Shown piece after piece: positions 1-64,000 of a stretch of 64,000 bases of DNA (its first letter is position 1; each line of letters opens with the position of its first letter). This DNA is from an uncultured Pseudomonadota bacterium. Lineage in GTDB: Bacteria > Pseudomonadota > Alphaproteobacteria > Rs-D84 > CACZYB01. Below the pieces are notes generated by a model. It worked only from the letters and a program-made list of their open reading frames with translations, searched no databases and had not been told where the DNA came from. The stretch is from positions 73,879 through 137,878 of the forward strand of contig CAUTSC010000001.1 of assembly GCA_963541275.1 (NCBI GenBank), in the 5' to 3' direction. Both the position numbers and the translations under genes were made by a program.

Positions 1-391
1 CGGTATATTTTAAAACATCCATCTCACATTTATTCGTGAACTTATCTATTCCATACTCTGTTATGGCTTTTTTTCCACTAATACCCAGCTCTTTTTCAGT
101 TTTCAGTTCAGGTGGCAACCCATGACAATCCCACCCCCAGCGTCTTTTTACCTTTTTACCAAGCATAGTTTGATACCTTGCAACACTATCCTTTGTATAA
201 CTTTGAAGTACATGTCCATAATGAGGAAGCCCATTTGCAAACGGAGGTCCATCATAAAAAACAAACTCATCGCCCCTGTTTTTATCAACAGATTCCTCAA
301 AAACTTTTTCCTCATTCCAAAATCTAAGAACTTGCTCTTCTATCTCTGGAAAATTCGGCTTTACAGCCGTCTCTTTATAATATTTTTTCAT
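1..391 (-). CDS. ileS: Isoleucyl-tRNA synthetase, N-terminal part. The gene continues beyond the window start; the start codon lies at 391-389 on the minus strand.
   Basis: Minus-strand translation MKKYYKETAVKPNFPEIEEQVLRFWNEEKVFEES...FYDGPPFANGLPHYGHVLQSYTKD. It carries the class I HIGH-type motif PHYGH and a type-2 (eukaryote-like) IleS N-terminus; AGGG RBS upstream. The listed + strand ORF 122..469 is its antisense artefact. Confidence 0.8.
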   Translation of the reverse strand, partial: MKKYYKETAVKPNFPEIEEQVLRFWNEEKVFEESVDKNRGDEFVFYDGPPFANGLPHYGHVLQSYTKDSVARYQTMLGKKVKRRWGWDCHGLPPELKTEKELGISGKKAITEYGIDKFTNKCEMDVLKYT

Positions 392-470
392 AACTTTACC
401 CTTAAAATTTTTCAAAATTATTTTAACCTAAATTTATTCCCTTTTCCCCGAAATTCAAGGAATAAATAAA

Positions 471-501
471 AACCACAAAAAAAGCACACTTGCCGTGTGC
501 T
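471..501 (-). terminator. Rho-independent terminator downstream of the 532..1587 gene.
   Basis: Perfect 7-bp stem AGCACAC/GTGTGCT (483-501) followed on the minus strand by a U-run (A-run 471-482 on the + strand). Confidence 0.5.
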
Positions 502-531
502 TTCTAATATACTACAAAACTTTACAAAAAT

Positions 532-1587
532 TTAAAATGAACGTTCACAACTAGCTGCTATTTCTGCAAGCTTTTTAGCTTTATTCAAAACCGCACCACT
601 TACAGCAGTAGTTGTAAGTGAAGTTCCAGCTGTGATTCCAGCCATAATATTGGATGTTAAATCAAGCTTCTTTCTTTTATTTTCTTCTGCTCTAATAGCA
701 TTTGAAACAGCAACAGGATCTGTTCCTTGATAGTGTGTCGGCATATCAGTATTTGCAATTGCAGAAGTCGCAGTCCCAGTAATCGCAGTTGCAGTTCCAA
801 TCCCGGAAATCACCGCAGATGCAGTCATACTATTTTTAATAGTATTTATATCTGTCATATCAAAACCCTTACACGAAGAAATTATATACATAGATCTTTC
901 TATATCTTCTCTCCACATAGATTTCGCTTCTTCTTTCTTATTATTATAATCCACAAGTGCTTTTACTTTATTGTTAATTGAACGAAGTTCACCAAGAACA
1001 GCATTACATTGTTTCATTTTTTCTGCTACCTGTCCCGCATTTACACTTGCAGCAGCACTTGTTCCAACAGAAACTCCCGATGTAGCAGCAGAGGCAGCCA
1101 TCAATCCAGTTCTCACATGACCCAAAGTTTTTTTTGACTTTTCTCCAACTCCATCTTTATTTTTCATAACTCCAACAGCTAATGCCGAAGCTGCAGTTCC
1201 TACTCCAGCAGAACTTACAAAAGTTGTTGCCATGTTTAAATTAAAAATAGTGTTAAGATTGCTTGCAATACCACCACATACAGCTTGTACACCCCCTATT
1301 TTTGTTTTTAAATCTGCAACTGCAAGATGCAATTCTTTAAGTTCTTTTTTATCTTCTTGTGTTTGTTGTCTTACACCAAAATTTGGATCTAATTGCATAG
1401 GAGCAGAAGTATTAACAACAGAACCATCAACTACTTTTGTATCAAGAGAGTTAGATACAGAATTTTCTCTAACCGCTCCATCTGCTGCACTCCTTCTTCT
1501 TCCATTTATTTTTGCATCTACCAGATTTGGCATAAAAAACGAAGCAATTAACATACTTATAACTATTTTACTAACCTTATTTTTCAT
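532..1587 (-). CDS. Hypothetical secreted protein, Ala/Thr/Gly/Ser-rich with a coiled-coil segment.
   Basis: Signal peptide MKNKVSKIVISMLIASFFMPNLVDA. Low-complexity repeats TATAITGTATSAIA and AGITAGTSLTTTAVSGAV. RBS AAGGAGAAAAAA precedes the ATG. It lies downstream of virB3/virB4 in the same orientation. Confidence 0.5.
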   Translation of the reverse strand: MKNKVSKIVISMLIASFFMPNLVDAKINGRRRSAADGAVRENSVSNSLDTKVVDGSVVNTSAPMQLDPNFGVRQQTQEDKKELKELHLAVADLKTKIGGVQAVCGGIASNLNTIFNLNMATTFVSSAGVGTAASALAVGVMKNKDGVGEKSKKTLGHVRTGLMAASAATSGVSVGTSAAASVNAGQVAEKMKQCNAVLGELRSINNKVKALVDYNNKKEEAKSMWREDIERSMYIISSCKGFDMTDINTIKNSMTASAVISGIGTATAITGTATSAIANTDMPTHYQGTDPVAVSNAIRAEENKRKKLDLTSNIMAGITAGTSLTTTAVSGAVLNKAKKLAEIAASCERSF

Positions 1588-1838
1588 ATTTTTTCTCCTT
1601 TTTTTTTAAAGTTAATATACCACCAAAACAAAGGCGGTTGGAGGTTGATTACTATGATAAGAATAGTGCGGTGTATTCAGCAAAAAGCCTTATTTCACCA
1701 GCCCACCAACCATAAAAGGTCGTAGGGCATTTTATGTCCGCGCGGACACTTATCAAAGGTAATCACACCTTAATATTGCACACACAATATCCATTTTATT
1801 TTACACTAAAATACAAGTTGAATCAAGTTATTAAACAA

Positions 1839-2474
1839 CTACCAATTATCACACAATTTATTTACTCTTAAATACTCTTCTTGACTATCATATTCTTGAT
1901 TTTTTAAAACCAGAACTTGTTGTAATTTATCTTTTAAAACTAAAACTTCCGGTGAATTAAAAATTCCATCCAAAACTTTTTCTATCTCTACTTTCTTTCT
2001 ATTTTCTAACATATCACTATTATCAAAAATCTTGTTTTTTATCGCAGTCAAAATCATATTTCCATAATGTTTAAGTTCACTTTGATAAATTTTTACATGC
2101 CCTTTTTCATGTTCTTTTATTGCCTTATATTCACAAGAATTTTTTTTATACTTACTATCTATCAACACATCTAAATTTTTATAACCTAACAACAAAGACA
2201 CTTTTTTCAAACTAACATTTTGCTCATCAACAGGCTCAAATTCTGCATCATATTTCATACGAAAATTCGCAAACGTTAACCCCAAAATCCGGTGATTTGG
2301 TGATATTTTTAAAATCTCAGCTTTATCAACACTTTTATAAACTGGATTTCCATAATTGATAGTTGTAAATACCTTTGGAACATTCGCCCTTACATCAAAA
2401 ATAACAACAAAAACAAAAATAAACAAAGATTTAAGAAAAGCTGTCAAGATAAACCTCCACAAATTTATCCCCAT
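1839..2474 (-). CDS. Hypothetical membrane-anchored or secreted protein with an HExxH motif, a putative zinc metallopeptidase-like protein (DUF922-like). Its start overlaps the virB4 3' end.
   Basis: N-terminal hydrophobic segment. Motif EHEKGHV (HExxH). 44-nt overlap with virB4 suggests co-transcription. Confidence 0.4.
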   Translation of the reverse strand: MGINLWRFILTAFLKSLFIFVFVVIFDVRANVPKVFTTINYGNPVYKSVDKAEILKISPNHRILGLTFANFRMKYDAEFEPVDEQNVSLKKVSLLLGYKNLDVLIDSKYKKNSCEYKAIKEHEKGHVKIYQSELKHYGNMILTAIKNKIFDNSDMLENRKKVEIEKVLDGIFNSPEVLVLKDKLQQVLVLKNQEYDSQEEYLRVNKLCDNW

Positions 2475-4863
2475 GTATTTTTCTTAATTCTTCCGCAATC
2501 AAAACTTGCTTTCTGCCACTATTAAATATCTGTAAATAATTGCCAAGCCCGGACAAATCCACATTCAAAATCACAGATTCGTTTATTGACGGCTTACGAA
2601 ACAAAATAGCATATTTCAAATCTTTAAATATTTTTCCTTGAATAAATGCCATTTCTTTATTGGTTAAATTCCAATTTTCATAATCTTCAATCCTTGCTTG
2701 AACGTTCCTGAAAAATATCTGTGTTTGACATTGTCCCCTTACCACTTCACCTATACCCAACTTATCCAAAATATTGGGTTGCTGGAATGCCGCCAAATAA
2801 GCTTGACGTTTTTTTCGTCCCTCTTGAAGTCCTATTACAAAATTATTCCTAAATTCTGTATTGGCAAGCATAGGTGCAGTCTCATCAATAATAATAAGTG
2901 ATGGATCCGCCGTTCTGGCTGTGATATTTTGTATTCTGTTCATGATATAACTAACCACCGCAGGCGCCAACACTTCATCTTCAAAAATATAGGTAAAATC
3001 AAAGGTTGTGAACCTGTTTGATAAATCTAAATTATCAGATTGATTATTAAACAATAAGCCATATTGATTATCATCAACCCAACGGAATAACTCTCGCCTC
3101 ATTTTTCCAGCCGGAGAAAAACAAGATTTATAAAGGTTTTTTAAACTTCTCTTACTTACATCTAAATAATCAAACGAAGTTGTCACAGCCCTTGCAATTT
3201 CTGTCTCACTAAACGCATCAGTATTAAGTGTAATTTCCTTTAACCAGCGCCTTAAAAAAGCCCTATTTTCCGGAGTATCATCAATCTTAAACGGATTTAA
3301 ATAAGCGGTTGTTCCACCCTTTTTAATTGTATCATCCTTTGTATCACCTTGAAAATTGATATATGCCCCACCTATGGAATAAGTAAATATTTCTGCTCCT
3401 CTGTATCTATCAAAGAAAAAACACCGCAAATCTTTAAAGCGAAGCGATTGCCCAGCCAAAAACGAATAAAGCGTTGTCTTACCTTGACCTGTTGGACCAA
3501 TGGCAACAGTATGCGCCACCGCAGCATCTGCATCATCAATATGAAATTGAAATTGATACGCTGTTCCTTGGTAAGTTGGAAATATAGAAATTGCCCCCTC
3601 ACCCCAATCACATTTTGATTTACCCTCTGGTTGCTTTTCAAAATTAAAACTTGTTGCAACCGCACGTGATAGCATTTTATACATACGCGGATATTTATCA
3701 TAAGTTGGAAATTGTGAAAACCACGAAGCCTGTGCAACCCAACCCTCACGAACCGGAGTAATTCCATAAAGCCTGCAAACTTTTTCTATCTCAAACACAG
3801 ATTTTTCTAACTCTTCCAAACTATCCGCACTTACAAAAAAAGTTTCCGCATAATTTACAAGCGTTTGGTGATCTTCGTCCCCTTGCTCTATTAACGCCAG
3901 CGCATCATCAAATTGCCGTAATACGTCATATGAAAAAGTCGTGGAACTTGCCATATTTTTTTGATTATTAAGTATCATTTGAGCTTTCAGTTTTGAAATA
4001 GGGAAAAGATTATGCACCACATTTACTTCAAAATTTTTGGATAAAATATCACTTAACATCTGCTCGTCAACAACACCTGCTTGCTGCTTTATACCAACAA
4101 CAGCCATGTATTTTCTTTTTGACCCAGATGAAAACCTTATCACTCCTTTATTATCAAAAAATATCTCATCCGCAACCAAAAGTTCACTTATGCTATCATA
4201 AATCATATTTTTTGAAACTGGTGATGGCCTTGAAACCCTGTTTATAATACTTGCAAAAAATGATAACGGACTTTCACTTTTTCCATCCTCAACTAACACT
4301 TCCGCTTCATAATTAGAAAGCATCGCCATAAGATTGGAACTTGCAGTATCTAAATCCTTAATTGCATCCTTTCTGTCATTAACAGACAAAACTATATAAT
4401 GCAAATTTTGAAAAATTTCCGCTTGTGCCTTGTTCCATTTTTCACTTATATTTTTTAAAAGCTTGTTATATTCATTAACTTTTGCCTCTTGATGTATCTT
4501 TTCACGTAAAGTAAAAATCCTTGTCTCAACACTTATTTCTGCCAAACTATCTATCCATTTTTTCCGCTCATCCAACAAATTTTTAATTGTCTCACGCGCC
4601 GCAAAACTAACTGGCATTCCCTTTACTTTAAAAACCCTAACAAGAGTTCCATTTAAACAAAGTATAGTTTTTTTATCATCTAACAACCTGTTAAATGGTA
4701 AATAATCAACAAGCCTTGTATCAAATGGTTTTTTAAGAAAAATATTGGAATTTTTACTAATAAGGAGCATAAAAATCACAGACACAGAAATAACCAGCAA
4801 AGTCCACAACAAATAATCAACTTCCGTCATTTTAAAAAACAATAATTGCTGTAAATTAAACAT
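2431..4863 (-). CDS. virB4: Type IV secretion system ATPase VirB4.
   Basis: 810 aa. Walker A GPTGQGKTT; Walker B/DE region IIIDE. Length and architecture are typical of VirB4/TrbE. It sits immediately downstream of virB3. Confidence 0.9.
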   Translation of the reverse strand: MFNLQQLLFFKMTEVDYLLWTLLVISVSVIFMLLISKNSNIFLKKPFDTRLVDYLPFNRLLDDKKTILCLNGTLVRVFKVKGMPVSFAARETIKNLLDERKKWIDSLAEISVETRIFTLREKIHQEAKVNEYNKLLKNISEKWNKAQAEIFQNLHYIVLSVNDRKDAIKDLDTASSNLMAMLSNYEAEVLVEDGKSESPLSFFASIINRVSRPSPVSKNMIYDSISELLVADEIFFDNKGVIRFSSGSKRKYMAVVGIKQQAGVVDEQMLSDILSKNFEVNVVHNLFPISKLKAQMILNNQKNMASSTTFSYDVLRQFDDALALIEQGDEDHQTLVNYAETFFVSADSLEELEKSVFEIEKVCRLYGITPVREGWVAQASWFSQFPTYDKYPRMYKMLSRAVATSFNFEKQPEGKSKCDWGEGAISIFPTYQGTAYQFQFHIDDADAAVAHTVAIGPTGQGKTTLYSFLAGQSLRFKDLRCFFFDRYRGAEIFTYSIGGAYINFQGDTKDDTIKKGGTTAYLNPFKIDDTPENRAFLRRWLKEITLNTDAFSETEIARAVTTSFDYLDVSKRSLKNLYKSCFSPAGKMRRELFRWVDDNQYGLLFNNQSDNLDLSNRFTTFDFTYIFEDEVLAPAVVSYIMNRIQNITARTADPSLIIIDETAPMLANTEFRNNFVIGLQEGRKKRQAYLAAFQQPNILDKLGIGEVVRGQCQTQIFFRNVQARIEDYENWNLTNKEMAFIQGKIFKDLKYAILFRKPSINESVILNVDLSGLGNYLQIFNSGRKQVLIAEELRKIHGDKFVEVYLDSFS

Positions 4864-4879
4864 AATATTCCTATAGTTT

Positions 4880-5176
4880 TTAAGGTGTAAATTTATTTCC
4901 TTTTTCTTTTACTGCATTTTTTGTATTTCTAACTTTTATATTGCTTCTTGCTGCAATAATTGAACTTATATGCGGTTCTTTTTTTCCAATTAAAATAGCA
5001 ATTCCATGAAGCACTACAAACAAAACCACAGAAAACAAAACATAAGTTCCCTTGCCATACATTAAAAATAACACCATCAATATAACACAAAAAACAAGGT
5101 TCATTATAAACAAAGAAAATGGTGCATAAAATATCACCATAGGCTGTGCCACAGATTTAAGTATTTCCTCTTTCAT
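4880..5176 (-). CDS. virB3: Type IV secretion system protein VirB3.
   Basis: 98 aa with two hydrophobic helices (PMVIFYAPFSLFIMNLVFCVILMVLFLMYG...), 17 nt upstream of virB4. Confidence 0.65.
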   Translation of the reverse strand: MKEEILKSVAQPMVIFYAPFSLFIMNLVFCVILMVLFLMYGKGTYVLFSVVLFVVLHGIAILIGKKEPHISSIIAARSNIKVRNTKNAVKEKGNKFTP

Positions 5177-5377
5177 ACTCCCCTCATATCTTCAAATATT
5201 ATAAGATAGATACAGATTTTTTACAAGAAAATTCAATAACCACTTATGAAACAAAAAATTGTTAACTAAACAAACCCTGTTGTTTTATTGCAAATTTTAT
5301 TCTTCTTTTTCTGTTGACAACTAACTTTTTACAATGATTTTTTTGACAATAAAATATAGGATTTTTTTATAAATTAT

Positions 5378-5700
5378 TATGTTAATATAAAAATTCTTCC
5401 AGGACTCTATTTTCCTATAACGGAAAATAGACAACAAGTATAAAAATTTTACATTATAACCCTATATACTCCAACTCTACGCTTTTATTTTCCTATAAAC
5501 TATTTATGTTAATATAAAAATAACTCTACCAGGACTCTATTTTTCTATATTGAAAAATAGTCTAGCAGTATTTTTTATATTAAACATTTTTGCCCACAAA
5601 GTTTATACTATCCTTAAAGATTTTAGTTCAAATAAATAAAAACTTCCTCCAGAACTCTATTTTTCTTTAATGAAAAATAGTCTACCAGTATATTTTTTAT
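5378..5700. repeat. Tandem array of about 2.5 units of a ~127-bp repeat. Each unit carries a hairpin element of the CTATTTTYC-N6-7-GRAAAATAG family.
   Basis: Units start TTATGTTAATATAAAAAT...CCAGGACTCTATTTT(C/T)C at 5378 and 5505, with a third partial unit at ~5633. Hairpins lie at 5407-5430, 5537-5560 and 5657-5680, and the last two are followed by T-runs. Confidence 0.7.
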
Positions 5701-5734
5701 GAAAAATTTTTGCCTGCAAAAATTATCAAACTCT

Positions 5735-6088
5735 TCACCCATAATCCAATAACGATTGCAGGTTGTATAATACCATTTTTTGCAAAATTATTATCAAATT
5801 TTCACCTATATAAAAATATTTTTGTAAATTTCTTACAAGCAAGTTAAATAGCAAAAATTTTTCCACATTAAAAACTTTCTTACAAAAATTGCAAACTTTT
5901 AAAACAGGCAAATTACTATTTTCAAAAGCACACAACTCCCAACTTTGCTCTATCTCAAAATCAAGATTTTTTGCTTCATCTAACTCGCAAGTTATAGCTT
6001 TTACATGCTTGCAATTTCCATAATCTGGATCCCTTGCAAGCGTATTTACCAAAGTTAATGTGCTTATCACATCATCATATTTAAACAT
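5735..6088 (-). CDS. Small cytoplasmic protein, MFKYDDV family member 1 (paralogues at 32461..32799 and 33828..34166). Function unknown; candidate immunity or partner protein of the adjacent secreted-protein cassette.
   Basis: AGGAG RBS then ATG at 6088. Conserved N-terminus MFKYDDVISTLTLVNTLARDP(D/N)YGN and C-terminus LLVRNLQKYFY...NLIIxLQKMVLYNL. No signal peptide. Confidence 0.6.
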   Translation of the reverse strand: MFKYDDVISTLTLVNTLARDPDYGNCKHVKAITCELDEAKNLDFEIEQSWELCAFENSNLPVLKVCNFCKKVFNVEKFLLFNLLVRNLQKYFYIGENLIIILQKMVLYNLQSLLDYG

Positions 6089-6318
6089 AATTTTTCTCCT
6101 TTTTTGTTTGTTAATGTTAATTATCGTCCCACCCACAATTCACTATCAGCATAGCTTTGCCAAAAACAAAACCACAATGAGAGTAAAAATTTTTTGATTT
6201 AATTTAGACTATATAGCTAGTATTTTGGGTATAGTTTACCCCTTGGTTAGTTATAATATAATCATTATTTTTTCAAAAATCAAGAACAAAATAAAAATTT
6301 TTTACATTTTTTATTAAA

Positions 6319-7068
6319 CTATTCTTGTTTATAAACTTCCAAAGTTGAGTACCTAAATATATTTAATGGATTTTGTGATAACCATTTACAATTGGAATCA
6401 TTAACTCTTTCATTCACAACAAAATTTTCATCATATAATTTATCATTATAGTATTTAGATATATGTTCATAACTAAATAAAACAACATTACCAACCCTCA
6501 CCAAACCTATTCCAATATTATAGAAGTTATTACTAGAATCACAATTTGTCAAATTTATTAGATTTCTATTCTGCACAAACTTTAATGCATTTAAACTATA
6601 TTTTTTTATAAAATCCAACACTTTATTTATATGGTACTCATAAAAACAACTGATCGCATACGAATCAAAAAATAATTTTTCATTATTATTAAGAGTTGTA
6701 ATAGTTAGAAAACTACCTAATAAAACACCATTTTTATTTTTTAATACTAACTTAAATTTATAACTTCCAGGCAACAAAAAACTATCACTAACTACTAGAT
6801 TTTGACTACTTAAATTAGAATCGTTTAATATTTTAGAAAAATCTATCCTAGTTATAAGTTGCCATTCATCTTTTTGCAAACTTTTCATTCCTTTAGCAAC
6901 AGCTTCCGCCAAACTATCTGCACTTGGAACATTATTTCTTATGCTTTCACCCATTGTGTCTTTCCACCAACTTTTCTTTGGAACGCAGGTGTAGAATTCT
7001 TGGGCGTTGACTACGCTCGCAACAAGCAAGCTTGCAATTATTGTTATTTTACTAGTTTTTTTCATCAT
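6319..7068 (-). CDS. Secreted protein, cassette A second gene: conserved N-terminal module plus variable C-terminal domain (homologous to 34798..35472).
   Basis: Start MMKKTSKITIIASLLVASVVNAQEFYTCVPKKSWWKD, conserved with the B and C copies. RBS AAAGGAGAAAAAT. The C-terminal domain shares ITRIDFSKILND...YNIGIGLVRVGNVVLFSYE...IFRYSTLEVYK with copy C. Confidence 0.7.
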   Translation of the reverse strand: MMKKTSKITIIASLLVASVVNAQEFYTCVPKKSWWKDTMGESIRNNVPSADSLAEAVAKGMKSLQKDEWQLITRIDFSKILNDSNLSSQNLVVSDSFLLPGSYKFKLVLKNKNGVLLGSFLTITTLNNNEKLFFDSYAISCFYEYHINKVLDFIKKYSLNALKFVQNRNLINLTNCDSSNNFYNIGIGLVRVGNVVLFSYEHISKYYNDKLYDENFVVNERVNDSNCKWLSQNPLNIFRYSTLEVYKQE

Positions 7069-7087
7069 ATTTTTCTCCTTTCTTTTG

Positions 7088-7597
7088 TTATGATTGTTTA
7101 AACATTTCATATCCAGACGGACAGCTCTTTCTTAAATCAATAAGTTCCATACCATCCGGACATTTTCCATTTGTGATTTTTTTTAGTTCATATCCCTCTG
7201 GGCAGATTCCTTTACTTGGTGCGAATAAGTCCATTCCTACGGGGCAATTTCCGTTTGAAACTTTTATCCCTATTGTACCATCGGGACATACAACTTGATT
7301 ACAACTTTGAAATGTTGTTTTGTTGAGTATCGTTCCAACCGGACAAGATTTACAAAGCCTATCACTTGGCGACCAAAAGTTGTTTGCACCATACCTGTTG
7401 CATTTAACTTTACATCCTGGTTCATTACAGATTGGCTCTTCATCACCCCCGCAAACTTCTTTGCCCCCGGCACTGATACCATATTTTGCGAGCGTCTCAT
7501 GTATAAGTTTTTTTGTTGCTTCGCTTGCCCCAAAAGAACCGGATTTATAGAGCAATAACACAAGCAAAACAGCATACTTAATTTTTGTTTTTTTCAT
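7088..7597 (-). CDS. Secreted cysteine-rich repeat protein, cassette A first gene (CPxG-repeat family; paralogues at 21585..22112 and 35494..36021).
   Basis: Signal peptide MKKTKIKYAVLLVLLLYKSGSFGA. About 16 Cys. Six CPxG units (CPVGTIL, CPDGTIGI, CPVGMDL, CPEGYEL, CPDGMEL, CPSGYEM). RBS AAGGAGGATGAT. Confidence 0.7.
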   Translation of the reverse strand: MKKTKIKYAVLLVLLLYKSGSFGASEATKKLIHETLAKYGISAGGKEVCGGDEEPICNEPGCKVKCNRYGANNFWSPSDRLCKSCPVGTILNKTTFQSCNQVVCPDGTIGIKVSNGNCPVGMDLFAPSKGICPEGYELKKITNGKCPDGMELIDLRKSCPSGYEMFKQS

Positions 7598-7800
7598 ATC
7601 ATCCTCCTTTTCGATAGGAAGCTGAAAACTATCAATGAATGTAAATAGTGTATAGTATTGGGTATTCCTACACCTTCCTACCTTGCAGTAGGATACATTA
7701 CAAAAACATCACCAAAAATGATGCTCACTCATTGAGGGCTTTCAGACCCTTTTATTACCGATACTAAAATAAAAAAAATTCTTATACAAGAAAAATATAT
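7598..7800 (-). promoter_or_regulatory. Conserved structured 5' leader plus promoter-like box of cassette A (copies at 22113..22320 and 36022..36245).
   Basis: All three copies carry, on the minus strand, CTTGTATAA(R)(R)A, then hairpin CCTAC-TGCAAG-GTAGG, then AGGAAGGT, then AATACTATAC(A/G)CTATTT, then (A)ACTTCCTATC (a 7-nt complement of TAGGAAG) just before the RBS. Confidence 0.5.
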
Positions 7801-7891
7801 CTATTGTGGAAATTTTGGATAGAATCCACCCCTGCCGTACTCTACATATATGCATCATAAAATTGAATTTCAAGAGCAAAAATAAATTTTT

Positions 7892-8467
7892 TTAAATTTT
7901 TTGCATTTTTAATTTTTCTTGCCTTTTCATCTCGTATTTCATTGCAAGTTTGTAAGAAATAATTGTTGAAATAATACACCAAGGAATACATCCAACAACC
8001 ATTGACACACCCCAATCTTTAAGCAAAATTTTAAAAATCAAAGTCCATTTATCAAGAAAAGAAATATCCCCCATAAAATTTTCTTTTACCACACCAACAA
8101 GCATACTATAACCGGAACTATCAACCACACCACCACGCATAAATTGACCAGTTATATAAAACACATAATAAACCGGAATCATAGTTATAACATTCGTAAT
8201 CCAAGTAAATGCAAGCCCCAAAGCAAGAGAAAAATCAAACTTGAAAAATTTTTTAAAAATAACCCAAGTTATAAACACAAGCCACATTTGTATTCCAATA
8301 AGTGGGGTCATAGCCCACGCAACACCAACCGCAATCCCCCTTGCCTTTACAACAGGTGGCAATTTTACACGTTTCACAGGAATAAATAACCTGTACTTAA
8401 CAACCCTTTTTATCCTTTCCCACAAATTATATTTTTTTAATCCCATACAAAAATTCCAAAATAACAA
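7892..8467 (-). CDS. DUF2062-family inner-membrane protein.
   Basis: ARGIAVGVAWAMTPLIGIQMWLVF motif typical of DUF2062, with multiple transmembrane segments. Confidence 0.5.
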   Translation of the reverse strand: MLFWNFCMGLKKYNLWERIKRVVKYRLFIPVKRVKLPPVVKARGIAVGVAWAMTPLIGIQMWLVFITWVIFKKFFKFDFSLALGLAFTWITNVITMIPVYYVFYITGQFMRGGVVDSSGYSMLVGVVKENFMGDISFLDKWTLIFKILLKDWGVSMVVGCIPWCIISTIISYKLAMKYEMKRQEKLKMQKI

Positions 8468-8506
8468 AAAAAATATACTTTTAATAAAAATTCAAGTCAA
8501 ACAATA

Positions 8507-8896
8507 AAACAATTATCTTTGTTTTTGGTTTTTAACAAGGTCATCTTTCAAATCATTAAGTGATGGATATTTTAAAACTAAATCTCTATAAATTTTAATA
8601 TTGTTTATCTTTTTTATCTTTTGATACAATTTTTAATAATTGTTCTTCTATTTTTTTCTCTAAAACCAAAATTTTTTTATATATTTATCAAATTCAACTG
8701 CAATAAATGGATTTTTAACAACAATATTATATGGAACATATTTTTCTAACTTATCTGATGAATCATAAAACTTTTCAAGTCTTTGATCTTTAATTGAATA
8801 ATACAACCTTGATAACTCTGCGAAAACAATATCACCTGTACTCCTACCTAAAATCATAAACAACATACTATGATCTTCAAAACTCTTCATAATCAC
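8507..8896 (-). pseudogene. Degenerate, frameshifted duplicate of the 9326..9772 gene.
   Basis: 8660..8896 encodes FYDSSDKLEKYVPYNIVVKNPFIAVEFDKYIKKF, equivalent to FYNFADPLHEYIPYIIANKNPSIAVEFNKFIKNI in the intact copy. The nucleotide homology continues to 8507 (encoding ...KNQKQR) but out of frame. Confidence 0.6.
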
Positions 8897-8911
8897 TCCT
8901 TAAAAATTTAC

Positions 8912-8986
8912 TGGCTGGGGTGGCTGGATTCGAACCAACGAATGGCGGTACCAGAAACCGCTGCCTTACCGCTTGGCGACACCCCA
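8912..8986 (-). tRNA. tRNA-Gln (anticodon CUG).
   Basis: Manual fold: acceptor UGGGGUG/CACCCCA, anticodon stem GCGGU/ACCGC, loop UUCUGGU, T-loop GGUUCGAAUCC, CCA encoded. Closely resembles E. coli tRNA-Gln. Confidence 0.85.
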
Positions 8987-9040
8987 AAAATAATGAACTA
9001 AATAATACTATTTCCAAACATTAAGTCAAATGATAAAAAG

Positions 9041-9319
9041 TTATCTCTGTTTATTATTTTGTAAAGAATTAAATTCAATAACATCATACAGCATTTTATC
9101 AACTATCTCAAATCTTGGTTTTCCATCAATTTTTTCCTGCCAAATTGAAAGAGGTCTACACCACACCTGATTTTTTGGAAAATCTTTTCCTTTATATAAA
9201 GCTTTATAAATCACAATATCTTCTAAAGTTTCCGAATTTTTTCCAACAGCTATCACTTGATACAATTGATGATTTTTATAATGCTTGTAAATTGCACCTA
9301 TTTTAATTTTTTCATACAT
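9041..9319 (-). CDS. DUF1653 domain protein.
   Basis: IYKHYKNHQLYQVIAVGKNSETLEDIVIYKALYKG...VWCRPL matches the DUF1653 signature (YRHYKG..Y.V...HSET.E.LVVY.ALYG...WVRPL). Confidence 0.6.
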   Translation of the reverse strand: MYEKIKIGAIYKHYKNHQLYQVIAVGKNSETLEDIVIYKALYKGKDFPKNQVWCRPLSIWQEKIDGKPRFEIVDKMLYDVIEFNSLQNNKQR

Positions 9320-9325
9320 AAAAAT

Positions 9326-9772
9326 TTATCTCTGTTTTTGATTTTTCAAAAGTTCTTTTTTTAAATCGTTTAAAGTTAAATATTTCAAAACTAAACTTTC
9401 ATACCCTTTTACACTATTTTTTAATTTTAAAAGTAAATCTTCATAATTTTTATCAACTTTTTCATTTCTATTTTTAAATCTTAACTTATCCATAAGGTTA
9501 TTTATTTTTGCCTCTAAAACCAAAATATTTTTGATAAATTTATTAAATTCCACAGCAATAGATGGATTTTTATTTGCAATAATATAAGGAATATATTCAT
9601 GTAAAGGATCTGCAAAATTATAAAATTTCATAATCCTTTGATTTTTAAGTGCATGATAATGTTTTGCAAGATCACTAAACCTGGTATCTTCATTATGCAC
9701 AACAGATAAAATTTTATCTATCTCATCCTGAGTCAACATATTAGTTTGAGATACAACCTTTTTCATAATCAC
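9326..9772 (-). CDS. Hypothetical protein (148 aa), intact copy of the duplicated gene that follows tRNA-Gln.
   Basis: ORF with AGGAG-like RBS; homologous to pseudogene 8507..8896. Confidence 0.5.
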   Translation of the reverse strand: MIMKKVVSQTNMLTQDEIDKILSVVHNEDTRFSDLAKHYHALKNQRIMKFYNFADPLHEYIPYIIANKNPSIAVEFNKFIKNILVLEAKINNLMDKLRFKNRNEKVDKNYEDLLLKLKNSVKGYESLVLKYLTLNDLKKELLKNQKQR

Positions 9773-9788
9773 TCCTTAAAACTCTTAT

Positions 9789-9863
9789 TGGCTGGGGTGG
9801 CTGGATTCGAACCAACGAATGGCGGAACCAAAATCCGCTGCCTTACCGCTTGGCAACACCCCA
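9789..9863 (-). tRNA. tRNA-Gln (anticodon UUG).
   Basis: Same scaffold as the 8912..8986 tRNA. Anticodon loop UUUUGGU; anticodon stem GCGGA/UCCGC. Confidence 0.85.
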
Positions 9864-9869
9864 AAAGAC

Positions 9870-10176
9870 CACATTACTATAAAAATTTTATAAACAAAAA
9901 TCAACCTTTATTTTTTAATAAAAATATGTGAATAAATTGTTAATAGATTGTGAATAACTTTCATTTTTTATCTATATTTTTATAAACTAAAAAGTTATTA
10001 ACATTTTTACTAACAATCATAAATTTTTATAAAAGTTATAAACATGTTAATAGATTCCGCACAACATAGTAAATATAAACAATTTTATTTTAAAATTTTA
10101 ATTTTTTCCGTGAATAAATAAGTGAATAAAATTTTATAAACATTATCAACAATACAACAACAACTATTATATTTAT
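9870..10176. other. Candidate chromosomal replication origin (DnaA-box cluster in an AT-rich intergenic region next to rsmG).
   Basis: Two exact matches to TGTGNATAA (the reverse complement of TTATNCACA) at ~9932 and ~9950. One-mismatch boxes CGTGAATAA and AGTGAATAA at ~10109 and ~10122, and TTATCAACA at ~10152. ~80% AT. Directly repeated TGTTAATAGATT at ~9938 and ~10046. Confidence 0.4.
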
Positions 10177-10731
10177 TTATAATTTAGTTATATTTTTAAT
10201 GTAAATAATATTTCCATTTTTTACTTTAAAAACTTTATAATCAAAACAAAATTTTTTCATTGCATCATCTATCTCACTTTTCACATTAACACCTTTTAAT
10301 AAAAAAAATTCTGTATTTTTATTTATAATATTAAAAGTAAGTTTTATAAAATTTTCTATACTTGCAAATGCACGTCCAATAATAACATCTGCTTTTACAT
10401 TTTTTATATTTTCAACTCTGCAATTTAAAATATTCACATCCAAATTATACAGATTTTTAATCTGATTTAAAAATATACATTTTCTTTCATCACTTTCAAC
10501 AAGGGTGATATTTTTAATTCCTGAAATAGCAAGTACCAAAGCCGGAAAACCAGCACCACTTCCAACATCAAAAATATTTTTTTTATCCTTTAAAAATGAG
10601 GTAAGTAATAAACTATTTTCAAAATGACGCTCCCATAAATCATTTATTGTACTATTACTGATAAGATTTATAGTTTTTTGCCATTTTAAAAGCGTTTCAA
10701 TATATAAATCAAAAATTTTCTTATCAATCAT
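10177..10731 (-). CDS. rsmG: 16S rRNA (guanine527-N7)-methyltransferase RsmG (GidB).
   Basis: SAM-binding motif DVGSGAGFPALVLAI, with length and architecture typical of RsmG. Confidence 0.85.
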   Translation of the reverse strand: MIDKKIFDLYIETLLKWQKTINLISNSTINDLWERHFENSLLLTSFLKDKKNIFDVGSGAGFPALVLAISGIKNITLVESDERKCIFLNQIKNLYNLDVNILNCRVENIKNVKADVIIGRAFASIENFIKLTFNIINKNTEFFLLKGVNVKSEIDDAMKKFCFDYKVFKVKNGNIIYIKNITKL

Positions 10732-10803
10732 TTTAAAATTTAAACTTTTCTATAAACATTATTTATGATATAATAACATAAAAATAAAGAAAACAAAACC
10801 ACT

Positions 10804-12495
10804 ATGAAAAATATTTTAAAACTTATTTTTATTCCTATATTTATAATTTATTTTATAATAATCAAACTGCCATACAAAAATGCAAAAATTGAAATACAAA
10901 ATAAATATAATTTTACAGAAAATAAATATGGTAATTTTTTAAGTGAAAAATTTGCAGGTAAAAATAATGATTATCAAACAATAAAAAAATTTCATAAAAA
11001 AGATAATGATATAAAAACTTACTTACTTACAACAATACCAAAAAAATATGATATAAATAAAGTTAAAAACCTTGGACTACAAACATTAAAAAAAGATAAA
11101 AATGATATAACTGCCGGTCTTTTTTTATTTAAATATTATTTTTATAAAAAAGATTATAAAACTTCCATAAATTATTTAAAAAAAATAGATGATAAAAAAT
11201 TTACAAAAATCTTACTTTATGCATGGAATTTAGCAGCATTAAAACAATATTCAAAATCATTGGATTATCTGGAATCTTTTCTTGAAAATAAAAAATACGA
11301 AAGATACAGAAAATATATTTTAATGAATCTTGGTCTTATTGCAGAACTTGGTGGTGAAAAAATTTTTGCTGCTGAATGTTATGATGAAATAATTGAATCG
11401 GAAAAGCCGGATATTTATGACATAGAAAAAATCACAGCATTTTATATAAAAACAAAAAAAGAAAAAAAAGCTTTTGAGATTTTAGAAAATTATTACAAAA
11501 AAAATCCAACATCCCTTGCAAGTTTTAATTTATATGAAACATACAAAAATAAAACCTATATTCCAACTGGTATTAAAGATATAAATACAGGTATGGCAAA
11601 GGCAATTTTTGACACTGCTTATATAAATTTTCCATTACATAATGAAAAAAATTATACAGATTTTTTAACAACCTTGTCATTTGTAAACTATTTTGATAAA
11701 GAATTTTATATGGCAGATTTAATAACAGCCGAAATTTATAAAAAGTTGCAAAATAAAGAAATGTTTAATGCTTTTTTAATGCCTGTTCCACAAAATCATT
11801 ATTTATATCAATTGATGGAACATACAAAAATTGAATATATGATAAAAGATGAAAATACCAGAAAAAATGCCATAAACGAATATAAAAATCTATTAACAAA
11901 ATACAATAAAAACCCAGTATTTTTTTATAATATTGCTGAATTTTTAAGAGAAGATAAAAATTATAAAGAAGCAATTGAAAATTATACAACAGCAATAAAT
12001 TTAACAAACAATGATAGTTTTAAAGGTAAAATATTTTATAAACGTGGTATCTCATACTATGAAAATAGTGATTATGATAAAGCATTAACAGATTTTAAAC
12101 AGGCACAAAAATTAAAAAACAATGACTATCAATTTTTAACTTACTATTCAAATATTTTAATAAATAAAAATATAGATCTTAATAAAGGTATTGATTTAAT
12201 AGAAAAGGCATTAAATCAAAATCCAATAAACAGCGCACTTTGGAATAATTTAGGACTGGCTTTTTATAAAAAAAATGATTTTAAATCTGCACTTTCAATG
12301 TTTGAACTTGCAAAAAATCTTGATCCAACCAACGCGAATATTATAAATAATCTTGGTGATTGTTATAATAAAATGGGCAGAAACCGAGAAGCAATTTTTG
12401 AATGGAAAAAAGTATTAAAGATTATAGAAAACCACCCAACAAAAGATTTAAATATCACAGAACTTAATATTAAAATAGATAGTATCAAAGAATAA
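10804..12495 (+). CDS. TPR-repeat protein with an N-terminal membrane anchor or signal sequence.
   Basis: Multiple TPR units in the C-terminal half (ALWNNLGLAFYKKNDFKSALSMFELAKNLDPTNANIINNLGDCYNKMGRNREAI). Confidence 0.7.
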   Translation: MKNILKLIFIPIFIIYFIIIKLPYKNAKIEIQNKYNFTENKYGNFLSEKFAGKNNDYQTIKKFHKKDNDIKTYLLTTIPKKYDINKVKNLGLQTLKKDKNDITAGLFLFKYYFYKKDYKTSINYLKKIDDKKFTKILLYAWNLAALKQYSKSLDYLESFLENKKYERYRKYILMNLGLIAELGGEKIFAAECYDEIIESEKPDIYDIEKITAFYIKTKKEKKAFEILENYYKKNPTSLASFNLYETYKNKTYIPTGIKDINTGMAKAIFDTAYINFPLHNEKNYTDFLTTLSFVNYFDKEFYMADLITAEIYKKLQNKEMFNAFLMPVPQNHYLYQLMEHTKIEYMIKDENTRKNAINEYKNLLTKYNKNPVFFYNIAEFLREDKNYKEAIENYTTAINLTNNDSFKGKIFYKRGISYYENSDYDKALTDFKQAQKLKNNDYQFLTYYSNILINKNIDLNKGIDLIEKALNQNPINSALWNNLGLAFYKKNDFKSALSMFELAKNLDPTNANIINNLGDCYNKMGRNREAIFEWKKVLKIIENHPTKDLNITELNIKIDSIKE

Positions 12496-12625
12496 AAACC
12501 AGACATTTTTTACCTTTTAAAATAGTTTTTTATTGTAAATAAGAATAAAATTTATTGTTTAAAGTTGATAAAAATTACCGGAATTTTCATGAAATATCAG
12601 GTGATTTCATCTGCCATGAATAATA

Positions 12626-12650
12626 ATAAAAAAGCACGCTTTCACGTGCT
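12626..12650 (-). terminator. Rho-independent terminator of the 12676..13611 lipoprotein gene.
   Basis: Stem AGCACG/CGTGCT (12633-12650) followed on the minus strand by UUUUUU. Confidence 0.5.
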
Positions 12651-12675
12651 GTGTTAAATAAATTGCAATATGTTA

Positions 12676-13611
12676 TTATTGCTTTTTCATTCCAAACACC
12701 CCATCAAGAGTATAACCAGTTGTACCTTGTTGCATATTTACTTTATATCCACCAATTATTTCTTTATTATCAAGAATTTTATGCTTCCAAACAGGCTTTA
12801 AATCTTCACGATTCATAAAATGTAAATTAGGATCTGACAATCTCCAAGTATCAACATCACCAACAGTACCATTTTCTAAATTTACATTTTTTACAGTCAT
12901 TGTTTTATTCCATTTATTATATTTAAAAATAAGGTCGCCCGTTGTTTGATTTGCACCTATTGTCATTTTTGCAGTTCCGGTTAAATTATCATAAGAAAAT
13001 TTATTTCCCGGTTCTCTTGTTGTTAATATTGCACTAGTTGTACCAGAAAAAGTTATATCTTGTTCTGGTTTCACAAATGGAACTTCTTTATCCTTTTGTG
13101 TAAAAATCACAGATTCATAAGCTTTTACTTTTTTACCTCCAAAAGGTACTAAAAATTCTAAAAATCCATAATTACCATAACTTAAATCACTTTTTGCAAT
13201 TTTTAATTTTGTATCCATTTCAACAATTTGACTTGTACCATCTGAATTATTTAACTTATGCTTCATTTTTTTATATTCTGTTTCATCAAAAACTTCACCT
13301 TTTTTCATTTTATTTACATCAAAAGCAAAAGTTTGTTCATTATCTTTTACTGTATATTGCCATTTATCTCCAACTTTTTTTAATCCTACATCACCACTAT
13401 TAGAATTAAATTCTGTGCCAGATGGTAATTGTGCCAACTTTCCTGCAATATCTTTTGGTACTTCTGGTTTTGGAGTTGGTGTTGGCGTATTTCCACCTGG
13501 TTTTTGTGTCTGTGTTTCAGGTTGCATTTTTTGATATACTCCACCTTTACTGCTACACCCAGCTACCATTACAACACTTGCCAAAACTAACATTGATACT
13601 TTGTTTTTCAT
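12676..13611 (-). CDS. Putative lipoprotein with a Pro/Thr-rich linker.
   Basis: Lipobox LVLASVVMVAGCSS; linker GGNTPTPTPKPEVP; C-terminal domain of unknown function. Confidence 0.6.
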   Translation of the reverse strand: MKNKVSMLVLASVVMVAGCSSKGGVYQKMQPETQTQKPGGNTPTPTPKPEVPKDIAGKLAQLPSGTEFNSNSGDVGLKKVGDKWQYTVKDNEQTFAFDVNKMKKGEVFDETEYKKMKHKLNNSDGTSQIVEMDTKLKIAKSDLSYGNYGFLEFLVPFGGKKVKAYESVIFTQKDKEVPFVKPEQDITFSGTTSAILTTREPGNKFSYDNLTGTAKMTIGANQTTGDLIFKYNKWNKTMTVKNVNLENGTVGDVDTWRLSDPNLHFMNREDLKPVWKHKILDNKEIIGGYKVNMQQGTTGYTLDGVFGMKKQ

Positions 13612-13723
13612 AGTTTTTTCCTTTTTTTGTTAATAAATCACTTTGTTTTATTGTTATATCAACAAAGGATTCAAAATTGCCTGTAAATATTATAATGTTA
13701 AAAATTTGATTTTACAAGAATTT

Positions 13724-15772
<2,049 letters not shown>

Positions 15773-15777
15773 TCATA

Positions 15778-16494
15778 TTATAATAAATTATATAATGATA
15801 ATACAGACATTGCAGCAGTTTCCGCCCTTAAAATCTGTGAACCAAGTGATATACTTACAGCCGGTGTTTTTGACAATATTTCAAATTCACTATTATCAAA
15901 ACCACCCTCTGGTCCTATTAAAAAAGAAACTGGTTTATCATGTAATTGTTGTAATAACCCAGCTTTATTTTTAATCTCCACCCTTTCATCCAGGTAAATT
16001 AAATTCCGCATATTAAAATCAAAACTTGCAATCTTTTCTGTAAATGAAACAAGTTTATTTACTTTTGGAATTGAAAGTCGTCTTGACTGCTCGGATGCTT
16101 GTTTTACAATTTCATTCATCCTTAAAATATTTACATCTTTAACCGCAGAATTTTTCGTCAAAACAGGTGATAAAGTTTTCACACCCAACTCACAAGTTTT
16201 TTCAATTAAAAAATCCTGTCTATTATGTTTGATAGGAGAAAAAATTATTTCTGTATCAGGTAATTTTTCATCATCACTTTTTCTTGTTTGCAAAACCAAA
16301 TTCAAAACTAAATCATTTTTTTTTATATCAATAACTTTTGCTTCAAACTCTCCACACATTTCATTAAAAACATACACAATAAATCCACATTTTACCCGCA
16401 TCACATTTTTAAGATAATGAAAATCTTTGCCGCAAATAACAATTTCAGCACCCAAAGACAAATTTTGTTCATTATAAATGCGAATTTTTGACAT
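15778..16494 (-). CDS. rsmE: 16S rRNA (uracil1498-N3)-methyltransferase RsmE.
   Basis: 238 aa; C-terminal LIGPEGGFDNSEFEIL motif characteristic of RsmE. Confidence 0.75.
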   Translation of the reverse strand: MSKIRIYNEQNLSLGAEIVICGKDFHYLKNVMRVKCGFIVYVFNEMCGEFEAKVIDIKKNDLVLNLVLQTRKSDDEKLPDTEIIFSPIKHNRQDFLIEKTCELGVKTLSPVLTKNSAVKDVNILRMNEIVKQASEQSRRLSIPKVNKLVSFTEKIASFDFNMRNLIYLDERVEIKNKAGLLQQLHDKPVSFLIGPEGGFDNSEFEILSKTPAVSISLGSQILRAETAAMSVLSLYNLL

Positions 16495-16567
16495 ATAGTT
16501 TTGTTCTTTTCAAATTTTATGCTATTATATAGTAAATAAATTTAAAAACATTAAAATTTTAAAAGAT

Positions 16568-17350
16568 ATGAAAGATTTTTTTATAAAATTAAAATACTAT
16601 ATTCTTATTATATTGTCTGTTATCACAATAATAACAACTATTTTTATTTTAAGGAACAAACTTATTATACAAAAAGTTGATATTTTAAACAATATAAAAA
16701 TTGAATTTACTGGCAAACTTTTCATTCCACACAAACTTGCACATTTTCAAATTAAAAATAAACTTGTCCCTTTTGTAAGTAATGTTGATAATTTAACAGG
16801 GCTTAATTTAAAAACAATTTACAATGAACTTGAAAAAACAGCTTGGATTGAAAACTTGGCAGTGATAAGGATGTATCCAAACACACTTAAAATAATAATA
16901 AAACCTTATGATGTAATAGCATGTAAAGAAGAAGTTAACAAAATAACCGGTGATATTGAAAACTATCCTATCACAAAAGATGGACAATTATTAAAAGAAA
17001 ATGTTTTTTGCACTCGTATTAAATTTTCAAATGCAGATGATGTTCATATAACTGATATAGAAAATTTAAATGAAATAATGATTCCATCTGTGCCACAATT
17101 TTTAAAAACCCTGTCATTATATAATGATTTATTAAAATATATAAGTGGTATTGAAATCACAAATGAACTTTGTTTTAACTTAAAATTTTTTGATGGTGAA
17201 AATTTATTGCTTGTGAAATTGCCAGAAGATTATAAATCAGGTCTTGATAAATTGCTTTTGATGCAAACTGCAGATTCAATTTTAAGTAAGGATATAGAAG
17301 TTTTGGATTTAAGGATCAATGATAAACCTCTTGTAAAATTAAGGAAATAA
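16568..17350 (+). CDS. ftsQ: Cell division protein FtsQ-like (POTRA-containing).
   Basis: N-terminal transmembrane segment, 260 aa, immediately upstream of ftsA with a 1-nt gap. Confidence 0.6.
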   Translation: MKDFFIKLKYYILIILSVITIITTIFILRNKLIIQKVDILNNIKIEFTGKLFIPHKLAHFQIKNKLVPFVSNVDNLTGLNLKTIYNELEKTAWIENLAVIRMYPNTLKIIIKPYDVIACKEEVNKITGDIENYPITKDGQLLKENVFCTRIKFSNADDVHITDIENLNEIMIPSVPQFLKTLSLYNDLLKYISGIEITNELCFNLKFFDGENLLLVKLPEDYKSGLDKLLLMQTADSILSKDIEVLDLRINDKPLVKLRK

Positions 17351-17351
17351 A

Positions 17352-18590
17352 ATGAAACAATTAAACACAATTTTACTTCTTGAAATTGGCAGCGATAAAA
17401 TAATCGGTGTTTTATGTAAAGTCATAAAAGTAAATAATAAAAATACACTGGAATTTATAACAAATGAAGAAGTTAAAACACAAGGTATATTTGCAGGGAA
17501 AATAGTTGACAGATCAAAACTTTTAACATCTCTTAAATCTTTAAAAGATAACATAATACAAAAATCCGGTGTTAATATAAAAGACACAGCTTTAATAACA
17601 TCAAGTTTTGATTATAATTCAAAATTTATAACTGCAACAAATGATTTTACTTTTACCGAAGAAATCACACAAGAAACAATTGATAAAATAAAACAAAAAT
17701 TAAATTACACAGGAATAGTTGATTTAAATAAAGAGCAAATAATTCACATAATTCCAATAATATATAAAGTAAATAATAAACAGGTTGCAGATCCAATTGG
17801 GTTAAAAGCAAACAAACTTGAAATAAAATGTCATGTTTTGACTATACCGGTGGAAGATTATCAAGAAATAAAAACCTTGCTTGAAAAACTGGGGCTTGAT
17901 GTTTTTCATATAATTGCTGGAATCCGAAGCTCTATTATATCATCCCTTACAACCGATGAACAAAAATTAACAACTATGACAATAGATATAGGTAAAGGTA
18001 ATATCCAGCTGGGAATTATGAAAAACAACACACTTATTTATTGCCATAATTTTTCTGGTGGTACATCAAAAATAACAAAAAATTTAATGAAATATTTTAA
18101 TATAAATTATAACGAGGCAGTAAGAATAAAAAATAAATATGGTGTGAAAAAACCGGATTCAATTGATTTTTCACAAACGGCAGAAATAAATATTTTAGAT
18201 GCCGAAGGTGAAGAACAAAAAACAACAATAGATCTGTATAAAATTTTAAACATCACTTATAAATCTTTTGAAAAAATAGTAAATGACATAAAGCTTACTA
18301 TAAAAAATTTTCCAATAGAAAAAATCATCCTTGTTGGTGGTGTAAAAATGCTTGGAGTTGAAAATTTATTCAAAGAAAAATTTGATAAATTGATAAGAAT
18401 TGCAAAACCAGAAATTCCAGTCGCTATGCCAGCAGAATTTAAAGACGAAAAATATTCATCAATAACCGGCGCTTTTATATATATGGAAGATTTTATAAAG
18501 GATAAACAATTAACCTTTTCTTACAGCACAAAAATAAAAGAAAGGATAATAGAAGCCTTTAACCGATTTTTAAAAGAAAATTTTGAATAA
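17352..18590 (+). CDS. ftsA: Cell division protein FtsA.
   Basis: 412 aa actin-like ATPase with DIGKGNIQLGIM...NFSGGTSKITKNL phosphate-binding region; gene order ftsQ-ftsA. Confidence 0.8.
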   Translation: MKQLNTILLLEIGSDKIIGVLCKVIKVNNKNTLEFITNEEVKTQGIFAGKIVDRSKLLTSLKSLKDNIIQKSGVNIKDTALITSSFDYNSKFITATNDFTFTEEITQETIDKIKQKLNYTGIVDLNKEQIIHIIPIIYKVNNKQVADPIGLKANKLEIKCHVLTIPVEDYQEIKTLLEKLGLDVFHIIAGIRSSIISSLTTDEQKLTTMTIDIGKGNIQLGIMKNNTLIYCHNFSGGTSKITKNLMKYFNINYNEAVRIKNKYGVKKPDSIDFSQTAEINILDAEGEEQKTTIDLYKILNITYKSFEKIVNDIKLTIKNFPIEKIILVGGVKMLGVENLFKEKFDKLIRIAKPEIPVAMPAEFKDEKYSSITGAFIYMEDFIKDKQLTFSYSTKIKERIIEAFNRFLKENFE

Positions 18591-18724
18591 ACACTTGACA
18601 AATTCTTTTAATTTTCTATAATACATCTATATTTCATAAAATTTTAAATATGTGGAATATGTGATAAACGGCGAGTTTCGCTCTTTATCATTTTTTGTAT
18701 TATAAAAACGAAAGGTAAAAAATT

Positions 18725-19177
18725 ATGGCAGTTAAAATAAGACTTGCAAGACGCGGCTCAAAAAAAAGACCATTTTATCACATAGTAGTTGCAAACAGCC
18801 GTGATCCAAGAGATGGCAATTTTATTGAAAAAGTTGGAACTTATAATCCAATGCTTGAAAAAGGCGATGAAAAGAAAATAACACTTGTATCTGACAGAAT
18901 AAAATACTGGCTTTCAACTGGTGCACAACCAACAGACAGGGTTGCAAGATTTTTGGGTGATGCGGGTTTGATGGAAAAATATACTATTAAATCACAAACT
19001 AAACAACCACAACCAAAGGCAAAAGCTCAGGAACGTGCAAAACAACTTGCTGAGAAAGCTGCAGCAGCAGAAGAAGCAAAAAAACAAGCCGAAGAGCAAG
19101 CAAAAGCAGAATTTGAAGATAAAAAACCGGAATCTGCTCCTGCTGAAGCAACTGAAACTACAACAGAAAATGCTTAA
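18725..19177 (+). CDS. rpsP: 30S ribosomal protein S16 with a Lys/Ala/Glu-rich C-terminal extension.
   Basis: [42 protein letters not shown]. Confidence 0.9.
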
Positions 19178-19244
19178 ACTTTTTTGTTTAAATTTAAATC
19201 ATGAGTGTGATAATTATTGCACTCATTTTTTATAAAGGGCATAT

Positions 19245-19748
19245 ATGACAGATACAAATAAAATCCTTGTTGCAAAAATTATCTCGGCACATGGTATTCG
19301 TGGCGCTGTAAAAATATCAACTTTCACCTGCAATCCAAAGGATGTTTTTAACTATTCCCCACTTTACGATTCTCTAAATAATCAATACAACATTCAATTC
19401 GTTGGAACAGGGAAAAATTCCACAATCATAGCAAATGTAAATGATATAACAGATAGAAACGAAGCTGAACAATTAAAAGGAATTGAACTTTTTGCACCTC
19501 GTGATAAAATCACCACAAATGATGAAATTTTATTTAACGACCTGATAGGTTTCACCGCTACATCAAACGGAAAAAAAATTGGCATTATAACCGACATTTT
19601 AAATTATGGGGCAGGGGATATTTTGGAAATAAATACCGGAAATGATAAAAAAACAGCACTTATTTCCTATAACGAATACTCAATAAAACATGTAAATAAA
19701 GATACAAAGGAGATAGAAATTGACGAACAACACCTCGTGGAAAGTTAA
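19245..19748 (+). CDS. rimM: Ribosome maturation factor RimM.
   Basis: ILVAKIISAHGIRGAVKI N-terminus; rpsP-rimM-trmD synteny. Confidence 0.85.
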   Translation: MTDTNKILVAKIISAHGIRGAVKISTFTCNPKDVFNYSPLYDSLNNQYNIQFVGTGKNSTIIANVNDITDRNEAEQLKGIELFAPRDKITTNDEILFNDLIGFTATSNGKKIGIITDILNYGAGDILEINTGNDKKTALISYNEYSIKHVNKDTKEIEIDEQHLVES

Positions 19749-20424
19749 CATTTTAACACTTTTTCCGGCTATTTTTGAATCTCTTAATATCTCTATGTGT
19801 AAAAGGGCAATTTTAAATAACATCTTAAAATTGAACCTTATAAACATCCGCGACTTTGCAATTGATAATTATAAATCTGTTGATGATACAATATATGGCG
19901 GTGGGGCAGGGCAGTTATTAAAACCAGACGTATTGGGTCGCGCAATTGATAGTTGCTATGATAAACAAAAACCGGCTGGATCAATTATTTATTTATCACC
20001 AAGGGGTAAAGTTTTTAATCAAAACATAGCGGAAAGTTTAAGTAAAGAACCGGAAACAACCTTTATCTGCGGTCATTACGAGGGTATAGATCAAAGGGTG
20101 ATAGAATATTATAACATCACAGAATTAAGCATAGGTGATTTTGTTTTATCAGGGGGCGAATACGCCCTTATCCCAATCATAGATGCAGTTGCAAGATTAA
20201 AAGATGGCGTACTTGGTTCAAGCGATTCGCTGCATGAAGAAAGCTTTTCAAAAACATTAAATGGCATGCTTGAATACCCACAATACACAAAACCAGCAAT
20301 ATGGAATGATTTAAAAGTACCGGATATTTTACTATCCGGCCATCACAAAAACATACAAACCTGGCGCTATGAACAATCCCAAAAACTCACAGAGCAAACC
20401 CGCCCAGATTTAATAAAAAAATAA
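19720..20424 (+). CDS. trmD: tRNA (guanine37-N1)-methyltransferase TrmD.
   Basis: ILTLFPAIFESL start region, ICGHYEGIDQRVIE and SIGDFVLSGGE motifs. Confidence 0.9.
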   Translation: MTNNTSWKVNILTLFPAIFESLNISMCKRAILNNILKLNLINIRDFAIDNYKSVDDTIYGGGAGQLLKPDVLGRAIDSCYDKQKPAGSIIYLSPRGKVFNQNIAESLSKEPETTFICGHYEGIDQRVIEYYNITELSIGDFVLSGGEYALIPIIDAVARLKDGVLGSSDSLHEESFSKTLNGMLEYPQYTKPAIWNDLKVPDILLSGHHKNIQTWRYEQSQKLTEQTRPDLIKK

Positions 20425-20506
20425 ATTTTCCAGTTTTTTAGCTATTTTTATATGTTTTTTTATAAATAAAACTTTGTTATATTTAAAAAACAATTCCACC
20501 AGGAAT

Positions 20507-20530
20507 CTATTTTTCTGTAAAGGAAAATAG
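20507..20530. repeat. Solitary copy of the hairpin repeat (CTATTTTTC-TGTAAA-GGAAAATAG) downstream of the glycine-rich gene.
   Basis: Flanks CCACCAGGAAT...GGCTATTAA match the other copies. Confidence 0.6.
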
Positions 20531-20572
20531 GCTATTAATTTTTAAAATATTATAAAATAACCAGTATTTTTA

Positions 20573-21127
20573 TTACCCTATATATTTATAAATTTTAACA
20601 TATCCATCACCTGAATTTCCATTACCTGATGAAGCACAACTACCAGCATTTACACGACCCTCATCATCAGGAAGGTTTCTAATAAAATAACCACCTTTTG
20701 AACATTCCTTACCTCCATCAAATCCTGTATAGTCCCCTTTTTCTTTTTTTATTTTATAATCATCACAACTTCCTTTACCAGGGATTCCACTAGCTAGTAA
20801 AATAGCAGAGTATGATATTTTACCCCCTGAAGTAAAACTAAAATATTCACAATTTTTATCATAACTGTCTACCGAGTCTAGATCTAAACCTTTACCTCCA
20901 ACTGCACATCCATAACCTCCTCCCCCACCTATTCCAATATGGTTCCAAAAACTTCTACAACCTCCACCACCTCCTCCAGACACATTTATTACTAAACTTT
21001 TATCTTCGAAGGCAAAAGCAGAGCCAGCTCCACCTCCACCACCGAACGAATAATCATCATACCTTCCAGATTTTCCAGATTTTCCAGATTCTCCTGCAAA
21101 TCCAACACAAGCATTATAATATTTCAT
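20573..21127 (-). CDS. Glycine-rich protein, the variable C-terminal portion of cassette B. Either a separate ATGA-coupled ORF or the frameshifted continuation of 21124..21564.
   Basis: Gly runs GGGGGAGSAF and SGGGGGGCRSF...GIGGGGGYGCAVGGKG. Its start overlaps the upstream stop as ATGA. The upstream ORF already ends in the same Gly-rich style (VAGGAGGRGSSDTGRSYAGGIGGLGE). Confidence 0.5.
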   Translation of the reverse strand: MKYYNACVGFAGESGKSGKSGRYDDYSFGGGGGAGSAFAFEDKSLVINVSGGGGGGCRSFWNHIGIGGGGGYGCAVGGKGLDLDSVDSYDKNCEYFSFTSGGKISYSAILLASGIPGKGSCDDYKIKKEKGDYTGFDGGKECSKGGYFIRNLPDDEGRVNAGSCASSGNGNSGDGYVKIYKYIG

Positions 21128-21564
21128 TTTTTTAGCAAAAATACTTTTTGAACTACTTCACCAAGTCCTCCAATACCACCAGCATAACTACGCCCAGTAT
21201 CAGAACTACCTCGTCCACCAGCACCACCTGCAACTATCACTTTATATATTCCAATGTTTAAACTATTTCTTAAATCATTGTTATACATTAGTTGCCAATA
21301 TTTATCATTATTTATTTGCGATTCTGCAAATTTTAAATTCATTTCCAACATAGCAATTTTTTCTTTTTCTTTACTATTTACAATACCATTTGCAATAATT
21401 TCTGCCAACTTGTCTGGATTTTGCAAACTATTTGATACACTTTCATTTATAGTATCTTTCCACCAACTTTTCTTTGGAACGCAAGTATAAAATTCTTGGG
21501 CGTTTACCATAGTTGCCACAAGCATTGCAATCAATAAAGTTATTTTACTAGTTTTTTTCATCAT
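21124..21564 (-). CDS. Secreted protein, cassette B second gene: conserved N-terminal module and the start of a glycine-rich variable domain.
   Basis: MMKKTSKITLLIAMLVATMVNAQEFYTCVPKKSWWKDT, near-identical at nucleotide level to copies A and C for ~110 nt, then divergent. Confidence 0.65.
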   Translation of the reverse strand: MMKKTSKITLLIAMLVATMVNAQEFYTCVPKKSWWKDTINESVSNSLQNPDKLAEIIANGIVNSKEKEKIAMLEMNLKFAESQINNDKYWQLMYNNDLRNSLNIGIYKVIVAGGAGGRGSSDTGRSYAGGIGGLGEVVQKVFLLKK

Positions 21565-21584
21565 AGTTTTCTCCTTTCTTTTTG

Positions 21585-22112
21585 TTATGATTGTTTAAAC
21601 ATTTCGTATCCTGACGGACAATTGTTTCTTAAATCAATAAGCTCCATTCCATCTGGACATTTTCCATTTGTGATTTTTTTTAACTCGTACCCATCTGGAC
21701 AGATTCCTTTACTTGGCGCAAACAGATCCATCCCTGCGGGGCAATTTCCACCACTTACTTTTATTCCAGTTGTACCATCCGGGCATACAACTTGATTGCA
21801 GCTTTGGAATGTTGTTTTGTTTAGTATCGTTCCAACTGGACAGCTTTTACATAACCTATCACTTGGCGACCAATAATTATTCGCTTTCAATCCAGTTGTT
21901 GCATCCACCCTGTTGCATTTTACTTTGCAACCTGGTTTATCACATATTGGTTCATCCGGTCTCCCACAAATTTCCTTACCCCCGGAACTTATTCCATATT
22001 TTGCTAGCGTCTCGTGTATAAGCTTCTTTGTTGCTTCACTTGCACCAAAAGAACCGGATTTACACAGCAATAAGTTGACCAAAATTGCATACTTGATTTT
22101 TGTTTTTTTCAT
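21585..22112 (-). CDS. Secreted cysteine-rich CPxG-repeat protein, cassette B.
   Basis: 175 aa, colinear with 7088..7597 and 35494..36021; signal peptide plus about 16 Cys. Confidence 0.7.
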   Translation of the reverse strand: MKKTKIKYAILVNLLLCKSGSFGASEATKKLIHETLAKYGISSGGKEICGRPDEPICDKPGCKVKCNRVDATTGLKANNYWSPSDRLCKSCPVGTILNKTTFQSCNQVVCPDGTTGIKVSGGNCPAGMDLFAPSKGICPDGYELKKITNGKCPDGMELIDLRNNCPSGYEMFKQS

Positions 22113-22320
22113 ATAGTCTCTCCCTGTTTTGATAGGAAGTTAGCAACTATCAATGAATGCAAATAGTGTATAGTATTGGGTATTTCTATACCTTCCTACC
22201 TTGCAGTAGGATAACCCACAAAACACCATTAAAAAAAATGATGCTCACTCATTGAGGGTTGTCACACCCTGTCATTTGTTTTCATAATAAAATTAAAATT
22301 TTCTTTATACAAGTGAAAAA
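22113..22320 (-). promoter_or_regulatory. Conserved structured leader plus promoter-like box, cassette B.
   Basis: Same ordered motifs as 7598..7800; CTTGTATAAAGA at 22303-22314 (minus strand). Confidence 0.5.
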
Positions 22321-22327
22321 ATCTGTA

Positions 22328-24343
22328 CTAAAATTTGTATATATTTGCATAGCTTTGAAATTCAATATCATCCGCTGACAATTCTTTTAAAAACACAGAT
22401 GGTAAATTTTGTTGATATTGCCCAAATGTCCGGCGAGATCCAGCAAAAAATATCTCTACAATCTTTTTTGCCCTTGTAATACCAACATAGGCAAGTCGTC
22501 TTTCTTCCTCTATTGATGATTGCATATTTTCCGCCAAACTTTTTTCATTTGGAAAAATTCCCATCTCCCACCCTGGCAAAAATACTATATCAAATTCCAG
22601 CCCTTTTGCAGCATGCAAAGTCATAAGGGATACATATTCTTGATTTATATCATCATTATTATTTTTTTCTGTAAACAAAGTTATATATTCCAAAAATTCC
22701 GGGATTGATTCAAAATCCGATTTTATAATTCCAATAAATTCCAATATGTTTTGAATTTTTCCCTCTGCTTCTATCTTTTTGGAATTGTGCCACATATTCA
22801 CATAACCAGACTCGTAAATTATATTTTCCACCAACTTTGCTTGATCAACAACTTTACTTGACAATAAATCAATATTTTTCCCTTGATAGGTTAAACGCCA
22901 TCTGTAAAAATCATCAACAAATTTTTGTAAATTTATACCGGCTTTACCGGTGATTTTGTTTTGTTTTAATAAATTATCAAGAGCATCAAACATAGACACA
23001 GAATTTTCATTTGCATATTGTTTTATTGTTTGTAGTGTCCTTTCCCCAACACCACGACGTGGCACATTAACAATTCTTTCAAATGATAAATCATCCTTTG
23101 GATAAACAAGTAATCTTAAATAAGCAATAATATCTTTTATTTCTTGCCTGTCATAAAATTTCAAACCGCCAATAATTTTATAAGAAATGCCGGCTCTTAT
23201 TAACTGCTCTTCAAACAATCTTGTTTGATACCCGGCACGAACCAAAATTGCCATTTCCGATAACTTGTATTTTTTTCTTTGATAATATGAAATTTGATCT
23301 ATTATCTGTAAAGCTTCTTCTTCACCATTATACACACCATGAACTTGCACTTTATAATTTTCTTCATTTTCTATTGTGCTTTCACATGGGACAAGTTGTT
23401 TGCCAAGCCGGTTTTTATTGTGTGAAATAAGATGTGATGCAGCATTTAAAATATGCGATGTTGACCTGTAATTTGTTTCTAACCTTATAACTCTTGCATC
23501 TTTAAAATCTTGTTCAAATTTTAAAATATTATCAATTTCTGCCCCACGCCAAGAATAAATTGATTGATCATCATCACCAACACAACAAATATTATTATGT
23601 GCGGCAGACAACATTTTCAAAAGTTTATATTGTATAAGGTTTGTATCTTGATACTCATCAACTAAAATATATCTAAACTTATTTTGAAATTTTAACAAAG
23701 TATCCGGATCTTTTTGAAAAATTATATATGGATATAAAAGTAAATCACTAAAATCAACTGCATTTAATTCCAACAATTTTTTTTGATACAACTTGTAAAT
23801 ATCAAGTAAATATCCATTAACACTTTCTGTTTCATAATATGGAATATCATCATCAACACTATATCCTTTATCTTTAAGCTTGCATATATTTTCCAAAACT
23901 ATTGCTGGGTTCCATTTTTTCGTATCAATATTAAGGTCATTTTCCATAATCTGCTTTACAATAGTTTTTTGATCATTTTCATCATAAATCAAAAAGTTTT
24001 TTTCTAAGCCCACAATTTCCGGATTTTGTCGCAAAATTTTAAGCCCTATAGAATGAAAAGTTCCAATCCATAAATTTTCACTTTTATCCCCTATCATATT
24101 TTTAATACGAGATTTCATTTCATTGGCAGCTTTGTTTGTAAAAGTTACCGCCAAAATCTGCCATGGAAAAGCCAGCCCTTTTTGTATAATATATGAAATC
24201 CTTGCTGTTAAAACCTTTGTCTTTCCGGTTCCTGCCCCTGATAATACCAACAAAGGACCCTCGGTTGTTTTAACCGCCAACAGCTGCTGGTTATTTAAAA
24301 CATCAAGATATTTAAAATCTGCATCTGTTGTATCTATATTCAT
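22328..24343 (-). CDS. uvrD: UvrD/Rep/PcrA-family ATP-dependent DNA helicase.
   Basis: 671 aa. Walker A GAGTGKTKVL, DEYQDTN helicase motif II, and full set of SF1 motifs. Confidence 0.85.
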   Translation of the reverse strand: MNIDTTDADFKYLDVLNNQQLLAVKTTEGPLLVLSGAGTGKTKVLTARISYIIQKGLAFPWQILAVTFTNKAANEMKSRIKNMIGDKSENLWIGTFHSIGLKILRQNPEIVGLEKNFLIYDENDQKTIVKQIMENDLNIDTKKWNPAIVLENICKLKDKGYSVDDDIPYYETESVNGYLLDIYKLYQKKLLELNAVDFSDLLLYPYIIFQKDPDTLLKFQNKFRYILVDEYQDTNLIQYKLLKMLSAAHNNICCVGDDDQSIYSWRGAEIDNILKFEQDFKDARVIRLETNYRSTSHILNAASHLISHNKNRLGKQLVPCESTIENEENYKVQVHGVYNGEEEALQIIDQISYYQRKKYKLSEMAILVRAGYQTRLFEEQLIRAGISYKIIGGLKFYDRQEIKDIIAYLRLLVYPKDDLSFERIVNVPRRGVGERTLQTIKQYANENSVSMFDALDNLLKQNKITGKAGINLQKFVDDFYRWRLTYQGKNIDLLSSKVVDQAKLVENIIYESGYVNMWHNSKKIEAEGKIQNILEFIGIIKSDFESIPEFLEYITLFTEKNNNDDINQEYVSLMTLHAAKGLEFDIVFLPGWEMGIFPNEKSLAENMQSSIEEERRLAYVGITRAKKIVEIFFAGSRRTFGQYQQNLPSVFLKELSADDIEFQSYANIYKF

Positions 24344-24367
24344 AAAACAATTTATAAAAACCGGTTT

Positions 24368-24844
24368 TTATTTCTTTTCTTCGGTTTTTTGTATCTCTAT
24401 TTTATTAAAATCTATCGCTGTCATAACAAAAGGTGGAAAACCACTATCTTTTGTAAGTATGCTTACTATCTCTCTTACATAAGGATATAAATATGGTGAT
24501 ACTTCCTTTATAAGTGTTTCAACAATTTTGTCAGCTGCAAGTTCTTGTGGATTAATACTTACCATGGCAGAATAAGAAATCTCAATCAAAAACAAAGTTT
24601 TTTCAGCTATCTTACTTGAAACTTGAAGTTGTAAATTAACCTCAAATAAATTTTCACCAGAATTTATTGTTTTTATTTCAAATTTAGTGTCAATGCTTGG
24701 TGCAGTCTCGTTCTTTTCAAAAAACACAGCTGGCGAACTTGGTGCTTCAAATGATAAATCTTTTAAAAATTGATTAAGTATTTGAAATTTTTTGTTATTC
24801 ATATCATTATTCATAAAATTACCCTTTAAATTATAAAAAAACAT
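24368..24844 (-). CDS. secB: Protein-export chaperone SecB.
   Basis: QILNQFLKDLSFEAPSSP N-terminal signature; ~150 aa. Confidence 0.8.
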   Translation of the reverse strand: MFFYNLKGNFMNNDMNNKKFQILNQFLKDLSFEAPSSPAVFFEKNETAPSIDTKFEIKTINSGENLFEVNLQLQVSSKIAEKTLFLIEISYSAMVSINPQELAADKIVETLIKEVSPYLYPYVREIVSILTKDSGFPPFVMTAIDFNKIEIQKTEEKK

Positions 24845-24900
24845 ACTATATAATATAAAGTAAAGTAAAATAAAAACAACAATTTTTTAAAAGGTTATTT

Positions 24901-25572
24901 ATGACTATAACATCTATTGATATTGTGATTTTGGGGCTTTTTGTTGCCATAGTTTTTGCAATTTATAAAATGCTTAAAACTGACAGGAATATTTTATCTG
25001 TGAAAGTTATCAAACTTGATAATGTTTTGCCAACAAATAAAATAAATGTTTTGGATGATAAAAAAAACGAAAATATCACAGGTGAAGATTTAAAATCTTT
25101 TGTAAGCGAAATTGAAAAACAAGCTGGATATAACATTATTTTCAAAGAGCTTAAAAAATATGATAAAACTTTTTCTCCATTGCAAATGTTTAATGATATT
25201 CGTGAATTTTTTAAAACAATTTTTGCTTCATTTTATGCGCGTGATATAAAAAAAATCACACCCCAATTATCAAATGAAGTTTTACAAAAATTCCAAACAG
25301 AAATTGACGAGCTTAATAAAAACAAACAAACAATAATTGCAGATTTAATAAGAGTGAAAAGTATCAATATAAAAGATATAAAAATAAATAAGAAAAAGTT
25401 AATAGTTATGGTGGAATTTATAACTGAACAAACCGCATGCGTAAAAGATGAAAATGATAAAGTTATAAAAGGTGATGACAATAAAATAGAAAGCATAAAA
25501 GATTTTTGGTGTATAACAAAAAATTATGCAATCAAAAATCCAACATGGGAACTTGAAAAAACAATTGGATAA
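24901..25572 (+). CDS. Tim44-like domain membrane protein, commonly adjacent to secB in alphaproteobacteria.
   Basis: N-terminal transmembrane helix, 223 aa, position next to secB. Confidence 0.4.
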   Translation: MTITSIDIVILGLFVAIVFAIYKMLKTDRNILSVKVIKLDNVLPTNKINVLDDKKNENITGEDLKSFVSEIEKQAGYNIIFKELKKYDKTFSPLQMFNDIREFFKTIFASFYARDIKKITPQLSNEVLQKFQTEIDELNKNKQTIIADLIRVKSINIKDIKINKKKLIVMVEFITEQTACVKDENDKVIKGDDNKIESIKDFWCITKNYAIKNPTWELEKTIG

Positions 25573-25817
25573 GGATTTATTATGCAACATATAACTCTTG
25601 GTGGTTCAAGAAGAAAAAATAAAACCATAAAAAACAAAATTATAGCTGGCATTTTGTTGGTGCTGATTATTTTTTTAGCAATGTTTAAACCACAAATAAA
25701 AGTGTCAAATACTTCTATAAAATTGGAAACTCCAAAACCTCGTGAAATAGAGTGATTTTTATTTACATTAAAAATTTTTTGTGATAGTTTTTTTATATAA
25801 ATATTGGAGATTTTTTT

Positions 25818-26384
25818 ATGTATGATAGTTTTGATAATTTAAAAGCTGATTTATCAGTTAAGATGGAAAAAACTATAAATGTTTTAAAACAAAATTTAAC
25901 AGGGCTTAGGACTGGACGAGCATCAGTTAACTTACTTGATAACATTATGGTGCTTGCATATGGAACGCCAACTCCTATAAATCAGGTGGCAAGCCTGTCA
26001 ACTCCCGAGGCAAGACTTATCAGTGTTTCCGTATGGGACAGGGGATTAACATCCGCAGTTGAAAAAGCAATAAGGGATGCAAATCTTGGTCTAAATCCAG
26101 CAGCAGACGGCTCTTTGATAAGGGTTCCAATCCCAGAGTTAACAGAAGAAAGAAGAAAAGAGCTAACCAAAATTGCAAGCGGTTATGCCGAAGATGCAAA
26201 AATAGCAATAAGAAGTATAAGACGTGAAGGTATGGATGAAATAAAATCTATGGAAAAAGAAAAAATTATTTCCGAAGATGATAAAAAAAATTATGAAACG
26301 GAAGTACAAAAATTAACCGACTCTGTGATTTCATCAATCGATTCTTTGCTTGCCGAAAAACAAAAAGATATTATGATAGTATAG
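25818..26384 (+). CDS. frr: Ribosome recycling factor.
   Basis: LRTGRASVNLLDNIMVLAYGTPTPINQVASLSTPEARLI. Confidence 0.9.
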   Translation: MYDSFDNLKADLSVKMEKTINVLKQNLTGLRTGRASVNLLDNIMVLAYGTPTPINQVASLSTPEARLISVSVWDRGLTSAVEKAIRDANLGLNPAADGSLIRVPIPELTEERRKELTKIASGYAEDAKIAIRSIRREGMDEIKSMEKEKIISEDDKKNYETEVQKLTDSVISSIDSLLAEKQKDIMIV

Positions 26385-26393
26385 AGTTTTATT

Positions 26394-27113
26394 ATGACAA
26401 CCGATATTTCAAATCTTAAAATTCCAAACCATGTTGCAATAATTGCAGATGGAAATGGTCGTTGGGCAAAATCAAGGGGATTGCCACGAACTATTGGTCA
26501 TACAAATGGTATGAAAGCAATAGAAAAATTGATCCCAGCATGTCAAAAACAAGGAATAAAAATTTTGACACTTTATCTTTTTTCAACCGAAAATTGGAAC
26601 AGACCAGAAAGTGAAGTTTCCTTTTTAATGAACCTTTTTTACAGATATCTAACAAAAGAATTTAAACAACTTATAGAAAATAAGGTACGTTTCAAAGTTC
26701 TTGGTGATAAGTCCAGGTTTTCACCCGAAATTCAAGATGCTATGATTGAGCTTGAAAATAAAACCAAAGATTTTACAGATTTTACTTTAAATTGTGCCTT
26801 GAACTATGGCGGACATGCAGAAATTTTACGGGCAACAAAAAATATTGTTAAAGATGTTAAAGATGGCAAAATCACAGAAAAAGATATAAACGAAACTATG
26901 TTTGAAAATTATCTTTATACCGCCGGACAACCAATGCCTGATTTAATCATAAGACCGGGTGGAGAGCAAAGGTTAAGCGGATTTTTATTGTGGCAAAGTT
27001 TTTACAGCGAACTTTATTTCCCAAAATTTTATTTCCCAGATTTTGATGAAGAAAAATTGGTGGAAGCAATAAAAGAATATAATACAAGGGACAGACGATA
27101 TGGAAAAGTTTAA
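26394..27113 (+). CDS. uppS: Undecaprenyl diphosphate synthase.
   Basis: HVAIIADGNGRWAK motif; frr-uppS-cdsA synteny. Confidence 0.9.
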   Translation: MTTDISNLKIPNHVAIIADGNGRWAKSRGLPRTIGHTNGMKAIEKLIPACQKQGIKILTLYLFSTENWNRPESEVSFLMNLFYRYLTKEFKQLIENKVRFKVLGDKSRFSPEIQDAMIELENKTKDFTDFTLNCALNYGGHAEILRATKNIVKDVKDGKITEKDINETMFENYLYTAGQPMPDLIIRPGGEQRLSGFLLWQSFYSELYFPKFYFPDFDEEKLVEAIKEYNTRDRRYGKV

Positions 27114-27963
27114 AAAATTTTTAAATACAGATCCAAAATTAAGAACATTTACTGCAATTATTATGTTTGCTGTTGTTTTTGCCGCTTATAAAATCGGATT
27201 TTGGGGAATTAACGGCTTGATAATTGCTATCACATCAGCAATGATTTACGAATATGATAAAATGTTTAATAAAAAACTGGGGCTGTCTTTTTTAATTGAT
27301 GAACTTGTAATTGTTGGCTCACTGCTTTATTTTGTATTAAATAAAAAAAATATAATAATTTATGATAGTCATTTATATAAAACTTTTGCAACTTTACTTA
27401 TTTATTTTTGTATAAAACTTATATCTAATTCTATGTTAAATAAAAAACGCTGGTTTCTTGAAAGTTTGCAACCTGTTTATATAGGTATAGGTTCATTTTC
27501 AGTTTTAGTTTTATATAACACGAATATCCCTGCTTTGATTTATGCATTTATCATAACTATAACAACCGATACATCTGCATTTTTCATAGGACGAAAATTA
27601 AAAGGTCCCAAACTTTGTCCGAAAATAAGTCCAAATAAAACAATAAGTGGTGCATTGGGAGGCTTTATTACAACTTATGCAATTTCAACAACTATAATAA
27701 TTTTATATAGTTTAAAAAATAAAGTTGATGATAATAAATTCATCTATTTTATGGCAGTTGCAAATATATTTTTACCTATTATTTCACAACTTGGCGATCT
27801 TTTCGAATCCCATATAAAAAGATTAAATAATGTAAAAGATACCAGCAACTTACTTCCAGGACATGGTGGCTTACTTGACAGATTCGACAGCATACTTTTT
27901 ATAGCACCAAGTGTTCTTTCAACTTTGATACTATTTGTAATATTTATTTTTAGGGTTTTTTAG
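27100..27963 (+). CDS. cdsA: Phosphatidate cytidylyltransferase.
   Basis: Polytopic membrane protein; C-terminal SQLGDLFESHIKR...PGHGGLLDRFDS signature. Confidence 0.85.
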   Translation: MEKFKKFLNTDPKLRTFTAIIMFAVVFAAYKIGFWGINGLIIAITSAMIYEYDKMFNKKLGLSFLIDELVIVGSLLYFVLNKKNIIIYDSHLYKTFATLLIYFCIKLISNSMLNKKRWFLESLQPVYIGIGSFSVLVLYNTNIPALIYAFIITITTDTSAFFIGRKLKGPKLCPKISPNKTISGALGGFITTYAISTTIIILYSLKNKVDDNKFIYFMAVANIFLPIISQLGDLFESHIKRLNNVKDTSNLLPGHGGLLDRFDSILFIAPSVLSTLILFVIFIFRVF

Positions 27964-27974
27964 CTGTAATTTTT

Positions 27975-28475
27975 CTAATTAACAGAGCTGTTTCTTTTTA
28001 AAATACGGGCTTTATTTTTATCCCATTCTCTCTGCTTAATTGTTTCACGTTTATCAATTTTATTTTTACCTGTTCCAACCCCTATTAACAATTTTGCAAG
28101 CCCTTTTTCATTAAAAAATAATTTAAGCGGGATAATAGTAATATGCTCTTTACTATAAAGACCAATCAAACGTTTAATCTCTTTTTTTTGTAATAAAAGT
28201 TGCCTTGGTCTTTTTTCTGTATGTATGGCAAAGGGATTATTTGCCTCATATTTACCTATTGTAATATTGTTTATAAGTATGTTGTTATCACTTGGTGTTG
28301 CATACCCATCCACAATATTGGCATGACCCATTCTCAAGCTTTTAACTTCACTACCTGTAAGGGATAATCCAGCAACAAAAGTTTCCATAATTGTATAATT
28401 AAAACCGGCTTTTCTGTTTTCTGCAACAACGCCGGTTGATATAAAATGTTTAACTTTTGCTTTACTATTCACCAT
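27975..28475 (-). CDS. smpB: SsrA-binding protein SmpB.
   Basis: GFNYTIMETFVAGLSLTGSEVKSLR...HEP...RPRQLLLQKKEI. Confidence 0.9.
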   Translation of the reverse strand: MVNSKAKVKHFISTGVVAENRKAGFNYTIMETFVAGLSLTGSEVKSLRMGHANIVDGYATPSDNNILINNITIGKYEANNPFAIHTEKRPRQLLLQKKEIKRLIGLYSKEHITIIPLKLFFNEKGLAKLLIGVGTGKNKIDKRETIKQREWDKNKARILKRNSSVN

Positions 28476-29233
28476 TATTTACACGATTTTTTTATTAAGT
28501 TTGCAATATCTTCTTGCTTTTCATCAACTTTTACTTTTGGCATATTCATATCAAAATTGATATTCACACCATCACCTGCTGCTTTTCCAAAATTAATAGT
28601 TGGCAGTTTAAAATCAAGATCTACATTATAACTTTCCATATTATAACCTTGAAGCTTTTTTGCATAAAACAAAGAGATTTTTTCTAAATCTTTCTTATCA
28701 AAAATACAAGTTGTGGTTTTTGTTCCTGTCTCTTTAAACACACATTTTTCATTTTCTGCCTTTACTTCTTTTTTTGATTTTTTGCTTGTATCAAAAGTTG
28801 CAGTTGATGTGATATTAAATTCATGACAATTTTTAAGGTTTGATAAAAATTTATTATCCATCTTGTCAAGATTTCTTTTATCCCCAAAATCAAGATTAAT
28901 ATTTGTTTTTAACTTTGCACCTGTATTGCCAATTTTTTTTGCTTCTTTATTTATATCTTTCATTGTTTCATCATCAAGAACAGAATTTATTGTTTCACCC
29001 GCAGTGGCAAGAACAGCACCAAGTAAAGATCCCCTGCCACCAGTTTTGATATTTGCATTTATTTTTTGATTGTCATCTTTTTCCTTTGTCATAGAAATAT
29101 CAATTTCTGTTCCAACATTTTGCTCTTCTTGTTGAACTTGTTTTTTATCAGTGTTATCACAACCAGCAACAACAAAACAACCAAGCATAACACTTAATAC
29201 AGATATTTTATTTAAATAAAATTTTGATTTCAT
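28475..29233 (-). CDS. Putative lipoprotein (Lys/Asp-rich).
   Basis: Lipobox LGCFVVAGCDN; no recognisable domain. Confidence 0.55.
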   Translation of the reverse strand: MKSKFYLNKISVLSVMLGCFVVAGCDNTDKKQVQQEEQNVGTEIDISMTKEKDDNQKINANIKTGGRGSLLGAVLATAGETINSVLDDETMKDINKEAKKIGNTGAKLKTNINLDFGDKRNLDKMDNKFLSNLKNCHEFNITSTATFDTSKKSKKEVKAENEKCVFKETGTKTTTCIFDKKDLEKISLFYAKKLQGYNMESYNVDLDFKLPTINFGKAAGDGVNINFDMNMPKVKVDEKQEDIANLIKKSCK

Positions 29234-30096
29234 AATTCCTCCTTTTTATTTAATCTTATACCTATATTATATATATTTTTTTTTGGTGTTTCAAGAATAA
29301 CAGACAACAACTCACTTGCATCTTTAAGAGATAATTTTTTCCCTATCACACGCAAATATTTTTCAATCTTTCCTGCATCCATATCTTGACACTTATCAAC
29401 ATACGGATAAACAAGCCCCACAAATTCGCCCTTTGGAGTATTTACTGAAAAATATTGCAATAATTCACTGGCAGTTCCAATTTTCACCTCTTCATATATC
29501 TTTGTCATTTCTCTTGCAATTGCAATTTTTCTGTCAGGCAGAATATTTTTAATCGTGCGCAAAGTTTCAATAATTCTATTTGGTGATTCATAAAAAATTG
29601 TTGTTGCATCAAAATTTTTAATATTTTCAAAAATCCGGCTTTTTTCAACAAGTTTTGTCGGAACAAACCCAATAAATGAAAATTTATTTGTTGGAAATCC
29701 AGACAAAGTTAACGCACCAATCACTGCACTTGCCCCAGGAATAATTGTAATATAAAAATCATTTTCACGTAAATCACTTACAATTTTATAACCTGGATCT
29801 GAAATAAGCGGAGTCCCAGCATCACTGACAAGAGCAATTGCAAAACCCAGCTTTATTTTATTTTTTATAAAATCAACCTTGTCTTTTTCATTATAATTAT
29901 GAACTGAAAATAGGGGAGTTTTTATATTATAATGAGACAGCAATTTTTTTGAAACCCTGGTATCTTCGCATGCAATCAAATCAACATCATTCAAAGTTTT
30001 AATCGCACGAAAACTGATATCATCCAAATTTCCAATAGGAGTAGATACAATATAAAATCCTGCCTTTAATTTATTTTTTGGAAAATCACTTGTCAT
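29230..30096 (-). CDS. rsmI: 16S rRNA (cytidine1402-2'-O)-methyltransferase RsmI.
   Basis: GFYIVSTPIGNLDDISFRAIKTL tetrapyrrole-methylase-fold N-terminus. Confidence 0.85.
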   Translation of the reverse strand: MTSDFPKNKLKAGFYIVSTPIGNLDDISFRAIKTLNDVDLIACEDTRVSKKLLSHYNIKTPLFSVHNYNEKDKVDFIKNKIKLGFAIALVSDAGTPLISDPGYKIVSDLRENDFYITIIPGASAVIGALTLSGFPTNKFSFIGFVPTKLVEKSRIFENIKNFDATTIFYESPNRIIETLRTIKNILPDRKIAIAREMTKIYEEVKIGTASELLQYFSVNTPKGEFVGLVYPYVDKCQDMDAGKIEKYLRVIGKKLSLKDASELLSVILETPKKNIYNIGIRLNKKEEL

Positions 30097-30154
30097 AAGA
30101 AAAAGCCTGTTATAATATATAATTATAGTATGGTTATAACAAAAAGAAAAGAAT

Positions 30155-31591
30155 ATGTTAAAAAAAACTTCTAAAATCTTATCTCTTGGTTCTGTTGCAA
30201 TATTAAGTGCATGTAAAAATTATGACCGCGTTCCAGTTGCAATAAATAAACCACAAAATCTAACAACTATAAACAGAACATATGAACCAGAAACAGATAC
30301 AAGACCAAAATACAGTGAAGAGTTTTTAAAATTTCATAACTATATGAATGCCATTCCACAAGATACAAGTAATCTGGATGTAAGAAATTATTTTACAATA
30401 CCTGAAGCTAAAAAAAACAACAATAAAGATGATGGACTTTTAAAAATTGCTGTCATATTGCCATTTAATAATAAAGAAGGCAACAACGTTGCAAAAGATT
30501 TAAAACATGCTTCTTTAATGTCCCTTTTTGATAATAAATCGTCAAACACGATTTTACAATTTTATAACAGCGATGGTACTTATAAAACTGCACAAAAACT
30601 TGGCAATATCGCAGAGCGTGAAGATGCAGATATTATAATAGGTCCATTATTCAAAGAAGAAGTTGACGGACTAAATGGAGTCAATATTCCGGTTATTTCC
30701 TTTACAACTGATTCTTCTGTTTTATCAGACAAGATATTTTCTATTGGCTTTTTAATCGATCAACAACTGCAAAAGTTGGTTGAATTTTCAATAGCAAATA
30801 ACAAGAAAAATTTTGCGGTCATAGTTCCAAATTCAGTTTCCGGTAGATATGTTTATAATAACTTAAAAAAATACATAAATTATTATGATGGCAATATCAT
30901 TGAATATGAAAATTTTGAAAATGGAAACAATAGATCTCTGTTAAATGCAGTTAAAAAAATTTCTGCATTCGATGACAGAGTTGCCGAACTTAACGAAGCC
31001 AAAAACGAACTACAACAAAAATTAAATTCCACAACAGATGAAATTGAAAAACAAACGCTGGAACAAGAATTGGCATCACTTTCAAAAAAAATCACTATAT
31101 CACAACCAAAATATGATAATGTATTTGTTTTTGCAGACGATATAAATGATGTTGTTATGATTGGATCCACTCTTTTATATTATGATGTAAAACCATCACA
31201 AATACAATTTATGGGTACATCACAACTTGCAAACCCAGTTGTTTATAAAGAAAAAGCATTTAATGGAGCTTGGTTTCCATCTATCACAACCAAATATAAC
31301 GCAAAGTTCAATAAAGAATATAAAACCTATTTCAAAACAGAACCATCAAAACTTGCATCCCTTGCCTATGATGCGGTTGCATTATCTGTAAATCTTGGTG
31401 CAAAAAAAGGATACATTGAACCAAGCGATATCACAACACCAAACGGATGGACGGGAATAAACGGAGTATTCAGGTTCAGGGATAATGGCAAAAGTGAAAG
31501 AAATATGGATATAAAACAAATCATAACAGGAAGCAACATTAAAACCAAAATTATTTCACCAGCAAGCAGCAATTTTATAACTCTAAAGTAG
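30155..31591 (+). CDS. Periplasmic-binding-fold lipoprotein, LpoA/LppC-like (candidate penicillin-binding-protein activator).
   Basis: Lipobox ILSLGSVAILSAC. Type-1 periplasmic binding protein-like region (KIAVILPFNNKEGNNVAKDL...). 478 aa. Confidence 0.4.
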   Translation: MLKKTSKILSLGSVAILSACKNYDRVPVAINKPQNLTTINRTYEPETDTRPKYSEEFLKFHNYMNAIPQDTSNLDVRNYFTIPEAKKNNNKDDGLLKIAVILPFNNKEGNNVAKDLKHASLMSLFDNKSSNTILQFYNSDGTYKTAQKLGNIAEREDADIIIGPLFKEEVDGLNGVNIPVISFTTDSSVLSDKIFSIGFLIDQQLQKLVEFSIANNKKNFAVIVPNSVSGRYVYNNLKKYINYYDGNIIEYENFENGNNRSLLNAVKKISAFDDRVAELNEAKNELQQKLNSTTDEIEKQTLEQELASLSKKITISQPKYDNVFVFADDINDVVMIGSTLLYYDVKPSQIQFMGTSQLANPVVYKEKAFNGAWFPSITTKYNAKFNKEYKTYFKTEPSKLASLAYDAVALSVNLGAKKGYIEPSDITTPNGWTGINGVFRFRDNGKSERNMDIKQIITGSNIKTKIISPASSNFITLK

Positions 31592-32114
31592 TTTATAACA
31601 GCAAAAACAACCGGCTTTTTTAGTTGTAAATAGTTTGAAGTGAAAGAATGTTAGATGAGCTTTTTCGTAAAATAAAATACTTGCATATTTTATAGAGTTT
31701 TTTTATTTATATACTTCTCTTATATATATTTTCATGTGAAATAAAAATATTTTATATAATTTTTTCATAAACCCTAGGTATTTTTTGCTTAAGTTTTTTA
31801 CTTTTGTGGCAGATTTTTCTCATTCACAAAAACTTTCTTTTTATAAACATTTTTGATGTTTAATGCTAACAATAATTTTTGAAAGTTTTTGATAAAAATA
31901 ATCACTATTTTTCACTTACAAAGATTTTGAAATAAAAAAATTATATAAGTTTTTTTGTAAAACAAAAATCCAAATATCTATTATGTAAAATATTTCTCAC
32001 TCACAAAATTTTTACCAGAATAAGTTTATAAAATTGGCGTATTGTTCAGTGAATTTTTTTCACATTTATACATTTGTATAAAATATTTTGTTTTTATGAA
32101 ATGAAAATTATTTC

Positions 32115-32190
32115 TGGTGCACTTGAGAGGATTCAAACCTCTGACCTTTGGTTCCGGAAACCACTGCTCTATTCCCTGAGCTACAAGTGC
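32115..32190 (-). tRNA. tRNA-Arg (anticodon CCG).
   Basis: Manual fold: acceptor GCACUUG/CAAGUGC, D-arm GCUC-AGGGAAU-AGAGC, anticodon loop UUCCGGA, T-arm AGAGG-UUUGAAU-CCUCU, CCA encoded. Confidence 0.8.
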
Positions 32191-32293
32191 ATCCCCACAT
32201 TCTATTCCCCTCTTTCCCATAAGTCAAAACAAGTTAGAAAATTTTAAAATAATAAAATTTAAATATTAATACAAAAATTTTTCCGCCAGTACT

Positions 32294-32315
32294 CTATTTG
32301 ATGGATATCAAATAG
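32294..32315. repeat. Hairpin repeat variant (CTATTTGAT-GG-ATATCAAATAG) with an alternative but fully complementary stem.
   Basis: Same flanks (CCAGTACT...GCATCTTATTTTAT) as the other family members. Confidence 0.5.
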
Positions 32316-32412
32316 GCATCTTATTTTATATTAAAAATTTTCATTTTATGTATCGATAAAAATTCTATCCATATAATTTTGTATTATTTTGAATAAACTT
32401 CCTACAGAACTT

Positions 32413-32436
32413 CTATTTTTCTTTAATGAAAAATAG
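32413..32436. repeat. Hairpin repeat (CTATTTTTC-TTTAATG-AAAAATAG) just downstream of MFKYDDV gene 2.
   Basis: Same motif as 5657-5680 and 33753-33776. Confidence 0.6.
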
Positions 32437-32460
32437 TCTATCAGTATATTTTTGAAACAA

Positions 32461-32799
32461 TTATCCATATCCGCACTTTAAGCACAGGTTATACAATACC
32501 ATCTTTTGCAAAAATATAATCAAATTTTCACAAACATTTACATATCTATAAAAATATTTTTGTAAATTTCTTACAAGCAACTTAAATCGCAAAAATTTCT
32601 TTGCTACAGCAAAAATATTTTTATAAAAATCGCTATTTTTAAAAACAACAAAATTGCAACCTTGCTCTGTTTTTAAATAAATATTTTGAAAATTTTTATC
32701 GCAATTGCAATTTACTTGCTTGATATTCCCATAATTTGGATCTCTTGCAAGCGTATTTACCAAAGTTAATGTGCTTATCACATCATCATATTTAAACAT
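32461..32799 (-). CDS. MFKYDDV-family small protein, copy 2 (apparently orphan, with no adjacent secreted-protein genes).
   Basis: AGGAG RBS plus ATG at 32799; MFKYDDVISTLTLVNTLARDPNYGNIKQVNCNCD... Confidence 0.6.
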   Translation of the reverse strand: MFKYDDVISTLTLVNTLARDPNYGNIKQVNCNCDKNFQNIYLKTEQGCNFVVFKNSDFYKNIFAVAKKFLRFKLLVRNLQKYFYRYVNVCENLIIFLQKMVLYNLCLKCGYG

Positions 32800-33115
32800 A
32801 ATTTTTCTCCTTTTTTGTTTGTTAATTTTAATTATTGTCACACCCACGATTCACTACCATCCCAGCTTTGCCAAAATCAAAACCACAATAACAGCAAAAA
32901 TTTTTAAATAATTTTCCTAAAAAATAGGATTTAAAATAAAAATTCACTCCAATATCTTTTTTTTTATAAAGATATTAGCCTGCAAGCTTTGCTTGCATCA
33001 ATAAAAATTCAGCTTATTTTTTGTAAAATTATTACTCTAACGAATGGATTTTGTAGACTCCACCCCTGCCGTATTTTACATATATTTACCCGATTTTTAA
33101 ATTTCAAGAGGTAAA

Positions 33116-33256
33116 GTGAAAAAAATTTTATTTTTTGAGATTTTTTTTGCAAACTTTGTTTGCGGCCAACATTTTTCTTTAGAAAAATATTGGGATGAAA
33201 TCTTTAATAAAATTTATATTACAACAACTACCTCTACCCACATCACAGCAAATTAA
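33116..33256 (+). CDS. Possible small ORF (GTG start, 46 aa), paralogous to 34488..34688. Its coding status is uncertain.
   Basis: Conserved core FANFVCGQHFS(L/K)EKYWDEIFNKI shared with the other copy. It is preceded by the conserved CCACCCCTGCCGTATTTTACATATAT...AATTTCAAGAG element. Confidence 0.2.
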   Translation: MKKILFFEIFFANFVCGQHFSLEKYWDEIFNKIYITTTTSTHITAN

Positions 33257-33752
33257 ACATCTATTCTCTGGAAATTTTGGGTATAGCTTACCCTTTGGTT
33301 AATTATAATATAATCATTATTTTTTAAAAGTCAAGAACAAAATAAAAATTTTTTACATTTTTTTGATAAAAATTTTCAAAATGGCGGATTTCTGCGGTTT
33401 TTTTAAACGTGGAAGAAGAGATAGACATTATATACAGAGGAAGAGTAAATATCTGTGGAAGAAGATTGGAATCTGCAATAAAGATTTATATCTATATAAT
33501 TTTTACTTTGTAAAAATTGGCAAATATATTTATTGATAAATATATTTGAATGATTATTTTTTTATTTAAATTCTGTAAAACAATTAATATAACTAGCATA
33601 GCATTGATAGCGGATTTCTGCGATTTTTTGCGGTATGGTAGTAAAGGGGGAGCCAATATAGAGAAAAACAACAAAAATATTTGATGGATAGTTGTTTAAT
33701 TACACTTCCTTATAAAATGATGATACATTATCTACAATTATCCACCAGGAAT

Positions 33753-33776
33753 CTATTTTTCTTTAATGAAAAATAG
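33753..33776. repeat. Hairpin repeat downstream of MFKYDDV gene 3.
   Basis: CTATTTTTC-TTTAATG-AAAAATAG with CCACCAGGAAT flank and a downstream T-run. Confidence 0.6.
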
Positions 33777-33827
33777 ACTGCCAGTATTTTTTATTAAAAA
33801 TGTTGCCTGCAAAAATTATTGAACTCT

Positions 33828-34166
33828 TCATCCATAATCCAATAATAACTGCAGATTATACAACACCATCTTTTGTAAAAATATTATTAAGTTTTTACAA
33901 ACATTTACATATCTATAAAAATATTTTTGTAAATTTTTTACAAGCAATTTAAACTGCAAGATTTTTTCCGCGTTAAAAACTTTCTTAAAAAAATTCCTAT
34001 TTTTAAAAAAGCACAACTCACAATCTTGCTCTGTTATTAAATAAATATTTTGCAACTTTTCTATATCGCAATTGCAATTTACTTGCTTGATATTTCCATA
34101 ATTTGGATCTCTTGCAAGCGTATTTACCAAAGTTAACGTGCTTATCACATCATCATATTTAAACAT
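33828..34166 (-). CDS. MFKYDDV-family small protein, copy 3.
   Basis: 112 aa; AGGAGAAAAATT RBS; MFKYDDVISTLTLVNTLARDPNYGNIKQVNCNCD...LLVKNLQKYFYRYVNVCKNLIIFLQKMVLYNL. Confidence 0.6.
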   Translation of the reverse strand: MFKYDDVISTLTLVNTLARDPNYGNIKQVNCNCDIEKLQNIYLITEQDCELCFFKNRNFFKKVFNAEKILQFKLLVKNLQKYFYRYVNVCKNLIIFLQKMVLYNLQLLLDYG

Positions 34167-34487
34167 AATTTTTCTCCTTTTTTATTTGTTAATGTTAATA
34201 GATTTTCCACCCACAACTCACCATCACCATAGCTTTGCATAAAAACAAAACCACAATGACAGCAAAAATTTAAAATAATTTTCCCAGTAAATAGGATTTA
34301 AAATAAAAATTCATTCCAATATCTTTTTTATAAAGATATTGGCCTGCAAGCTTTGCTTGCATAACTAAAATTTTATTTAATTGTTTGTAAGATTTTACTG
34401 CAATGGGCAATTTTGATACAACTCACCCCTGCCGTATTTTATATATATGTATTCAATTTTTAAATTTCAAGAGGGCAAACGAAAAAA

Positions 34488-34688
34488 ATGAATTTTTTTA
34501 CTTTTTTCAAAATTTTTTTATTCTCTAGTTTTTTTGCAAACTTCGTTTGCGGCCAACATTTTTCTAAAGAAAAATATTGGGATGAAATCTTTAATAAAAT
34601 TCACATAGCAACAACTATCTATGCCCGCACCATACAAATCAAAAATCTATTCTCTGGACATTTTGGGTATAGTTTACCCTTTGGTTAA
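34488..34688 (+). CDS. Possible small ORF (66 aa) with a hydrophobic N-terminus, lying on the opposite strand between cassette C and MFKYDDV gene 3.
   Basis: ATG preceded by CAAGAGGGCAAACGAAAAAAATG; conserved core with 33116..33256; ends in the palindrome-containing GGGTATAGTTTACCC region. Confidence 0.2.
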   Translation: MNFFTFFKIFLFSSFFANFVCGQHFSKEKYWDEIFNKIHIATTIYARTIQIKNLFSGHFGYSLPFG

Positions 34689-34797
34689 CTATAATATAAT
34701 CACTATTTTTTAAAAATCAAGAACAAAATGAAAATTTTTTGTCTTTTTTTATAAAAATTTTCAAAATGGCGGATTTTCACAAAAATATATCAAAATT

Positions 34798-35472
34798 TTA
34801 ATCATCATTTTTCTTATAAATTTCCAAAGTAGAATATCTAAAAATATTATTTTTATAATACTCATCAATAGGAGTATCATCTATAATATAATCTTGTTTA
34901 TTATTATTATCTCTGTATGTTTCATAGATAAACAAAACAATATTATTTAATTTTAAAATTTTTATTCCGATATTATAGCAGCTGTTAGTTATTATATTCC
35001 TTAGATTTCTATCTTGTATAAAAATAACTCTATCATAATTATAAGATTTAACAAATTTTAAAAATTCTGGAAATTCAAGATTCCAATCACAATCAATATC
35101 AACAAACGAACCTTGAAACAAATATCCATTTTTATCTAAATCTAACTTATTTTCAAAAATATTTAAAATAGTTCCGTTTTGATGTTTTAAGTTTAATTTA
35201 AATCTGTATGTTCCGGGCGATAAAAGACCAGGATAAATAGAAAGGTTGTTTTCATTTCTATTCCCGTCATTTATTATTTTTGTAAAATCAATCGTTGTTA
35301 TATGATTCCATTCTTGCCTTTGTCCTTTCCTTACACCTTTTTCAACATTCTCCCTTATCACATCTCCCCACCAACTTTTCTTTGGAACGCAAGTATAAAA
35401 TTCTTGGGCGTTGACCATAGTTGCAACAAGCATTGCGCTTAATAAAGTTATTTTACTAGTTTTCTTCATCAT
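34798..35472 (-). CDS. Secreted protein, cassette C second gene (variable C-terminal domain homologous to cassette A).
   Basis: MMKKTSKITLLSAMLVATMVNAQEFYTCVPKKSWWGD...; C-terminal ITTIDFTKIINDGN...YNIGIKILKLNNIVLFIYETY...IFRYSTLEIYKK. Confidence 0.7.
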   Translation of the reverse strand: MMKKTSKITLLSAMLVATMVNAQEFYTCVPKKSWWGDVIRENVEKGVRKGQRQEWNHITTIDFTKIINDGNRNENNLSIYPGLLSPGTYRFKLNLKHQNGTILNIFENKLDLDKNGYLFQGSFVDIDCDWNLEFPEFLKFVKSYNYDRVIFIQDRNLRNIITNSCYNIGIKILKLNNIVLFIYETYRDNNNKQDYIIDDTPIDEYYKNNIFRYSTLEIYKKNDD

Positions 35473-35493
35473 AATTTTCTCCTTTCCTTTTTG

Positions 35494-36021
35494 TTATGAT
35501 TGTTTAAACATTTCGTATCCAGCTGGGCAGTTGTTTCTTAAATCAATAAGTTCCATACCATCCGGACATTTTCCATTTGTTATTTTCTTTAACTCGTACC
35601 CATCTGGACATATTCCTTTACTTGGTGCAAACAGATCCATTCCAGTAGGGCAATTTCCACCACTCACTTTTATCCCAGTTGTACCCTCGGGACACACAAC
35701 TTGATTACAACTTTGAAAAGTTGTTTTGTTAAGTATTGTTCCAACAGGGCAAGATTTACATAACCTATCACTTGGCGACCAATAGTTGTTAGCTTTCATG
35801 CCGGTTGTTGCATCAACTCTGTTGCACCTTACTTTGCAACCTGGTTTATCACATATTGGTTCATCCGGTCTCCCACAAACTTCTTTACCACCGGAACTGA
35901 TGCCATACTTGGCAAGTGTCTTGTGTATCAACCTTTTAGTTGCTTCACTTGCCGCAAAAGAACCGGGTTTATAAAGCAACAAGCCGACCAAAAAAGCATA
36001 TTTTATTTTTGTTTTTTTCAT
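35494..36021 (-). CDS. Secreted cysteine-rich CPxG-repeat protein, cassette C.
   Basis: 175 aa, colinear with the other two copies; signal peptide MKKTKIKYAFLVGLLLYKPGSFAA. Confidence 0.7.
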   Translation of the reverse strand: MKKTKIKYAFLVGLLLYKPGSFAASEATKRLIHKTLAKYGISSGGKEVCGRPDEPICDKPGCKVRCNRVDATTGMKANNYWSPSDRLCKSCPVGTILNKTTFQSCNQVVCPEGTTGIKVSGGNCPTGMDLFAPSKGICPDGYELKKITNGKCPDGMELIDLRNNCPAGYEMFKQS

Positions 36022-36245
36022 CTCATCTCCCTTTTTTTATGATAGGAAGTTAGCGACTATGTTAAACAAAATAGCGTATAGTATTCTTAGATCTATTCCT
36101 ATACCTTCCTACCTTTCAGTAGGAATCCACTCCTTTAATTCATGCTCTTACAAGCACATAGTTTAACAAGGGTCGCTAAACCCATTCATTTATTTTCATG
36201 ATAATATCAAAAAGATTTTTATACAAGCGAAAAAAAATTGGAAAA
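36022..36245 (-). promoter_or_regulatory. Conserved structured leader plus promoter-like box, cassette C (the most diverged copy).
   Basis: CTTGTATAAAAA at 36216-36227. CCTACTGAAAGGTAGGAAGGTATAGGAATA...AATACTATACGCTATTTT...GCTAACTTCCTATCA retained despite divergence elsewhere. Confidence 0.5.
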
Positions 36246-36246
36246 T

Positions 36247-36930
36247 TTATCTTATATTTTTGATTGAATTTTCCAACACTTGTTTTTTTGTTGGCGTTTT
36301 GCCACAACAAAATTTTTCCGGACAATACCCCATTGCTTCGCAATTAACAACAAGCATATTATCTGCAATCCAAGCCCATTGTGGCGAATAATTTTTAATA
36401 GTTTCTTTCATTTCTTTTGATAACAATCTTATTTCTTTATACGCTCTTGTACATAACCTTACATTCATAAAATGTTGTAAAGCCCTTAAATTTATTTTTA
36501 AAATTATGGACGTATGCATACCAAGTGGCAAAATATTTGCTGCATCTTCACGACTTACACCACCCTCAATAAGTTTAGAATAGGCATTTGCAATTTCTTT
36601 CATAATATTATTATAAACTTCAAGATTTTCACCTTTTATATCTTTTGATGTATAAAATTTAAAATCATTACAATTTACATATCTGGTTGATTCTTGGAGT
36701 CTTGTTGTTCCAATAATATGAGTATAAAGCTCCCTTATACACCTTGCCGAATATTCACTTATATGCATGGTTAAATCTGGATACTCTTCCACTCTGCCAT
36801 GATTTGACATTATACATTCTTTTGCTCTTTTAATATTGGCTTCTTCATTTATTGGTGAATGCCAACAAATCCCAGCTGCCTCTCCTATATCGCTAAGTGG
36901 AGTTTTTGTACCTTTTATAATTTCAATCAT
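36247..36930 (-). CDS. thyX: Flavin-dependent thymidylate synthase ThyX.
   Basis: LIEGGVSREDAANILPLGMHTSIILKINLRALQHFMNVRL matches the ThyX core ([41 protein letters not shown] of Thermotoga ThyX). Confidence 0.8.
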   Translation of the reverse strand: MIEIIKGTKTPLSDIGEAAGICWHSPINEEANIKRAKECIMSNHGRVEEYPDLTMHISEYSARCIRELYTHIIGTTRLQESTRYVNCNDFKFYTSKDIKGENLEVYNNIMKEIANAYSKLIEGGVSREDAANILPLGMHTSIILKINLRALQHFMNVRLCTRAYKEIRLLSKEMKETIKNYSPQWAWIADNMLVVNCEAMGYCPEKFCCGKTPTKKQVLENSIKNIR

Positions 36931-36938
36931 GTTTCTCC

Positions 36939-37472
36939 TTATACCTTATTTTCCAGTATCTTATAATAGTCTACCGTTTTTTTAAACAAAGTTTCAAGTT
37001 TTTTTGAACCTTGATTAACATCAGGATGATATTGTTTCACAAGCATTTTATATTTATTTTTTAATTCTTCTTTTGTAAATGGATATTTTAAAGAAAAAAA
37101 TTCCATTGCTTGCTGCTCTTCTGTTGTAAAAGCCGGCTCTTTTTTGTGAAATGCAGTAGTTTTTGCGCCCTTGATAAATTTATCATATATTTCAAATGGA
37201 TCTTTTAATTTGCCTGCTTCTTTTAATTCGTCAAGCGATACACCAAATTTCCAAGTTGGATTATGCCAAGTTTCATCTGCTTTGTTTTCTTTGGCAATTT
37301 CTTCTTCACTCATGCCAGCATAATAATTCCATGACTTATTATATTCTGCCACATGTTCCAAACAAAACCAATAATAGCTGTTAAGTTTTCTGTCTTTTGG
37401 TGCGCGAAATTTTCCCTCGCATTCACAATCTGGATGATCACATTTTCTAAAATTTTTTGTTTTTTCCTGCAT
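36939..37472 (-). CDS. J-domain protein with an N-terminal Cys-rich zinc-finger-like region.
   Basis: C-terminal J domain (LKNKYKMLVKQYHPDVNQGS); N-terminal CDHPDCECEGKF...WFCLEH. Confidence 0.65.
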   Translation of the reverse strand: MQEKTKNFRKCDHPDCECEGKFRAPKDRKLNSYYWFCLEHVAEYNKSWNYYAGMSEEEIAKENKADETWHNPTWKFGVSLDELKEAGKLKDPFEIYDKFIKGAKTTAFHKKEPAFTTEEQQAMEFFSLKYPFTKEELKNKYKMLVKQYHPDVNQGSKKLETLFKKTVDYYKILENKV

Positions 37473-37485
37473 AAAAATATTTAAT

Positions 37486-38421
37486 TTATTTTTTAAGAGA
37501 CATTAACATCTGCTTGTCTTTCATTAAAATAATAGACAATTTTTCAATAGCTTTACATTCTATCTGTCTTACACGTTCCTTACTTATACCAAGTTGAGTG
37601 GAAAGTTCATCCAAAGTTTTTGCTGGCTCTACAAGGCGTCTTGCACGTAAAACTTCTTGCTCTCTATCATTTAACTTACCTATCGCATCATTTAAAATTT
37701 TTGTCCTTATATCTTTTATCTCATTATTTACCAAAAATTCTTCTGCTGTTGGTGTATCACTTGCCAACACATCAATTATTTCCGAATTATTATTGTCTGT
37801 ATCATCCGTACTAACATTAAGAGAAGTATCTTTATTAAGTCTGTTATTCATTTCAATAACATCTTCTTTTGAAGTTTGCGATAAATCCGCAATCTTTTCT
37901 GCTTCTTTATCGGTTAAATCAGAATTATGAAAAATACCCAATTTCCTTTTAAGATTATTTAAACTGAAAAATAATTTTCTTTGCGCTGATTTAGTTCCTA
38001 TTTTTACAAGAGACCAAGATGATAACACAAAATCGTTAATAGTTGCCCTTATCCACCACAAGGCATAAGTTGAAAGGCGAAATCCTTTACCAGCTTCAAA
38101 TTTCCTAACCGCTTTCATAAGTCCAATATTTCCCTCGGAAATAATATCAGCAATAGGAAGTCCCAACCACTTATATTCATATGCTGCCGCCACAACCAGA
38201 TATAAATTCGATCTAATTAACTTTTCAGCTGCCTTTAAATCATGATGTTTTTGCACTCTCATGGCAAGTTCATATTCTTCTTCTTGTGTCAAGCGGGGAA
38301 TCTTTTTCACCATCTGTATATAAGAATTTATATCACCATCAACAACACTTGCCGGCAATTTTCCACTGGAAAAATTAACCGACTTGCTAAGTGCATTTTT
38401 TTTTGTATCAACAGAACTCAT
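37486..38421 (-). CDS. rpoH: RNA polymerase sigma-32 (heat-shock sigma factor).
   Basis: Sigma-70 regions 2-4. RpoH box QRKLFFSLNNLKRKL. LVVAAAYEYKWLGLPIADIISEGNIGLMKAVRKF. Confidence 0.9.
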   Translation of the reverse strand: MSSVDTKKNALSKSVNFSSGKLPASVVDGDINSYIQMVKKIPRLTQEEEYELAMRVQKHHDLKAAEKLIRSNLYLVVAAAYEYKWLGLPIADIISEGNIGLMKAVRKFEAGKGFRLSTYALWWIRATINDFVLSSWSLVKIGTKSAQRKLFFSLNNLKRKLGIFHNSDLTDKEAEKIADLSQTSKEDVIEMNNRLNKDTSLNVSTDDTDNNNSEIIDVLASDTPTAEEFLVNNEIKDIRTKILNDAIGKLNDREQEVLRARRLVEPAKTLDELSTQLGISKERVRQIECKAIEKLSIILMKDKQMLMSLKK

Positions 38422-38574
38422 AACATTCTAATTTTTATTTACTTGGAAAAGTTTTATAATAAATAGCATAAGGTGGATTTTTAATATCTTGTTTAAAACC
38501 ACAACTTGATACAATTAAAACAATTCCAAAAAATAAAATACTTTTTTTCATAACAATTTTATAATAGCAAACTA

Positions 38575-39048
38575 TTATATATAATCCACACTTATTATTT
38601 CAAAAGTTTTTTCACCTTTTGGTGTTCTAACTACTATTTCATCACCAACTTTTTTCCCAATCATTGCTCTTGCAATAGGGCTAGTAAATGAAATCTTATT
38701 TTTTTCAAGGTTTGATTCATCTTTTCCAACAATTTGATAAGTTTTTTCTTCTTCCGTTTCTGTATCAACAATTCCAATTGTTGCACCAAACTTTATTGTA
38801 TCACCACTTAGAGTTTTTGGATCTATCACTTCAACAGAACTTATAACACCTTCTAAAAAAGAAATTCTGCCTTCAATAAAACCTTGTTTATCCTTTGCAC
38901 TATGATATTCTGCATTTTCTGATAAATCTCCAAGAGCTCTGGCCTCGGAAATAGCCTGTATAATCGCTGGTCTTTCAACATATTTTAATTGTTTCAATTC
39001 TTCACTTAACTCTTTTAATCCATTTGGAGTAATTGGGTTTGTATTCAT
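38575..39048 (-). CDS. greA: Transcription elongation factor GreA.
   Basis: 157 aa; N-terminal coiled coil plus C-terminal FKBP-like domain (ISFTSPIARAMIGKKVGDEIVVRTPKGE). Confidence 0.9.
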   Translation of the reverse strand: MNTNPITPNGLKELSEELKQLKYVERPAIIQAISEARALGDLSENAEYHSAKDKQGFIEGRISFLEGVISSVEVIDPKTLSGDTIKFGATIGIVDTETEEEKTYQIVGKDESNLEKNKISFTSPIARAMIGKKVGDEIVVRTPKGEKTFEIISVDYI

Positions 39049-39215
39049 AATAAAATCTCCTTATAAATTATAAAAAAATAAAAAACCCCGCAAAGAGCCA
39101 TAACTCTAACAGGATTTTTTCTTTTTTTATTTAAAACTTACACCATCATAACACTATATTTTTTTTTTGCAATTTATTTTTTTTACAATATTATTATAAG
39201 AATAAAGGAAACAAA

Positions 39216-39998
39216 ATGAATTATAATGCAATAGTAAAAGATATAAAAGTTTTAACAGAAACAACAAAGCTTTTCAAAATAGTTTTTGAAAATGGTAATA
39301 AGTTGGAATATCACGCTGGACAATTTGCAATGCTTGGACTGCCACAAGATAAAAATAACCTTGATGGCAAATGGATAAGGCGCGCTTATTCCATAACATC
39401 ATCACCAAGCGAAGATGAAGTTGAATTTTATATAGTCCTTGTAAAGGATGGAGAGTTAACTCCAAAACTTTTTGAGCTTGAAATAGGTGATAAAATTTAC
39501 ATGGGTGAAAGAGCAGCTGGTACAATGGATTTTAAAAATATAAATGAAAAAGATAACATTATATTTTTATCAACAGGAACTGGTATTGCCCCATTTATAA
39601 GTATTTTACGCAATCACAAAGATGAAATTTTAAATGGAAAACGTAAAGTTGCCTTTGCCCAAGGTGTAAGGTATACATATGAACTTGCATTTGAATATGA
39701 ACTTTTGGGACTGGAAGAAGATGAAGAAAATAATAAATTTTTCAAATATTTCCCAGTTGTATCCCGTGCAGAAGAAGAGGGCATTGAATGGACAGGAACA
39801 AAAGGTCATATACAAACCCTTATACATGATGGTATTATAGAAAAATTTTTTAAAACTAAAATTGACCCAAAAAACACAAAAATATTTTTATGCGGTACAC
39901 CAAAAATGGTTGATGAATGTGTGAGCCTTTTCACCGACATGGGATTTACAAAAAATACTATAAAAGAACCGGGTAATTTATTTTTTGATAAACATTAA
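39216..39998 (+). CDS. fpr: Ferredoxin--NADP(+) reductase (FNR family).
   Basis: FAD-binding RRAYSITSSP motif; NAD(P)-binding LSTGTGIAPF. Confidence 0.8.
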   Translation: MNYNAIVKDIKVLTETTKLFKIVFENGNKLEYHAGQFAMLGLPQDKNNLDGKWIRRAYSITSSPSEDEVEFYIVLVKDGELTPKLFELEIGDKIYMGERAAGTMDFKNINEKDNIIFLSTGTGIAPFISILRNHKDEILNGKRKVAFAQGVRYTYELAFEYELLGLEEDEENNKFFKYFPVVSRAEEEGIEWTGTKGHIQTLIHDGIIEKFFKTKIDPKNTKIFLCGTPKMVDECVSLFTDMGFTKNTIKEPGNLFFDKH

Positions 39999-40004
39999 TT
40001 TTTA

Positions 40005-40904
40005 ATGAATAACCTTATAAAAAAATTCCTTGAAATGATGGTCGCGGAACTTGGTGCATCAAAAAACACCATTGTTTCATATAATACAGATTTACAAAAA
40101 TACAGCGAATTTTTAAAACAAAATTGTAAAGTTGAAAATATTGAAATTGCAACAACAAATGATATAAAAAACTTTTTAAAACATCTTGTTGAAAATAAAA
40201 TTTCTGCCAGAAGTCAAAAAAGAAAATTAAGTTGTCTTAATTCTTTTTATTCTTTTTTATTAAGTGAAAATATAATTGACAATAACCCTATGTCAAAAAT
40301 TATCACACCAAAACAACCAAAATCTTTGCCTAAATATTTAAATAAAACTGAAATTGACTTACTAATTGAAACTGCAGGTAAAAATAAAAATAAAACCGGC
40401 TTTCGTACATTAACACAACTTGAATTGTTGTACGCAACTGGCATAAGAGTAAGCGAACTTTTAACCCTTAAAACTATATCTATTATAAAAGATTCCTATT
40501 TACAAGTCATGGGTAAAGGTCGTGTTGAACGCCTTATCCCACTTTATCCAAAAATCATTGAAATTTTAAAAAAATATAAAGAAATAAATAAACTTGAAAA
40601 ATCATCCAGCTATCTATTCCCTGGAACCGGCATAACCGGGCATCAAACAAGAGACAGCTTTTTTAAAAACTTAAAAAAAATTGCAATTACCGCTGGAATT
40701 GATCCAATAAAAGTCTCACCACACGTATTTCGCCACTCTTTTGCAAGCCACTTGTTGGAAGAGGGCGCTGATCTACGTACTATACAAACATTACTGGGAC
40801 ACCAAGATATTTCAACAACCGAAATCTATACCCATCTTTTCCCAAATAAATTAAAAACTGCCCTTGAACAAAACCACCCCTTTTCAAAATTATTTAAAAA
40901 GTAA
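40005..40904 (+). CDS. Tyrosine site-specific recombinase, XerC/XerD family.
   Basis: Catalytic region HVFRHSFASHLLEEGADLRTIQTLLGHQDISTTEIYTHL (R..H..R..Y). Confidence 0.85.
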   Translation: MNNLIKKFLEMMVAELGASKNTIVSYNTDLQKYSEFLKQNCKVENIEIATTNDIKNFLKHLVENKISARSQKRKLSCLNSFYSFLLSENIIDNNPMSKIITPKQPKSLPKYLNKTEIDLLIETAGKNKNKTGFRTLTQLELLYATGIRVSELLTLKTISIIKDSYLQVMGKGRVERLIPLYPKIIEILKKYKEINKLEKSSSYLFPGTGITGHQTRDSFFKNLKKIAITAGIDPIKVSPHVFRHSFASHLLEEGADLRTIQTLLGHQDISTTEIYTHLFPNKLKTALEQNHPFSKLFKK

Positions 40905-40907
40905 GAT

Positions 40908-41510
40908 TTATTCTTCTTCTTCCAATTCGTCCTCTTCTTTTTTTTCATTTTCATTATCTGTATTCTCAACTTTTTTAACTTCTTCAACTTTTGTCTCTAT
41001 TTTTACAGCTGTTTTAATTTCTGCTTTCTTTGTTTCAGCTTTTTTCATTTCAGTTCTAGGTGTTTCAACTTTTTCTATTTTTGAATCTTTACTAACATAA
41101 AACTTGCCATTTACAGCTGTCAAACACATAGTATATTTATAAGTATCATCACTATTATATACTGAACCTTCAGACTCTTCAGAAGACCTATCATCATCTT
41201 CTATAATCTTTATATTTCTTTTTCTAAACTTATCCAAAACAGAGTTATAAGTTTTTATTTTACAATCAGAAAAAGAATCTAAACTTTTTATTTCCTTATA
41301 AAGCAACTCATTATCATTATCTTCTTTACCACCACAAAATATTGTTTCTTTATTTTTTTCTTGGCTACAAAAGGCACTTTTTGTTAAATGTTGTGGTAAT
41401 TTTATAACACACGATGAACAAAGTGTTAATTCATTCGGTAAATAAATTGTTTCACCAGCAAACACAACACTTGCACTAACTAACATAAATAAAAATAATA
41501 TTTTTTTCAT
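40908..41510 (-). CDS. Hypothetical secreted protein with a strongly acidic/Lys-rich C-terminal tail.
   Basis: GGAG RBS plus ATG at 41510. Signal peptide MKKILFLFMLVSASVVFA. Tail KKAETKKAEIK...EKKEEDELEEEE. Confidence 0.5.
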   Translation of the reverse strand: MKKILFLFMLVSASVVFAGETIYLPNELTLCSSCVIKLPQHLTKSAFCSQEKNKETIFCGGKEDNDNELLYKEIKSLDSFSDCKIKTYNSVLDKFRKRNIKIIEDDDRSSEESEGSVYNSDDTYKYTMCLTAVNGKFYVSKDSKIEKVETPRTEMKKAETKKAEIKTAVKIETKVEEVKKVENTDNENEKKEEDELEEEE

Positions 41511-41608
41511 AATCTCCCCTCCTATTATTTCATAATAATAACACATTTTTTGACATTAAAAAAGAGCTTTGTTTCCAAAACTCATTTCAAACAAGTAAAC
41601 AAGAACAT

Positions 41609-42946
41609 TTATTTTTTCTCTTTTAAATTTTTCAAACTTTTAACTATCATAAAACTTGCAATGATAACAACTATTAAATCGAGTAAAGAATTTGCCCACC
41701 AAAGAGCTGTCTTATATAATCTTGGTAAAAATATAATTGCAGGAATAAACGAAATATTTCCAAGCAATACAAGAAATCCAGCTTTTTTTGCATCTCCAAT
41801 TGATTGAAAAAAGGTCATAGTCATAATCATAATTCCATACAAAATAAAAGAAGCATAAGCCCATCTAAAATTAGAAAGATTATTTAATATGATATTTTGA
41901 TCTATTTTAAATAATGCAAGTATTTGAGAAGAAAATATTTGAACCAATATCCAAAATATACCAGCAAGTAGAGTGGAATAAATTATAAATATTTTCATTG
42001 TTTCTTTTACTCTTGTATATTGTTTTGCTCCATAATTTGTTCCAACGATAGGTTGCAATCCTTGTGCCATACCCCATAAAGGAATAAAAGTAAATGCATA
42101 AATTCTAAGATATGCCGACATTATAATTGCCCATTCATCACCGCCATAAGTAAAAGATTGTTTAAAAAATAACATTTGATGTATTATAAAAAACACCTGC
42201 ATAACAAAAGATGAAATACCAACAGAAAACATTTCATTTGATACTGCTCTTTCATTTGTGATTTTTCCAATTTTAACAACTTTACTTTTATTTTTAAAAT
42301 AATAAAAAGTGATAGACGCGCCAATAATCTGTGCAATAACTGATGCTATTGCACCACCCTCAATTGCATATTTTCCCATTAAGTTCATAAAAATAGGATC
42401 AAGTATTATATTTATAATTGCAGCAAAGCCCATAATCATCATTGCTTTTTTCATTAATCCTTCACCCCTCATAACCATATTTGCTGCTTGCATAAAATTA
42501 ACAAAAATAGATCCTAAAAATAATACTCTTACATATCTTATTCCAAGTGTTTTTATTTCTCCACTTGCCCCAGCCATATCCATAAAATAAGGTGCAAATA
42601 ATATTCCAACAATGGTCATAATGGTTGAAAAAATTATTACCCAATAAATTAAATTACCCATAATTTTATCAACAGTTTTTTGATCATTTTTACCAATAGC
42701 TCTTGATAGTACCGAGGCACTTCCAACTCCAATTAAAGTTGACAGACCTCCATTTATAAAAGTAAGGGGAACTGCAATCCCACATGCTGTCATAGCAAGC
42801 TGCCCAATAATACGTCCAGCAAAAATTCCATCCATTAAAGGGAATAAGCCAATTATCAACATTCCAAGGATTCCTGGAACTGATAACTCTATCATAAGTT
42901 TAAATATATCTTTTGTTAAAATATCTTTTTTTATGTCTGTATTCAT
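41609..42946 (-). CDS. MATE-family multidrug efflux transporter.
   Basis: 445 aa with 12 predicted transmembrane segments; NorM/DinF-like conserved N-terminal region. Confidence 0.8.
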   Translation of the reverse strand: MNTDIKKDILTKDIFKLMIELSVPGILGMLIIGLFPLMDGIFAGRIIGQLAMTACGIAVPLTFINGGLSTLIGVGSASVLSRAIGKNDQKTVDKIMGNLIYWVIIFSTIMTIVGILFAPYFMDMAGASGEIKTLGIRYVRVLFLGSIFVNFMQAANMVMRGEGLMKKAMMIMGFAAIINIILDPIFMNLMGKYAIEGGAIASVIAQIIGASITFYYFKNKSKVVKIGKITNERAVSNEMFSVGISSFVMQVFFIIHQMLFFKQSFTYGGDEWAIIMSAYLRIYAFTFIPLWGMAQGLQPIVGTNYGAKQYTRVKETMKIFIIYSTLLAGIFWILVQIFSSQILALFKIDQNIILNNLSNFRWAYASFILYGIMIMTMTFFQSIGDAKKAGFLVLLGNISFIPAIIFLPRLYKTALWWANSLLDLIVVIIASFMIVKSLKNLKEKK

Positions 42947-42973
42947 ATTTTTTCTCCTTTTATATAAAAATTA

Positions 42974-42983
42974 CCCCCCCCCC
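42974..42983. repeat. Homopolymeric C(10) tract inside an inverted repeat, 28 nt upstream of the MATE gene start.
   Basis: TTACCCCCCCCCCGCAAAAATACGAGAGAGGGTAA. Exceptional in a ~27% GC genome. Confidence 0.7.
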
Positions 42984-43009
42984 GCAAAAATACGAGAGAG
43001 GGTAATCTC

Positions 43010-43084
43010 TGGCTCCGGTGGATGGATTCGAACCAACGACCAATTGATTAACAGTCAACTGCGCTACCGCTGCGCTACACCGGA
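43010..43084 (-). tRNA. tRNA-Asn (anticodon GUU).
   Basis: Manual fold: acceptor UCCGGUG/CACCGGA, D-arm UAGCGCAGCGGUAGCGC, anticodon loop CUGUUAA, T-loop GGUUCGAAUCC, CCA encoded. Confidence 0.85.
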
Positions 43085-43131
43085 ATAATGTTGCAATTAT
43101 AAAAAGAAGTTTTTACAAAATCAAGTTTTTT

Positions 43132-43686
43132 TTAATCCAAAGGAAATAATAAATAAGTTGGAAAATCTTTATTCTTTATAGTTTTTGAAATTTTATTTTG
43201 ATATTTATTAACAAACTTTTCTAATTTTTCACCATAAATATCTTCACCCCAGGAATTTTTTTCTGTAAATTCTTGTATCTGGTTATATTTTAAACATACC
43301 AATCTTTTTGCACCTGTCTTACTATAATATCCTGTATTATAATAATTTACATCTTTTATTTTCCACTTTTTAAAAGTTGCTTTTGTATCTTGAATATCCA
43401 TTTCTGCAACCTTGATACATTCTTGTTTATTATAAAAAAGAGTTTCAGCAGTAGTATTATCTTTTTTATTTGCATTATTTGAGTTAATACTGCCAGAAAC
43501 TATTTCAAGTTCTTTTTTCTGAGAAATTAAACTTTCCTTATCTATAGAACTAAAATCAGCAATAACATCTAAATCTTCACTATGCAATTTAAGTAAAACA
43601 TAATCTCTTTTTGGAAATATCATTGCAACAATAACTAACAAAATGAAAAATAACAAAAATATACTTTTTTTATACTTCAACATCAT
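43132..43686 (-). CDS. Hypothetical membrane-anchored protein.
   Basis: N-terminal transmembrane helix; no recognisable domain. Confidence 0.4.
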   Translation of the reverse strand: MMLKYKKSIFLLFFILLVIVAMIFPKRDYVLLKLHSEDLDVIADFSSIDKESLISQKKELEIVSGSINSNNANKKDNTTAETLFYNKQECIKVAEMDIQDTKATFKKWKIKDVNYYNTGYYSKTGAKRLVCLKYNQIQEFTEKNSWGEDIYGEKLEKFVNKYQNKISKTIKNKDFPTYLLFPLD

Positions 43687-43689
43687 AAT

Positions 43690-45489
43690 TTATATCCTTA
43701 CTATATGAATAATAACAGGTGGTTTTTTGCCCATAATATGAAACATAATTCTTTTCATATCACTTGTGATTGCAGAAATTATATCTTTATCACTTTTTAA
43801 TTTTGATTTTTCTATATTTTTAAATTTACGCTCTATTTCATCAACCAACATTTTATTTAAATCATTATTGTTATTTGATTCAAAAACACCAAGAGAAGAA
43901 ATTGCAACTTTTATCAAAGAATTTTTTTTAACAGATAAAGTTATAAATATATTGCCATTATAATTTATCTTTCTTCTGTTTGCAAAAATTTCATTACTTG
44001 CATTTATCTTTCTTGTGCCATCAATTATTATGTCATCAATTGGAATAACTTCTATAGTTTTTGGAGCTTTTTCTTTTTCTATAGTTATAAATTCACCATT
44101 TTGTATAGTTTTGATATTTTTGATTTTACATTCTTTTCCAATTTTTGCATTCCTTATAAGATGTAAAGGCTCTCCATGAACAGGAATTAAAATTTGTGGT
44201 TTTAAAAGGTTATACATATCTTTTATTTCTGGAATACCGGCATGTCCCGAAGCATGAATATCTTTATTATCAAATGTTGCAATAATATTAACACCTTTAA
44301 GTGATAATTTATTTTGAACTGCTAAAATTTCCTCTTCATTTCCTGGAATCATTTTTGATGAATAAATAACTGTATCACCAGAATGAAGTTTTAAATCGCG
44401 ATATTCATCATTGGCAATCCTGGTAAGCGCACTTCGTGGCTCTCCCTGTGTTCCAGTGCAAAGATACAATAATTTATCATCATCAAATTTTTTTGCACTT
44501 TCACTTGATATATATTCAAAATCCTGCAAATAATTTGTTTCAGTTGCAATTTCAACTATTGATTCCATTGAACGACCAAGGATAACAAGCTTTCTGTTAA
44601 AATGTTTTGCGATATTATAAACGCTATTCATTCTCATAACATTAGTTGCAAAACAGGTCAGCACAATTTTGCCAGATTTTATTTGCGATATTTCTTTCTT
44701 AAGGGCGATAAAAACATCCTTTTCACTTGCTGTATGTTCATCAAGTATTGAATTAGTTGATTCTCCAACAATTGCAAGGACACCATCATTTGCAAGCTTT
44801 TTAAGTGCAGTCATATTATATGGTTTCCCAATCATAGGAGTTTTATCAAATTTCCAATCTCCAGTATGAAAAATATTTCCTTGTTCTGTTTTTATAACTA
44901 TGCCACATGCTTCCAAAATAGAATGGGTAAGGTGAATATATTCTATTTCAAATGCACCAATTTTTAATTTTGCCCCCATTGGGTCAATTATTTTAACAGG
45001 GATTTTTTTTTCTAAATTAAATTCAGCTGCTTTTTTAAGAACCATTTTTATTGCAAACGGAGTTCCATAAACGGGACATCCAACTTCTTTCCATATAAAT
45101 GGAATTGCCCCATAATGATCTTCATGCGAATGGGTAAGCAAAATTCCTTTTATCTTATCTTTGATACTAGATAAAAAAAGTGTATCTGGAACCACATATT
45201 CCGCCCCGGACATTTTATGAGTTGGAAAACCCATTCCCATATCAACAATAATCCAATCGCCTTTTGTACCATATAAATAAAGATTTGCACCAATCCTATC
45301 TCCAACTCCACCAATAGCTCCAAAATAAACTTTGTTATCTTTTGAACTAAGATTCATTTTTGTTGTGATTTTTTTTCTGCCCATCATCCAAAAATTTTCT
45401 GGCAGTTTATAAAGTGATAGCTTATTCTTATTTTTAATTTTTTCTTTTTTCTTTTCTTTATCACTTTTTTTTCTATTAAATAAAAACAT
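43690..45489 (-). CDS. rnj: Ribonuclease J (metallo-beta-lactamase/beta-CASP) with a Lys-rich N-terminal extension. The true start may be an internal Met.
   Basis: LTHSHEDHYGAIPFI (HxHxDH) motif, beta-CASP region, ~560-aa core. Confidence 0.8.
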   Translation of the reverse strand: MFLFNRKKSDKEKKKEKIKNKNKLSLYKLPENFWMMGRKKITTKMNLSSKDNKVYFGAIGGVGDRIGANLYLYGTKGDWIIVDMGMGFPTHKMSGAEYVVPDTLFLSSIKDKIKGILLTHSHEDHYGAIPFIWKEVGCPVYGTPFAIKMVLKKAAEFNLEKKIPVKIIDPMGAKLKIGAFEIEYIHLTHSILEACGIVIKTEQGNIFHTGDWKFDKTPMIGKPYNMTALKKLANDGVLAIVGESTNSILDEHTASEKDVFIALKKEISQIKSGKIVLTCFATNVMRMNSVYNIAKHFNRKLVILGRSMESIVEIATETNYLQDFEYISSESAKKFDDDKLLYLCTGTQGEPRSALTRIANDEYRDLKLHSGDTVIYSSKMIPGNEEEILAVQNKLSLKGVNIIATFDNKDIHASGHAGIPEIKDMYNLLKPQILIPVHGEPLHLIRNAKIGKECKIKNIKTIQNGEFITIEKEKAPKTIEVIPIDDIIIDGTRKINASNEIFANRRKINYNGNIFITLSVKKNSLIKVAISSLGVFESNNNNDLNKMLVDEIERKFKNIEKSKLKSDKDIISAITSDMKRIMFHIMGKKPPVIIHIVRI

Positions 45490-45510
45490 CCTTTTTCCTT
45501 TTATATTTTT

Positions 45511-46191
45511 TTAAATTAACTTATTTGCCTTAAAACTATAATAATTATTTTTACCAACTATTATATGATCTTCCACAAAAACATCAATATTTTTAAGGGC
45601 TTCACATATCTTTCTTGTTATATCAATATCCGCAACTGACGGCACAACATCACCTGATGGGTGATTATGAGAAAGTATAACAGATGCAGTATTATTATGT
45701 AAAACATTTTTTACCACTTCACGTGGAAATACAAACGAGCTGTTAATTGTTCCAGTAAATAAAGTTTCATCTTTTATCAGTTTTAATTTGCTGTCAAAAT
45801 GTAAAATATGAAATTCTTCTGTTTCTTTGAAACTTAAATTTTTCTTACAATAATCAAGCAAAGTTTCATAATTGTTAATGATAACGTTATCCACTTGCAA
45901 CTGATTTTGTAAAGTTTTTGTAATACAAGCAGACACAAGATTTATTAAAATTGCACTATTTTTTCCAATACCTTTTATTTTTAATAATTTTTCTGTTGGA
46001 GCATTTATAACACCAGCAAAATTTTTAAATTCTTTAATTAAATTTTTTGCAATGGGTTTTACATCAATTCTTGGAATGGCAAAAGTTAAAAGCAACTCCA
46101 AAAGTTCATAATCATAAAATGACGAACTTCCACAACTTAAAAACTTCTCTTTTAACCTTTCTCTGTGTCCTATATTAAGATTATTTTCCAC
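45511..46191 (-). CDS. radC: RadC-family JAB-domain protein.
   Basis: HNHPSGD JAMM motif (LSHNHPSGDVVPSVADI); N-terminal helix-hairpin-helix. Confidence 0.85.
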   Translation of the reverse strand: MENNLNIGHRERLKEKFLSCGSSSFYDYELLELLLTFAIPRIDVKPIAKNLIKEFKNFAGVINAPTEKLLKIKGIGKNSAILINLVSACITKTLQNQLQVDNVIINNYETLLDYCKKNLSFKETEEFHILHFDSKLKLIKDETLFTGTINSSFVFPREVVKNVLHNNTASVILSHNHPSGDVVPSVADIDITRKICEALKNIDVFVEDHIIVGKNNYYSFKANKLI

Positions 46192-46200
46192 AATAAATTT

Positions 46201-47997
46201 TTACTTTTTTGCTCTTATATCAACTTTAATGGAAAGCTCGCGAAGTTGTTTTTCATCTATCACAGATGGTGCACCCATCATCAAATCTTCACCCTTACCA
46301 TTTATAGGGAACAAAATCACTTCACGCAAGTTCGGTTCATCAGCAAGCAACATAACAATTCTGTCAACCCCAAGCGCAATTCCAGCATGTGGTGGCACAC
46401 CAAACCTAAATGCATTCATCATTCCACTAAATTTTTTCTCTACATCTGCCCTTGTATAACCAACATTTTCAAATGCACGAACCATGATTTCTGTGTCATA
46501 ATTACGAACTGCACCACTTGCCATTTCATAACCATTGCATACTATATCATATTGAAATGCTTTTACAGACAATAAATCCTCTTCTGTCTTTAAATTCCTT
46601 ATATCTGTTTGTGGCATAGAAAATGGATTATGCCCAAAATCAATTTTACCTGTTGCTTCATCTTTTTCATAAAAAGGAAAATCTTTTATAAATGCAAACT
46701 TGAAAACATTTTTTTCAATTAAATCCAAATCTTGACCAAGCTTTATTCTTGTCTGTCCAGCAAATTTTTGCGCAACTGATAATTTATCACAAACAAAAAA
46801 TACACTATCATTATTTTCTGCACCTGTTAATTTCTTAAGTGTTTCAATCCTGTCTTTATCAAGATTTTTTGCAATAGGTCCTTTTGATTCACCATTTTCA
46901 TCAAATGTTATGTATCCAAGTCCTTTTGCCTTATTTTCACGCGCCCATTCATTTAAATTATCAAACCAAGATCTAGGTTTTGAATTAGTATTTTTTGTAA
47001 GTATAGCTTTTACAACACAACCATTTTCTATTGCCCCTGCAAAAATTGCAAAATTGGAATTTTTAAATACTTCTGTTGCATCACAAATGATAAGCGGATT
47101 TCTTAAATCTGGCTTATCACTTCCATATTTTTCCATTGCAGTTTGATATGGAATTGATTGCCACTCTGCAATTTTTCTGTTCCCTTTAAATTGATTAAAT
47201 ACAGATTCCACAACACCTTTTGCAACTTCTAATACATCATCTTGCGTTGCAAATGACATCTCCATATCAAGTTGATAAAATTCCAAAACTCTATCTGCCC
47301 TGGTATCCTCATCTCTAAAACAAGGCGCAATTTGAAAATATTTATCAAACCCAGCAACCATAGCAAGCTGTTTAAATTGTTGTGGTGCCTGTGGTAAAGC
47401 ATAAAATGTTCCTGGATGCATACGACTTGGTACTAAAAAATCTCTTGCTCCTTCTGGTGATGATGATGTAAGTATAGGAGTTTGGAGTTCATTAAATTCT
47501 TTACTCCACATATAATCACGCATAGCTTTTATAATTTTTGAACGAAGCGTTATTGTCTTTTGCAATTTTTGACGTCTTAAATCTATATAGCGATATTTAA
47601 GGCGCAAATCTTCTGGAAACAATTCGTCTGTTGCAACAAGAACCGGCAAAACATCTGCAGATGAAATAATTTCAACACTATCAACTTTAAGCTCTACCAT
47701 CCCAGAAAATAAATTTTTATTTATCGTCTCTTCACTTCTCTTTGCAATTTTTCCAACAACCATGATAACACTTTCAATTCTTAAATGTTCCAGTTTTGAA
47801 AAATCTTTATATGTTGTATCTATCACACATTGTGTCATACCATAATGATCGCGAAGGTCAATAAATATCAATCCTCCATGGTCTCTTTTTGAATTTATCC
47901 ATCCGGAAAGTTTAACTTCACGACCTATAAAATTTTCGTTAATTTCACCACAAGTATTTGTTCTATATTTATGCATTTTTATACCTTTATCATACAC
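46201..47997 (-). CDS. aspS: Aspartyl-tRNA synthetase.
   Basis: 598 aa. N-terminal OB-fold. Class II motifs (FRDEDTRADRVLEFYQLDMEMSF; GIALGVDRIVMLL). Bacterial-type GAD insertion domain. Confidence 0.9.
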   Translation of the reverse strand: MYDKGIKMHKYRTNTCGEINENFIGREVKLSGWINSKRDHGGLIFIDLRDHYGMTQCVIDTTYKDFSKLEHLRIESVIMVVGKIAKRSEETINKNLFSGMVELKVDSVEIISSADVLPVLVATDELFPEDLRLKYRYIDLRRQKLQKTITLRSKIIKAMRDYMWSKEFNELQTPILTSSSPEGARDFLVPSRMHPGTFYALPQAPQQFKQLAMVAGFDKYFQIAPCFRDEDTRADRVLEFYQLDMEMSFATQDDVLEVAKGVVESVFNQFKGNRKIAEWQSIPYQTAMEKYGSDKPDLRNPLIICDATEVFKNSNFAIFAGAIENGCVVKAILTKNTNSKPRSWFDNLNEWARENKAKGLGYITFDENGESKGPIAKNLDKDRIETLKKLTGAENNDSVFFVCDKLSVAQKFAGQTRIKLGQDLDLIEKNVFKFAFIKDFPFYEKDEATGKIDFGHNPFSMPQTDIRNLKTEEDLLSVKAFQYDIVCNGYEMASGAVRNYDTEIMVRAFENVGYTRADVEKKFSGMMNAFRFGVPPHAGIALGVDRIVMLLADEPNLREVILFPINGKGEDLMMGAPSVIDEKQLRELSIKVDIRAKK

Positions 47998-48121
47998 TAC
48001 ATAATTGCTTCATTATGCTAAATACAATAACTTTAATAGTCAACAATTAAAATAATCTTGATAAAAACTTCATTATAAGATATTTTTTGAAATCAGTTAA
48101 AATTTAAGAAAGGATAAAATT

Positions 48122-49051
48122 ATGGAAACAAAAGTTTCAGTTGCAATCATAGGTTCTGGTCCTGCCGGTTATACCGCTGCGATTTATTCGGCAAGGGCAG
48201 GGCGAAATCCACTTATTATAACAGGAGTGGATTTTGGAGGGCAAATTGTAAAAAGTTTTGATCTTGAAAATTATCCTGGATTCACAGAAAAAATAGATGG
48301 TGTTTATTTAACCGAACAAATGAGACAGCAAGCCGAAATTTTCGGGACAAAAATTATGACTGACTCGGTGAAATCTGTTGATTTTAAAACAAAACCTTTC
48401 AAACTTAATCTTGAAAGCGGAGATACAATAATCGCAGATTCTGTGATAATTGCAACCGGTGCTCGTGTAAAAAAATTGGGTCTTGAAAATGAAGATAAAT
48501 TTACAAGTCGTGGACTTTCATATTGCGCAACCTGTGATGGATTTTTCTTTAAAAATAAAGAAGTTTTTTTAATAGGTGGTGGCAATTCTGCAGTGTACGA
48601 GGCTTTACATCTTTCAACCCTATGCAAACAGGTAAATGTAGTTCACAGACGTGATTATTTTACCGCAGAAAAAATAATGCAAAATCATTTATTTAATACA
48701 CCAAATATTTCTGTATTATGGAACAATGAAGTTGTTGAATTTACAGGTGATGATAAATTAACAGGTTTAAAGTTAAAAAATACTATCACAGGAGAAATCA
48801 CAGAATATAAAACAGACGGAGTTTTCATTGCGGTTGGTAATACCCCTGCAACTGATATATTCAAAGGACAAGTTGATTTAACTGATTCTGGTTATATAAA
48901 AACAATACCTGATAGTACAGCAACAAATATTGATGGGGTTTTCGCCGCTGGTGATGTAAAAAATCCAAAATTTAAACAAGTGGTGGTGGCTGCCTCTGAC
49001 GGAGCAAAAGCTGCAATGGAGGTTGAAAGTTATCTTCTCTCTCTTGAATAA
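48122..49051 (+). CDS. trxB: Thioredoxin reductase.
   Basis: GSGPAGYTAAIY FAD motif; redox-active CATCDG; GGGNSA NADPH motif. Confidence 0.9.
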   Translation: METKVSVAIIGSGPAGYTAAIYSARAGRNPLIITGVDFGGQIVKSFDLENYPGFTEKIDGVYLTEQMRQQAEIFGTKIMTDSVKSVDFKTKPFKLNLESGDTIIADSVIIATGARVKKLGLENEDKFTSRGLSYCATCDGFFFKNKEVFLIGGGNSAVYEALHLSTLCKQVNVVHRRDYFTAEKIMQNHLFNTPNISVLWNNEVVEFTGDDKLTGLKLKNTITGEITEYKTDGVFIAVGNTPATDIFKGQVDLTDSGYIKTIPDSTATNIDGVFAAGDVKNPKFKQVVVAASDGAKAAMEVESYLLSLE

Positions 49052-49970
49052 ATTTTTTGAAAAAAAAACAATTACCTATGCCATAAAATATGGTGTGGCA
49101 ATTTTGAAAAATGCAAACAATAAAGAATTAGATTCTATTGATTTAGATGTAAAAATTATATTGGCATTTTTTTTGAAATGTGAAATTTACAAACTATCAC
49201 TTAAACAAAACGACACTATTCCATATTTTACTTTTTTGTGCTATAAACACGCCATAAAAAAACGAGCTAGCGGCATGCCAGTTGCCTATATCACAGGAAC
49301 AAAAGAATTTTATGGACTAAATTTTTTTGTATCCCGTAAAACACTTATTCCACGCCACGATTCCGAAACTTTAATTGATGCTGTGCTTTCTACCTATTTT
49401 AATAAAGATGAAAATTTAAAAATTTTGGAATTTGGTGTTGGCTCTGGCTGTCTGCTTTTGACATTGCTTTCTCTTTATAAAAATGCACACGGATTCGCCT
49501 TTGATAAAGTTGTGGGTAGCGTTAAAATCGCAAATAAAAACGCGGCTAATTTAAACATAAACAACAGGGCAAAAATTATAAAATATTCTTGGAATTTTTT
49601 AACTCCTCCAAAAAATTTAAACAATCGCTTTGATATCTTAATTTCAAACCCACCATACATAGATAAAAATGATCCGGCACTTGCAAACGTGGTCAAAAAA
49701 TATGAACCAAAAACTGCATTATATACAAATAATTTTAACGCTTATAAAAAAATAAAAATGGCAATTTTAAATTGGAAATGCCTTAAATCACGCGCTCATA
49801 TCTTTTTTGAAATAGGAGAGGGACAAACACAAGATATAAGTAATATTTTTACTTATCCCTATTTTACAAAATTAAATGAATACAAGGATTTATCAGGAAA
49901 AATTCGTGTCCTGGAGTTTCAATATATAGATATATATGACGAAGTTTTAATAGAAAAGAAAGAACTATAA
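49023..49970 (+). CDS. prmC: Release factor glutamine methyltransferase PrmC (HemK).
   Basis: ISNPPY catalytic motif; SAM-binding LEFGVGSGCL. Confidence 0.75.
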   Translation: MKVIFSLLNKFFEKKTITYAIKYGVAILKNANNKELDSIDLDVKIILAFFLKCEIYKLSLKQNDTIPYFTFLCYKHAIKKRASGMPVAYITGTKEFYGLNFFVSRKTLIPRHDSETLIDAVLSTYFNKDENLKILEFGVGSGCLLLTLLSLYKNAHGFAFDKVVGSVKIANKNAANLNINNRAKIIKYSWNFLTPPKNLNNRFDILISNPPYIDKNDPALANVVKKYEPKTALYTNNFNAYKKIKMAILNWKCLKSRAHIFFEIGEGQTQDISNIFTYPYFTKLNEYKDLSGKIRVLEFQYIDIYDEVLIEKKEL

Positions 49971-50101
49971 TTTTTTTTACGTTTGCCACTTGACAAGCAA
50001 AAAAATAATAACTATATTTATGGCATAAGCAATTTTAACTGGTGAAAACTTTTTAAAATTGTTTATAAGAGAAATAATATTAACAAAGAAAGGAATATAT
50101 T

Positions 50102-50743
50102 ATGAAAAAAGTATCTCTTATGGCTTTAATGCTTGTAGCAGGAGCAAATGTAAACGCTGCTAATATGATGATGGACAACATGATGTCAACTAAATACTAT
50201 GTTGGTGGTAAACTTGGTTATACAAGCCTACAAACAATCCAATACGTAGATGACAAAGCTGTTGATAATACAGACAAAAAAGCTAATGCATTCGACTACT
50301 CTGTAAATGCTGGTGTAAAAGCTGATGATATGAGATTTGAACTTGAACTTGGAACTATGACTTTTGGTGAATATGAAAAAGAAACAACAAAAGGTAAAAT
50401 GACAAGTTTAATGTCAAATGCATATTATGATGTTGATTTACAAAAACTTGCTGGTGTTATGACTCCTGTAAAACCTTATGTTTCAGCTGGTCTTGGTTTC
50501 ACACACACTGATGCTCAAGTATGGAATGCTGTTGATGAAGAATATAAAAATGCTCCAGCTAACAGAAATGAATATGCAACATGGCAAGTTGGTGCTGGTG
50601 TATCATACGAAGTAATGCCAATGGTAACTCTTGATGCAGGTTATAAATACCAAAGATTGTTTGCTAATGATACAAATGATGGTAAAAACTTCCAAAAAGA
50701 TACAAAACACAGTGTTGTATTTGGTGCAAGATACGGTTTCTAA
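50102..50743 (+). CDS. Outer-membrane beta-barrel protein (OmpA-like, OmpW/Omp25 class).
   Basis: Signal peptide MKKVSLMALMLVAGANVNA; alternating amphipathic strands; C-terminal aromatic VVFGARYGF. Confidence 0.65.
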   Translation: MKKVSLMALMLVAGANVNAANMMMDNMMSTKYYVGGKLGYTSLQTIQYVDDKAVDNTDKKANAFDYSVNAGVKADDMRFELELGTMTFGEYEKETTKGKMTSLMSNAYYDVDLQKLAGVMTPVKPYVSAGLGFTHTDAQVWNAVDEEYKNAPANRNEYATWQVGAGVSYEVMPMVTLDAGYKYQRLFANDTNDGKNFQKDTKHSVVFGARYGF

Positions 50744-50767
50744 TCATAGTTGATCGTATAAACAAAA

Positions 50768-50794
50768 AAGACTGGTTTGCCCAGTCTTTTTTAT
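50768..50794 (+). terminator. Rho-independent terminator of the outer-membrane protein gene.
   Basis: GACTGG-TTTGC-CCAGTC followed by TTTTTT. Confidence 0.7.
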
Positions 50795-50996
50795 TTAAAA
50801 CAAAAATCCCTTGTAAAATATAATTTTTATGTTAATCTTTTCTTAGTGATTAACACCCTTGGAGGCAATCACAATAAAAAATAGATTTTATTTTAAACAG
50901 GTTAAGGGTCCTTTTAAATTCATAAAGTTTTTTCAAAACTTGTCTTTTGAATTTTTTTGGTCTTTTAATAATAAACAATTTATGAAAGGATTAAAA

Positions 50997-51656
50997 ATGG
51001 CAAACAAAGTATCATTTAAAGTTTTAAAAAGAGAAAAATCAGGTAAAGGTTCGGCAAGAGCTGTGAGAAGAAATGGCTTAATCCCAGCAGTTATTTATGG
51101 TAATAAACAAGAACCAGAACTTATTTCTATTGAACCAAAATTGCTTTTAAAACAAATGGAAATCAAAGGTTTTAAAACCAGACAATTTGAACTTGAAATA
51201 GAAGGACAAAGCAAAACAGAACTTGCTCTTTGTCAAGATATTCAATTTCATAAAGTAAAGGATAATCCAATACACGTTGATTTTTTGCGAATTGATGTAA
51301 ATAAAGAAATTTCTATTGAAATTCCATTTAAATTTATCGGTGAAGATGTTTGTGTTGGTGTTAAAAAAGGTGGAGCACTTAACATTATTCGTCGTGTGAT
51401 AGCAGTAAGATGTAAACCGGCTGATATAGTAGATCAAATTGAAGTTGATATATCAAAATTGGATATAACAGAAGTTATTCACTTAAAAGATATAAAACTT
51501 CCAAAGGGTTTAATTATGGACGAATCTGGTGAATTTGCAGTCGCAACGGTAACATCTGCAGTTGGCGATGTAAAGGAAGAGACAGATTCAACATCCGTTG
51601 ATGTTCCATCAGCAACAGAAGAAAAGGCAGCAGCAAAAGAAGATGCAAAAAAATAA
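50997..51656 (+). CDS. rplY: 50S ribosomal protein L25 (general stress protein Ctc form).
   Basis: AAAGGA RBS plus ATG at 50997; MANKVSFKVLKREKSGKGSARAVRRNGLIPAVIYG. The ORF-track start at 50859 is an upstream extension. Confidence 0.85.
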   Translation: MANKVSFKVLKREKSGKGSARAVRRNGLIPAVIYGNKQEPELISIEPKLLLKQMEIKGFKTRQFELEIEGQSKTELALCQDIQFHKVKDNPIHVDFLRIDVNKEISIEIPFKFIGEDVCVGVKKGGALNIIRRVIAVRCKPADIVDQIEVDISKLDITEVIHLKDIKLPKGLIMDESGEFAVATVTSAVGDVKEETDSTSVDVPSATEEKAAAKEDAKK

Positions 51657-52695
51657 TACAAGTAATTTTGAAACAAGAAAGGAGGTTTTTACAAGAAAAC
51701 TTCCTTTTTTACTTGCAAAAAATAAAATAATTTCAGCTGTTAAAAATTTTTTTGATAATGAAAATTTTACAGAAGTTGATACTCCAATTTTACAATATTC
51801 CCCGGGGATGGAAGTTCACTTATCTGCATTTGAAACTTACTTTAACAGCATAGATGGCAGTAATAAAAATAAATTGTATCTGCATACTTCCCCTGAATTT
51901 TCAATGAAAAAATTGCTTTCATATGGGCTTAAAAATATTTATCAATTTACTCACACTTTTAGAAACGAGATAGTTTCAAATACTCATTATCCAGAATTTT
52001 TAATGCTCGAATGGTACAGAACAGGTGTAAATTATGAAAAATTGATGAATGATTGTGAAAATATTTTAAAACTTGCTTTAAAAACCACAGGACAAGATTT
52101 TTTTAGATATAATGATAAAATTTGTTGTCCCAAAATTGAAAAATTAACAATTCAAAATGCTTTTTTAAAATATTGTGATTTTGATATTTTAAAAACTATT
52201 GATGATACACAAAAACCAACACCAAAACTAATCACTCCATTTGCAAAAAATCTTGGTGTTTCAGTTTCAATAACTGATACTTGGGATGATATTTTTGAAA
52301 AATTGATGCTGGAATTTATTGAATCAAATCTTGGAATTGATAATGCAACAATTTTATATGAATATCCAATACACCAGGCAGCATTATCAAAGGCAAAAGA
52401 AACTAATAAAAATATAGCAGAAAGATTTGAACTTTATATTTGTGGTGTTGAACTTGCAAATGCCTTTACAGAGTTAAATGATCGTAAAATACAAGAGGCA
52501 AGATTTATCGCGGATCAAGCGGAAAAACAAAGGCTTTATAACACAACATTTCCAATTGATTATGAATTTTTAGATTCTGTTGAAAACTTGCCACTTTGTA
52601 CAGGAATTGCGCTTGGTGTTGACAGACTTGTAATGCTTGCAACTCATGCTGCTGACATTAAAGATCTGTTATGGACGGAAATTCCAACTATTTAA
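51643..52695 (+). CDS. epmA: Elongation factor P--(R)-beta-lysine ligase EpmA (PoxA/GenX). The start is uncertain.
   Basis: Class II aaRS core without an anticodon-binding domain: HTFRNEIVSNTHYPEFLMLEWY, ELANAFTELND, GIALGVDRLVML. Confidence 0.75.
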   Translation: MQKNNTSNFETRKEVFTRKLPFLLAKNKIISAVKNFFDNENFTEVDTPILQYSPGMEVHLSAFETYFNSIDGSNKNKLYLHTSPEFSMKKLLSYGLKNIYQFTHTFRNEIVSNTHYPEFLMLEWYRTGVNYEKLMNDCENILKLALKTTGQDFFRYNDKICCPKIEKLTIQNAFLKYCDFDILKTIDDTQKPTPKLITPFAKNLGVSVSITDTWDDIFEKLMLEFIESNLGIDNATILYEYPIHQAALSKAKETNKNIAERFELYICGVELANAFTELNDRKIQEARFIADQAEKQRLYNTTFPIDYEFLDSVENLPLCTGIALGVDRLVMLATHAADIKDLLWTEIPTI

Positions 52696-52799
52696 TTAAA
52701 ATATTTACATTTTGTCGTTGACATATAAGGTTTTAGGTATTAAAAAAGAGTTATGTATTATTGTGATACATAGGGAAAAGTTAATAAAAGGAGTTTATT

Positions 52800-53078
52800 A
52801 TGAATAAAACAGAAATAATTGAAGCACTTGCAAATCAAACTGATATTTCAAAAGCAAAAGCTGGTGAAGTTCTTGATGCATTACTTAATCTTATAACAAA
52901 ATCATTAAAGAAAAAAGAAGAAGTAAAATTTATCGGTTTTGGAACATTCGCTGTTTCAAAAAGAAAAGCAACAAAAGGTCGCAACCCAAGAACTGGTGAA
53001 GAAATTAAAATTGCAGCAAGTTTACAAGCAAAATTTAAACCAGGTAAAGCATTAAAAGATACCATCAATGGAAAATAA
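52800..53078 (+). CDS. hup: DNA-binding protein HU.
   Basis: MNKTEIIEALA...FIGFGTFAVSKRKATKGRNPRTGEEIKIAASLQAKFKPGKALKD. Confidence 0.9.
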   Translation: MNKTEIIEALANQTDISKAKAGEVLDALLNLITKSLKKKEEVKFIGFGTFAVSKRKATKGRNPRTGEEIKIAASLQAKFKPGKALKDTINGK

Positions 53079-53133
53079 AGTTTAAAAACTAGAAGTTTAC
53101 TTCTTATTTTTAATTAACCAAAATCCTTCGTAA

Positions 53134-54192
<1,059 letters not shown>

Positions 54193-54309
54193 AAGATTGA
54201 GTTTATTAAAACCGCTCTTTATAATCATTTTTGAAATTATAGGGAAGAAAAAATTTTTTTAAAATTAAAAATAGTTGTTTTTTTATTTATTCTTTTAAGT
54301 GAAAATTTT

Positions 54310-55008
54310 GTGTATGCAAAAAAGATTGATTTATTTGCGGATGACAGCCTTGTTTGGAACAGAGAAAATAAAATTGTACAACTTCACAACAATGCAACAA
54401 TCAAAACAAATGAATATACAATAACAGCAGATGACATAACTGCTTTTTACAAAGATACAAAAGATATTTTTAAAATAGAAGCAACCGGAAATGTAAATAT
54501 AAAACTGGATAATACAGAAATCACAGGTCATAAAATCTTATATGATATAACAGGTGAAATAATAACTTTTTTTGCCAAATCTGATAAAATAATAAATTTT
54601 AAAAATGATAAAATAAAACTTATATCAAATGATAACATTATTTATTACAGAAACAAAAATTATGCGACTGCAACCAAGATAGAACTTTCCTATGATAACA
54701 GAGTTTTATCAGGAGATAGCGCAAAAATAAATTTTGAAAATGGTAAAGCAAATAAATTACAAGAAGTAAATATGACAGGCAATATAAAAATTGTTGATGA
54801 TTTTGATGAGTTATCAGGTGATAGTGCAAATTATAATGTAAAAAATGACTATGCAACAATATCAGGAAATGTTTCTTTGAAAAAAGGAAATAATGCCAAT
54901 TTACAAGGTAGTTTTATCGAATATAATATGAAAACAGGTATCATAAAAATCTTACCAAACAAAGATACGGGTAAAGTTAAAGGTAGTTTTAAAATGAGTG
55001 ATATGTAA
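54310..55008 (+). CDS. lptA: LPS transport periplasmic protein LptA (OstA-like). The GTG start from the ORF track lies inside the mature protein; the real start is upstream (see findings).
   Basis: OstA-like beta-jellyroll repeats; directly upstream of lptB. Confidence 0.6.
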   Translation: MYAKKIDLFADDSLVWNRENKIVQLHNNATIKTNEYTITADDITAFYKDTKDIFKIEATGNVNIKLDNTEITGHKILYDITGEIITFFAKSDKIINFKNDKIKLISNDNIIYYRNKNYATATKIELSYDNRVLSGDSAKINFENGKANKLQEVNMTGNIKIVDDFDELSGDSANYNVKNDYATISGNVSLKKGNNANLQGSFIEYNMKTGIIKILPNKDTGKVKGSFKMSDM

Positions 55009-55011
55009 GTT

Positions 55012-55737
55012 ATGAGTGATATATTACAAATAAAAAACTTAAAAAAAACATATAAAAATCGTGAGATTTTAAAATCTATTTTCATGGATGTGGAATCTGG
55101 TGAAGTTGTAAGCTTGCTTGGTCCAAATGGTGCTGGTAAAACCACTTGTTTTTATTGTATAACTGGTCTTATTAAACAAAATCATGGAACTATTACCATA
55201 AATGAAAAATCAATTTCTCATCTGCCATTTTATCAAAGGGCAAGACTTGGTATTGGATATTTACCACAAGAATCATCAATATTCCGTGGTATGTCAGTGG
55301 AAAATAATATAATGTCAGTTTTGGAAATAACAGAAAATGATTTTGATAAAAGAAAACAAAGACTTGAAGAATTATTAAATGAATTTTCAATTACTTATTT
55401 AAGGGATGAACCATCAACTGCACTTTCAGGTGGTGAAAGGCGAAGACTTGAAATTGCAAGGTGCCTTGCCACAAATCCAAAATTTATTCTGCTTGATGAA
55501 CCATTTGCTGGGGTTGATCCACTGGCTATAAAAGATATAAAAAATATAATAAGTCATCTAAAAGAAAAAGGATATGGTGTTTTAATAACAGATCACAATG
55601 TGCGTGAAACACTTGGCATTTCAGACAGAGCTTATGTTATTTATGATGGAAAAATTTTATATGATGGTACACCAGATCAAATTATATCACACGATGATGT
55701 AAGACGAATTTATCTGGGTAATGATTTTAAATTATAA
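55012..55737 (+). CDS. lptB: LPS export ABC transporter ATPase LptB.
   Basis: Walker A GPNGAGKTT; signature LSGGERRRLEIAR; Walker B ILLDEPFAGVD; LptB-type C-terminus RIYLGNDFKL. Confidence 0.9.
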   Translation: MSDILQIKNLKKTYKNREILKSIFMDVESGEVVSLLGPNGAGKTTCFYCITGLIKQNHGTITINEKSISHLPFYQRARLGIGYLPQESSIFRGMSVENNIMSVLEITENDFDKRKQRLEELLNEFSITYLRDEPSTALSGGERRRLEIARCLATNPKFILLDEPFAGVDPLAIKDIKNIISHLKEKGYGVLITDHNVRETLGISDRAYVIYDGKILYDGTPDQIISHDDVRRIYLGNDFKL

Positions 55738-55757
55738 AATTATTTTAAGAGGTTAAA

Positions 55758-56174
55758 ATGCTTGAAAATTTTTGGAATATATTCAGTTTTGATTTACTTC
55801 CAACATTGCCTTTGGTATTTTCTTTTTCATCTTTTATTTCTTTATTGATATTTACAACTATTCCAACAATTATTGCTTTTTTACGAAAAACGGCTGAAAG
55901 ACATAAAATTTATGTTGTAAATATTGTAATATTTTTGTTGTTTTATGTATGTTTTTTTATTCCAGTTGAAAATTTTTATTTTAATCGTGGTGATATGACT
56001 ATATTTGTAAAAACTCTTTATGTGTTAATTTTTATAGGCAGCATTTTTGATAAAAGTGAAGGTCAAGAAAGAATACTTAAATTAAAATCATTTTTTTATA
56101 ACGTATACAGAATTTTTAAAAGTTTAAAAGAAAGGAAAAACAAAAATGATAAATCAAAACACAATAAAAAATGA
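55758..56174 (+). CDS. Hypothetical small membrane protein.
   Basis: Three predicted transmembrane segments, located between lptB and lpxC. Confidence 0.35.
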   Translation: MLENFWNIFSFDLLPTLPLVFSFSSFISLLIFTTIPTIIAFLRKTAERHKIYVVNIVIFLLFYVCFFIPVENFYFNRGDMTIFVKTLYVLIFIGSIFDKSEGQERILKLKSFFYNVYRIFKSLKERKNKNDKSKHNKK

Positions 56175-57003
56175 AATAACAATTTCTGGTATAGGTCAAC
56201 ACAAAGGAACAATAAATACTTTAATACTTTCACCAGCAAGTGAAAATACAGGAATAGTTTTTGATTTAAAAGGTGAAATTTTTAAATTAAATATTGATAA
56301 TGTTGTTGGTACAGGTGGTTTTACATTTATTGGAAATCCAAATAGCAATAACCTTAAAACAATAGAGCATTTAATGTCTGCTGTTTGTGGCGTTGGAATT
56401 GATAATTTAATTATAAAAACAAATGACGAGGAAGTACCAATTATGGATGGCTCAGGGATAGAATTTGTAAAGTTGTTGAATGAAAAAGCCGGTGTTTTTA
56501 AACAAAATGCCAAAAGAAAATATCTTAAAATTATAAAAAAAGTTGAATATAGCGATGATAACGCAAGTGTTTCCTTATCACCAACAGATGACAATTATCT
56601 TACACTTGATGTACAAATAGAATATGAAAATATAAAACCTATTGGTATACAAAAAGAAGTTATAAAATTAACCCCAGAAAATTATATGGAAAAAATCGCA
56701 TCTGCCAGAACTTTTGCAAGGTTATCAGATGTAGAATATTTACATTCCAAGGGTTTATGTCTTGGTGCCAGCCTTAAAACAGGGATAGCAGTTGATGAAG
56801 AAAAAATAATAAATCCAGAGGGGTTAAGGTTTAAAAATGAATTTGTTTTCCATAAAATTTTAGATGCTGTTGGTGATTTATTTGTTGCAGGGAACAGAAT
56901 TATAGGAGTTTATAAAAGTATTCGTGGCGGTCATACACAAAATAATATGCTTGTAAAACAACTCTTAAGCGATAAATCAAATTATGAACTTGTGGAATTA
57001 TAA
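56146..57003 (+). CDS. lpxC: UDP-3-O-acyl-N-acetylglucosamine deacetylase LpxC.
   Basis: MINQNTIKNEITISGIGQHKGTINTLILSPASENTGIVF; HKILDAVGDL; GGHTQNNMLVKQLL. Confidence 0.85.
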   Translation: MINQNTIKNEITISGIGQHKGTINTLILSPASENTGIVFDLKGEIFKLNIDNVVGTGGFTFIGNPNSNNLKTIEHLMSAVCGVGIDNLIIKTNDEEVPIMDGSGIEFVKLLNEKAGVFKQNAKRKYLKIIKKVEYSDDNASVSLSPTDDNYLTLDVQIEYENIKPIGIQKEVIKLTPENYMEKIASARTFARLSDVEYLHSKGLCLGASLKTGIAVDEEKIINPEGLRFKNEFVFHKILDAVGDLFVAGNRIIGVYKSIRGGHTQNNMLVKQLLSDKSNYELVEL

Positions 57004-57473
57004 TGAAAATAATGGGTATTGATCCAGGACTACGTTTTACAGGTTGGGGTCTTGTTGAATTTAGAAACAATCAATTTTTTCATATTGCAAATGGCACAAT
57101 AAAAATTCCAACTAATATGGATCTTGCAAAACGACTTGCCTTTATTTACAGGGAGCTTTCAAATATAGTAAAAACTTTAAATCCAGATGAAGTTTCAGTT
57201 GAAGAAGTTTTTGTAAATGTAAATCCAAATTCAACATTAAAACTAGGTCAGGCAAGGGGTATTGCGATACTTGTTCCAAGTTTGCTTGATATTCCAGTTT
57301 TTGAATACACTCCAAACTTAATAAAAAAGTCAGTTGTTGGTGTGGGACATGCAACAAAAGAGCAGGTACAAATGATGGTAAATGTTTTACTTAATAAACC
57401 AACAATAGACTCGGAACATGCAGCCGATGCCCTTGCAATGGCAATCTGCCACGCCCATAATAAAAAATTATAA
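57003..57473 (+). CDS. ruvC: Holliday junction resolvase RuvC.
   Basis: MKIMGIDPGLRFTGWGLVE; catalytic DAADALAMAICHA. Confidence 0.9.
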   Translation: MKIMGIDPGLRFTGWGLVEFRNNQFFHIANGTIKIPTNMDLAKRLAFIYRELSNIVKTLNPDEVSVEEVFVNVNPNSTLKLGQARGIAILVPSLLDIPVFEYTPNLIKKSVVGVGHATKEQVQMMVNVLLNKPTIDSEHAADALAMAICHAHNKKL

Positions 57474-57499
57474 TATTATATTTTTTTATGATATAATGA

Positions 57500-57508
57500 C
57501 TTTGTTTT
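57500..57508 (+). promoter_or_regulatory. Extended -10 promoter (TGATATAAT) for the 57543..58133 gene.
   Basis: Exact TGnTATAAT match 35 nt upstream of the ATG, duplicated at 58194..58202. Confidence 0.45.
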
Positions 57509-57542
57509 TGATTTAAATATTTCACAATAGAAAAGAGAAGTT

Positions 57543-58133
57543 ATGGAGTTTTTTATTTATTGTTTTGCTTTAATTATTTTTTGTTTTTCAATATTTCGTA
57601 GTGTATGGTATGAAATTGCAAGGTTAACAAATTATATTTTAATAAAAATTTTAGATGAAAATAAAAAATACAAATCAAAAAGTAAGAAAGTTAAGTCAGA
57701 AAGAAGTTGGATACAAAAATTTTTTTATAAGGATATATCAAGCTTCCCATACGAAAGACAAGCAACTAAATTTGCAACTTTTATTACTATAATATTGTTG
57801 ATAGCTTTATTTTTTTATTCTTTTTTTAAATTTGATTTTAAATCAAGAGATTTACTTGGAAAGATTATTTATCCTGTAAATATTGCTTTTTTATATAGTA
57901 TTATTTTTAGTATTCTTTTATGTTGGGATATTTTATTTTTTTTAATAAATAAATTTTTGATTTTAAAAAATAAGAAATCTAGTAATGAAAGAGAACTATA
58001 CACAAAACAAAATCTTTTAAAAACAGATATAAAAGACAAGGTATATGATATTGTTAAGGGAATTTTATTTGTGTTTAGTTATTTAGTCTTTTTTGTAATT
58101 ATTGCTTTCTTGTATAAAATATTATTTTTATAA
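57543..58133 (+). CDS. Hypothetical polytopic membrane protein, tandem paralogue 1.
   Basis: FRSVWYEIARLTNYILIKILDENKKYKSKSKKVKSERSWIQKFFYKDISSFPYERQA is shared almost verbatim with 58241..58879. Confidence 0.5.
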   Translation: MEFFIYCFALIIFCFSIFRSVWYEIARLTNYILIKILDENKKYKSKSKKVKSERSWIQKFFYKDISSFPYERQATKFATFITIILLIALFFYSFFKFDFKSRDLLGKIIYPVNIAFLYSIIFSILLCWDILFFLINKFLILKNKKSSNERELYTKQNLLKTDIKDKVYDIVKGILFVFSYLVFFVIIAFLYKILFL

Positions 58134-58193
58134 TCTCAAACATTAAATTATCATCAAAAAACATAAATCAATTATGTTATATATGTATTTTTA

Positions 58194-58202
58194 TGATATA
58201 AT
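58194..58202 (+). promoter_or_regulatory. Extended -10 promoter (TGATATAAT) for the 58241..58879 gene.
   Basis: Duplicate of the 57500..57508 element, including the flanking TTTTTATGATATAAT. Confidence 0.45.
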
Positions 58203-58240
58203 AGTAATTATATTTATATAAAAGTTAACATGGAGACTTT

Positions 58241-58879
58241 ATGAAAATTTTAGATATATTGTATAATGCTGCTTTTACATTTGCTTTTTATGTTCTAATA
58301 TTTCGTAGTTTATGGTATGAAGTAGCAAGGTTAACAAATTATATTTTAATAAAAATTTTAGATGAAAATAAAAAATATAAGTTAAAAAGTAAGAAAGTTA
58401 AGTTAGAAAGAAGTAGGATAGAAAAATTTTTTTATAAGGATATATCAATTTTTCCATACGCAAAACAAGCAAGAGAGACAGCTACTTTTATAACTATAAT
58501 GTTGATAATAATTTTATTTTCTCATTTTCTTTATGTTGAATTTAGTGAAGCAATTACAGATCCTTTTTTAAAAGGTTTATATCCAATGATTATTGCAATT
58601 ATATATATCTTTATTTTTAGTATCCTTTTATGTTGGGATATTTTACTTTTTCTTGTAAATAGATTTTTGATTTCTAAAAATAAAGTTGCCGATAGTAAAG
58701 AATTATATATAAAAAAGAATCTTTTAAAAACAGATATAAAAGAAAAAATATATGACATCCTTAAAGGAATTATATTTGTTATTGCTTTTTTGTTTATTAC
58801 TGCTTTTTTAGCTCGTTTAACAAATAATTTACCCTCAAAATCATCAGTATCCATTCCCGCGACAAACAAAACTTTGTAA
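58241..58879 (+). CDS. Hypothetical polytopic membrane protein, tandem paralogue 2.
   Basis: About 55-60% identical to 57543..58133 over its whole length; same topology. Confidence 0.5.
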   Translation: MKILDILYNAAFTFAFYVLIFRSLWYEVARLTNYILIKILDENKKYKLKSKKVKLERSRIEKFFYKDISIFPYAKQARETATFITIMLIIILFSHFLYVEFSEAITDPFLKGLYPMIIAIIYIFIFSILLCWDILLFLVNRFLISKNKVADSKELYIKKNLLKTDIKEKIYDILKGIIFVIAFLFITAFLARLTNNLPSKSSVSIPATNKTL

Positions 58880-58980
58880 ATATATTATGGGAAACAATCA
58901 TAAATGATATAGTTTTATACATACCTTGAAATTTTGAAAACTTGTTAATATATTATATGATGTTTTAAAATGGGTAAGTT

Positions 58981-60120
58981 ATGGCAAATAGTGATTTTTA
59001 TGAAATACTTGGCGTTTCCAAAAATGCAACTGATGCAGAAATAAAATCTGCATACAGAAAACAGGCAATGAAATATCACCCAGACAGAAATCAAGGTGAT
59101 AAAGCAGCAGAAGAAAAATTTAAAGAAGTAAATAAAGCGTATGAAGTTTTAAAAGATCCACAAAAAAAGGCTGCATATGATCAATATGGTGCTGCAGCTT
59201 TTGAAAATGGTATGGGTGGTTCTCAAGGATTTGGTGGGCAAGGTTTTGGAGGACAGGGTTTCGAGGGTTTTGATTTTTCATCCGCTGGTGGATTTAGTGA
59301 AATGTTTTCTGATATATTTTCAGATTTTATGGGGGGGGGATCTCATAGCCGTGAAAGGGAGACAAGAGGACAAGATCTTCGTTATGATATAGTTATCAGT
59401 TTAGAAGAGGCTTTTACAGGACTTGTTAAAACAATATCATTTAAGAAAAATGGAAAATGCCAAAAATGTAATGGTATGGGCGGTGATGAAAAAGTTGTTT
59501 GTTCAAAATGTCGTGGTTCAGGTGTTGTGAATATAAGACAAGGAATATTTTTCACTCAACATCTGTGCCCAGATTGTCAAGGAACAGGTTATAAAATTAA
59601 AAATCCTTGTCATTATTGTTCAGGAACTGGTATAGCAATGGAATCTAAAACTTTGGATGTAAAAATTCCAGCAGGAGTGGATAGTGGTACAAAACTTCGT
59701 ATAAGAGGTGAAGGTGAAGCAGGTTTAATGGGTACTGCCCCTGGTGATTTATTTGTATATGTAGTTGTAAAACCTCATAAAATTTTTACAAGAAGTGATA
59801 AAAATCTGTTAATAGAAGTACCAGTTTCATTTACCGAAGCTGCACTTGGTGGTACAATAGAAGTACCTATTATAGAAGGTGGCAAAGCAGAAGTTAATAT
59901 TCCAAAGGGTATACAAAATGGAGAAAGGTTGAGACTTCGTAGTAAGGGTATGAGTGGCATAAATTCTGGTATTCGTGGCGATATGTATTTAAATATAAAG
60001 GTTGAAACTCCAACAAAATTAACCGACCATCAAGAACAATTGCTACGCGAATTTGAAGCGGACAGAATCAAAAATGGTGATAAGAAAAGTTTTTTTGATA
60101 AAATAAAAGATTGGTTATAA
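58981..60120 (+). CDS. dnaJ: Chaperone DnaJ.
   Basis: J domain DFYEILGVSKNATDAEIKSAYRKQAMKYHPDRN; G/F-rich region; four CxxCxGxG zinc-finger repeats. Confidence 0.95.
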   Translation: MANSDFYEILGVSKNATDAEIKSAYRKQAMKYHPDRNQGDKAAEEKFKEVNKAYEVLKDPQKKAAYDQYGAAAFENGMGGSQGFGGQGFGGQGFEGFDFSSAGGFSEMFSDIFSDFMGGGSHSRERETRGQDLRYDIVISLEEAFTGLVKTISFKKNGKCQKCNGMGGDEKVVCSKCRGSGVVNIRQGIFFTQHLCPDCQGTGYKIKNPCHYCSGTGIAMESKTLDVKIPAGVDSGTKLRIRGEGEAGLMGTAPGDLFVYVVVKPHKIFTRSDKNLLIEVPVSFTEAALGGTIEVPIIEGGKAEVNIPKGIQNGERLRLRSKGMSGINSGIRGDMYLNIKVETPTKLTDHQEQLLREFEADRIKNGDKKSFFDKIKDWL

Positions 60121-60126
60121 TTTTTT

Positions 60127-60816
60127 ATGGAGCACAAGCAAAAAACATTTTTTGGCAGACGCAAGGGAAAAGGTATGAGTAAAGCAAAGGAAACTTTGCT
60201 TGAAACCTATCTTGATAAATATTCAATTATTTTACCTATAAACAAAAATGAAAAAATAAATTTACAAGATTATTTTGATTTTATACCAAAAGAATTTGTT
60301 TTTGAAATAGGTTATGGAACAGGAGAACATTTAATTGAAATAGCAGTTAAAAATCCTGATACTGCATTTATAGGGACAGAAGTTTTTATAAATGGTAATG
60401 CAAATATTATTCGTAAAATTGTTGAAAAAAATATAAAAAATATAAGGATTTTTCCAGATGATGTTTATTTGCTTTTTCCTTATTTACCAGAAAATATTTT
60501 TAAAACTATTTATATTTTATACCCTGACCCTTGGCCCAAAAACAGAAATGAAGAAAGGCGAATTATAAATAAAAATAACTTGCAACTTTTTCATAAATTG
60601 CTAGTTGATAATGGAAATTTATTTGTTGCAACAGATCACCCTGTTTATAGTGTGTGGACTTTATTCATTATGCAAAATCAAAATTTATTTAAATGGAATG
60701 CAAGCAGTTCAAAAGATTTTGTTAATCCACCACAAAATTGGGAAACAACTCATTATGAACAAAAGGCATTAAAAGAAAACAGAACTCCAATCTATATGAA
60801 TTTTAATAAAGTATAA
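60127..60816 (+). CDS. trmB: tRNA (guanine46-N7)-methyltransferase TrmB.
   Basis: EIGYGTGEHLIEIA SAM motif; LYPDPWPKNRNEERR signature. Confidence 0.8.
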   Translation: MEHKQKTFFGRRKGKGMSKAKETLLETYLDKYSIILPINKNEKINLQDYFDFIPKEFVFEIGYGTGEHLIEIAVKNPDTAFIGTEVFINGNANIIRKIVEKNIKNIRIFPDDVYLLFPYLPENIFKTIYILYPDPWPKNRNEERRIINKNNLQLFHKLLVDNGNLFVATDHPVYSVWTLFIMQNQNLFKWNASSSKDFVNPPQNWETTHYEQKALKENRTPIYMNFNKV

Positions 60817-60873
60817 TCTTTTAAATTGTTTCAAAAATAAAATCAGTCAGTCTTTGCTTTAAGAGATTAATTT

Positions 60874-62871
60874 TTACTCACTTACTTTCTTTTCAGTTTC
60901 ATCTTTTGATTCCGCTTTATCATCATGCTTCCCTTTATAGGCTTCTGTTTTTTCTTCTTTTTTTGCTTTCTCTGTAATAGGGAAAGATGATTGACGAACA
61001 AACGATTCTCTTACTTCAACATCTGCATCTTTTTTAATACTAATATCTTCACCTTTTACTATTGCTCTTATTTCATCCCCTGTTAAGGTTTCATATTTAA
61101 TAAGAGCTTGCGCAATTTTAGAAACGATTTCCTTATTTTTAATAATTAAGTCATAGGCAGTTTTATACGCTTCATCCACCATCTTTTTTACTTCTAAATC
61201 TATTTCACGCTGGGTTTCTTCGGCAACTTTATAATAGTCATTTTGTTTATAACAAACTTGACCAATTTTTTTACTAAATCCCCATTCTGTAATTGCTCGT
61301 CTTGCATAATTGGTTGCTTGTTCAAAATCGGAACTTGCTCCTGTTGTGATATTTTCTTCTCCAAAAAATACACTTTCACAAATACGTCCAGCCATAGCAA
61401 CAGCCATATCAGATTTTATTTCGGTAATACTTACACTTACTTTATCTCTTTCTGGTAAATTTTGCACAAGACCCAAAGATCTGCCCCTTGGAACAATTGT
61501 TGCTTTGTGTATTGGGTCAACTTGTGGCAATACTACTGAACAAAACGCATGACCTGCCTCGTGATGAGCTGTATTGCTTATTTCTTCTTCTGTCATAGTT
61601 TTTGATTTTTTTTCTGCTCCCATTAAAATTTTATCACGAGCATATTCAAAATCACCTTTTGTTATGGATTTTCTGTTAAACCTTGCAGCAATAAGAGCAG
61701 ATTCGTTTACAAGGTTTGCAAGGTCCGCACCACTAAATCCTGGAGTTCCTCTGGCTATAAACAATGGATCAACCTCGGACAAAATTTTTACTTCATCCAT
61801 ATATTTTTTTAAAATTGCTTCACGCCCTTTTAAATCAGGAAGGTCTATATGAATTTGTCTGTCAAATCGTCCAGCACGTAAAAGGGCGCTGTCTAATACA
61901 TCAACTCTATTTGTTGCAGCAATAACAATAACACCTTTGTTTGATTCAAAACCATCCATTTCAACAAGAAGTTGATTTAATGTTTGTTCTCTTTCATCAT
62001 TTCCACCACCATAGCCAGATCCTCTGTGTCGTCCAACTGCATCTATTTCATCAATGAATACAAGACAAGGTGCATTTTTGTTTGCTTCTTCAAACAAAGA
62101 TCTTACACGACTTGCTCCAACTCCCACAAACATTTCAACAAATTCAGATCCAGATGTTGATAAAAACGGAACTCCCGCCTCCCCAGCAATTGCCTTTGCA
62201 AGTAAAGTTTTTCCAGTCCCAGGAGGACCAACCAACAAAACACCCTTTGGAATTTTTGCTCCTAGTCTTGAATACTTTTCTGGATCGCTTAAAAAATCTA
62301 TAATTTCACTTACATCTTGTTTTGCCTCGTCTATTCCCAATACATCTTTAAATCTTGTTGTTTGTTTATGTGGAGCAAATTCTTTTGCATTGCTTTTACC
62401 AATTCCAAATCTTTCAACGCCACCTTTCATATTTTTAAACATCATTATAAGAACAGTTATCCACAAAATTGTTCCAAAAATATCAAGCACACGAAAAAAA
62501 CTTATACTAGAAGTACCTTTCCCCATTGGTGGATTATGCAGTTTCATCACAACATTTCTTTTTTCCATTTCTTCTATTAAATTTTTGTGAAGTAAAACAT
62601 TTGCACTAAAATCTTTTGCTTCTGCTTTTTTACCTGCTGGTGCTTTTGTAAGTTTTAATTTTCCTTTAACAAGCCCACTTTCTGTAATTTCAACTTCAGC
62701 AATTTTATTTTCTTTTAAATTTTTTAAAAATTCACTATGGGTCATTTGTTCTTTTTTTAAACTTTTAGTTTTATTTTTATTTCCATTCAAACCATTTATT
62801 GTAAAATAAACTGCAGCTACCAATAAAAAAGTTAATATAAGCGGAAATAAATCTTTGAATATTTTTTTCAT
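60874..62871 (-). CDS. ftsH: ATP-dependent zinc metalloprotease FtsH.
   Basis: Walker [14 protein letters not shown]; SRH; zinc site HEAGHA; two N-terminal transmembrane segments. Confidence 0.95.
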
Positions 62872-62970
62872 AATATACCTTTTTTGTTTAAAATTTATTT
62901 AGTATATTATTTAAGCATTCTTTATGTTAGAATCAAGACCTAATACAAAAATAATTTAAGATAGTTTGAT

Positions 62971-63918
62971 ATGAATAAAATTAACGGATTTATAAATATA
63001 TATAAGGAAGAAGATATAAGTTCTTTTGCTGTGATAGCAAGATTAAAAAAAATTATATTTCCTTATTTTGATAAATGTAAAATGGGACACACTGGAACAC
63101 TTGACCCCCTTGCTTGTGGTGTATTGCCAGTTGCAATTGGCGAGGCAACAAAAATAATTTCTTTTATGGATAAAGATATAAAAACCTATAATTTTATAGT
63201 AAAGTTTGGAGCTGAAACAGAAACAGATGACAGAGAAGGAAAAATTATAAATACCACCAATCATATTCCAACATTGGATGCAATAAAAAATATTTTGCCA
63301 AAATTTAAAGGGCCTGTTAGGCAAATTCCACCAAAATATTCTGCAATAAAAATAAATGGAGTTAGAGCATATAAACTTGCAAGAAATAATACAGATTTTG
63401 AAATTAAACCTCGTGAAAATTTTATTCATAATATAGAAATTTTAAAAGTTGAAAGTGATAACGAAATAACTTTTAGCGCAATAGTAAATCGTGGTTTTTA
63501 TATAAGAAGTCTTGGACGAGATATTGCACGGCAACTTGGAAGTTTAGGTCATATAACTTTTTTAGAAAGGATCACAACAGGCAATTTTACAAAACAAAAT
63601 TCAATAACCCTTGACAAATTAGAAAATATTTGTAAAAATACCGAAAGTTTAGATGCACGAAGTTTAAAAAGCTTCAATATTTTGCAAGATATATCTTATG
63701 GACTGAACGGCATCTCGGTTATAAGAATAAATGAATTGCAAAATAAAGATATAAAGTTTGGACGAGTTGTAAGTATAGATGAAAATTTATCAAAACAACT
63801 TAAGGTTTTAAAACCATCAAATGGAACTTTATATCAAGCGGAGTTTAATTCACAAATTTCAAGCATTGTTAAATATGAAAATGGAATTTTACAACCAGTA
63901 AGGGTTTTTAATATGTAA
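62971..63918 (+). CDS. truB: tRNA pseudouridine55 synthase TruB.
   Basis: GHTGTLDPLACGVLPVAIGEATK catalytic-Asp motif. Confidence 0.9.
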   Translation: MNKINGFINIYKEEDISSFAVIARLKKIIFPYFDKCKMGHTGTLDPLACGVLPVAIGEATKIISFMDKDIKTYNFIVKFGAETETDDREGKIINTTNHIPTLDAIKNILPKFKGPVRQIPPKYSAIKINGVRAYKLARNNTDFEIKPRENFIHNIEILKVESDNEITFSAIVNRGFYIRSLGRDIARQLGSLGHITFLERITTGNFTKQNSITLDKLENICKNTESLDARSLKSFNILQDISYGLNGISVIRINELQNKDIKFGRVVSIDENLSKQLKVLKPSNGTLYQAEFNSQISSIVKYENGILQPVRVFNM

Positions 63919-63955
63919 GATTTTATTTTTTAATTTTAAAAAGAAAGGAATAAAA

Positions 63956-64000
63956 ATGTCATTTACAAAAGAACAAAAAACAAAAATAATAAATGAATTT
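63956..64000 (+). CDS. rpsO: 30S ribosomal protein S15, first 15 codons only; the gene continues beyond the window end.
   Basis: AAAGGAATAAAA RBS plus ATG; MSFTKEQKTKIINEF; classical truB-rpsO synteny. Confidence 0.7.
   Translation, partial: MSFTKEQKTKIINEF

Follow-up and report, generated by a model that had tools for sequence, protein, structure and literature searches.

Copies of a paired secreted-protein cassette with a constant and a variable gene behind a conserved leader in an uncultured alphaproteobacterium

The window analyzed here is the whole stretch of DNA, 64,000 nucleotides long, from an uncultured alphaproteobacterium. It carries three copies of a cassette, all on the minus strand: copy A at 7910-5374, copy B at 22300-20474 and copy C at 36245-32380. 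The three-copy block of the original prediction was borne out, and its members proved to be direct copies (repeat families D1, D2 and D5, 78-89% ungapped identity). In a sliding profile, identity in copy A was ~70-95% from ~7800 to ~6940, and the equivalent parts of B and C behaved alike. The cassette is probably a self-contained transcription unit composed of a promoter with a 5' leader, gene 1, gene 2 and a 3' hairpin; sometimes a separately promoted small gene lies between gene 2 and the hairpin. Each copy in the window has a conserved leader of ~100 nt, then gene 1, and then gene 2 at a distance of 19-21 nt. The same gene order was found in 11 of 11 loci (three in the window and eight elsewhere), with a spacing of 11-21 nt. 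The neighborhoods of these 11 loci are made up of unrelated housekeeping genes, and in the window tRNA genes are found nearby as well. No transposase or integrase genes were found. Orphan C-terminal cassettes, a possibility raised earlier, were absent from the window, where a six-frame motif scan returned the three full cassettes only.

Upstream of cassette A lies a distal promoter-like element (7820-7910, minus strand; repeat family D10) consisting of an UP-like A/T tract, CTCTTGAAA, ~17 nt, TATATG and then ACGGCAGGGGTGGATTCTATC. This element is also present 5' of the cassettes in loci L072, L073 and L074 and 5' of the small genes in loci L083-L085. A sigma-32-type reading of CTCTTGAAA was dropped owing to a mismatch in the -10 region. 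The proximal promoter and leader, delineated with alignments of nine loci, occupy 7598-7790 in copy A, 22113-22300 in copy B (repeat families D15 and D18) and 36022-36245 in copy C (alignments and alternative folds), all on the minus strand. In copy A, CTTGTATAAGAAT...TAGTAT is followed by a GC hairpin and the conserved leader, whose core (7598-7700) contains CCTAC, GGTAGGAAGG and CTTCCTATC together with two internal hairpins. At the 3' end, every cassette is closed by an AT-rich hairpin element. Copy A has three tandem copies of it (5374-5691, minus strand; CTATTTTTC-loop-GAAAAATAG, repeat families D4 and D6), and members of the repeat family lie at 20474-20541 in copy B and 33720-33787 in copy C, both on the minus strand.

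The core of the leader is nearly invariant in nine loci, while flanking synonymous sites are ~50% diverged, and the 20-nt motif GGTAGGAAGGTRTRGRAATA has exactly three occurrences compared with 0.00 expected. The leader of cassette A folds with z = -3.74. Pairing of an anti-Shine-Dalgarno (anti-SD) segment with the Shine-Dalgarno (SD) site is the minimum-free-energy fold in seven of eight leaders, and for A, B and C the alternative ON and OFF folds are 0.6-2.2 kcal/mol apart. Of the alignment cells, 99.4% can pair in a consensus three-way junction, with a compensatory change in two cells at one pair. Covariation was indistinguishable from shuffled alignments (115 of 500 shuffles reached the observed score) because the sequence hardly varies. 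An extended P3 helix was also considered and was dropped because its pairing is inconsistent across loci. Among Rfam matches in the window, only tRNAs passed the gathering score; the best match to the leader was a chance miRNA (21.7 bits, threshold 56). A search of JGI metagenomes with the leader motif gave three chance matches only, of the wrong GC content and with no cassette.

Gene 1 encodes the constant partner. It is located at 7088-7597 in copy A (169 aa), 21585-22112 in copy B (175 aa) and 35494-36021 in copy C (175 aa), all on the minus strand. As predicted, a Cys-rich protein with a signal peptide and six CPxG units is present in all three copies; the 16 cysteines originally attributed to it were corrected to 12 by counting in the mature protein. 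This number is even, and homologues lose cysteines in pairs. The products of both genes have a Lys-rich n-region, a hydrophobic core and a cleavage-type site (FGA|SE or VNA|QE), from which Sec export is predicted. The CxxCPxG(T/Y) spacing in the gene-1 protein resembles that of Ephrin-receptor-like, TNFR-like and EGF-like repeats (PF07699, PF23091, PF12662). Compared with Ephrin_rec_like (PF07699), the gene-1 proteins scored 14 bits against a gathering cut-off of 23.1, with E<0.1 in 8 of 30 members, and hhalign of the copy A protein against P0091, a gene-2 family member, gave a probability of only 7%. A further conserved stretch is ASEATKKLIHETLAKYGISAGGK. For the Cys-rich protein, AF2 gave a poor model (pLDDT 56), which was left out of the fold search.

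Gene 2 encodes the variable partner. In each copy, the predicted second open reading frame (ORF) starting MMKKTSKIT..VNAQEFYTCVPKKSWW was found, and in copies A (6319-7068, 249 aa) and C (34798-35472, 224 aa), both on the minus strand, it encodes a type-1 protein. The A protein comprises a signal peptide, the QEFYTCVPKKSWW module, two helices and a predicted beta-sandwich ending TLEVYKQE. The bodies of A and C are homologous (42% identity), as had been proposed. Complete divergence immediately after "SWW" had been proposed too, and this was found to be wrong: A and B nucleotides are 68-82% identical for ~130 nt further, and homology of the second proteins continues ~65-75 residues beyond "SWW" up to a common "L-PG-YKF" strand. 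In profile-profile comparison, all types align through "W-LI ... L-PG-YKF" (hhalign probability 96-99.9%). This strand has weak PKD/Y_Y_Y similarity, which at most hints that it is Ig-like or part of a sandwich. The B domain is glycine-rich, as described; it has the first strands in common with A and C, and a similar last strand. The three domains in the window resemble divergent paralogues built on a single scaffold more than unrelated domains that were swapped.

At the level of the family, the modularity that had been proposed does hold. C-termini of at least three unrelated kinds follow the signal peptide and "QEFYTCVPKKxWW" module. One kind is the beta-sandwich and glycine-rich group. Another consists of true Ephrin_rec_like Cys repeats (P0091, E = 7e-19), and such PF07699 repeats were found in two members of the family, P0091 and P0093. 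The third comprises short coiled-coil/Cys-knot tails. The N-terminal module itself is only ~45-110 aa long and Sec-type, and its single cysteine is often unpaired. The cleavage region reads ...TMVNA|QEFYTC; F-Y-T stands before the cysteine, which is seven residues beyond the A-x-A site. By direct reading, the gene-2 protein has no lipobox with Cys at +1, and no cassette protein has a membrane anchor or lipobox. Gene-1 proteins ending FKQS go with KKSWW modules, and those ending ATNNYTT..C.N go with DDWF, RSWV or DDWV modules. This loose co-variation could be a simple outcome of whole-operon duplication.

The AF2 model of the A gene-2 protein is a beta-sandwich (pLDDT 80.7; residues 65-249 mostly 84-97). 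A fold search with its type-1 domain returned weak neighbors among jelly-roll binding modules, namely CBM6/35, capsid P domains, MATH/TRAF, the ALK glycine-rich domain (GRD) and TNF ligand, and no toxin-like neighbors. These matches to a predicted structure are weak and generic, and a beta-sandwich is no proof of a binding role.

In copy B, gene 2 (20573-21564, minus strand) is of the glycine-rich type, ends GDGYVKIYKYIG and is split into ORFs of 146 aa (21124-21564) and 184 aa (20573-21127). The frame changes at an A7 homopolymer (21127-21133, minus strand), where A8 would restore a single ORF of 330 aa. The repaired protein is glycine-rich and colinear with an intact 360-aa homologue in locus L074; P0104 and P0111 are also intact homologues. 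The downstream frame is open for 184 codons and reaches the conserved terminal motif of the family. The glycine-rich sequence gave no significant match in PDB or phage records.

A small gene encoding a cytoplasmic-looking MFKYDDV protein is found 3' of gene 2 in copies A (sA, 5735-6088, 117 aa) and C (sC, 33828-34166, 112 aa), both on the minus strand. Copy C contains a second small gene that had been missed: a tandem duplicate unit (32380-33144, minus strand) made up of a promoter-like element (33054-33144), sC2 (32461-32799) and a hairpin (32380-32447). The promoter-like elements 5' of sA (6230-6320; a weaker copy of repeat family D10, 60%) and of sC (34417-34507; repeat family) lie on the same strand. 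The small gene had been considered cognate to the variable C-terminus of gene 2. Its presence 3' of A and C and absence from B were confirmed. Its cognate status was not: a conserved promoter-like element of its own precedes the gene, which is separated from gene 2 by 230-630 nt, and in locus L084 the small-protein family sits behind a different C-terminus. Over the extent of their contigs, the other eight cassette loci lack it, and one 401-kb contig has only four small genes. Its omega of 0.3-0.6 indicates some constraint.

The copies are old and have been kept by selection. Gene-1 paralogues have dN of 0.04-0.09, dS of 0.76-0.90 and omega of 0.06-0.10 (0.09-0.10 for A vs. B and C), which supports the earlier view that the copies are being maintained. 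The second genes of A and C have an omega of 0.50. About half of synonymous sites differ between the Cys-rich genes (pS ~0.5), and the N-terminal module of gene 2 has a similar pS. Old paralogues under strong purifying selection are therefore not products of recent gene conversion, and the conservation of the module likewise comes from selection. Recent conversion was rejected as the source of the nucleotide identity, which reflects protein constraint in the Cys-rich genes.

The family is tiny, with 58 matches among 1.84 billion representatives; the 401-kb contig holds at least seven gene-1 and at least nine gene-2 paralogues. The gene pair is also kept in related organisms. A profile of the Cys-rich protein found no relatives in species-representative genomes, and tblastn against phages and plasmids was negative. 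No cassette protein had a significant match in Pfam, NCBIfam, PHROG, PADLOC or PDB, in agreement with the original statement that the Cys-rich protein and the variable domains resemble no nameable family. A known pilus or secretion housekeeping pair, such as a chaperone/usher pair, should match chaperone, usher or pilin families in Pfam or NCBIfam, and no cassette protein did. For the gene-1 and gene-2 proteins, the small protein and the leader RNA alike, there are no described relatives. By LigA, the nearest relative of the host is an uncultured alphaproteobacterial MAG (67% identity), followed by gut "Azospirillum sp." MAGs (~48%).

We tentatively propose, with a probability of roughly 0.45, that the cassettes encode a constant-plus-variable pair of secreted binding or surface proteins, forming an adhesin-like repertoire rather than toxins, with a leader able to sequester the SD. 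Gene 1 would supply a constant, disulfide-rich, Sec-exported protein. Gene 2, with its own SD site, would supply a second exported protein with a constant mature N-terminus, made up of QEFYTCVPKKSWW, one or two helices and the first two beta-strands, and a remaining body that differs by paralogue. Both products may pair outside the cytoplasm as constant and variable subunits, the Cys-rich subunit recognizing its partner's N-terminal module, possibly via the often unpaired cysteine. The variable beta-sandwich or glycine-rich body would then offer different binding surfaces, and the genome would hold a repertoire of extracellular binding proteins. Expression is probably gated at translation by the leader. 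In the putative OFF state, the SD mimic GGUAGGAAGG would pair with CCUAC upstream of it, and the anti-SD CUUCCU would be available to mask the SD of gene 1. In the putative ON state, GGUAGGAAGG would pair with CUUCCU in the three-way junction, and the gene-1 SD would be free.

Other explanations account for parts of these data. A structural role, in which the proteins build a disulfide-cross-linked periplasmic or outer-membrane layer and the paralogues are stage- or condition-specific variants, is unlikely. It agrees with a strongly conserved, disulfide-rich and, by its signal peptide, probably exported gene-1 protein, with the single module cysteine of its partner, and with high copy number in a low-GC genome whose possible host association is judged only from its GC content and nearest gut-MAG relatives. 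Glycine-rich proteins are often structural, and the chlamydial cysteine-rich OmcA/OmcB complex would be a functional analogue. However, the proteins are not homologous to any envelope protein family, the directly read sequences have neither anchor nor lipobox, and a purely structural role leaves the varied partner bodies, Ephrin_rec_like repeats and coiled-coil tails unexplained. Somewhat less credible still is the original interpretation as a polymorphic toxin, bacteriocin or effector system, in which the N-terminal module would serve for export, toxic or effector activity would reside in the variable C-termini and the MFKYDDV protein would confer immunity. No toxin or defense family was matched in Pfam, NCBIfam, PHROGs, PADLOC or PDB, and the beta-sandwich predicted for the type-1 domain has no neighbor resembling a toxin. 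The several unrelated C-termini behind a conserved module do fit such a system, as does the small cytoplasmic-looking ORF under some constraint 3' of A and C, and antimicrobial activity does occur among small secreted proteins rich in Gly or Cys. As an immunity gene, though, this ORF is poorly placed: it is distant, separately promoted, found behind a different C-terminus in L084, missing from B and the eight other cassettes as far as contigs extend, and outnumbered on the 401-kb contig (four per at least nine second genes). The window also holds no orphan cassettes, and the age and conservation of the paralogues argue against rapid shuffling.

That the cassettes are functionless remnants of a mobile or duplicated element, kept similar by gene conversion, is very improbable and is already largely refuted by the selection analysis. 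The omega of gene 1 together with near-saturated synonymous divergence excludes decay as well as recent conversion. The frameshift in the second gene of B would suit such remnants, but its downstream frame has stayed open to the terminal motif and all other cassette ORFs are intact. Tandem duplication in C, repeated hairpin elements at cassette ends and a position between unrelated housekeeping genes near tRNA genes recall mobile DNA, yet transposase and integrase genes are lacking and the operon is conserved in related organisms.

A more specific form of the constant-plus-variable proposal is a long shot. Here, the cassettes would encode a bacterial two-subunit recognition system not known before. 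A constant TNFR/EGF-like disulfide-rich subunit would dock via the invariant QEFYTCVPKKSWW onto a diversified jelly-roll subunit (TNF-like, sometimes polyglycine-inserted), giving a chromosomal repertoire of interchangeable receptor-binding heads, and SD-sequestering leaders of a new class, sensing a common signal, would act as the switch for every copy. Many loci are devoted to the cassettes and kept under strong purifying selection. If the pairing is true, a host-associated alphaproteobacterium would have in the cassettes a new and compact means of displaying alternative binding surfaces, and in the leader a new candidate riboregulator of translation. Otherwise, the cassettes are still a clean orphan secreted-protein family with a misleading toxin-like look.

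Several known systems invite comparison. Polymorphic toxin systems (CDI, Rhs, LXG and MafB type) combine a conserved N-terminal part with alternative C-terminal domains in several copies per genome. The cassettes are similar in that they are multi-copy and the conserved N-terminal region of gene 2 is fused to alternative C-termini. They differ in having a constant partner gene upstream and in lacking a large trafficking domain, a recognizable toxin domain (nuclease, deaminase, ART, peptidase or pore-former), an adjacent co-varying immunity gene and orphan cassettes. Leaders that sequester the SD at translation include RNA thermometers and translational riboswitches. The cassette leader has no Rfam match and its covariation support is insufficient, unlike known members; like them, it combines a conserved anti-SD with an SD mimic as competitor, and its two folds exclude each other and are close in energy. 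The glycine-rich type of gene 2 can be set beside polyglycine-II adhesin domains, namely the ALK/LTK glycine-rich domain (PDB 7lir, 7nx3) and the gp38 adhesins of T-even/S16 phages, which are receptor-binding proteins with glycine-rich scaffolds (PMC12032242). The variable surface lipoproteins Vlp/Vsp of Mycoplasma have a lipobox, and gene-2 proteins have none. The "upstream homology box" (UHB)/OspE-OspF-Erp loci of Borrelia burgdorferi are paralogous lipoprotein families (Marconi et al. 1996, PMC178399, and Akins et al. 1999, PMC96492, as cited in PMC10016077). In these families, many paralogous loci have a highly conserved upstream region and signal/leader peptide with differing mature proteins, and the exported products act in host interaction or as adhesins (PMC10016077). 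The cassette proteins, by contrast, are not lipoproteins, having no lipobox, none of their loci is carried by a prophage plasmid, their sequences are not homologous to the Borrelia proteins, and they come from an alphaproteobacterium instead of a spirochaete. The conserved unit of the cassette also includes the whole constant first gene and the structured 5' leader. As in the Borrelia and Mycoplasma families, the cassette paralogues have a common upstream region and leader peptide followed by divergent mature parts.

Genes 1 and 2 of the cassette, encoding a constant Cys-rich protein and a variable secreted protein, form an operon and a unit of inheritance, since they remain linked in unrelated neighbourhoods. 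ENA metagenome assemblies provided eight further loci (L072-L075, L079-L082). In each of them an 11-21-nt gap with an SD site separates gene 1 from a downstream member of the gene-2 family, whether the cassette comes behind rplU-rpmA, behind a MacB-type ABC transporter or elsewhere. In the window, cassettes A (7910-5374), B (22300-20474) and C (36245-32380) carry the same block in register on the minus strand. Repeat finding detected this as D1 (300 nt, 84-89% identity), D2 (228 nt, 78-79%) and D5 (147 nt, 80-88%), and there are exactly three occurrences of a 20-nt leader motif (0.00 expected from shuffles). In a MAFFT-based sliding profile, identity is ~70-95% from ~7800 to ~6940 of copy A and over the equivalent stretch of B and C; past ~6940, A and C keep ~50-65% and B drops to background. 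A six-frame motif scan of the window found exactly three cassettes and no orphan pieces, C-terminal ones included. The original prediction was thus partly confirmed: its three minus-strand copies were borne out, and its cysteine count, its 'SWW' breakpoint and its description of gene 2 in B were amended.

In all three cassettes, the gene-1 product has 169-175 aa, a signal-peptide-like N-terminus, the six CPxG units expected and 12 Cys in its mature part, not 16. Comparisons among A, B and C gave dS of 0.76-0.90, dN of 0.04-0.09 and omega of 0.06-0.10. The proportion of synonymous differences is ~0.42-0.61 in gene 1, equal between its two halves, and similar (0.26-0.52) over codons 1-36 of gene 2. 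The nucleotide identity therefore comes from constraint on the proteins of old paralogues, and not from shuffling of cassettes or recent gene conversion. Gene-1 proteins (27 clusters in the database search) have sub-threshold matches only, to Cys repeats known from extracellular proteins of the eukaryotic type (cEGF, Ephrin_rec_like, CC, Antistasin), and their AF2 model is poor (pLDDT 56).

Gene 2 starts 19-21 nt past gene 1 in the window, with the opening residues MMKKTSKIT...VNAQEFYTCVPKKSWW. Contrary to the earlier claim, its proteins do not diverge completely right after 'SWW'. Past this point A and B have KDT(M/I)xES...(A/P)D(S/K)LAE..A.G in common, and in profile-profile comparison all types cut after 'SWW' align through 'W-LI...L-PG-YKF' (96-97% probability; full alignments A6 vs A8, 99.95% over 84 columns). 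All types also have a similar final strand (TLE[IV]YKK, LYKYE, DGYVIIEKLE or GDGYVKIYKYIG). The AF2 model of the copy A protein is confident, with a mean pLDDT of 80.7; most of residues 65-249 score 84-97, and values fall to 56-72 near residues 171-180 and 201-230. The model consists of a signal helix, two helices and a beta-sandwich, in which WQLITRIDF and LLPGSYKFKLVL, conserved throughout the family, form strands 1-2 and TLEVYKQE forms the final strand. The shared N-terminal module is joined to type-1 sandwiches (the form of A and C), short forms of ~145 aa, two glycine-rich forms, true Ephrin_rec_like repeats (P0091, E = 7e-19; P0093, E = 1.3e-10) and short coiled-coil/Cys-knot tails. The A and C bodies evolve faster than gene 1 (omega 0.50).

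Gene 2 of cassette B is annotated as two ORFs with an ATGA overlap. The junction is an A7 homopolymer (21127-21133), and one added A (A8) restores a 330-aa protein (...EVVQKVFLLKKMKYYNACVGFAGESG...) that is colinear with intact homologues (the 360-aa protein of L074, ...EVFLVKKNESYSSCFGRKG..., P0104 and P0111). The downstream frame has 184 open codons and reaches the family's terminal motif. On these grounds the split is a very recent frameshift or fresh pseudogene, a homopolymer sequencing error, or rescue by transcriptional slippage at the A tract, a kind of rescue documented in AT-rich endosymbionts (PMC5009743, PMC3017870). Phase variation at the A7 run could also be among the causes.

An alignment of nine leaders, taken from the window and from related organisms, shows a promoter (CTTGTATAAAAAT...TATCAT) and a GC hairpin in all of them. 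They also share a nearly invariant core of ~100 nt, which is better conserved than adjacent synonymous sites and so argues for a function of the leader. RNAalifold predicts a three-way junction with helices P1 (GGUAGGAAG with CUUCCUAUC), P2 (GUAUAG with CUAUAC) and P3 (ACUAU with AUAGU), in which 99.4% of alignment cells pair. P2 shows an A-U to G-C double change in two sequences; covariation statistics for the nine leaders do not beat shuffling, because their variation is too low. The copy A leader has a folding z of -3.74. In an alternative fold, CCUAC is paired with GUAGG, which releases CUUCCU to bind the gene-1 SD (GGAGG or GGGAG). This fold is the minimum-free-energy structure in 7/8 leaders; for A, B and C, the energies of the two folds are 0.6-2.2 kcal/mol apart. 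The leader, which matches no Rfam family, has the anatomy of an SD-sequestering switch, and we infer the switch itself.

The small gene near A and C encodes the MFKYDDV protein, a real, conserved, clade-restricted family (16 clusters in the database search; omega 0.3-0.6; first 25 residues nearly invariant). Taken originally for a cognate partner, it does not behave like cognate immunity, since a conserved promoter-like element of its own precedes it, 230-630 nt separate it from the previous gene, and it is duplicated at C, follows differing C-termini and is missing from most cassettes. At L084 it comes after P0095, a family member with a coiled-coil and Cys-knot C-terminus unrelated to type 1, and at L083 after the 3' end of a different Cys/Asp-rich ORF; it was not found in B or in 8/8 other cassettes, within the extent of those contigs. 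Downstream of cassette C, a tandem duplication of ~1.37 kb (spacer, small gene and hairpin; 32380-34797; units 79-91% identical) produced the second small gene (32461-32799, minus). The L083 ORF end (2-298), upstream of the small gene, is rich in Cys, Ser and Asp (...CVECTSDSHCSGRRTCSGGNCVCN...SSDDSSSDSSDDD...) and may be a further C-terminal type of the gene-2 family.

The distal promoter-like element (A/T tract, CTCTTGAAA, ~17 nt, TATATA, then ACGGCAGGGGTGAGTTCTATC) stands upstream of leader A and of every small gene (7820-7910, 34417-34507, 33054-33144; weaker at 6230-6320; also L072-L074 and L083-L085). Its presence at both in several organisms suggests that cassette leaders and MFKYDDV genes are co-regulated. 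The 3' end of every cassette is marked by an AT-rich hairpin, CTATTTTTC-loop-GAAAAATAG, between the conserved sequences ATACTGGTAGA...AGTTCTGG (minus strand; 5374-5441, 5504-5571, 5624-5691, 20474-20541, 32380-32447, 33720-33787). It may be a terminator rich in A and T or a REP-like element, and three copies of it, spaced ~120-130 nt apart, stand immediately upstream of virB3. Directly downstream of cassette A are virB3 (4880-5176) and virB4 (2431-4863), both minus; the adjacency is probably coincidental, as the remaining cassettes are not beside T4SS genes. Two minus-strand ORFs after virB4 (1839-2474, 532-1587) have no family match and might encode divergent VirB6-like proteins.

The cassette protein families are very rare. 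For gene 2, 1.84 billion representatives were searched exhaustively with a profile, which gave 58 matches, the three weakest long ones being PKD-repeat proteins, and no relatives were found in 185,579 species-representative genomes, phage records or plasmids. No cassette protein reached the curated cut-offs of Pfam or NCBIfam, nor was there a significant match in PHROGs, in PADLOC or, by profile search, among PDB sequences. A 401,359-bp NCBI contig, which has the window's proteins at 100% identity, carries at least 7 Cys-rich and at least 9 second-gene paralogues and 4 small genes. Window genes include virB3/virB4, ligA, rsmG, trmD, uvrD/pcrA, thyX and an rpoH-like gene (GC ~29%). LigA is 67% identical to that of an uncultured alphaproteobacterial MAG and ~45-50% to those of gut-derived alphaproteobacterial MAGs. 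Two minus-strand tRNA-Gln genes (8912-8986, 9789-9863; anticodons CTG and TTG), set 877 nt apart, show 94% identity over 82 nt and flank an unassigned 148-aa ORF (9326-9772). Tandem paralogous ORFs on the plus strand (57543-58133, 58241-58879; 196 and 212 aa; blocks of 81-85% nucleotide identity; no Pfam match) are another clade-specific duplicated gene.

The best-supported of the readings weighed, held tentatively at a probability of about 0.45, is a family of bicistronic operons that would supply a repertoire of binding proteins, at the surface or extracellular. Each operon would encode two exported proteins, one constant and disulfide-rich, the other its variable partner, whose invariant N-terminal module is a likely docking site and whose body may present alternative binding surfaces; the common leader would gate translation of all cassettes. 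A disulfide-cross-linked structural layer of the envelope is unlikely. A toxin/immunity system, unlikelier still, draws on the joining of one N-terminal module to several kinds of body, and this modular part of the proposed toxin/effector architecture is supported; the toxin part is not, since fold searches with the copy A gene-2 model gave weak results only and no toxin-like fold (Foldseek against PDB and BFVD, no match at E <= 0.001), and the MFKYDDV protein is unlike cognate immunity. Least credible is a decaying repeat, given the low omega of gene 1. The remaining probability falls to something else.

The closest known kind is a paralogous family of exported proteins that have an upstream region and leader peptide in common, for example the UHB/Erp families of Borrelia. 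The cassettes differ from these in having no lipobox and no homology to them, and in including a constant first gene and a structured leader. The architecture has precedents; the protein families and leader are undescribed.

Follow-up and report, generated by a model that had tools for sequence, protein, structure and literature searches.

A conserved leader RNA upstream of Cys-rich protein genes resembles C4 and sRNA-Xcc1 modules and may toggle between two folds

The window (the whole 64,000-nt stretch of DNA analyzed in this work) contains three paralogous Cys-rich protein genes on the minus strand, and each of them is preceded by a conserved leader that is very likely a structured RNA element of the sense strand. 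The 3' half of the leader probably forms a module of the type found in the C4 RNA of phages P1/P7 and in sRNA-Xcc1, accompanied by complementary boxes in cis. With somewhat less assurance, we favor the view that the entire leader is a 5' UTR transcribed from a sigma-70 promoter, in which the C4/Xcc1-type module and the cis boxes make up a two-state toggle. That this toggle switches translation in the manner modelled below is a more tentative proposal.

The coordinates of the leaders and their parts are listed in Table 1. The original prediction stated that three cassettes keep the same sequence blocks in the same order upstream of each Cys-rich gene; this was borne out, the blocks being located on the minus strand and absent elsewhere in the window, and the predicted interval (7598-7800) correctly spans copy A. 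The CTTGTATAA box is found once per copy as an exact match. The 21-mer CCTACTGCAAGGTAGGAAGGT, which comprises a hairpin and AGGAAGGT, has three sites at ≤1 mismatch vs 0 by chance, and its hairpin loop in copy C reads TGAAAG. There are three exact occurrences of AATACTATACRCTATTT, and the block preceding the ribosome binding site is ACTTCCTATC in copies B and C and GCTTCCTATC in copy A. Similarity among the copies begins at the CTTGTATAA box; none was seen 5' of the box, where the flanks are unrelated. A leader profile search of the 64 kb returned exactly three full copies. The 5' UTR, with its start inferred from the promoter, would be about 150-190 nt long and consists of two halves; a conserved small upstream ORF was not found in the leader.

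Table 1. Positions of the leader copies, the parts of copy A and the related modules.
Feature	Position	Strand	Remarks
Copy A leader	7598-7800	minus	gene 7597-7088, start codon 7597-7595
CTTGTATAA box, copy A	7782..7790	minus	TTGTAT (7789-7784) reads as the -35 hexamer; exact in all three copies
TAGTAT, inferred -10 hexamer, copy A	7761..7766	minus	spacing and TAnnAT form kept in all leaders
Hairpin H1, copy A	7736..7749	minus	GGGU-CUGAAAG-CCC; box a1 CUGAAAGC (7745-7738) in loop
Box b1 UCAAUGAGUG, copy A	7726..7735	minus	partner is the hairpin b loop, b' 7641-7632
Hairpin H2, copy A	7707..7723	minus	variable, CAUCA...UGAUG
Hairpin H3, copy A	7675..7694	minus	AUCCUAC-UGCAAG-GUAGGAA; hairpin of the original prediction; contains closing-stem 5' strand
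21-mer CCTACTGCAAGGTAGGAAGGT	7692-7672, 22210-22190, 36123-36103	minus	copies A, B and C
C4/sRNA-Xcc1-like module, copy A	7613..7682	minus	closing stem, hairpins a and b, junction
Closing stem, copy A	7682-7674 : 7621-7613	minus	GGUAGGAAG : CUUCCUAUC; 9 bp, one G.U
Hairpin a (= H4), copy A	7673-7650	minus	
Hairpin b, copy A	7649-7628	minus	RCUAUU...RAUAGU in the family; b' in loop
Junction UUUCAG, copy A	7627-7622	minus	6 nt, core of a'
Shine-Dalgarno AAGGAGG, copy A	7603..7609	minus	by sequence reading
Copy B leader	22113..22313	minus	-35 box within exact CTTGTATAA 22313-22305; a1 22265-22258; b1 22255-22246; module 22201-22125; gene 22112-21585
Copy C leader	36022..36227	minus	-35 box within exact CTTGTATAA 36227-36219; a1 36179-36172; b1 36168-36161; module 36114-36035; gene 36021-35494
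Fourth, diverged module W4	1630..1712	minus	R1 36.1 bits, E 3e-6; 3' half only
L014a boxes	a1 1539-1547; b1 1552-1557; a2 1724-1731; b2 1737-1742		a2 CUGAAAAA and b2 UACACU cover the SD and the AUG start of a KilA-N-like gene
L014b boxes	a1 + b1 414-431; a2 600-606; b2 611-618		b2 imperfect; the antirepressor-like gene that follows begins at 627

The comparative set comprised 11 distinct leaders, three from the window and eight from ENA metagenome contigs (L001, L003, L005, L009-L013). Pattern scans of genome contigs, by protein and by DNA, yielded no further leader; L006-L008 from a metagenome DNA pattern scan and L054 from a two-block viral scan were dismissed as chance matches. The homologous proteins range down to 38% identity with copy A and their leaders still carry the blocks, which persist before proteins only 38-50% identical. 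Over the 55 pairs of the 11 leaders and genes, the mean protein identity is 54%, and identity is 91% in the invariant RNA blocks vs 51% in the covarying variable stems. Leader type and protein similarity are correlated at r of about 0.2 (55 pairs), and the leaders and coding regions therefore recombine, resulting in a mosaic. The earlier argument for selection on a cis-acting RNA, and not mere recent duplication, is sustained, and far more strongly than with three copies only, by the 11 leaders, by their covariation and by blocks that outlast protein divergence. Folding z-scores were -5.2, -3.1, and -4.4 for the sense strand vs -1.8, -2.9, and -4.1 for the antisense strand, and 38 G.U pairs vs 10 A.C pairs were counted in the leader stems. 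The G.U excess together with the better folding of the sense strand therefore favors an RNA over a DNA-level element.

The CTTGTATAA box had been taken for a -10-like element, which turned out to be incorrect: it holds the -35 hexamer, because TAnnAT follows 16-17 nt downstream in all leaders. TTG(T/C)AT followed by TAnnAT is present in 11 of 11, with a spacer of 17 nt (16 nt in L009) and with TAGTAT, TATTAT, TATCAT, or TACTAT as the -10 variant. The alphaproteobacterial sigma-70 consensus is CTTGAC-N17-CTATAT, with which the leading C of the leaders' box agrees (PMC2873474). The copy A transcript would start at ~7754, about 7 nt 3' of the putative -10. A simple sigma-70 scan did not call the leader promoter, since the -35 agrees with TTGACA at 3 of 6 positions only.

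Two folds of the leader are supported by the alignment. The plan of fold I, seen in most single-sequence folds, consists of a two-part outer helix and the hairpins H2, H3, and H4. The outer helix is made of a1 CUGAAAGC paired with a' GUUUUCAG (7629-7622 in copy A, 8 pairs) and b1 UCAAUGAGUG paired with b' CAUUCAUUGA (8-10 pairs per leader). The a1 and a' sequences differ from copy to copy and their complementarity is kept, e.g., UUAGCGAC/GUCGCUAA in copy C, UCAGAAC/GUUCUGA in L010, and UUAACAAC/GUUGUUAA in L011. Among the 11 leaders, covariation was detected in 5 of 8 a1:a' pairs and compensatory changes in all 10 b1:b' pairs (96% of cells paired); taken together, the two helices show double changes in 15 of 18 pairs. 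For the whole of fold I, 94.8% of cells are paired in the register-checked alignment, sliding the partners lowers this to 34-52%, double changes are seen in 21 of 41 pairs, and none of 500 shuffles matched the observed pairing and covariation values. Alignment of more homologues in search of compensatory changes had been suggested as a check on the element, and they were found: the stems covary, and the a1:a' helix was recovered as well by MAFFT and RNAalifold without any editing and by single-sequence folds. The a1/b1 boxes, absent from the original prediction, are the strongest signal in the leader, i.e., two covarying long-range pairings.

The hairpins of fold I vary to different degrees. 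In H1 the GGG and CC are invariant in the leader alignment and the loop is variable. The H2 position is occupied by four stem sequences (CAUCA/UGAUG, GUGCU/AGCAU, GAGUU/AACUC, and UGUUA/UAACA); H2 and part of b1:b' were hand-aligned to structure, which biases toward structure, and the H2 hairpin was also recovered independently by single-sequence folds. Changes in H3 within the leader family are one-sided G.U changes only. Two further pairings were rejected: a helix P0 (AGGG:UCCU) extending the outer helix was predicted but is broken by both observed variants, and an H-type pseudoknot joining UAUUU to the loop of hairpin a would require sterically implausible zero-length linkers, its sequence being invariant.

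In fold II the 3' half is closed into the module. The isolated 3' halves of copies A, B, and C fold alone into a three-way junction of the closing stem and two hairpins. The long-range helix between TAGGAAG and CTTCCTA, originally proposed to close the leader next to the ribosome binding site, was confirmed and extends to 9 bp; across 14 modules, including W4 and phage copies, it is 99.2% paired with double changes in 6 of 9 pairs, the variants being GUUGGGGGG:CCCCCCAAC, GACCGACGG:CCGUUGGUC, and GGUUGGUGG:CCUCCAACC. Within the leader family the closing stem is invariant save two G.U-compatible changes. Fold II pairing is kept in 98% of the cells of alignment A7, and the R1 structure model, built on this fold, scores the copy A module at 87 bits. 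The GGG, CC, CUAUU, and AUAG segments are invariant but unpaired in fold I; in fold II they are paired in H1 and hairpin b.

The CCTAC/GTAGG hairpin (H3) and the long-range helix had both been proposed for the leader. Each of them is supported, but they cannot form at the same time: H3 and the closing stem are mutually exclusive because both use GUAGGA, and H3 acts as an anti-stem in competition with the closing stem of the module. Anti-stems of other sequence occupy the H3 place in W4 (CGACC-UUUUAU-GGUUG) and in the phage copy L014a (UUACC...GGUAG). In full-length folds with the closing stem forced, fold II is 2-15 kcal/mol less stable than fold I. A four-way junction as the sole fold, with the long-range helix disfavored by those 2-15 kcal/mol, was considered and then overturned by the match of a phage copy on contig L014 to Rfam and by the wider covariation.

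The 3' strand of the closing stem contains CUUCCU (7621-7616 in copy A), which is complementary to the Shine-Dalgarno (SD) sequence (AGGAGG or GGGAG), located 4-40 nt downstream of the module stem. The CUUCCU:SD pairing is present in the minimum-energy single-sequence folds of most leaders, and an SD-open alternative costs only 1-3 kcal/mol; the pairing together with the cheap alternative suggests a two-state switch. No covariation signal is possible for CUUCCU:SD because CUUCCU is invariant. The phage relatives, in which the stem or the SD has another sequence, do not show this pairing. Compared with 19 other genes of the window, the predicted SD accessibility falls in the same range and the leaders are not singled out.

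A switch could work as follows. The Cys-rich gene would be transcribed from a sigma-70-type promoter (-35 CTTGTAT, -10 TAnnAT), and the 5' half of the transcript would present a1 in the H1 loop and b1 directly after it, both matching the exposed a' and b' of the module. In state I, a1:a' and b1:b' would be paired, H3 would sequester the closing-stem 5' strand, and CUUCCU, thereby set free, would pair with the SD and turn translation off. In state II the module would be closed, with CUUCCU buried in the stem and the ribosome site open. Titration of the boxes or of the module loops might flip the state in a copy-specific manner, the candidate triggers being a protein, a processing event, or a matching RNA supplied by another copy. 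This sequence of events is conceivable rather than probable.

A fourth, diverged module (W4) was found in the window, where it precedes ORF 1587-532 by about 40 nt. W4 adopts a three-way junction with the closing stem GGUUGGUGG:CCUCCAACC, has the same hairpin b stem as the leaders (ACUAU/AUAGU), and carries a U-rich tail after the stem; its 5' flank UUUUAUGG agrees with the C4 consensus, and its alignment to C4 (RF01695) is weak at 12.5 bits. The hairpin-b loop of W4 has a complementary box, UGAUAAG, located 5' of the module. Among viral contigs, a scan detected related modules on L014, a P2-like prophage contig. The leader profile matches L014 at 1634-1706 (L014a) with an E of 2e-7 over the leader 3' half; L014a carries the closing-stem sequence of the leaders and aligns end to end with the sRNA-Xcc1 family RF02221 (29.9 bits, E 8e-4; gathering score 53). 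R1 gives 62.9 bits on L014a, on which it was trained. The second copy, L014b (503-586), scores 69.7 bits against RF02221, above the gathering score of 53, and 18.6 bits against RF01695. On this accepted member R1 gives 20.9 bits (E 0.017), and its matches to L014b, L056, and P1 c4 are weak but correctly placed; L056 711-795 is a further phage copy found with R1. The box at L014 414-421 lies in a hairpin in the same form as in leader H1. In a BLAST search, no GenBank phage matched L014a.

The organization of the leaders resembles that of the C4 region of phage P1. The annotated order in the P1 record (NC_005856) is promoter P1c4, a1, b1, C4, a2, b2, and icd, with a "putative a1" at 48255-48261, a "putative b1" at 48269-48276, C4 RNA at 48343-48419, and icd at 48470; a2 and b2 are annotated for repression of icd ant translation, and C4 as a discrete 77-nt RNA inside the c4-icd-ant transcript. 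Reading of the P1 C4 sequence places b' (CACUAAC) in the second hairpin loop and a' (CUGUCAA) in the junction 5' of the closing-stem 3' strand. The window leaders likewise have a sigma-70 promoter, a1, b1, about 65 nt, and a ~75-nt module in one predicted transcript, and the module likewise has a long-range closing stem, two hairpins, b' in the second loop, and a' in the junction. By sequence reading, P1 a1 lies between G-G and C-C and could close a small hairpin like leader H1, and the 5' flank UUAU|GG of C4 is common to W4 and the phage relatives.

The leaders also differ from C4. Boxes a2/b2 over the ribosome site are present in P1, L014a, and L014b, whereas the window leaders are without them: in the 64-kb window the only a2/b2 or other two-box sites matching the a'/b' of the leaders are their own a1/b1, and an a2/b2 remnant amounts to only 5-6 nt (GAAAA before the SD) in the copies with a UUUUCAG junction. 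Because a2/b2 are lacking, the documented C4 mechanism is not simply transferable to the window leaders. The closing stem is 9 bp in the leaders vs about 17 bp in C4, and the leaders, unlike C4, are without a CCA-like or U-rich tail. The downstream gene encodes a Cys-rich secreted protein in the window vs icd/ant in the C4 operon. The 5' end of C4 is made by RNase P and C4 belongs to a phage immunity operon, whereas the neighbors of the leaders are housekeeping genes and virB3/virB4. Leader A did not match RF01695 (gathering score 45 bits) at E≤10 in searches with 401 nt and 93 nt.

The second relative, sRNA-Xcc1, was detected as a discrete RNA of ~88 nt whose ends were mapped (PMC2996969). 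It is found directly 5' of symE in integron cassettes, in which copies travel, and 5' of an ORF6N gene in APSE phages; in Xylella it occurs in tandem copies beside C4 and IsrK. The accounts consulted treat sRNA-Xcc1 as trans-acting with a mechanism that is unknown, and mention no a1/b1/a2/b2. The RF02221 consensus and the leaders have in common a 9-bp closing stem, a hairpin a with AAUA(C) loop motifs, a second hairpin (b), and a U-rich junction of 6 nt with AG at its end. The members of this family are also located directly 5' of a gene (symE, ORF6N, KilA-N/Ant), with several copies per genome. Unlike sRNA-Xcc1, the leaders have lost the inner stem of hairpin a, are AT-rich, and have no CCC-UUUU tail; they are 5' UTRs of a chromosomal paralogous family with no obvious mobile element, whereas sRNA-Xcc1 is borne by integrons, phages, and islands. 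The whole window gave no RF02221 match at the gathering threshold, nor did leader A at E≤10 (401-nt and 93-nt searches). Since the leaders are without an Rfam match, homology to sRNA-Xcc1/C4 depends on one bridging sequence (L014a) and on architecture. The leaders are not members of RF02221 or RF01695, because they fail both scores and are without a2/b2 and a free 3' end; judged from sequence, they are laid out like C4/sRNA-Xcc1 modules and appear to be diverged relatives.

ROSE thermometers and SD-sequestering riboswitches are also structured 5' UTRs with two competing folds, in which the last element pairs with the SD. In contrast to these, the conserved core of the leaders is explained by the antisense-module fold and the variable parts are complementary box pairs, and no Rfam riboswitch or ROSE match was found in the window at the gathering threshold or in leader A. 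The original suggestion of an attenuator, thermosensor or sRNA-binding platform was too vague: there is no terminator, the invariant core argues against a plain thermometer, and C4/sRNA-Xcc1 are nearest. Binding of the leader by CsrA/RsmA was also considered and rejected, the conserved GGA motifs (UAGGAAGG and UAGGAAUA) being inside stems in both supported folds.

If the assignment is correct, an RNA device of phage immunity (C4/sRNA-Xcc1) would reside in the 5' UTRs of a chromosomal, multi-copy family of secreted proteins, in a low-GC alphaproteobacterium in which it escapes current Rfam models. Phages and integrons place C4/sRNA-Xcc1 RNAs before risky genes; here such an RNA would be part of the messenger of an ordinary chromosomal family. 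The L014 copies, in which boxes spanning the ribosome site and start codon of the next gene are matched by the exposed junction and loop, as in P1 C4, offer a concrete mechanism for sRNA-Xcc1. The a1/b1 boxes are "putative" in P1 but show the clearest co-evolution here, and this points to a central role of cis pairing in the RNA class. The extended unit (promoter, H1 with a1, b1, anti-stem, and module) could provide a better covariance model for annotation. It is a speculative thought, and a doubtful one, that the a/b box pairs serve as copy-specific address codes, like the P1 vs P7 immunity specificities, with a1/b1 as the lock and a'/b' as the key. If so, RNAs of one copy or free modules such as W4 could switch particular other copies on or off, the secreted-protein family might be expressed in a coordinated or mutually exclusive way, and the whole sRNA-Xcc1 family might be C4-like cis/trans antisense regulators of the next gene (symE, ORF6N, KilA-N, Ant).

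Among the alternatives, the one that survives best takes the module for a separate small RNA gene, like sRNA-Xcc1 and C4, which is released by termination or by RNase P/E and acts in trans; its position before the Cys-rich gene would then reflect a shared promoter only. This is rather unlikely, and it may hold together with the main explanation. The discrete RNAs detected for sRNA-Xcc1 (~88 nt; PMC2996969) and annotated for C4 (77 nt) speak for it, as does the U-rich tail of W4, and the b' shared by copies A and B makes cross-talk possible. However, no U-run or terminator follows the module stem in copies A, B, and C and there is no second promoter, which with a stem-to-SD distance of 4-40 nt indicates that the gene is read through the module; moreover, the covariation is with the cis boxes, and each copy's own a1/b1 are its sole two-box targets in the 64 kb.

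It is considerably less probable that the leader is a ligand-sensing riboswitch, in which a four-way junction (P1, H2, H3, and H4) would bind a small molecule and control the SD-sequestering hairpin. Such a device would account for covarying stems around a highly conserved core, for two near-isoenergetic states, and for a CUUCCU that can mask the SD. Yet the invariant nucleotides are mostly in stems and are explained by the C4/Xcc1-like fold, and variability is greatest in two complementary box pairs, as is typical when recognition is by antisense pairing rather than by a ligand pocket; the genes that follow (secreted Cys-rich protein, antirepressor, KilA-N) are without a common metabolite logic, and no Rfam aptamer class was matched.

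An RNA thermometer, or a passive stabilizing leader whose structure serves only for SD masking or 5'-end protection without a specific partner, has a slighter chance still. ROSE thermometers occur in alphaproteobacteria. The organism looks host-associated and alphaproteobacterial, and the leader is a 5' UTR of several hairpins in which a weak one with G.U pairs can mask the SD, but a thermometer needs neither about 60 invariant nucleotides nor two co-evolving box pairs, Rfam gave no ROSE match, and the phage loci have the same module with a different downstream layout. Least credible is the absence of any RNA function, i.e., recent duplication or gene conversion, or a DNA site for recombination or a cassette boundary: the 85-88% identity of the window proteins, the recombination implied by the leader/coding mosaic (r of about 0.2), and the movement of sRNA-Xcc1 copies in integron cassettes would fit it, but it is already largely refuted by covariation, about 95% of pairs being kept in stems that are 51% identical, as well as by the 38 G.U vs 10 A.C pairs, the better-folding sense strand, and conservation that persists at 38-50% protein identity.

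The three gene products have a signal peptide, are Cys-rich with repeated CPxG(Y/F)EL motifs, and are 85-88% identical to one another. No family was found for the Cys-rich protein in Pfam and NCBIfam, and its AlphaFold model (pLDDT 58) was too poor for a structure search. It has 34 relatives in a collection of 5.8 billion proteins, and a search of 1.84 billion cluster representatives gave only 54 distant matches, with only two representatives at E<1e-30; the protein is lineage-restricted, and at least seven copies of the family are present on one 401-kb contig. The G+C content of the window is 24-34%, and the window encodes LigA, FtsH, AspRS, RNase J, SecB, and ThyX. Cassette A is directly followed, on its own strand, by a virB3-virB4 pair. 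Among plasmids, the nearest relatives of this VirB4 are alphaproteobacterial, including that of the amoeba symbiont Paracaedimonas, and the host is read as an uncultured low-GC, seemingly host-associated alphaproteobacterium.

The leaders are mosaics with respect to the genes they precede. When the box types of the structured 5' leaders A, B, and C of the window and of the metagenome loci L001-L013 were compared with the coding sequences, the combinations were mosaic: the proteins of cassettes A and C are 82% identical, whereas the variable stems of their leaders are only 26% identical. The L012 leader is itself a hybrid, in which an upstream box a1 of the L005 type is combined with a junction a' of the L001 type, giving rise to mismatches in the a1:a' pairing. 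These mosaic combinations, the A versus C contrast, and the L012 hybrid indicate that recombination has occurred within the leaders. Four leaders (L001, L005, L010, and L012) carry an optional extra hairpin, AUCGCUAA-AUGA-UUAGUGAU, located between CUUCCUAUC and the Shine-Dalgarno sequence (SD), so that the order is module, hairpin, SD; the three window copies have no such hairpin between module and SD. The locations of the other features are listed in the table.

Locations of the additional modules, genes, and non-coding elements (window positions unless a locus is named)
Feature	Location	Strand	Context
Fourth, diverged C4/sRNA-Xcc1-like module	1630-1712	minus	between ORF 2474-1839 and ORF 1587-532
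sRNA-Xcc1-type modules in one prophage	L014 380-2570, L056 600-900		viral contig IMGVR_UViG_2515154147_000005
Second promoter-like module, window	~7879-7815, ~6290-6225, ~34720-34660, ~34470-34410	minus	
Second promoter-like module, metagenome	L003, L005, L012, L013		upstream of leaders
Gene next after each Cys-rich gene	7068-6319, 21564-21124, 35472-34798	minus	
virB3, virB4 (type IV secretion genes)	5176-4880 and 4863-2431	minus	directly downstream of cassette A, same strand
sRNA-like unit, ~150 nt	~34700-34520; L003 ~1140-1290; L005 ~1310-1500	minus (window)	
Another conserved non-coding block	~6180-6100 and ~34262-34167	minus	

A second repeated promoter-like module, distinct from the CTTGTATAA promoter of the leaders, was also observed in the window. 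It consists of CTTGA(A/T)..., a (C/T)ATAT(A/T)-type box ~16-17 nt further on, and a short 5' hairpin, (A)GGGGTRA..TATCC/TACCCAAA. The module lies immediately upstream of the CTTGTATAA promoter in copy A and the four metagenome loci, and therefore the two may be tandem promoters; at the remaining sites it heads other units. The sRNA-like unit begins at this module, and its end is formed by two hairpins that resemble terminators, CCAATATT...AATATTGG followed by CCGCAAAC...GTTTGC and an A/T run. No Rfam family matches the unit. The other conserved non-coding block, with the consensus CATTGTGGTTTTGTTTTT..GCAAAGCTATG.TGAT.GTGA.TTGTGGGTGG...TTAACATTAACAAA, may represent a second leader family inside the cassettes. 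In cassette C a small ORF, 34166-33828 (112 aa), begins where the block ends. In cassette A the GTG listed as the start (6136) of ORF 6136-5735 (133 aa) falls within the counterpart block, and the true start of this ORF may therefore be further downstream.

The genes that follow the Cys-rich genes are near-identical over their first ~36 residues (signal peptide + EFYTCVPKKSWW) and diverge beyond, with 44-47% identity and large indels; a constant N-terminus with a variable remainder is reminiscent of families of variable secreted or surface proteins. Given its position, Cys-rich cassette A could be the head of the virB3-virB4 operon or be functionally linked to secretion.

Related modules were found outside the cassettes. 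Each of the three in the prophage precedes an antirepressor or KilA-N-like gene, and two of them have boxes that match the module junction and loop, one set upstream and another over the ribosome site; no description of sRNA-Xcc1 with such matching boxes was found in the accessible literature. The fourth module of the window, positioned downstream of virB4, may be a free-standing small RNA. It has a U-rich tail and the 5' flank UUUUAUGG, and its own upstream box, UGAUAAG, matches its hairpin-b loop.

Follow-up and report, generated by a model that had tools for sequence, protein, structure and literature searches.

The 64,000-nucleotide stretch of DNA analysed here (the window; 29% GC) contains an intergenic spacer of 313 bp at 9864-10176 that is 84% AT, in a neighbourhood of 80-86% AT. 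It is flanked on the low-coordinate side by a minus-strand tRNA-Gln(ttg) gene (9789-9863) and on the other side by rsmG (gidB; 10177-10731, minus strand; Pfam GidB PF02527, E = 4.8e-43). The entire spacer is occupied by a DnaA-box element, and the rsmG stop codon abuts the box cluster. A preliminary description of this DNA had pointed to an AT-rich intergenic region of about 300 bp adjoining rsmG/gidB, and the boundaries given above bear this out. The window also encodes VirB3/VirB4, a Tim44-like protein, SecB, LpxC and similar proteins, and proteins labelled 'MAG: Rickettsiales bacterium' share 68-72% identity with its AspS; the host lineage looks like an uncultured Rickettsiales-like alphaproteobacterium.

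Scoring with at most one mismatch to TTATNCACA identified nine boxes in the 313-bp spacer. The total came to about twelve 9-mers, with two perfect, seven one-mismatch and three two-mismatch boxes, the last of which (9938, 10007 and 10045) coincide with better boxes in relatives. The twelve sites extend over 260 bp and occur in both orientations. The two exact boxes reported earlier near 9932 and 9950 proved to be perfect TGTGAATAA copies at 9927-9935 and 9949-9957, and the one-mismatch boxes reported near 10109 and 10122 were located as CGTGAATAA at 10109-10117 and AGTGAATAA at 10121-10129. A further box, placed near 10152, is TTATCAACA at 10143-10151 and carries one mismatch. The 12-nt direct repeat that the preliminary description set near 9938 and 10046 is TGTTAATAGATT at 9938 and 10045; this repeat is itself a degenerate box that reads CTATTAACA on the other strand. 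Absent from that description were TTATAAACA at both 10036 and 10134, TTATTAACA at 9995 and all three two-mismatch boxes.

For comparison, contigs of seven related metagenomic lineages (denoted below by L and a number) were reached through RsmG homologues, and eight orthologous spacers were aligned. Close to the tRNA end, a triple head-to-tail array on the minus strand, TTATTCACA-AT-CTATTAACA-AT-TTATTCACA (9927..9957), has 2-bp gaps and an 11-bp period and is the best-conserved block across all eight aligned sequences. E. coli oriC contains arrays of low-affinity DnaA sites and, by analogy with these, the spacing of the triple array would suit a DnaA oligomer. On the plus strand, TTATTAACA (9995-10003) and TTACTAACA (10007-10015) form a pair with a 3-bp gap (9995..10015), whose orthologues are TGTTAATAA-AAA-TGTTAATAA in L007 and L009 and TGTGAATAA in L008. 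Two opposed boxes abut each other at 10036..10053, TTATAAACA on the plus strand (10036-10044) and CTATTAACA on the minus strand (10045-10053), a position kept in all relatives as TTATTAACA, TTATGCACA or TTATTCACA. The minus-strand tandem at 10109..10129 consists of TTATTCACT (10121-10129) and TTATTCACG (10109-10117), also 3 bp apart, and L007, L008 and L004 have a perfect TTATTCACA as the orthologue of the second box. Finally, the plus-strand boxes TTATAAACA and TTATCAACA (10134..10151) directly abut and point to the rsmG end of the spacer; the stretch TGTTGATAATGTTTATAA is invariant in the alignment of the window with L007-L009.

The density of boxes in the spacer far exceeds expectation. In first-order Markov simulations on the spacer's own composition (n = 20,000), 1.0 box with at most one mismatch was expected, and none of the 20,000 simulations reached the nine observed; the two perfect boxes had a P value of 6e-4. 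The densest 320-bp stretch, at the cluster, had 10 boxes, whereas the maximum for any other part of the window was 4, and the spacer contains four of the five GTGAATAA octamers found in the window, all on the same strand. Box counts over the whole 64-kb window are at the chance level, and the signal is one of local clustering. The preliminary description had considered that equally dense clusters might exist in other AT-rich spacers; the window has 26 further intergenic regions of 100 bp or more, of which none was comparable, none contained a perfect box and none exceeded one box per 100 bp. A second DnaA-box cluster was found neither in the 64-kb window nor in the relatives' loci (up to 20 kb each).

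RsmG identity to the window is 74-78% for L007-L009, 63-64% for L010-L011, 62% for L001-L005 and 43% for the outgroup L013. In the closer relatives (L007-L011), rsmG is followed by a 275-330-bp spacer and then by tRNA-Gln, and boxes occupy the same positions. All eight orthologous spacers share five conserved box positions, and five of the eight lineage spacers compared have perfect TTATNCACA boxes. Variation inside the boxes is limited to positions 5 and 6 (TTATTCACA, TTATTAACA, TTATCAACA), position 6 often being A instead of the consensus C. Identity over the whole spacer (0.72-0.75) is not higher than that at rsmG third codon positions (0.71-0.75), and conservation was therefore assessed per box column. 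Conservation in box columns was 0.87 versus 0.66 in the rest of the spacer for the close relatives, 0.74 versus 0.40 for L010-L011, and 0.68 versus 0.39 for a clade that retains parAB. The alignments thus indicate that selection is acting on the boxes.

The parAB-bearing sister clade (L001-L005) has the order rsmG, parA, parB and then a 260-300-bp spacer with five to six boxes. A perfect parS, TGTTTCACGTGAAACA, is located between rsmG and parA in L001 and L004, and the post-parB spacer of L004 contains four perfect TTATNCACA boxes. An nhmmer profile built from the window's clade alone matched the post-parB spacer (E = 6e-10 for L004/L005 and 6e-6 for L002), the match being colinear over about 270 positions. 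Thus, the element is ancestral, and parS-parAB was lost at the locus in the window's clade (compared intervals: window 9320-10176, L001 10565-12452 and L004 10562-12452). Searches by tblastn with ParA and ParB of L001 and L004 detected no homologue of either anywhere in the 64-kb window, and the 16-bp parS palindrome TGTTNCACGTGAAACA had no match in the spacer, nor did any match across the window have fewer than two mismatches. Separately, parS-like 16-mers with two mismatches occur at 14399-14414 (in ligA) and 28041-28056 (in smpB), and matches with up to three mismatches number 10 in the window versus 2.8 expected, a count that 1 of 100 shuffles reaches.

In the outgroup L013, hemE comes after rsmG-parA-parB, in the opposite orientation, and next to it is a 525-bp spacer (13439-13963). 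This spacer, upstream of hemE, contains five perfect TTATCCACA/TGTGGATAA boxes and weaker ones, and rsmG-parAB is transcribed toward the cluster. The locus of L013 is a textbook alphaproteobacterial origin neighbourhood, the published origin position in this class being hemE/parB-linked (PMC1914354, PMC5144681, PMC4741004). The same three papers cover the hemE-linked origins with which the window's spacer can be compared, Caulobacter Cori and the predicted origins of Rickettsia, Wolbachia and sphingomonads. L013 shares their exact order of parB, hemE and box cluster. The window's spacer resembles these origins as an AT-rich intergenic region in the 300-500-bp range with at least five TTATNCACA-type boxes; it differs in that the locus lacks hemE, being flanked by rsmG and tRNA-Gln, and in that the spacer has no CtrA TTAA-N7-TTAA site, no conserved IHF site and no skew switch. 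No URO-D match was found among the window proteins scanned, and hemE was present only in L013. The family element gave no nhmmer match to the origin-like spacer of L013, so only position and motif link the two.

A box cluster after parB is not a generic feature, since a ParB scan of JGI metagenomes found one within 3 kb downstream at only 2 of 40 unrelated parB loci from distant bacteria. No cluster adjoins parB in the outgroups L012 and L014. Genes that indicate an origin are found next to the element: rsmG in the window, parB in L001-L005, and hemE and parB around the analogous cluster of L013. We infer an ancestral order of rsmG-parA-parB-(hemE)-origin. The absence of hemE from the locus would be common to the whole family, and the later loss of parS-parAB in the window's clade would have left rsmG, the box array and tRNA-Gln. 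The gid and par genes serve as indicators in origin-prediction tools. Like the gidA/gidB-parA-parB type of oriC (gidA-oriC-mioC in E. coli and Vibrio), the element abuts gidB, and in the sister lineages it adjoins parB, close to a perfect parS. In contrast to that type, transcription of rsmG-parAB runs toward the element and not away, mnmG (gidA) is no immediate neighbour, and the window has no parAB.

Two stretches are candidates for the unwinding element. The first, a 27-nt tract of A/T only at 10081..10107, adjoins the tandem boxes at 10109-10129, and an A/T-rich tract occupies its alignment position in all relatives; the function proposed for it is conjectural, and it is one of 52 A/T-only runs of at least 20 nt in the window. 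The second, at 10152..10223, is the least stable duplex of the locus and overlaps the last rsmG codons. It begins with a (CAA)3 tract followed by T-centred triplets, and the 60-bp duplex starting at 10164 is the third least stable in the window (top 0.02%) and adjoins tandem boxes oriented toward it. Conserved 13-mer repeats were not found in the spacer.

This second arrangement is also similar to the basal unwinding system (BUS), for which the permissive pattern is a box or tandem boxes, a spacer of up to 16 bp and at least three central-A trinucleotides on one strand (PMC8287927). Here, the co-oriented tandem boxes at 10134-10151 are followed by a 14-nt spacer and at least four NTN triplets (central T, central A on the other strand), which lead into the least stable duplex. 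The locus differs from the BUS in having no GC-rich spacer, and the pattern is expected by chance, (NAN)x3 being nearly always encountered in 84% AT DNA. When read by eye against the criteria of PMC8287927, it also occurred after the triple array, and DnaA-trios are indistinguishable from background. CtrA sites (TTAA-N7-TTAA) are neither present in the window's spacer nor conserved across the eight orthologous spacers, across which no conserved IHF, GANTC or GATC site was found either.

These analyses confirm that the spacer at 9864-10176 is a genuine, selectively conserved DnaA-box array of the origin type. DnaA binding and a site of unwinding are predicted here from sequence, and replication may start here in this genome. 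DnaA would bind the stronger boxes (TTATTCACA) first and would next fill the weaker neighbours (TTATTAACA, TTATCAACA and TTATAAACA), which lie 0-3 bp apart and head-to-tail. The resulting oligomer would open an adjacent A/T tract, either 10081-10107 or the unstable rsmG-proximal stretch 10152-10223. Architecture, conservation, uniqueness and position together favour the reading of the spacer as oriC, and the record of strand composition suggests that forks pass through the cluster. On balance, we put at about even the chance that the spacer is a functional oriC, the lineage's version of the alphaproteobacterial hemE/parB-linked origin.

An active bidirectional origin is expected where replication-associated strand composition changes sign. 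Strand composition was measured on the coding strand, as the GC skew of third codon positions (GC3 skew), which separates gene-strand from replication-strand effects. Between 1 and 9.8 kb, minus-strand genes had a GC3 skew of +0.546 ± 0.035 and no plus-strand gene was scored; between 10.1 and 22.2 kb, minus-strand genes had +0.431 ± 0.050 and plus-strand genes -0.171 ± 0.055 (P = 0.005). The pattern extended up to 48 kb (minus- versus plus-strand genes, P = 1.7e-6). Thus, within the 64 kb examined, the two flanks of the cluster, 10 kb and 38 kb long, share one polarity without a switch at the element, and the minus strand looks G-rich and leading-type on both of them. Gene orientation agrees with the skew, 26 of the 39 genes between 10 and 48 kb pointing toward the cluster. 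In L010 and L011, the left flank has the gene orientation and skew polarity of the window, which makes a recent inversion an unlikely cause of the missing switch.

Skew in this group follows the strand and not the gene. VirB4 has a GC3 skew of +0.55 in the window and of -0.28/-0.47 in L001/L004, where it is inverted, and a periplasmic-binding-protein gene has -0.35 in the window versus +0.51 in L011, which indicates that skew has equilibrated since these lineages split; a recent rearrangement still short of equilibrium is therefore also an unlikely cause of the missing switch. The inverted block comprises VirB3-VirB4 (window 2431-5176; L001 14742-17480; L004 17704-20442), and its opposite skew sign shows that it is the replication strand that skew tracks in this group. 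Corrected skew in the parAB clade does step at the element or within a few kb of it: L001 goes from -0.18 to +0.39, and L004 goes from +0.09 to +0.51.

The preliminary description had proposed the position of the GC-skew minimum as a check; as far as the 64-kb window shows, the cumulative minimum is near 48 kb and not near 10 kb. The window has no other inflection than this one, which falls at the aspS|trxB divergence near 48.0 kb (47998-48121, flanks 46-51 kb); gene orientation also flips at that point, from 36 of 50 genes on the minus strand before to 16 of 17 on the plus strand after. Raw skew changes sign there, and strand-corrected GC3 skew only drops to about zero, with no reversal. An origin at this inflection was rejected, the 124-bp aspS|trxB spacer being devoid of boxes and none lying within 10 kb. 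No dif site, the marker of a terminus, was found. What stands of the original proposal of a candidate chromosomal origin is therefore the unique and conserved DnaA-box cluster, its post-parB homologue and its origin-like position; the polarity switch in GC3 skew is missing.

The main alternative is that the cluster is not, or is no longer, an origin. It could instead be an origin-proximal locus for DnaA titration or regulation, or a retired ancestral origin that still binds DnaA, and forks from elsewhere would traverse it. DnaA-box clusters outside origins include datA and DARS in E. coli and clusters in B. subtilis, one of which is in the jag-thdF spacer of the gid/par neighbourhood. Like datA, DARS1/2 and the B. 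subtilis clusters, the element in the window consists of DnaA boxes inside a replichore, away from a switch in strand composition. Equal polarity on the two flanks, with the left flanks of L010 and L011 alike, and a gene orientation concordant with the skew are as this possibility would have it. The boxes are also degraded toward TTATTAACA in the window's clade, with no perfect box in L010 and L011 and two in the window versus four in L004, and the same clade is without parS-parAB at the locus. However, no other origin can be seen, as the window's sole inflection (at about 48 kb) lacks boxes within 10 kb, and the position of the element is homologous to that of the canonical origin. Dense, selectively conserved head-to-tail arrays with boxes 0-3 bp apart resemble an origin more than a titration site; unlike datA and DARS, the element has many more and more tightly phased boxes, no conserved IHF site and no second cluster in 64 kb. 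A non-origin locus further predicts equal flank skew in L001 and L004, but their flanks differ. We give this explanation appreciable weight, short of an even chance.

A related scenario would accommodate both the selection on the boxes and the skew. The array would be an ancestral one of the origin type, still under selection in the clade without ParABS, that no longer sits at the polarity switch. Either the origin has moved and the old one is kept as a DnaA-binding regulatory element, or replication is strongly asymmetric. We regard this scenario as possible though rather unlikely.

The spacer might alternatively be a control region for tRNA-Gln and the genes behind it, its repeats being bound by another AT-reading factor or a nucleoid protein, or by DnaA as a transcription factor only. 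A promoter-like site, TTGATT-17-TATAGT, does lie before tRNA-Gln on the minus strand (9876..9904). It was identified by consensus match only, its TTGATT is conserved in L007-L009, and the boxes are upstream of it on the same molecule; the frequent A in place of the consensus C at box position 6 could also speak for a factor other than DnaA. Against this, the element remains linked to rsmG/parB, and its downstream neighbour varies (tRNA-Gln here, DUF1653 in L004 and an 83-aa ORF in L001), twelve sites over 260 bp in both orientations go far beyond what a promoter needs, and perfect TTATNCACA boxes occur in five of eight lineage spacers. A role confined to gene control is accordingly improbable. 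The search of Rfam over 9700-10300 returned nothing except tRNA, and no rsmG terminator was found in the spacer.

That the motifs are chance matches in AT-rich DNA, as box counts at the chance level across the window might suggest, or decayed remnants of parA/parB, which formerly occupied the neighbouring position, is a notion to which almost no probability attaches, given the 0 of 20,000 simulations and the box-specific conservation on the one hand, and on the other the negative tblastn searches with ParA and ParB and the coexistence of the element with intact parAB in L001-L005.

If the spacer is the origin, the start of replication would be fixed for an uncultured, AT-rich, Rickettsiales-like lineage, and the canonical rsmG-parAB-hemE-ori neighbourhood would be shown to be reducible to rsmG-ori-tRNA. 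The assignment would also be useful for annotating metagenome-assembled genomes, for coverage-based estimates of growth rate and for orienting replichores. The less ordinary part of the result is a conserved origin-like DnaA array at odds with the record of strand composition. Should this mismatch hold genome-wide, the locus would provide a natural example of a DnaA cluster that derives from an origin and has parted from the polarity switch, coinciding with the loss of ParABS at the locus.

Several further features of the neighbourhood were recorded. The tRNA-Gln gene beside the spacer belongs to a near-identical pair (ctg and ttg; 8912-8986 and 9789-9863 in the window) whose place and orientation vary by lineage, with copies at 4825-4899 and 6014-6087 in L001 and at 5998-6071 and 12976-13050 in L004. 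The L004 genes are an inverted pair around the segment from uvrD through the box cluster to DUF1653. The independent assemblies of L008, L009 and L010 all stop within tRNA-Gln(ttg), and that of L007 stops just short of it; the tRNA-Gln neighbourhood is probably a hot spot of recombination and assembly. Directly after the tRNA-Gln is a minus-strand ORF of 148 aa (9326-9772) with no Pfam match, and L011 has a 143-aa ORF at the same position.

About 10 kb (12676-22112) separate the TPR gene from uvrD in the window, the two being adjacent in L001, L004, L010 and L011. This segment carries a 311-aa ORF, ligA, rsmE, ftsA, rpsP-rimM-trmD and three ORFs without an assigned function. An intergenic gap of 456 bp at 52.7 kb turned out to be only apparent, as it encodes a short HU-like DNA-binding protein (52801-53079, plus strand) upstream of obg. 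In the ORF-poor stretch at 31592-34797, a tRNA-Arg gene and two small ORFs lie among gaps of 523, 270, 980 and 631 bp; the stretch may hold decayed genes or small genes that escaped annotation.
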